In this document: piece by piece, positions 1 through 4,025 of the stretch
How the letters are laid out: every line of letters starts with the position of its first letter
Numbering within the stretch: the first letter of the stretch is position 1
Source: a virus
Taxonomy: Duplodnaviria; Heunggongvirae; Uroviricota; Caudoviricetes
IMG/VR virus record: IMGVR_UViG_2585427756_000014
Coordinates: 1 to 4,025 of that record
Length of the DNA stretch: 4,025 nucleotides
Reading direction: 5' to 3' (one strand)
Translations under genes and position numbers: made by a program
The notes under the pieces: model-generated
The model's input: only the letters and a program-made list of their open reading frames with translations
Databases searched by the model: none
What the model was told of the DNA's origin: nothing

Positions 1-541
1 TCCCTTCGCGCTGGCTGAAGTTTTCGCGGTAAGTGATCGCCTCCTGCACTGTCTTGCAGCCATACGCTGACAGGTAAGCAAATCCACGCAGGCTTTGCGC
101 CACGCTCAGCAACTCAGTAGCTACCGCCTTGGTGTCGTGGCCTGGCACGCCGAGAATGCGCGGTTTAACGCCGAGCTGTGACTGGGCAGATAACAGGGCT
201 TTCATACCTGTTTTTTTACCTTCAGCAGTCACTGCGCCGATGATATTGGTCGTGGTTTCGTCTTCCGTTTCACCCTGCGGCACACGCACAACAATGGTCA
301 CGGGTTTTGCCTGGTCAGCGATGGCATCCAGCGAACGGGCCAGCGTACCGGACTCCCCCGCTTTACCGCTGGCAGTCAGCACATCAGTGATCAGCACGGG
401 TTTATTAAGAGGAAACATTTTTGCATCGGCATCATCGCCCGTGCAGACCATACCCACGATGGCGGTGCTCACCGTGGTAATGGATCGGGTGCCTTCGTTG
501 ATTTCAACAACGCGCACCCCGTGGTGGTAATCCTGAGCCAT
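1..541 (-). CDS. Contractile phage tail sheath protein (P2 gpFI-like), N-terminal 180 codons; partial, continues beyond window start
   Basis: Minus-strand frame from ATG at 539-541 is open to position 1. Translation begins [35 protein letters not shown]..., which closely matches my recollection of the P2 FI sheath N-terminus (MSDYHHGVQVLEINEGTR...). AGGAGG lies 9 nt upstream of the ATG. The plus-strand ORF 129-530 is antisense to it. Confidence 0.85.
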
Positions 542-617
542 AGCGGCGAACCTCCTGATTGGATTAGGCTTCGCCCTATGTTGAAGTGATTGTGCCCGAC
601 AAACAGCTAAGTGTAGT

Positions 618-635
618 TGTACAGTTATTCACACA
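618..635 (-). promoter_or_regulatory. TGT-N12-ACA dyad, candidate P2-type late-promoter activator (Ogr/Delta-family) binding site upstream of the sheath gene
   Basis: The sequence tgtgtgaataactgtaca (read on the sheath coding strand) has its centre about 85 bp upstream of the sheath ATG. The motif and its position in the intergenic region ahead of the FI-like gene fit P2/P4 late promoters. No strong -10 or -35 was identified. Confidence 0.4.
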
Positions 636-683
636 AAATGACGGTATTTGTCTACTTGCAGGGATAATCAAAATTATGCTGAT

Positions 684-1250
684 TCAGGGGGATTCACTGC
701 TCTTATTTGCCGGAAATTTTCTATAAATGGTAGAAACGCCCACATCAAAAATCAGTGCAATACGCTGTCTTGATTCTCCGGCCTCGAGTAAACGTCCAAT
801 CTGTGCCCACTGTTCGGTGGTCAACTTAGGACGGCGTCCACCTACTCTGCCTTTGGCACGAGCTGCAGCCAGCCCTGCCCTGGTTCGTTCAACTATCAGT
901 TCGCGTTCCATTTCAGCCAGAGCCCCCATGACATGAAAAAAGAAACGGCCCATTGGGGTACTGGTATCAATACTGTCAGTCAGGCTTCGGAAATTCACAC
1001 CACGCTGGCGCAACTCTTCTATCAGCGTAACAAGATGCCGCATACTGCGACCCAGTCTGTCCAGCTTCCAGACAACCAGCGTGTCTCCTGCCGATAGTGT
1101 CCTGAGCAGTTTTTTAAGCCCCGGTCTGTCGGACTTAGTGCCACTGATTTTGTCCTCAAAAATCCGGTCACATCCCGCGCAGTTCAGTGCATTACGTTGC
1201 AAATCGGTGTTCTGGTCATTTGTTGACACGCGTACATAGCCAATAAGCAT
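684..1250 (-). CDS. Serine DNA invertase, Hin/Gin/Pin/Cin family (copy 1 of 2, identical to copy 2)
   Basis: Translation MLIGYVRVSTNDQNTDLQRNAL...DTLVVWKLDRLGRSM...MGRFFFHVMGALAEMERELIVERT...GGRRPKL...IFDVGVSTIYRKF contains the resolvase/invertase catalytic domain with the serine in the YVRVST motif and a C-terminal helix-turn-helix. The longest ORF extends to 1295 ([15 protein letters not shown]...), but the family-typical start is the MLIGY methionine at 1250, preceded by a GGGGG Shine-Dalgarno-like run. Confidence 0.9.
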   Translation of the reverse strand: MLIGYVRVSTNDQNTDLQRNALNCAGCDRIFEDKISGTKSDRPGLKKLLRTLSAGDTLVVWKLDRLGRSMRHLVTLIEELRQRGVNFRSLTDSIDTSTPMGRFFFHVMGALAEMERELIVERTRAGLAAARAKGRVGGRRPKLTTEQWAQIGRLLEAGESRQRIALIFDVGVSTIYRKFPANKSSESP

Positions 1251-1277
1251 GAGCATCCCCCTGAATAAAAACCGGAG

Positions 1278-1850
1278 ATGATGCCAGTTAGCCATTATCT
1301 CTGCATTTTCATAAACGTTGGTTTGGGAGAAGGTGCTCCAGCTATTGGCGTTCCGTTCTTCTGGCCGTCCGCCGCAATGCCAAATACTGTAATCGACAGT
1401 TGGTCCAGTATGGTGTTTTTGAAGTTCAACGGCGCGAAATTCTCTGCCACTGATTACCCTGTGCTGGCGAAAGTGTTTCCGGCGCTAGCATTACCTGACG
1501 CACGGGGTGATTTCATTCGTATCTGGGATGATGGGCGCGGGATTGATGTCGGACGTACCCTACTTTCAGGGCAATCACACACAATTATGGATCATGCACA
1601 CAATATGGAGTTGTGGACGGGGGACGGGCTTGCCGCAGGAAGTGCACGGGAGGGAGTAAACCCAGGAATACTGGCCACATACGGTGACGGGGGAATAGTT
1701 AAAACGGACGAACCCGGTCTTAAGGTGCCTTCCTCACTACGAGCTCTTAGCTCTCGTAGTGTTAAACGTTATGGTGAAATTAGTGGAAATGTAGATACAG
1801 AAACCCGTCCACGAAATATTGCATTTAACTTTCTGGTGAGGGCTAAATAA
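1278..1850 (+). CDS. Tail-fibre C-terminal variable (receptor-binding) cassette A, 190 aa; orphan, lacking the constant N-terminal shaft region
   Basis: The ORF crosses the crossover site and ends ...GNVDTETRPRNIAFNFLVRAK, resembling the C-terminal motif of Mu S / P2 H-type tail fibres. Its stop overlaps the start of the downstream chaperone gene. An in-frame stop lies 4 codons upstream of the first ATG, and that ATG sits antisense to the invertase 5' end, so no N-terminal constant domain is attached. Confidence 0.65.
   Translation: MMPVSHYLCIFINVGLGEGAPAIGVPFFWPSAAMPNTVIDSWSSMVFLKFNGAKFSATDYPVLAKVFPALALPDARGDFIRIWDDGRGIDVGRTLLSGQSHTIMDHAHNMELWTGDGLAAGSAREGVNPGILATYGDGGIVKTDEPGLKVPSSLRALSSRSVKRYGEISGNVDTETRPRNIAFNFLVRAK
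1306..1331. other. Left 26-bp crossover site, gix/hix/cix-like (invertase recombination site)
   Basis: The sequence ttttcataaacg-tt-ggtttgggagaa has two imperfect inverted 12-bp half-sites around a central dinucleotide. The right half matches my recollection of gixL in 10 of 12 positions. The site straddles the repeat/unique boundary and lies in the tail-fibre reading frame (encodes CIFINVGL). Confidence 0.55.
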
Positions 1851-2443
1851 TGAAACCTGTTTTTGATGAAAATGGGCTGGCTACAGTGCCGGGCGATATG
1901 CGTTGTTTTTATTATAATGCAGTAACGTATGAATATACCGGCTGGTCTGATGAATATATTAATACTGGCGTAAGTATACCCGCCTGTTCCACTGGTATTG
2001 ACCCGGGCGAAAACATTCCGGGAAAAGTGGCAGTATTTACGGGTAAGGGATGGAGCCATGAAGAAGACCATCGCAATGAGACCGTTTACTCAACTGAAAA
2101 TGGCGCAGCTGTTACAGTGGATTATATCGGTGCCATCAAAGACGGTTATGTCACGCTTTCACCGTTAACGCCATACGATAAATGGGATGGTGAGAAATGG
2201 GTGACGGATACCGAGGCACAGCATAGCGCCGCAGTAGAAGCGGCAGAAGCACAGCGCCAGTCGCTGATTGATGCTGCAATGGCTTCCATCAGTCTGATTC
2301 AACTGAAATTACAGGCTGGGCGGAAGCTGACGCAGCCAGAAAACACCCGACTTAACGCTGTGCTGGATTACATTGACGCGGTGACGGCAACAGATACCAG
2401 CACAGCGCCGGACGTCATCTGGCCTGAACTGCCGGAGGCGTAG
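1850..2443 (+). CDS. Tail-fibre assembly chaperone A (Tfa / Mu U / P2 G family), 197 aa
   Basis: Translation MKPVFDENGLATVPGDMRCFYYNAVTYEY...DKWDGEKWVTDTEAQ...LDYIDAVTATDTSTAPDVIWPELPEA has the N-terminal and C-terminal motifs (DTSTAPD-IEWP-like) of lambda Tfa-type assembly proteins. It is translationally coupled to cassette A. Confidence 0.85.
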   Translation: MKPVFDENGLATVPGDMRCFYYNAVTYEYTGWSDEYINTGVSIPACSTGIDPGENIPGKVAVFTGKGWSHEEDHRNETVYSTENGAAVTVDYIGAIKDGYVTLSPLTPYDKWDGEKWVTDTEAQHSAAVEAAEAQRQSLIDAAMASISLIQLKLQAGRKLTQPENTRLNAVLDYIDAVTATDTSTAPDVIWPELPEA

Positions 2444-2855
2444 GCCATTCAATATCTGGCGCACCGGAAGTATCGACCAGTTCCAGTGCGTCCAGATAAT
2501 CCAGCCACAAATTATATTGCGCCAGTTCCTCACCTTTCAGCCGGCCAATAGCCGCTTTACCAGGCCATTGTTTACTGTTCATATAATCGTTGGCCTGATT
2601 AATCAGTTGCTGCTTTTCCAGTTCGGCTGCAGCAATCTGTTCCTCATGTGTTGGTGGTGGAATTTCAGACCATGCAGGAAAACCATTTTCTCCAGCGATA
2701 CGGATTTTTCCTTTCGGCGGTAATCCGGAAAACTCAATATACACTTGCTCATCAACTTCAACAGCATCATCTGGCCATGAGTCAGCTTGAGTGTAATCCT
2801 CTTTCATCTCCAGCGGATAGAAAGAGTTTGTAGTCGCGGAATATATGTAATTCAT
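2415..2855 (-). CDS. Tail-fibre assembly chaperone B (Tfa family), 146 aa
   Basis: Translation MNYIYSATTNSFYPLEMKEDYTQ...NLWLDYLDALELVDTSGAPDIEWPTPPAVQAR carries the conserved Tfa C-terminal motif. GGAG lies about 6 nt upstream of the ATG. Its 3' end overlaps the convergent chaperone A gene by 29 bp. Confidence 0.85.
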   Translation of the reverse strand: MNYIYSATTNSFYPLEMKEDYTQADSWPDDAVEVDEQVYIEFSGLPPKGKIRIAGENGFPAWSEIPPPTHEEQIAAAELEKQQLINQANDYMNSKQWPGKAAIGRLKGEELAQYNLWLDYLDALELVDTSGAPDIEWPTPPAVQAR

Positions 2856-2876
2856 TTTTCACTCCATATAGCTAAA

Positions 2877-3269
2877 TTAACAGCCTAACGCTAAAAATGA
2901 AGCGCCGAGGCCAGGAGTACTGGCTCTGGATATAAATTTAACCGGGTCGGGACTAAAACCTGCACAGGCAATATAACCAACAGCCCCGCTATCTGGTGTG
3001 TAGTCTTGTGAGACCAAAACACGCAGACATCTGTTTGGAAATGCAATCGGGAAATGGGTTACTACATCCTGTGCAATGCCTGGTGCGCCGATTGAGCCCC
3101 ACTGAAGAATAAAACCTGATGGTAATTTTTGATATCCAGTACCTGAAACAGAAAGCGTGAAGCTACCCATATCAGGTATCTGATTCGCCCCTGTCCCTAC
3201 ATTCCTTTTAGCCGCTTTTCCCAAACCAACGTTTATGAAAATGCAGAGATAATGGCTAACTGGCATCAT
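2877..3269 (-). CDS. Tail-fibre C-terminal variable cassette B, 130 aa; orphan, lacking the constant N-terminal region
   Basis: It shares the first 17 codons ([17 protein letters not shown], encoded by the repeat and crossover site) with cassette A, then diverges completely ([15 protein letters not shown]...[17 protein letters not shown]...). It lies immediately upstream of chaperone B on the same strand. The tail-fibre tip assignment is by context and composition, not by a strong motif. Confidence 0.6.
3216..3241. other. Right 26-bp crossover site, gix/hix/cix-like
   Basis: This is the mirror image of the left site. The outer half-site is identical, and the inner half-site differs at one position (ggtttgggaAaa versus ggtttgggaGaa on the other side). 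Coordinates are +/-2 bp. Confidence 0.5.
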
Positions 3270-3296
3270 CTCCGGTTTTTATTCAGGGGGATGCTC

Positions 3297-3863
3297 ATGC
3301 TTATTGGCTATGTACGCGTGTCAACAAATGACCAGAACACCGATTTGCAACGTAATGCACTGAACTGCGCGGGATGTGACCGGATTTTTGAGGACAAAAT
3401 CAGTGGCACTAAGTCCGACAGACCGGGGCTTAAAAAACTGCTCAGGACACTATCGGCAGGAGACACGCTGGTTGTCTGGAAGCTGGACAGACTGGGTCGC
3501 AGTATGCGGCATCTTGTTACGCTGATAGAAGAGTTGCGCCAGCGTGGTGTGAATTTCCGAAGCCTGACTGACAGTATTGATACCAGTACCCCAATGGGCC
3601 GTTTCTTTTTTCATGTCATGGGGGCTCTGGCTGAAATGGAACGCGAACTGATAGTTGAACGAACCAGGGCAGGGCTGGCTGCAGCTCGTGCCAAAGGCAG
3701 AGTAGGTGGACGCCGTCCTAAGTTGACCACCGAACAGTGGGCACAGATTGGACGTTTACTCGAGGCCGGAGAATCAAGACAGCGTATTGCACTGATTTTT
3801 GATGTGGGCGTTTCTACCATTTATAGAAAATTTCCGGCAAATAAGAGCAGTGAATCCCCCTGA
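3297..3863 (+). CDS. Serine DNA invertase, Hin/Gin/Pin/Cin family (copy 2 of 2, identical to copy 1)
   Basis: Same 188-aa product as copy 1 (MLIGYVRVSTNDQ...). The longest ORF starts at 3252. This copy is on the plus strand, reading away from the invertible segment toward the sheath gene, as in P2-like prophages where the invertase occupies the slot between tail-fibre and sheath genes. Confidence 0.9.
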   Translation: MLIGYVRVSTNDQNTDLQRNALNCAGCDRIFEDKISGTKSDRPGLKKLLRTLSAGDTLVVWKLDRLGRSMRHLVTLIEELRQRGVNFRSLTDSIDTSTPMGRFFFHVMGALAEMERELIVERTRAGLAAARAKGRVGGRRPKLTTEQWAQIGRLLEAGESRQRIALIFDVGVSTIYRKFPANKSSESP

Positions 3864-3911
3864 ATCAGCATAATTTTGATTATCCCTGCAAGTAGACAAA
3901 TACCGTCATTT

Positions 3912-3929
3912 TGTGTGAATAACTGTACA
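3912..3929 (+). promoter_or_regulatory. TGT-N12-ACA dyad, candidate P2-type late-promoter activator site (mirror copy)
   Basis: The sequence tgtgtgaataactgtaca has its centre about 85 bp upstream of the sheath ATG at 4006. It lies in the pin-sheath intergenic region. Confidence 0.4.
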
Positions 3930-4005
3930 ACTACACTTAGCTGTTTGTCGGGCACAATCACTTCAACATAGGGCGAAGCCTAATCCAATCAGGAGGTTCG
4001 CCGCT

Positions 4006-4025
4006 ATGGCTCAGGATTACCACCA
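4006..4025 (+). CDS. Start of a second tail sheath (FI-like) gene copy; only the first 7 codons (MAQDYHH) fall in the window
   Basis: Identical by inverted-repeat symmetry to the first 20 nt of the minus-strand sheath gene at 522-541. AGGAGG lies 9 nt upstream. It is too short to judge on its own. Confidence 0.5.

Follow-up and report, generated by a model that had tools for sequence, protein, structure and literature searches.

Gin, Hin, Pin and Cin inversion systems share a simple layout, with a single invertase gene beside one end of the invertible segment and the constant part of a tail-fibre gene beside the other. A stretch of 4,025 nt from a Caudoviricetes virus (IMG/VR record IMGVR_UViG_2585427756_000014, positions 1 to 4,025; the whole stretch is called the window here) departs from this layout as deposited, having a pin gene on both sides of the segment and no tail-fibre gene H. 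The locus therefore raises the question of whether the phage itself carries two mirrored invertase genes or whether its sequence was incorrectly assembled. An earlier note, made from the letters of the window, had offered two readings, namely a genuine large inverted duplication in a defective prophage and a fold-back or chimeric assembly artefact.

Structure of the window

Base-by-base pairing gave a strictly perfect inverted repeat of 807 nt between positions 522-1328 and 3219-4025, which confirms the earlier claim of a perfect repeat of at least 807 bp with an invertase gene in both arms. A repeat search gave slightly wider arms (522-1337 and 3210-4025). Outside the perfect part, pairing is at the chance level (9-21 of 60), and a perfect inverted repeat of 807 nt within 4 kb cannot have arisen by chance. 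Within the window, the right arm ends only at the window edge. Extension to the end of the repeat, as the earlier note had proposed, was carried out on the source contig, where both arms are perfect and 1328 nt long (1-1328 and 3219-4546) and the left arm hits the contig end.

Each arm comprises a 188-aa pin/gin-type serine DNA invertase gene (left, 684-1250 on the minus strand; right, 3297-3863 on the plus strand), a 142-nt spacer between pin and the sheath gene, and the sheath start codon, which is mirrored at 539-541 (minus strand) and 4006-4008 (plus strand). The two invertase copies are identical. The outer end of the left arm is formed by the first 541 nt (180 codons) of a P2-like tail sheath gene FI (1-541, minus strand), with a 180-aa product carrying PF22671/PF04984 that reaches the contig end, and on the right the first 20 nt of FI (4006-4025, plus strand) are present before the window edge cuts the gene. 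We judge the left arm and its invertase gene to be a duplicate made in assembly, and the right arm, with its invertase gene and sheath start, to be the genuine copy.

The segment between the arms contains two alternative C-terminal tail-fibre exons, each with a cognate tail-fibre assembly chaperone. Sv (1332-1850, plus strand) matches a 189-aa gene that adjoins pin in the relative L004 and in the finished genome L012 (OZ038772.1, discussed below), and is followed by tfa (1850-2443, plus strand; 197 aa, PF28596 and PF02413). From the other side, Sv' (2877-3215, minus strand; Gp53-like_C), which equals the C-terminus of the 466-aa H protein of L012, is paired with the convergent tfa' (2415-2855, minus strand; 146 aa, PF02413). 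No H N-terminal domain is joined to either exon within the window, and both appear there as orphan ORFs: Sv starts at 1278/1281, inside the spacer between pin and the site, and Sv' belongs to a 130-aa ORF at 2877-3269. The ORFs and the repeat arms thus agree with the layout described earlier, sheath-pin-[segment]-pin-sheath without a tail-fibre constant region.

The segment is bounded by two inverted 26-bp crossover sites with a core of TT / AA on the plus strand. The site at the pin-to-Sv junction (1306-1331) reads TTTTCATAAACG TT GGTTTGGGAGAA and is the same as the pin-side site of L012. The site at the Sv'-to-pin junction (3216-3241), read from the pin side, is TTTTCATAAACG TT GGTTTGGGAAAA, a junction of the flipped orientation; at this place L012 has the H-side half-site TTCTCGCATACC. 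The mirroring had been described as lying outside the crossover sites, which needs correction, since the perfect repeat enters both of them and covers the pin-side half-site, the central TT and 9/12 bases of the segment-side half-site.

Membership in the Gin/Hin/Pin/Cin systems

Recombinases of these systems combine a catalytic N-terminal domain, which carries the active-site serine, with a helix-turn-helix at the C-terminus, and their crossover sites consist of two imperfect 12-bp half-sites flanking a 2-bp core; the invertase gene contains, in its 5' part, a recombinational enhancer bound by Fis. The 188-aa invertase matches the Gin structure 3UJ3 over residues 1-184 (E = 2.6e-92) and has the features of a small serine recombinase, namely PF00239, PF02796 and the catalytic Ser9 in MLIGYVRVS. 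Both orientations of the segment were found among relatives, with pin beside Sv in L004 and L012 and beside Sv' in JNQN01000132.1, which is 100% identical over 3229 nt.

Compared with Gin/G of Mu, Cin/C of P1, Pin/P of e14 and Hin/H of Salmonella, the real element is the same in that its invertase matches Gin at full length, its two inverted 26-bp sites have a 2-bp core, and its segment holds two alternative tail-fibre C-termini with one chaperone each. Only the deposited contig differs, with its two invertases and missing constant tail-fibre region. Because the one-invertase layout with a constant tail-fibre part is found in the finished relative L012, the departure from it in the window points to an error in the contig rather than to an unusual element.

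Gene order in finished relatives

The finished chromosome L012 is 100% identical to the window over positions 1-3229, and is 99.98% identical to the flank and arm of the source contig. Its prophage has one pin and the same chromosomal neighbour as the source contig (Asp-Al_Ex), and on the far side of the segment, where the window has its second pin, it carries the 466-aa tail-fibre gene H (constant region at L012 11381-12428), and I, J, W and V come next. The transition from H sequence to pin sequence lies precisely on the central TT of the crossover site. Similarly, CP119006, which is 98.5% identical over 1-3229, has one pin and H-I-J-W-V on the far side of the segment. Pin is annotated in the finished relatives as a 567-nt recombinase CDS. 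When the whole window was sought in a phage collection, no record covered more than 52% of it; Escherichia phage Cartapus (NC_070909.1) covers 38% at 96.4% identity, and its annotation includes a sheath protein, a DNA invertase and two genes for tail-fibre assembly.

The left junction of the window is in the orientation of L012, and the right junction is in the flipped orientation, which is present alone in JNQN01000132.1. Each junction is legitimate on its own, and in the window the left junction of one orientation is combined with the right junction of the opposite orientation.

The source contig and its end

Apart from one synonymous base, the window matches the first 4025 bases of the draft E. 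coli WGS contig JOSM01000180.1 (213,870 bp; assembly GCA_000713695.1), read as the reverse complement. A literature search on the JOSM00000000 project gave no hits for how it was sequenced and assembled. Window position 1 is a physical contig end, so the left arm has no unique flanking DNA. The right arm, in contrast to the flankless left one, continues through the entire tail module (sheath, tube, tape measure, U, D and ogr) into chromosomal DNA, first an Asp-Al_Ex gene and then about another 200 kb, as expected of an arm present in one copy. This continuation through the tail genes agrees with the earlier observation that the right half has the usual P2-like gene order. We would like to note that a contig stopping at the repeat boundary is also expected from a real inverted repeat of 1328 nt. 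A k-mer vertex shared with another P2-like sheath type was considered as the cause of the arm end, 541 nt into the sheath gene, and is unsupported by the relatives compared: no exact run of at least 20 nt is shared with the 396-aa sheath type near that point.

Survey of finished genomes and draft contigs

The palindromic arm was used as a query against 5426 finished E. coli genomes, and about 900 records had a best match of at least 95% identity. Identical facing arms were found in 0 of the 5426 genomes, including the roughly 900 records that carry the arm, and two different facing arms were found in one finished genome, CP182374. Three other draft contigs have the same fold-back, with arms of 1010 nt (L016), 95 nt (L023) and 76 nt (L028) at 99.9-100% identity; these arms begin at the site and run up to the final base of the contig or locus (the locus end in L016).

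In bacterial drafts, palindromic contigs have been reported as an error of short-read assembly (PMC9455707). Like the present case, such contigs have identical arms, exact reverse-complement genes and a repeat that touches the contig end. The present case differs in having a biological trigger, an actively inverting segment, and the fold-back breakpoints are therefore recombination sites.

Origin of the mirrored arms

Taken together, we put the probability that the mirrored invertases are a fold-back by a short-read assembler, made at the invertible segment at the end of a draft contig, at about 0.88, and it is accordingly very probable that they are no real feature of the molecule. The real phage almost certainly has a single invertase and a normal tail-fibre gene. 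It would be a P2-like prophage of the usual kind, arranged as chromosome-ogr-D-U-T-E-FII-FI-pin-site-[Sv tfa tfa' Sv']-site-H-I-J, in which Pin, a Gin-like serine invertase, would flip the 1.9-kb segment by strand exchange at the central TT of the two inverted 26-bp sites. One culture would then contain four junctions (pin-Sv, pin-Sv', H-Sv and H-Sv'); in single-colony E. coli cultures, both orientations of the e14, Mu and P2-like segments are present (PMC4272514). Library inserts were presumably shorter than the segment, so that reads could not pair an outside flank with a segment end. The assembler may have proceeded from the chromosome through pin and the pin-Sv' junction into the segment and out by the Sv-pin junction, whereupon it would have gone backwards through pin a second time, and through 541 nt of the sheath gene, before it stopped. 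We infer both the mixed-orientation population in this library and the behaviour of the assembler; the exact coincidence of both breakpoints with the crossover dinucleotide makes a path across orientations likely.

Of the two readings offered earlier, it is thus the artefact that is favoured, by the contig end, L012, the breakpoints at the crossover core and the survey, and the genuine duplication that is disfavoured. Palindromic chimeric reads had been named as a source of the artefact, and here too the position of the breakpoints makes a path through both orientations the likelier one. A fold-back chimera at the level of library or reads, in which hairpin ligation or template switching yields palindromic molecules that the assembler follows, has next to no probability in our estimation. 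Palindromic contigs can generally come from such chimeras, and the arms here are 100% identical, but chimeras from hairpins or template switching break at random points and enclose hardly any loop or none. Here the entire 1.9-kb segment forms the loop, and the two breakpoints fall on the invertase crossover core, for which reason read-level hairpins were rejected. Each junction also occurs alone in other assemblies, and the pattern recurs at the same site in the three unrelated draft contigs. Scarcely more probable is a genuine local inverted duplication, in which site, pin and the 5' part of FI would have replaced the tail-fibre constant region and left a defective prophage with no functional fibre. 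This is the structure as deposited, and Sv and Sv' indeed lack an H N-terminal domain in the window; nevertheless, everywhere else the prophage agrees at 99.98% identity with an intact prophage in the same chromosomal position, the duplicated arm goes no further than the contig end, and none of the 5426 finished genomes has such a duplication. For a duplication to end precisely on the crossover dinucleotide, Pin would additionally have to act between sister chromosomes, and by topological reasoning that reaction would yield an inverted chromosome dimer and no local duplication.

It is improbable, though somewhat less so, that the source strain truly has pin-[segment]-pin, either by Pin inversion between identical prophage copies or from a prophage and a pin-FI remnant. 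A third option, absent from the two readings of the earlier note, is an inversion that really took place between two prophages. Here Pin would recombine the pin-side site of one P2-like prophage with the H-side site of an identical or near-identical copy in direct orientation, leaving pin-[segment]-pin at this locus and H-[segment]-H elsewhere, and taken by itself this event is slightly less probable again. Breakpoints at the crossover core suit such an inversion as well as they suit an artefact, and it has a precedent in CP182374 (E. coli bR_120_Kylling). At 2.236-2.241 Mb this closed chromosome has the same layout, sheath-rec-[segment]-rec-sheath, and its reciprocal, J-I-H-[segment]-H-I-J, is found about 95 kb away at 2.140-2.145 Mb. 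The chromosome has undergone a real reciprocal inversion (about 95 kb) between two P2-like prophages at their invertible segments. Additionally, in CP070071 a P2-like arm is joined to a pinE element beside ssrA. In CP182374, however, the arms share just 80% identity in pin and 68% in the sheath gene, against 100% here, and facing arms that are identical occur in none of the finished-genome records carrying the arm. Whereas CP182374 has, in one genome, two arms that lead to different flanks and the reciprocal H-[segment]-H junction, the left arm of the source contig lacks a flank of its own. A collapsed two-copy arm (about 9 kb) should also break the contig at attR, but the contig runs from segment through arm into 200 kb of chromosome.

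Implications for draft prophage sequences

With the assembler fold-back as the preferred reading, the main value of this locus is as a caution: actively inverting segments can yield mirrored gene copies at the ends of short-read contigs, and such copies mimic duplicated invertases, palindromic prophages and defective phages and inflate gene counts. Three checks decided the matter here and can be reused: whether the outer arm lies at a contig end, whether a finished near-identical genome has a different flank, and whether the breakpoints fall on the crossover core with each junction occurring alone in other assemblies. CP182374 serves as the positive control for a real event. If the source strain did carry the structure, it would be the identical-arm counterpart of CP182374, and would show that phage invertases are able to rearrange the chromosome of their host by acting between lysogenised copies.

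The 130-aa ORF across the junction is found in exact form in only two contigs of the index, JOSM01000180.1 among them. The index lists two samples with this contig, and the window and JOSM01000180.1 differ by one base; the structure may thus be the product of two assemblies, and this is compatible with a deterministic artefact as well as with a real structure.

The inverted repeat and the invertible segment

A repeat-finding program placed the inverted repeat of the window at 522-1337 and 3210-4025, and base-by-base pairing of mirror partners narrowed the strictly perfect arms to 522-1328 and 3219-4025 (807 nt), outside of which pairing falls to chance level. The right arm is bounded solely by the window edge, while left of the mirrored part the window holds a further 521 nt of the sheath gene (FI). 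Each arm carries a 188 aa recombinase gene (pin; left copy 684-1250, minus strand; right copy 3297-3863, plus strand), the spacer between the recombinase and sheath genes, and the sheath start codon. The recombinase contains Resolvase and HTH_7 domains, matches a solved Gin invertase structure over residues 1-184 (E = 2.6e-92), and has its catalytic serine at position 9, within the N-terminus MLIGYVRVS. The earlier note had described the invertase gene as duplicated in a perfect inverted repeat of at least 807 bp; the pairing bears out this repeat, but its arms end within the crossover sites and not outside them.

The 1.9-kb centre between the arms is a typical tail-fibre inversion cassette, made up of Sv, a variable fibre C-terminus (1332-1850, plus strand), tfa, the assembly chaperone of Sv (1850-2443, plus strand), the convergent second chaperone tfa' (2415-2855, minus strand), and Sv', a second variable C-terminus with a Gp53-like_C domain (2877-3215, minus strand). 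Read from outside to inside, the left 26-bp site is TTTTCATAAACG TT GGTTTGGGAGAA and the right is TTTTCATAAACG TT GGTTTGGGAAAA. Neither Sv nor Sv' has a tail-fibre N-terminal region in the window as assembled, and the ORFs of both (1278-1850 and 2877-3269) begin in the pin-site spacer with a 17-residue sequence. A silent variable exon adjacent to pin lacks that N-terminal region and probably forms no functional gene in that orientation; RefSeq labels one such ORF (L001 5281-5850) as "phage tail protein". The ends of the convergent tfa genes overlap by 29 nt (2415-2443), and their 3' regions hold an 18-nt imperfect inverted repeat (2362-2379 and 2488-2505), at which the protein sequences are LDYIDA and LDYLDA. 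This repeat is most likely a shared C-terminal motif encoded on opposite strands, rather than a terminator or a site.

The source contig and the native gene order

In the gene-position index, just two contigs carry a 130 aa junction ORF in which the pin spacer is fused to Sv'. One of the two is JOSM01000180.1, a 213,870-bp draft contig of assembly GCA_000713695.1, whose first 4025 bases, reverse-complemented, agree with the window at every position but 1978, where the window and the finished E. coli chromosome OZ038772.1 (L012) have A and JOSM01000180.1 has C, a synonymous change in tfa. Because the match starts from base 1 of this contig, window base 1 is a physical contig end. Extension past the window, which the earlier note had proposed for locating the end of the repeat, gave perfect arms at 1-1328 and 3219-4546 of the contig; the left arm runs off the contig end, so unique DNA beyond it is absent anywhere in the record. 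From the right arm the contig continues through sheath, tube, E, tape measure, U, D, and ogr into the chromosomal Asp-Al_Ex gene and approximately 200 kb more. Since the index lists two samples for JOSM01000180.1, the window may belong to a sibling record that folds back in the same way and ends at the same base.

OZ038772.1 matches window positions 1-3229 at 100% identity and the chromosomal flank and right arm of the draft contig at 99.98%, and at its prophage ogr adjoins Asp-Al_Ex, the same chromosomal neighbour as on the draft contig. Beyond the segment, this finished chromosome encodes the tail-fibre protein H (466 aa, of which the last 113 residues are Sv'), then I, J, W, and V. Read against it, the draft contig runs through flank, arm, and site, then the flipped segment, and then the same pin and sheath backwards. 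The far site in OZ038772.1, from the H side toward Sv', is TTCTCGCATACC TT GGTTTGGGAAAA, and the same place in the window is TTTTCATAAACG TT GGTTTGGGAAAA. The H-side half-site is thus replaced by the pin-side half-site, placing the switch from H to pin exactly at the central dinucleotide, the strand-exchange point of Gin/Hin-family invertases. The native inverted repeat has only about 14 perfect bases.

The right junction of the window is therefore the one that a flipped segment normally forms between pin and Sv', and the left junction is the one that an unflipped segment normally forms between pin and Sv, as OZ038772.1 shows. Both junctions cannot occur on one molecule with one pin. The pin-Sv' junction alone, with a single pin, was found in draft contig JNQN01000132.1 (L035), at 100% identity over 3229 nt. 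That contig consists entirely of these 3229 nt of prophage in the flipped orientation, and its two breaks, one immediately after the stop codon of the sheath gene and the other within tfa, suggest graph tangles at this locus in its assembly too.

Palindromes in draft and finished assemblies

The left-junction 41-mer was present in 20 viral-collection loci, three of which (L016, L023, and L028) show a pin-segment-pin arrangement; their arms, respectively 1010, 95, and 76 nt long, share 99.9-100% identity. In all three the outer arm ends at the final base of the contig or stored locus (L023 and L028 being whole contigs, and the L016 arm end being the end of the stored locus). Including the source contig, all four fold-backs therefore touch an end, that of L016 being a stored-locus end.

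We searched 5426 finished E. coli genomes with a 4-kb palindromic query, a 2-kb sheath-pin-site arm joined to its own reverse complement, for which coverage of at least 80% in one place is attainable only for a record in which two arms face each other within about 2.5 kb. The best match had at least 95% identity in about 900 records, and the ordinary records among the matches listed covered exactly one arm. Exactly one record, CP182374, passed the 80% threshold, at a mean identity of 86.7%, and its arms come from different prophages (pin identity 80%, sheath identity 68%). A mirror-image J-I-H arm query also retrieved exactly one record, again CP182374, at 2,139,689-2,145,137; the pin-segment-pin junction of this record lies about 95 kb away. 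The palindromic query found no identical facing arms among the 5426 genomes. Thus, identical-arm palindromes occur in draft assemblies and in none of the closed ones surveyed.

The presence of both reciprocal junctions in CP182374 marks it as a genuine reciprocal inversion between two different P2-like prophages, with exchange either at the 26-bp sites, by the invertase, or within the shared segment, by homologous recombination; this record shows what a real inter-prophage inversion looks like. In that genome (bR_120_Kylling), one region (L002, NZ_CP182374.1 2,232,038-2,243,790) reads sheath-recombinase-[segment]-recombinase-sheath and the other (L037, NZ_CP182374.1 2,137,189-2,147,637) reads V-W-J-I-H-[tfa tfa']-H-I-J-W-V.

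Origin of the mirrored invertase

Both orientations of e14, Mu, and P2-like invertible segments are found within single-colony E. coli cultures (PMC4272514), so the short-read library of a lysogen would hold all four junctions. The 1.9-kb segment presumably exceeds the library insert, and the assembly graph would therefore permit a pin-segment-pin' path, which the assembler would have followed, reading back 1328 nt of its own path in reverse complement before it halted. Contigs of palindromic form have been reported as an error of short-read assembly (PMC9455707). A k-mer vertex shared with other sheath types at the fold-back stop was looked for, and none was found.

We consider that the mirrored invertase, although confirmed as a repeat in the sequence, is very probably not real (confidence 0.88). 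CP182374 is a precedent for a real inversion between prophages, but an invertase-mediated one between two identical copies is unlikely here, given that the arms are 100% identical, that such structures are missing from the finished genomes surveyed, and that the contig passes unbroken through a 9-kb arm, which in that case would form a two-copy repeat. A local inverted duplication is very improbable, as it offers no plausible way of placing a breakpoint on the crossover core, and least credible are read-level hairpin chimeras, which would be expected neither to loop over the complete segment nor to break at both recombination sites. Between the two origins that the earlier note had left standing, the contig end, the gene order in OZ038772.1, and the survey favour an assembly artefact, and the position of the breakpoint on the crossover core speaks against a genuine inverted duplication. 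P2-like prophages with an invertible tail-fibre segment of the Gin/Pin type, such as the one underlying this sequence, are already known.

Related cassettes in E. coli

In strain FDAARGOS_1287 (L003, NZ_CP070071.1 125,005-136,761), an invertible segment links a P2-like sheath-recombinase arm to pinE, beyond which lie hypothetical genes and then ssrA and smpB; here a P2-like prophage has apparently been rearranged with an element linked to ssrA. An identical 197 aa tail-fibre assembly protein, with much of the surrounding cassette, is found in ten loci (L004-L013) in P2-like (L004, L011, and L012), Mu-like (L005-L007, L009, L010, and L013), and e14-like (L008) contexts, so that unrelated types of E. 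coli prophage have one inversion cassette in common. In a Mu-like prophage adjoining dinI and prfC, the segment occurs in both orientations across genomes (L006 and L013 versus L009). The place of the invertase gene holds only a 44 aa ORF in L006 and L013 and no called gene in L009, and all three retain DNA resembling the start of pin, with about 79% similarity over roughly its first 100 nt. If still flipping, this Mu-like segment would need an invertase supplied in trans by another prophage.

Follow-up and report, generated by a model that had tools for sequence, protein, structure and literature searches.

Invertible fibre segments in described phages and the composition of the window

The closest described systems are the G segment of Mu with its invertase Gin, the C segment of P1 with Cin and the P segment of e14 with Pin. 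In these systems a small serine recombinase acts at 26-bp sites with a 2-bp core, and two tail-fibre C-terminal cassettes, each with its own chaperone, lie in mirror orientation, one of them continuing the frame of a constant N-terminal part. The locus studied here shares these features. Unlike in Mu, P1 and e14, the host phage is P2-like, the constant part is that of P2 H (PF12571), and the invertase gene separates the segment from the sheath gene FI. The underlying system, in which a P2-like (Peduoviridae) prophage of E. coli switches its host range with a Gin-type invertase, is already known and is textbook material. An isolated phage of this kind, Escherichia phage Cartapus (NC_070909.1, Peduoviridae, Elveevirus), has the order W-J-I-H-tfa, tfa'-orphan cassette, Gin-like invertase and sheath-tube, and is 96.4% identical to the flank of the window at the nucleotide level. 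The window is the whole stretch of DNA that was analysed, 4,025 nt from IMGVR_UViG_2585427756_000014. Cartapus and the prophage on the complete chromosome OZ038772.1 each have one invertase and an intact, fused H, whereas in the window the H constant region is replaced by a second invertase arm, a mirror image of the first. The features of the window are listed in Table 1.

Table 1. Features of the window, with positions counted from its first nucleotide
Feature	Position	Strand	Description
Tail sheath gene, P2 FI-type, 5' 180 codons	2-541	-	Pfam Gp18_domIII_N and Phage_sheath_1; in the probable fold-back arm
Left arm of the inverted repeat	522-1328		807/807 complementary to 3219-4025
Invertase copy 1, Gin-family serine DNA invertase	684-1250	-	188 aa; Resolvase, HTH_7
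Cassette A ORF	1278-1850	+	190 aa; Pfam, weak Collar match only
Crossover site beside cassette A	1306-1331	+	26 bp; TTTTCATAAACG TT GGTTTGGGAGAA; core 1318-1319
tfaA, assembly chaperone of cassette A	1850-2443	+	197 aa; Pfam Caudo_TAP, 1.2e-27
tfaB, assembly chaperone of cassette B	2415-2855	-	146 aa; Pfam Caudo_TAP, 8.4e-38
Cassette B ORF, gp53-like C-terminal receptor-binding domain	2877-3269	-	130 aa; Pfam Gp53-like_C, 4.4e-15
Crossover site beside cassette B	3216-3241	-	26 bp; invertase-side outer half and core as in the site beside cassette A; inner half GGTTTGGGAAAA; core 3228-3229
Right arm of the inverted repeat	3219-4025		In the public contig, the arm goes on into a complete tail-gene cluster
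Invertase copy 2, identical to copy 1	3297-3863	+	188 aa; Resolvase, HTH_7
Tail sheath gene start (MAQDYH...)	4006-4025	+	Cut by the window end; full gene on this side in JOSM01000180.1 (L023)

As shown in Table 1, each cassette is accompanied by its own chaperone gene in the mirror arrangement of a Gin-type switch, with tfaB convergent to tfaA and overlapping it by 29 nt. The earlier note had described both cassettes as orphaned, without a shaft domain, in frames that open about nine codons outside the site and antisense to the invertase, with an in-frame stop just upstream and no convincing ribosome-binding site. These observations were confirmed. Pfam found no shaft domain in either ORF and gave only the weak Collar match for cassette A and Gp53-like_C for cassette B. 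Each cassette ATG lies 28 nt (9.3 codons) outside its crossover site, on the strand opposite to the invertase and within the leader that precedes the invertase start, and an in-frame TAA is located four codons upstream of it, at 1266 for cassette A and at 3281 for cassette B. The motif GGAG stands 0 nt from the first ATG and 3 nt from the second, and no well-spaced Shine-Dalgarno sequence was present. A promoter and terminator scan of the window returned fewer promoter-like sites than were found in shuffled sequence, none of them relevant to the orphan ORFs, and no sigma-70-like site was directed into cassette A or B.

The first 17 residues are common to the ORFs at 1278-1850 and 2877-3269 because both ORFs begin in the antisense invertase leader and the outer half-site. 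About 14 leading codons of cassette A would consist of this leader and half-site, placing its true start at about 1320 (GLGEGAPAIG...), and the true cassette B would span from about 3227 downwards. Cassette A is a silent C-terminal fibre cassette of a weakly collar-like type. It occurs fused after ...LGLGE in other genomes (L003, L006, L012), in P2-like, Mu-like and e14-like prophages, and a protein identical to tfaA (197 aa) is present in Mu-like and e14-like prophages. NCBIfam held no family for either cassette or either chaperone.

The invertase matched Resolvase (3.3e-53) and HTH_7 (1.4e-15) in Pfam and the structure of Mu Gin (3UJ3) with E=2.6e-92 over 184 aa (residues 1-184), while only sub-threshold matches were obtained in NCBIfam. 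It contains the motif YVRVSTNDQ, which agrees with the serine-recombinase catalytic pattern YVRVSTxxQ. Copy 1 was extended to 1295 by the ORF lister, and in relatives the gene is annotated with 567 nt. In the Gin, Cin and Hin systems the Fis-dependent recombinational enhancer lies within the 5' portion of the invertase gene, and an enhancer of this type is expected in cis here, from homology with Gin; Fis sites are too degenerate to be recognised reliably in coding sequence.

The two crossover sites are imperfectly palindromic, stand in inverted orientation and share the central dinucleotide TT/AA, as in Gin-type systems, and they fit the 26-bp sites (Phi2 sites and consensus) tabulated in PMC4134206, Table 3. 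In the natural locus on OZ038772.1, the H-side site is TTCTCGCATACC TT GGTTTGGGAAAA. The inner half-site stays with its cassette, GGGAGAA with cassette A and GGGAAAA with cassette B, which is what exchange at the core would produce. The site at 3216-3241 is the invertase-side outer half joined to the inner half of cassette B, that is, the junction of the other inversion state.

Positions 522-1328 and 3219-4025 are perfect reverse complements of each other (807/807), and mismatches begin at 1329 and 3218, so that the inner boundary of the identical arms falls inside the crossover site. The repeat finder gave the inverted repeat as 816 nt (522-1337 and 3210-4025). The repeat reaches the right end of the window. 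Because the flanks are mirrored, the invertase gene occurs twice in the window and the start of the sheath gene lies on both sides. That both flanks are the same DNA had not been mentioned in the earlier note. A repeat arising by chance is excluded by the 807 consecutive complementary bases.

Two inversion states and the public draft contig

Positions 1-3229 of the window are 100.000% identical to OZ038772.1; the match takes in the right site's core dinucleotide up to its last base and goes no further. Beyond the core, OZ038772.1 continues with the H-side outer half-site given above and then with the 350-aa constant part of H. The H of this chromosome is intact, with 466 aa and the domains Phage_tail_fib and Gp53-like_C, and its frame runs without interruption from the 350-aa constant part through the site into cassette B. 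Its C-terminal 116 aa are identical to cassette B of the window, and the tfaA product is likewise the same in both. The earlier note had pointed to an uninterrupted frame leading from an N-terminal fibre domain across the left site as the arrangement that would contradict it; such a frame was found in OZ038772.1, but across the right site and not the left.

Positions 1979-4025 are 100% identical to the draft contig JNQN01000132.1, in which the segment is turned the other way and cassette B lies orphaned next to the invertase. Both orientations of the segment were therefore seen, state 1 in OZ038772.1 and state 2 in JNQN01000132.1, and as the two parts of the window match them at 100%, the window is the sum of two documented states. 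Judged by these identities, each junction of the window is a true product of inversion. The gene order in complete genomes and long contigs was V-W-J-I-H-tfa, tfa'-orphan cassette, invertase and sheath-tube, as in P2, with one invertase. Among the loci with an identical invertase, a single invertase gene was present in all ten (10/10); the layout was standard in eight of them, and the segment had been lost in the other two.

When the 130-aa orphan product was looked up by exact match, only two contigs contained it, one of which was JOSM01000180.1, a contig of 213,870 nt from the draft assembly GCA_000713695.1. The terminal 4025 nt of this contig match the window at 4024 of 4025 positions, and the sole difference is a synonymous base at 1978. 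This difference may indicate that the same fold-back is present in a second assembly, either as a recurrent artefact or as a feature of the lineage. The arms in JOSM01000180.1 are 1328 nt each (4724-6051 and 7942-9269 as counted in L023) and are identical throughout (1328/1328). The outer arm, which corresponds to window positions 1-1328, stops at the end of the contig, at contig base 1 and 541 nt into the sheath gene, as would be seen in a fold-back, and the other arm runs on for about 210 kb through complete sheath, tube and tape measure genes. The long side of the contig shares 99.98% identity with OZ038772.1, where the layout is the normal one. That the outer arm ends after exactly 1328 nt was counted against the fold-back reading. 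A full-text literature search for the JOSM and JNQN assembly accessions returned no relevant paper. The two 81-nt junction sequences had no exact match in a scan of viral contigs, and the 59-nt sequence of leader and site had none in representative genomes and metagenome contigs.

These comparisons indicate, with high confidence, that the window is a fold-back chimera of an ordinary host-range switch, that of a P2-like prophage, in its two inversion states. The double orphaning of the cassettes is accordingly very probably not a real feature, and positions 1-1305 are a probable spurious mirror copy. The window holds no constant N-terminal fibre part, having an invertase arm on both flanks, and this difference from Mu, P1 and e14 would likewise be due to the fold-back. 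Of the three readings that the earlier note had offered, that of a mis-assembled flank agrees with the palindrome and the contig end, while those of a non-functional locus and of a constant region located elsewhere were not supported, the constant part of H in OZ038772.1 being directly adjacent to the right site.

The true order would be V-W-J-I-H(constant), then a segment bounded by the two sites and made up of cassette and tfa followed by tfa' and cassette', then invertase and sheath. The Gin-family serine invertase is predicted to flip this segment of about 1.9 kb by exchange at the 2-bp core of the two 26-bp sites, and each flip would exchange the cassette that continues the frame (...LGLG E/K...) of the 350-aa constant part of H. 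The assembler probably passed from the invertase flank into the segment at the junction belonging to one orientation and, at the far end, crossed the junction belonging to the other, so that it re-entered that flank on the complementary strand. Such a path would put both cassettes in the silent, invertase-proximal position and leave out the constant region; the single junctions would be real, and only their combination on one molecule would be spurious. The mis-join itself we infer from sequence rather than from reads, and it may have been caused by mixed orientations in the sequenced DNA or by two copies in different states. A hairpin read from a missed adapter was considered as the cause and is less likely, since the fold point falls exactly on the recombination sites and both junctions are of the kind that inversion produces.

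Assembly errors of a related kind have been described. In E. coli EC958, about 50% of the reads carried a flipped prophage fibre segment, which gave rise to spurious alternative contigs, and the authors warned of artefactual duplications and mis-annotated cassette fragments (PMC4134206). Palindromic contigs, which are reverse complements of themselves, are a recognised error of short-read assembly (PMC9455707). The window would resemble EC958 in that the assembler was misled by a culture in which the invertible fibre segment was present both ways round. In EC958 the alternative state appeared as a separate contig, whereas in the window the two states are joined in one fold-back contig.

Mirror layouts in other genomes and competing readings

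Mirror layouts were searched for in finished genomes and in related prophage loci. None of 5426 complete E. coli genomes covered more than 80% of the window. A synthetic mirror query was made from a 2479-nt tube-sheath-invertase arm and its own reverse complement, and none of the 1637 complete E. coli genomes that matched it exceeded 62% coverage. For the reciprocal mirror query, J-I-Hconst, none of 1181 matching genomes exceeded 50% coverage. Comparable fold-backs were found in about 3 of 80 related IMG/VR loci, all of them on draft-derived contigs (L050, L098 and L042), with arms that stop within the crossover site or at an N. In L050, a single cassette occurs in two junctions, one with the half-site of the H side and one with that of the invertase side, and 802 nt are present twice; L098 represents the second case, and L042, with an N at the join, is the third.

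Two complete genomes, NZ_CP182374.1 and NZ_CP070071.1 (L105, L106), resemble the window in having the segment between two invertases and both cassettes orphaned. NZ_CP182374.1 combines two different P2-like tail modules, and NZ_CP070071.1 combines a P2-like arm with a pinE/ssrA-side arm. Their arms are heterologous and belong to two different prophages, with nucleotide identities of about 80% for the invertase and about 67% for the sheath, and the contexts differ beyond the arms. Their reciprocal junctions were not recovered with the J-I-Hconst query.

These head-to-head double-invertase loci lend some weight to a reading in which the mirror layout of the window is real. Near-identical copies of a P2-like prophage, or sister chromosomes, would have exchanged either at the sites, through the invertase, or within homologous segments; both cassettes would then be truly silent, and a reciprocal segment with two H constant regions would exist elsewhere. 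A version with identical arms is indistinguishable from a fold-back by sequence alone. We nevertheless consider this reading improbable. In the known real cases the arms are heterologous, each in its own context, whereas the arms of the window are 100% identical and one of them stops at a contig end in JOSM01000180.1; arms derived from different prophages, each with its own context, were not found in the window. A homologous-arm mirror of either kind was absent from all complete genomes matched by the two queries, and OZ038772.1 carries the near-identical prophage in its normal arrangement.

Still less probable, and only marginally credible, is a degenerate fibre locus, in which the constant part of H was lost or moved and a defective prophage remnant with a non-functional switch was left behind. 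Deletion variants with the same invertase do exist, as in L016, where H is truncated at 387 aa and the segment is missing, and in L013, which lacks the H region. However, these variants have neither the segment nor a second invertase, and loss of H would not produce a perfect mirror copy of invertase and sheath. Furthermore, both cassettes and both chaperones of the window are intact, and the products of cassette B and tfaA are the same as those of OZ038772.1.

It is equally hard to credit that translation from the ATGs in the invertase leader yields the 190-aa and 130-aa products as receptor-binding proteins in their own right: although these ORFs are regularly reported as CDS by gene callers and PGAP, under the names 'phage tail protein' and 'gp53-like domain-containing protein', and GGAG does precede the ATGs, the spacing of that motif is poor, promoter-like sites into the cassettes are lacking, the shaft and attachment domain are missing, about 14 leading residues are antisense leader and half-site that are replaced by ...AGLLAYLGLG in the fused protein, and such calls are annotation artefacts according to PMC4134206.

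A fold-back of two inversion states is thus the reading we prefer, and its main value is as a caution. Both orientations of an invertible fibre segment occur together in a single culture, and assemblers can merge them into mirror-image contigs, which have a duplicated invertase, lack the shaft gene and display plausible "orphan" fibre ORFs that pipelines name as proteins. Contigs of this type occur in public draft genomes and in prophage catalogues built from them, where they can make pangenomes too large or give the impression of defective phages. If the mirror were real, both receptor-binding cassettes would be locked silent and a reciprocal double-constant locus would have been created, and the window would be the identical-arm version of the heterologous double-invertase loci of the two complete genomes. 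If, instead, mixed orientations caused the mis-join, both orientations would have been present in the sequenced DNA, that is, the switch would be active.

Fold-backs and double-invertase loci at the fibre switch

Similar fold-backs and duplications round the same switch were observed in three related draft-derived prophage contigs, the IMG/VR UViGs L050, L098 and L042, which suggests that the fold-back at the fibre switch is an artefact recurring in public catalogues. An arm size of about 1.3 kb was common to L098 and L023, the locus in draft contig JOSM01000180.1. Loci with an invertase gene on each side of the invertible fibre segment, and with both cassettes orphaned, were genuine in two complete E. 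coli chromosomes (L105 and L106). The arms of these loci were from different prophages and had an identity of about 80%. In one of the two genomes the arms were two P2-like tail modules, arranged head-to-head, and in the other a P2-like arm was joined by a pinE/ssrA-side arm. These layouts are probably large inversions between segments of two prophages. A J-I-Hconst mirror query of complete genomes found no reciprocal junctions of the L105 and L106 hybrids.

Positions of features in the window and in related loci
Feature	Sequence	Positions	Remarks
Double-invertase locus	L105, NZ_CP182374.1:2232038-2243790	4684-7811 of locus	
Double-invertase locus	L106, NZ_CP070071.1:125005-136761	4682-7863 of locus	
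Fold-back	L050	1355-5830	904-nt arms, 802-nt direct repeat
Fold-back	L098	1-7746	1317-nt arms, 1874-nt direct duplication
Fold-back	L042	1-3876	782-nt arms, N at join
Segment lost	L016	4556-6001	
Segment lost	L013	5143-6001	
Silent cassettes annotated as complete proteins	window	1278-1850, 2877-3269	
Silent cassette annotated as complete protein	L001	6281-6850	
Silent cassette annotated as complete protein	L012	4485-4877	
tfaA	window	1850-2443	197 aa
tfaA/tfaB overlap	window	2415-2443	29 nt
Imperfect inverted repeat	window	2362-2379, 2488-2505	18 nt
Differing base of the inner half-sites	window	1329, 3218	GGGAGAA, GGGAAAA

Sequence details of the invertible segment

The sole mismatch between the window and JOSM01000180.1 was base 1978, which was A in the window and in the complete chromosome OZ038772.1 and C in JOSM01000180.1, a synonymous change (ATA/ATC) in tfaA. 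Draft contig JNQN01000132.1 ended exactly at window position 1979, suggesting a branch point from a second, slightly different segment copy in those genomes. The arm reported by the repeat tool as "816 nt, 100%" contained mismatches past 1328. The inner half-sites differed at one base, and cassette A is therefore read with an E after LGLG, cassette B with a K. The convergent chaperone genes tfaA and tfaB overlapped at their 3' ends, and this overlap was flanked by an imperfect inverted repeat. Rather than being a terminator, this repeat appears to derive from the homologous C-terminal motifs LDYIDA and LDYLDA, whose coding sequences are on opposite strands.

Deletion derivatives and annotation of silent cassettes

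L016 and L013, both carrying an invertase identical to that of the window, are deletion derivatives of the switch that have lost the invertible segment. In L016, the fibre gene H was cut to 387 aa with the invertase directly downstream, and the genes upstream in L013 were an unrelated integrase/excisionase. In the output of PGAP and gene callers the silent cassettes stood as whole proteins under the names "phage tail protein" and "gp53-like domain-containing protein", with the annotated start at the ATG in the antisense invertase leader. These calls are a systematic annotation artefact.

Spread of the invertible module

A TfaA identical to that of the window and near-identical cassettes were found in P2-like, Mu-like and e14-like prophages (loci L002-L011). 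The whole invertible module is common to unrelated phage backbones, and in principle such sharing was already known (PMC4134206, citing Sandmeier 1994).

Follow-up and report, generated by a model that had tools for sequence, protein, structure and literature searches.

Tail-fibre switching by Pin/Gin-type invertases at 26-bp crossover sites is already known, including its occurrence in P2-like prophages of Escherichia coli, and the sequence of the site is in the literature. In the Mu G segment, recombined by Gin at gix sites with a GA centre, the constant part of the fibre is followed by a site, the gene pairs Sv-U and U'-Sv', a second site and the invertase gene, with 67 bp between the segment boundary and gin. 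The C segment of P1, recombined by the Din-family invertase Cin at cix sites with an AA centre, holds genuine long inverted repeats (∼0.6 kb) within the segment. The e14 P segment carries two opposed cassette and chaperone pairs beside the invertase gene pinE, and its sites pixR and pixL are included in a published table of Din-family sites (PMC3241671). E. coli EC958 segments Phi1, Phi2 and Phi4 combine 26-bp sites, lengths of 2–3 kb and high-frequency switching in culture; a prophage fibre segment took its alternative orientation in ∼50% of reads, spurious contigs were bounded by the 26-bp crossover sites, and the authors caution about artefactual duplications in phage regions (PMC4134206). 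Reads likewise revealed mixed orientations of e14 in K-12, where PCR confirmed them, and of P2-like prophages in EPEC (PMC4272514).

The stretch of DNA analysed here (the window; 4,025 nt) is the complete draft contig JOSN01000169.1 (assembly GCA_000713735.1), and probably represents a P2-like prophage with Pin/Gin-type sites, whose invertase flank was duplicated by an assembly fold-back from mixed segment orientations. It resembles e14 in its left site, which is pixR at every position, in the same two opposed cassette and chaperone pairs beside an invertase, and in protein sequence: the 197-aa chaperone of cassette A is unchanged in an e14-like element, and the invertase is identical to e14-type Pin at 155/188 residues. 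The host, in contrast to e14, is a P2-like prophage with sheath, tube and tape-measure genes downstream of the invertase, and its P2-like relatives have GGTATGCGAGAA as the outer half of the fibre-side site where pixL has GGTTTTCGAGAG, the window itself being without a fibre-side site. Mu shares the order of parts and nearly the same spacing (68 bp here), but gix matches at only 16–17 of the 26 positions and the cassette sequences are unrelated. The P1 sites share the AA centre and match at 18–19/26; the long repeat here, unlike that of P1, lies outside the segment, consists of invertase flank and is duplicated in no normal locus. EC958 Phi2 has an invertase-side site (...ATAAACGTT GGTTTGGGGGAA) close to those of the window, whereas the alternative orientations in EC958 were recovered as separate long-read contigs and not, as here, as a fold-back inside one short contig.

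Crossover sites and the segment between them

The left site (1306–1331, minus strand) has the top-strand sequence TTTTCATAAACG TT GGTTTGGGAGAA, with its central dinucleotide at 1318–1319, and reads on the minus strand as TTCTCCCAAACC AA CGTTTATGAAAA; the right site (3216–3241, plus strand; central dinucleotide 3228–3229) is TTTTCCCAAACC AA CGTTTATGAAAA, the reverse complement of the left but for one base. An earlier note on this DNA had placed a mirror pair of Hin-family sites here, and its coordinates, sequence and family assignment all hold. Both are composed of two imperfect 12-bp half-sites in inverted orientation around a 2-bp core, as Din-family sites are, and both have the AA/TT centre of hix, cix and pix, meeting the need for matching centres if exchanged ends are to be religated. 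The published pixR of e14 is TTCTCCCAAACC AA CGTTTATGAAAA, with which the reverse complement of the left site agrees at 26/26 positions and the right site at 25/26, the single change being T for C at position 3, so that alignment to known sites, as the note had proposed, places both in the pix subgroup as invertase-side sites, with the lower matches to cix and gix given above.

A position matrix was built from 11 published Din-family sites (hix, gix, cix, mix, bix), with pix and nix deliberately left out. It ranks the left site first in the window (28.2 bits) and the right site second (25.4 bits), both inside the range of the published sites (20.5–35.4 bits) and above all 200 dinucleotide shuffles, whose best matches had a mean of 7.7, a standard deviation of 2.9 and a maximum of 21.6 bits; a fortuitous resemblance to Hin-family sites is ruled out by this test. 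That the sites are instead relics beside a frozen, non-inverting cassette could be argued from the one departure of the right site from pixR, yet the invertase reading frame is intact, with catalytic-domain and helix-turn-helix matches, both orientations of the segment are common among genomes, and the contig links one flank to both segment ends; we consider relic or chance sites extremely improbable. Judged by sequence, the two 26-bp elements are genuine, previously published crossover sites (pixR) of a Pin/Gin-type invertase in a P2-like E. coli prophage.

A pixL-type fibre-side site (TTCTCCCAAACC AA GGTTTTCGAGAG) is absent from the window. Matrix scanning of related loci found the fibre-side outer half GGTATGCGAGAA in P2-like prophages and the true pixL half GGTTTTCGAGAG in e14-like and Mu-like loci, the invertase-side outer half of normal loci being CGTTTA[AT]GAAAA; the fibre-side site of the P2-like relatives is a pixL variant that works with the same invertase-side site.

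The sites enclose a 1.9-kb segment of two opposed fibre C-terminal cassettes and two chaperone genes. Cassette A (1320–1850, plus strand) runs for 176 codons past the site centre, has no N-terminal constant part in the window and no Pfam match, and is followed by its 197-aa tail-fibre assembly chaperone gene (1850–2443, plus strand; Pfam Caudo_TAP, E = 1e-27). Cassette B (2877–3227, minus strand) runs for 116 codons past the site centre and matches Pfam Gp53-like_C (E = 4e-15), and its 146-aa chaperone (2415–2855, minus strand) again matches Caudo_TAP (E = 8e-38); the two chaperone genes converge and overlap by 29 nt. Searches against NCBIfam gave below-cutoff matches only for the invertase and none for the fibre parts. 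To the right of the segment lies the gene for a 188-aa serine DNA invertase (3297–3863, plus strand), the copy that is joined to the remaining prophage in a sister contig, followed by the first 30 nt of a sheath gene (3996–4025, plus strand; the mirror of 522–551), truncated by the contig end. To the left lie a second invertase copy (684–1250, minus strand), base-for-base identical to the first, and the first 180 codons of a P2-type tail sheath gene, FI (1–541, minus strand; Pfam Gp18_domIII_N and Phage_sheath_1), truncated by the other contig end; its product occurs in this cut form in only two sister assemblies.

Prophages of P2-like, Mu-like and e14-like type all encode the exact 197-aa chaperone protein of cassette A, in either orientation and in each of them between a fibre gene and a single invertase, and the cassette module passes among unrelated phage backbones. 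The two convergent chaperone genes carry, at their 3' ends, an 18-nt imperfect inverted repeat (83%; 2362–2379 and 2488–2505), which reflects homology, through the shared C-terminal motif LDYIDA/LDYLDA, and is no structural element.

The inverted repeat and the natural locus

Position x of one arm pairs with 4547 − x of the other, and identity is exact between 522–1328 and 3219–4025, so reaching the final base of the window; the '100%, 522–1337' (816 bp) returned by the repeat tool is a rounded extension, exact identity stopping at 1328. A sister assembly (GCA_000713695.1) has the same structure at the end of the 213,870-nt contig JOSM01000180.1, with arms identical over 1,328 nt (zero mismatches). 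There, the extra arm stops at the first base of the contig, and the other arm goes on into the rest of the prophage, its sheath gene complete at 390 aa and the right site (3216–3241) running on unbroken into the 210-kb remainder. The two contigs begin at exactly the same base. Over the 4,025 nt they differ once, by A/C at 1978, a synonymous change (ATA/ATC, Ile) in the cassette A chaperone gene; either the sister isolates truly differ by this SNP, or the consensus has blended in another copy of this widely shared gene.

Related complete genomes have a different layout, in which the constant region of fibre gene H is followed by the fibre-side site, cassette A with its chaperone, the opposed chaperone and cassette B, the invertase-side site, the invertase and the tail sheath. 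CP119006 reads sheath, invertase, site, cassette A, two chaperones, a full-length fibre gene ending in cassette B, and P2 baseplate genes; in CP035882 the segment between fibre gene H and the invertase is reversed relative to CP119006, with cassette A fused in frame to a P2-type H. Both arms with these sequences occur in 0 of 5,426 complete E. coli genomes, and matches to the whole window in complete genomes end at query positions 3229–3232 or begin at 1313–1318, which are the site centres. The inverted repeat of normal loci amounts to ∼11 exact bp with partial half-site matches (roughly 20 bp, imperfect). Whereas the earlier note implied that sites at the repeat/unique junctions were the natural architecture, a normal locus pairs a fibre-side with an invertase-side site; duplication of the invertase flank has given the window a pair of the invertase-side type, and it lacks the fibre constant region.

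A long inverted repeat natural to the element, of 816 bp or more, would allow homologous recombination anywhere along it or site-specific exchange at its inner edge, and a perfect long repeat is indeed present in the contig. An entire invertase gene and the beginning of the sheath gene, however, lie in each arm, and both fibre cassettes would be left without an N-terminus; no complete genome or phage record duplicates these sequences, the arm matches in phage records stopping at query position 1332, and normal loci carry only the short imperfect repeat. We regard such a natural repeat as very improbable.

Queries of 300 nt spanning each junction recovered all four combinations of flank and cassette among the 5,426 complete genomes: invertase to cassette A (TTTTCATAAACG TT GGTTTGGGAGAA) in 251, invertase to cassette B (TTTTCATAAACG TT GGTTTGGGAAAA) in 186, fibre H to cassette A (TTCTCGCATACC TT GGTTTGGGAGAA) in 35 and fibre H to cassette B (TTCTCGCATACC TT GGTTTGGGAGAA) in 48. 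They vary only outside a common TT GGTTTGGGA core. The outer half tracks the flank and the sequence past 1328 tracks the cassette, so the switch is bounded to 1318–1328, an interval that includes the central dinucleotide and sets the resolution of the exchange point, short of the 2-bp centre itself. The earlier note had suggested looking in reads for both orientations joined at the sites; these junctions are the genome-level counterpart of that check, the switch falling within the same interval throughout. As for other Din-family systems, both orientations are joined at the sites across complete genomes, which supports inversion through them, and the proposal that inversion exchanges the fibre C-terminal domains is borne out by the four junction types.

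Two further features of the window had been put forward in the earlier note. Identity between the two sides does continue ∼10 bp inward, the first mismatch lying at 1329, 9–10 bp inside the central TT (1318–1319), but what it marks is the conserved inner half-site bound by the invertase and not a signature of exchange. The peptide CIFINVGL is likewise encoded in both cassette frames, the ORFs 1278–1850 (plus strand) and 3269–2877 (minus strand) sharing the same 17 N-terminal residues, CIFINVGL included; as a fibre peptide it fails, since CIFINV is what the non-coding invertase leader gives when its opposite strand is translated. Across the junction, the fibre peptide actually read in frame is ...GKDVAGLLAYLGLGE(G/A)A... 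(LLAYLGLGE), which has only GLGE in common with the CIFINVGL context. A site inside the fibre reading frame is accordingly a property of the related complete genomes, where one site lies in frame within the fibre constant part and LLAYLGLGE is read across it, and not of the window, where the cassettes abut invertase leader; we attribute the missing in-frame fusion to the contig and not to the element. The striking features of the window, namely a long repeat that stops exactly at the site and a common peptide in both frames, are products of the duplicated flank.

The fold-back would have arisen as follows. By analogy with the family, in which inversion depends on Fis and a supercoiled substrate, invertase dimers would bind both 26-bp sites and cut each at the central AA/TT with a 2-nt stagger, before rotation and rejoining; the 1.9-kb segment would then flip, joining the constant fibre N-terminus in frame (LLAYLGLGE) to cassette A or B, each with its own chaperone gene next to it. 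In reads from a culture holding both orientations, either end of the segment would be found next to the invertase flank, and an assembler entering from that flank could have left by it again, a course that the published cases from EC958, K-12 and EPEC make plausible, as does the frequency of assembly breaks described below. We infer mixed orientation in the sequenced isolate from the one flank joined to both segment ends, and, on the fold-back reading, the contig is an indirect sign that the segment inverts in this isolate, with joints at the site. The left-arm invertase (684–1250) is judged a duplicated flank and not a second gene because the repeat is exact (522–1328 and 3219–4025) and no complete genome has both arms with these sequences. 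A PacBio hairpin-adapter artefact was considered and rejected, since the fold is no simple hairpin: between the arms lies a unique loop of 1.9 kb whose limits are exactly the two sites.

A third draft assembly has the same rare cassette B variant on the contig JNQN01000132.1 (3,229 nt), which ends within the cassette A chaperone gene and is a further case of assemblies breaking up at the invertible segment. Such breaks are frequent: in 301 of the 854 index blocks that carry the cassette A chaperone, the longest contig is shorter than 2 kb. The window is ordinary biology in an odd contig, of little biological significance, and counsels caution: a perfect long inverted repeat at a contig end, with a recombinase gene in each arm, should be taken in the first place as the trace that active inversion of a segment leaves in a draft assembly, and ORFs that begin in a flank of this kind and extend into a cassette do not represent real proteins.

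Double-invertase loci in closed genomes

Two observations run counter to a fold-back: the identical first base of the two sister contigs resembles a fixed assembly-graph boundary more than a random stop, and real double-invertase loci are present in closed genomes. The layout of the window would itself be real if exchange between two prophage copies, either of a fibre-side with an invertase-side site or homologous within the segments, had inverted the DNA between them, leaving one segment with two invertase–sheath arms and, elsewhere in the genome, one with two fibre genes; a true repeat boundary would also suit the identical left end of the sister assemblies.

Exactly such a reciprocal structure is found in CP182374, where a ∼95-kb chromosomal inversion between two different P2-like prophages has its end points in the invertible fibre segments and splits both prophages. 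At 2,236,721–2,239,848 two P2-like right halves stand head to head, with invertase–sheath arms on both sides and two invertase-side sites, and ∼95 kb away, at 2,140,639–2,144,399, two left halves are joined, with full-length fibre genes on both sides and two fibre-side sites. The gene pflA adjoins the integrase end of one prophage and pflB its ogr end, the pflA-to-ybjL block lying between them in what we take to be an inverted orientation relative to the K-12 map. The inversion is reciprocal and ends within both segments; with 1,058 nt common to the two at 98% identity, it is compatible with exchange between pix sites as well as with homologous exchange. CP070071 (129,686–132,867) likewise has a segment between two invertase genes, one side being a P2-like right half and the opposite side pinE with the ssrA/smpB-side flank of a different prophage.

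Against a real double-invertase layout in the window, the arms of the closed-genome loci come from different prophages, their outer half-sites differ (CGTTTAAGAAAA as against CGTTTATGAAAA) and their mean identity to the window invertase is 89%, whereas the arms here are identical at 1,328/1,328 positions and would require two copies of one sequence; both source assemblies are, moreover, short-read-era drafts with the extra arm at a contig end. The layout is also rare. An arm–spacer–arm search of 1,351 genomes with a similar invertase returned CP182374 only and missed CP070071, seen by eye, whose second invertase is more divergent, so that its count is a lower bound and not a frequency. The reciprocal double-fibre search (H-constant arm, random spacer, reversed arm) gave no place with both arms among 1,360 matching genomes, and missed the reciprocal locus of CP182374, which was found by walking the annotation and whose second fibre gene is probably too divergent for megablast. 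We hold exchange between two prophage copies to be an unlikely account of the window, and it is doubtful, a little more so, that a double-invertase layout produced by exchange between the invertible segments of two copies is a real chromosome structure in this lineage. Were it true, the window would, together with CP182374, indicate that tail-fibre inversion systems occasionally act between prophages, rearranging the chromosome and inactivating both phages reversibly as they do so; if general, exchange between prophages through these segments would be of moderate interest for studies of genome plasticity and prophage domestication.

The invertase and its control region

The invertase has the make-up of a Din-family recombinase, at ∼190 aa with an N-terminal catalytic domain (Pfam Resolvase, E = 3e-53) and a C-terminal helix-turn-helix (HTH_7, E = 1e-15). 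Its alignment to the solved Gin structures (3uj3/4m6f, E = 3e-92) covers the full length and includes the N-terminal YVRVST motif, and 138/188 residues (73%) are identical to Mu Gin, a lower figure than that for e14-type Pin. Its start lies 68 bp from the site centre.

In Din-family systems a Fis-bound enhancer lies in cis in the 5' part of the invertase gene. Scanning for two G-N13-C cores at a strict 48-bp spacing gave no match here; since 58% of shuffles yield such a pair, the scan does not discriminate. G-N13-C 15-mers are present at nt 22 and 71 of the gene, at the same codons that they occupy in Mu gin, which coding constraint would explain. Between the site and the invertase start, a sigma-70 promoter scan gave no match, and a terminator-like hairpin with a T run, a consensus match only, lies on the invertase strand at 3258–3277 (mirror 1270–1289).

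Follow-up and report, generated by a model that had tools for sequence, protein, structure and literature searches.

An invertible tail-fibre segment of a P2-like Escherichia coli prophage, probably allelic to the P segment of e14

What kind of locus carries two predicted receptor-binding cassettes, head to head, between two copies of a DNA invertase gene, and is that layout genuine? The question is raised by a 4,025-nucleotide stretch of viral DNA (the window), which corresponds to nt 1–4,025 of a draft contig and differs at one base (position 1978) from JOSM01000180.1. The region very probably (probability of about 0.88) belongs to a P2-like E. coli prophage and serves it as an invertible tail-fibre segment, allelic to the P segment of e14 and acted on by a Pin-family serine invertase. 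The system is already known and belongs to a textbook class of switches, and the window's sequence is already on record and annotated in many E. coli genomes. None of the results obtained here is at odds with the identification as a switch. The features of the window (coordinates, strand, description) are as follows.

1..1328, no strand: left inverted arm, the perfect reverse complement of contig positions 3219–4546 (3219–4025 inside the window)
1..540, minus: 5′ part of a P2-type tail sheath gene (MAQDYHH...), inverted copy, right at the end of the source contig
684..1250, minus: duplicate of the serine DNA invertase gene, 188 residues (MLIGYVRVSTNDQ...), in the suspected fold-back arm, identical to the copy at 3297–3863
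1306..1331, plus: 26-bp hix/gix/pix-type site, TTTTCATAAACG TT GGTTTGGGAGAA, core 1318–1319, of the recombinase-side type, identical at 26 of 26 positions to the pinE-side (invertase-side) site of K-12 e14
1320..1850, plus: cassette A, variable C-terminal part of a fibre, 176 residues (GLGEGAPAIG... to ...NIAFNFLVRAK), StfE-type
1850..2443, plus: TfaA, predicted tail-fibre assembly chaperone of cassette A, 197 residues, TfaE-type (Caudo_TAP, 1.2e-27)
2415..2855, minus: TfaB, predicted tail-fibre assembly chaperone of cassette B, 146 residues, TfaP-type (Caudo_TAP, 8.4e-38)
2877..3227, minus: cassette B, variable C-terminal part of a fibre, 116 residues (to ...FLALGC), Gp53-like_C 'foot' domain, StfP-type
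3216..3241, minus: second 26-bp site, inverted, TTTTCATAAACG TT GGTTTGGGAAAA on the minus strand, core 3228–3229
3297..3863, plus: serine DNA invertase, 188 residues, Pin/Gin family, the copy that continues into the prophage tail operon
4006..4025, plus: beginning of the tail sheath gene, truncated at the window end

Two cassettes and their chaperones

The locus had been described in the sequence-only reading as two unrelated receptor-binding cassettes, each followed by a Tfa-type chaperone, and BLASTP and the matches to Caudo_TAP (PF02413) bear this out. The two ORFs that hold the cassettes have their first 17 residues in common, and the remainder is without similarity (BLASTP, E = 4.2). Each predicted chaperone gene lies directly downstream of its own cassette (positions 1850 and 2855), and the 3′ end of the TfaB gene overlaps that of TfaA by 29 nt. 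The chaperones score 97 and 129.9 bits against Caudo_TAP (cut-off 22.1) and are 38% identical over the C-terminal 72 residues only (E = 4e-11), in line with the earlier claim that a Tfa C-terminal motif is all that they have in common. TfaA is 63% identical to e14 TfaE and matches phrog_105 (2e-83), and TfaB is 60% identical to e14 TfaP over 102 residues and matches phrog_188 (1.8e-66). The exact TfaA protein is found in P2-like, Mu-baseplate-type and e14-like elements (the last at locus L009), in both orientations. NCBIfam returned no family for either cassette or either chaperone.

Cassette A is contained in an ORF of 190 residues (1278–1850, plus strand) that ends ETRPRNIAFNFLVRAK. It is 42% identical to e14 StfE (E = 1.7e-35), and its PHROG matches are phrog_3100 (tail fibre, 2.6e-50) and phrog_523 ('tail collar fiber protein', 1.6e-48). 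On the strength of sequence alignment, cassette A appears to resemble the tip of T4 gp37 (PDB id: 2XGF, E = 5e-6): it aligns to the collar region, the HxH segment and the C-terminal ...NIAFNYIVR strand, but is much shorter than gp37. Its score against the Pfam family Collar (PF07484), 18.6 bits, is below the curated cut-off of 24, so cassette A is similar to a gp37-type tip but is not filed in this Pfam family. T4 relies on the chaperones gp38 and gp57 and is not known to use a Tfa.

Cassette B is contained in an ORF of 130 residues (2877–3269, minus strand), residues 48–130 of which match the complete model of Gp53-like_C (PF21882; positions 1–84 of 84, E = 4.4e-15, 56.4 bits, cut-off 24.9); in the 466-residue fibre described below, this domain is C-terminal. 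The PHROG matches of cassette B are phrog_2557 (1e-39) and phrog_1396 (tail fibre, 1.9e-25). Its PDB matches, all at about 1e-3, are to Acinetobacter phage AP22 gp53 (PDB id: 4MTM) and R-type pyocin fibres (PA0620; PDB ids: 6CL6, 6CT8, 6CXB), which carry the same Gp53-like 'foot', although pyocin fibres are not known to be switched by inversion. R-pyocin and AP22 gp53-type fibres also need a Tfa-type chaperone. R2-pyocin fibre structures are the only two fold matches of the predicted model at E ≤ 0.001; the model is a medium-confidence monomer, and these matches show ~23–24% identity over the aligned structure with a TM-score of about 0.5. In the comparison with StfE and StfP that the sequence-only reading had proposed, cassette A matches StfE, and cassette B matches StfP distantly (26% identity, E = 3.4e-5), the weakest of the segment's e14 matches.

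Cassette B is short and lacks the C-terminal ETRPRNIAFN motif of cassette A, which had led to the suggestion that it might be a different or novel tip type; related possibilities are that it is not a fibre part at all (e.g. a frameshifted remnant) or that A and B are alleles of one tip. The novelty of B did not survive the searches, given the match to the whole Gp53-like_C model above its curated cut-off, the PHROG tail-fibre matches, a predicted model nearest to the R2-pyocin fibre and 218 database relatives; the name 'gp53-like domain-containing protein' is already attached to hundreds of database clusters. Cassette B also forms the intact C-terminus of an annotated 466-residue fibre at two loci (L001 and L003), and A and B, dissimilar by BLASTP, match different families. 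Taken together, this group of explanations is extremely unlikely, and both the frameshifted remnant and the allele proposal are refuted by the Pfam, fold, fibre-fusion and BLASTP results. The anatomy and homologies of the two cassette–chaperone pairs are directly demonstrated; that the two tips bind receptors is what we infer.

Recombination sites and the invertible DNA

The sites at 1306–1331 and 3216–3241 are inverted relative to each other, identical at 25 of 26 positions and have the common core TT. Real genomes carry TTCTCGCATACC TT GGTTTGGGAGAA as the site next to the fibre gene. A 16-bp repeat, TTGGTTTGGGAGAAGG, has been reported for the e14 P segment (PMC12529663). Matches of complete genomes to the window break at 1318 and 3229, and the invertible DNA extends from core to core, 1319–3228, about 1.91 kb. 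The interval 1329–3218, singled out in the sequence-only reading, is exactly the unique DNA between the perfect inverted arms, but falls short of the invertible DNA at both ends.

The invertase shares 86% of its residues with PinE and 74% with Gin. It consists of an N-terminal Resolvase domain (PF00239, 3.3e-53) and a C-terminal HTH_7 domain (PF02796, 1.4e-15), and it matches phrog_125 (DNA invertase, 2.5e-100); NCBIfam returned only sub-threshold matches for this recombinase. Complete genomes annotate it as a recombinase of 188 residues, and at one locus (L015) the invertase corresponding to 3297–3863 is followed by the sheath, tube and tape-measure genes.

Both orientations in natural genomes

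In complete genomes, the gene order is V-W-J-I-H, then the segment, then the invertase, sheath and tube, and each cassette is found in frame after the ...LLAYLGLG end of the constant part of a P2-type fibre gene. In NZ_CP119006, cassette B is fused to H (466 residues); in NZ_CP035882, cassette A adjoins the constant part of H, which is annotated as an interrupted pseudogene. The junction of the constant part with B is present in 70 complete genomes and that with A in 73. Identical sequence occurs both ways round, with A adjoining the invertase (L003, L004) or B adjoining it (L016). Inversion in silico keeps the reading frame and results in a fibre of 466 or 526 residues, the latter being the cassette A fusion. 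The proposal of a tail-fibre host-range switch is thus upheld by the layout (head-to-head cassettes between inverted sites that adjoin a Pin-type invertase) and by natural genomes, in which the same segment is present both ways round with either cassette in frame with one constant fibre gene. The conserved frame, the two natural orientations and the break at the crossover core are directly demonstrated; that the segment also inverts in the source strain is what we infer.

The switch would operate as follows. One long fibre gene would provide a constant part of ~350 residues (P2 gpH type, ...LLAYLGLG) that runs into the 26-bp site. The invertase would cut the central TT of this site and of its inverted partner ~1.91 kb away and flip the intervening DNA. 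In one orientation, the fibre would end in cassette A (526 residues, T4 gp37-like tip) with TfaA directly downstream; in the other, it would end in cassette B (466 residues, gp53/R-pyocin-like foot), followed by TfaB. The unused cassette would be promoter-distal, beside the invertase, where gene callers would read it as a short ORF (190 or 130 residues) whose start lies antisense to the invertase leader. A population of lysogens would then release virions with two adsorption specificities.

Relation to known switches

The closest counterpart is the P segment of the K-12 cryptic prophage e14 (stfP-tfaP-tfaE-stfE, PinE), which has the same gene order and orientations as the window. All four segment proteins are homologous at the identities given above (A/StfE, TfaA/TfaE, TfaB/TfaP and B/StfP), and both the 29-nt overlap of the chaperone genes and an artefactual leader on the silent ORF recur in e14. 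The e14 segment is 1,797 bp long compared to 1.91 kb here, and the cassettes are diverged alleles. The two elements differ in what surrounds the segment: here, a fibre N-terminus of the P2 gpH type forms the constant part, and the tail operon that holds it is P2-like and apparently complete, whereas e14 is a lambdoid remnant.

The Mu G segment (S/U and S′/U′; Gin) and the P1 C segment (Cin) share with this locus the constant N-terminus, two chaperone-bearing cassettes, 26-bp sites and an invertase that adjoins the segment from outside; the sequence comparison was made with Mu only. In addition to the invertase similarity, Mu U′ is 31.5% identical to TfaB over the C-terminal 73 residues. Neither S nor S′ has a BLASTP match to cassette A or B at E ≤ 0.01, so the cassettes are not Mu-type tips, and the Mu segment is longer (about 3 kb versus about 1.9 kb). 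In P2-like prophages of EPEC E2348/69, an invertase and inverted repeats give rise to alternative fibre C-termini (Goldberg et al. 2014, PMC4272514). One E2348/69 locus has three repeats and three C-termini compared to two here, a likeness drawn from the published description (PMC4272514).

A suspected assembly fold-back

In the window, neither cassette is joined to a fibre gene and the recombinase and sheath flank is present on both sides, which the sequence-only reading had missed. The arms 522–1328 and 3219–4025 are identical at 807 of 807 positions, with the first mismatches exactly at 1329 and 3218. In contig JOSM01000180.1, the identity extends over 1328 of 1328 positions and the arm stops only at the contig end. 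The sheath 5′ part at 1–540 is the exact reverse complement of contig positions 4007–4546, and a colinear complete genome annotates it as 'phage tail sheath protein'. A single invertase outside the segment with the constant part on the opposite side, as seen in every complete genome examined, is absent here.

The double-invertase layout is very probably an assembly fold-back at the end of a draft contig, to which we also attribute the missing one-sided arrangement. The window covers 4 kb at one end of a draft contig assembled from short reads, which would account for an invertase and sheath flank on both sides: on its way out of the segment, the assembler probably followed the path of the opposite orientation, and the contig thereby folded back on itself. 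The alternative is a defective prophage in which 1.3 kb or more (invertase and sheath 5′ end) is truly duplicated, in inverted orientation, on the two sides of the segment, so that neither cassette could ever be joined to a fibre gene. Such a duplication is consistent with two intact, inverted recombination sites and with the occurrence of the layout in a deposited NCBI assembly (JOSM01000180.1) as well as in the window, one base apart. However, both arms with the double recombinase are found in 0 of 5,426 complete E. coli genomes, and the arm remains 100% identical right up to the contig end. Moreover, the chromosome-level assembly OZ038772.1 (L003) has no mismatches to window positions 1–3229, then mismatches at 67 of the following 101 positions, from 3230 onwards, at the crossover core, and past this point it runs into the fibre gene. 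Each junction taken alone is the normal junction of one orientation state, as expected if an assembler given reads of a culture with mixed orientations takes a wrong turn in the assembly graph, and both orientations of e14 and P2-like prophages have been documented side by side in clonal E. coli cultures (PMC4272514). Many homologues of cassette B are located on segment-sized contigs of 1.8–1.9 kb, and hence draft assemblies usually break at the segment. A true duplication is therefore quite improbable.

At least two near-identical records, the window and JOSM01000180.1, show the fold-back, as would be the case for a recurrent pipeline error or for a real clade-specific rearrangement. At invertible segments, draft assemblies either fragment into contigs of segment size or fold back, and folding back creates false 'palindromic' loci with duplicated recombinases, a pattern that scans of raw contigs should flag and not call biology.

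The shared leader and the silent ORFs

The 190- and 130-residue ORFs are silent-state forms and not working proteins, and their common N-terminus is not fibre sequence. The 17 residues had been described as encoded by the site; they are indeed all that the two ORFs share, but the 26-bp site at 1306–1331 encodes only about the last 8. The first 9 are the antisense of the recombinase leader, outside both the site and the invertible DNA, and are common to both ORFs because the window has the recombinase flank on both sides. The exact 190-residue ORF is not on record; a 189-residue form is found, in which gene callers start at the second ATG. For the silent cassette, gene callers systematically list a small protein whose N-terminus is false; this matters for any mining of 'gp53-like domain-containing proteins' and for extending the StfE2 defence claim.

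That claim concerns e14, where inversion of the P segment is reported to create StfE2, a short leader plus gp53-like ORF that reduces T2 adsorption (PMC12529663). By analogy, the silent-side ORFs might be expressed as free receptor-binding domains and in this way mask receptors of the host. StfE2 is built of the same kind of leader and gp53-like domain (PMC12529663), the 130-residue ORF, in which Gp53-like_C covers residues 48–130, occupies the equivalent position, and K-12 stfE begins with an analogous leader. Nevertheless, the domain is only 26% identical to StfP/StfE2, and receptor specificity is therefore not transferable. Only two promoter-like sites came up in a scan of the whole window, against a chance expectation of 4.4; both lie where the chaperone genes overlap, and the stretches upstream of the silent ORFs, their leader and the invertase have none. 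The scan is uninformative about expression. GGAG is only 1–4 nt from the ATGs, the leader is fully accounted for by the antisense of the invertase 5′ end plus the site, and there is no such ATG in Mu. Expression of the silent ORFs appears unlikely. Slightly less likely again is that each flip would exchange both the fibre tip and a free-standing, StfE2-like domain masking receptors against other phages; if this were true, an intact P2-like prophage would use the switch for defence as well as for host range. Expressed silent ORFs would be compatible with the invertible tail-fibre segment and not exclusive of it.

Other sequence elements

The fibre-operon promoter was not found in the window, as expected if it is located far upstream. 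Terminator-like hairpins between each site and its invertase (1270–1289 and 3258–3277) are weak, with 3 G-C pairs among 6; the window total is not clearly above chance. An inverted repeat at 2362–2379 and 2488–2505 was rejected as a structural element; it merely reflects the common chaperone motif LDYIDA/LDYLDA on opposite strands. Hin/Gin/Cin/Pin systems have a recombinational enhancer bound by Fis, with two Fis sites spaced by about 48 bp, near the 5′ end of the invertase gene. The invertase gene of the window has no pair of strict-consensus Fis sites 46–50 bp apart. It does contain Fis-like 15-mers, strict and loose consensus mixed, centred at +29 and +78 (49 bp apart), and loose-consensus Fis-like 15-mers are found at the same positions in pinE and gin.

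Layout of the window and likeness to the e14 P segment

The window is mirror-symmetric: reverse-complementing 3219-4025 reproduces 522-1328 without a mismatch (807/807), and the boundaries 1329 and 3218 proposed in the sequence-only reading are exactly where these inverted arms first mismatch. Every ORF length and motif quoted in that reading is likewise found in the window.

Features of the window
1-540, − strand: start of a P2-type tail sheath gene, left arm
684-1250, − strand: serine recombinase (invertase), 188 aa, left arm
1306-1331: 26-bp recombination site, TTTTCATAAACG-TT-GGTTTGGGAGAA
to 1850, + strand: cassette A, a fibre-tip C-terminus, between the arms
1850-2443, + strand: TfaA, the chaperone of cassette A, between the arms
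2415-2855, − strand: TfaB, the chaperone of cassette B, between the arms
from 2877, − strand: cassette B, the alternative fibre-tip C-terminus, between the arms
3216-3241: inverted partner site, 25/26 identical to the site at 1306-1331
3297-3863, + strand: serine recombinase (invertase), 188 aa, right arm
4006 onwards, + strand: start of a P2-type tail sheath gene, right arm

The module is an allelic form of the e14 P segment, the invertible tail-fibre segment of E. coli K-12 (stfP-tfaP-tfaE-stfE, invertase PinE), within a P2-like tail operon in which V-W-J-I-H are followed by the segment, the invertase, the sheath, the tube and the tape measure. PHROGs assigns all five proteins to families of tail fibres, fibre assembly or DNA invertases (E = 1e-40 to 1e-100). 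The Mu fibre proteins S and S' match neither cassette.

Amino acid identity to e14 and Mu proteins
Invertase: 86% to PinE, 74% to Gin
Cassette A: 42% to StfE (E = 1.7e-35)
TfaA: 63% to TfaE
TfaB: 60% to TfaP; 31.5% to Mu U' over the C-terminal 73 aa of TfaB
Cassette B: 26% to StfP (E = 3e-5)

The 3' ends of the convergent chaperone genes overlap by 29 nt (2415-2443), as do tfaP and tfaE of K-12 e14 (positions 2518-2546 of locus L013). Both chaperones match Caudo_TAP and, as had been claimed, they are alike only at the C-terminal end (38% identity over the last 72 residues). An inverted repeat near the overlap (2362-2379 and 2488-2505) is their shared LDYIDA/LDYLDA motif on opposite strands.

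Recombination sites and switching

The pinE-side site of K-12 e14 is 26/26 identical to the site at 1306-1331, and the 26-bp site includes the 16-bp repeat that PMC12529663 describes in the e14 P segment. Because matches to complete genomes stop at 1318 and 3229, the central TT, the invertible DNA is 1319-3228, or ~1.91 kb.

The interpretation of the locus as a host-range switch was right in substance. When 1320-3227 is inverted in silico in the chromosome-level sequence OZ038772.1, the frame is kept: the 466-aa fibre ending in cassette B becomes a 526-aa fibre ending in cassette A, and the silent ORF, the unused cassette beside the invertase, changes from 190 to 130 aa. Both joints exist in nature. 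Searches of 5,426 complete E. coli genomes with 240-nt queries found the constant N-terminal part of the fibre joined to cassette B in 70 and to cassette A in 73. Both states are also recorded for identical sequence, one in OZ038772.1 and locus L004, the other in JNQN01000132.1. Read-pair analysis of clonal cultures shows that both orientations coexist for e14 and P2-like prophages (PMC4272514). Inversion in the source strain itself is what we infer.

Cassettes in working fibres

In complete genomes neither cassette is free-standing. A 466-aa fibre with a P2 gpH-type N-terminal domain (PF12571) ends in cassette B in NZ_CP119006 and OZ038772.1, joined at ...LLAYLGLG|(E/K)AAK(K/R)NVG. In NZ_CP035882 the constant part adjoins cassette A, and the gene is annotated as an interrupted pseudogene; the annotation (2953-4458 of this locus, L002) gives two pseudogene fragments with ~650 nt unannotated between them.

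The two cassette ORFs had been said to share only 17 residues, encoded by the site. The sharing stands, at the N-terminus, and the remainder is without similarity (BLASTP E = 4.2); the meaning given to these residues does not. Thirteen of the 17 are the antisense of the invertase leader and the outer half-site, and the joints of the two working proteins have only GLG in common, encoded by the inner half-site. Both cassettes carry the leader in the window because both window flanks are the invertase flank. The silent stfE pseudogene of K-12 begins like this leader.

Cassette A is indeed the tip type first recognized: it matches the T4 gp37 tip (2XGF) with E = 5e-6, including an HxH segment and the C-terminal NIAFN-IVR strand, and scores under the curated cut-off for Pfam Collar. 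The suggestion that cassette B is a novel tip proved wrong. It matches the whole Gp53-like_C model (PF21882; 56.4 bits, cut-off 24.9) and, by sequence, both AP22 gp53 (4MTM) and the fibres of pyocins R1 and R2. Most of its 218 database relatives bear the name 'gp53-like domain-containing protein' or 'phage tail protein'. Its AlphaFold model (24 sequences, mean pLDDT 71.6, pTM 0.61) has two fold matches at E ≤ 0.001, both R2-pyocin fibre structures (probability 1.00, TM 0.50).

The doubled invertase

The only unusual feature of the window is its doubled invertase, which we attribute, with a probability of roughly 0.85-0.9, to an assembly fold-back that doubled the invertase and sheath flank. 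Apart from one base (1978, A against C), the window coincides with positions 1-4,025 of draft contig JOSM01000180.1 (assembly GCA_000713695.1, 213,870 nt), whose inverted arm (1-1328 against 3219-4546) is identical at 1328/1328 positions and bounded only by the contig end. As the two records differ at 1978, the same fold-back is seemingly on record at least twice. OZ038772.1 matches window 1-3229 with 0 mismatches and then shows 67 mismatches in the next 101 positions, running on into the fibre gene. None of the 5,426 complete genomes covers both arms together, and a real inverted duplication around the segment is improbable. Taken singly, each junction is what one orientation state normally shows; the sole abnormality is that a single molecule carries both. 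With a mixed-orientation culture, a wrong path through the assembly graph would place both junctions on one contig.

A contig holding the segment alone is a more usual assembly failure than a fold-back. Many cassette B relatives (P0023, P0043, P0058 and others) are partial proteins on contigs of ~1.83-1.97 kb, the size of the invertible segment, so breaks at the two sites are routine in draft assemblies; indirectly, such breaks hint that the sequenced cultures were of mixed orientation. The short draft contig JNQN01000132.1 (3,229 nt) begins at window 1979, directly after the polymorphic base, which suggests that two nearly identical module copies in the sample split the assembly there.

Invertase gene and silent ORFs

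The mechanical invertase ORF is 203 aa long (684-1295, −; 3252-3863, +), and the silent-ORF leader overlaps its first 15 codons from the opposite strand. Complete genomes are annotated with the conserved start, MLIGYVRVSTNDQ (188 aa), which AGGGGGA precedes. Two Fis-like 15-mers at 3325 and 3374 (+29 and +78 of the gene; mirrored at 1222 and 1173) lie 49 bp apart, at distances of about 97 and 146 bp to the crossover core; e14 pinE and Mu gin have them at these gene positions too. The pair, consensus matches only, is a candidate recombinational enhancer and fits expectation. The stretch from the recombination site to the invertase start codon contains a weak hairpin with TTTTATT after it (3258-3277, +; mirrored at 1270-1289, −). 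It could block transcription running on from the fibre operon, or be due to chance; the window has 8 terminator-like sites where 4.2 are expected, and half of the 8 occur twice because of the arms.

According to PMC12529663, StfE2 arises when the e14 P segment inverts; it consists of a leader joined to a gp53-like domain and is reported to block adsorption of phage T2. Its positional counterpart is the 130-aa ORF of the window, but the two domains are only 26% identical, and a promoter scan of the window found no promoter-like site upstream of this ORF. A StfE2-like role would be an unlikely add-on to the ORF rather than its function.

Tail backgrounds of the module

The window is a known system in known, already annotated sequence, and the biological interest of the locus is low. 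Prophages with a Mu-type baseplate and an e14-like element likewise carry the exact 197-aa TfaA, with both orientations represented, so that at least three different tail backgrounds share this invertible module; this spread is the well-known horizontal movement of such modules. In five loci (L006, L007, L008, L010 and L011) TfaA accompanies A-type and B-type cassettes behind Mu-type baseplate genes (Gp45-Gp48), with fibres of 273 and 213 aa, and in the e14-like element (L009) it lies beside an HNH (mcrA-like) gene.
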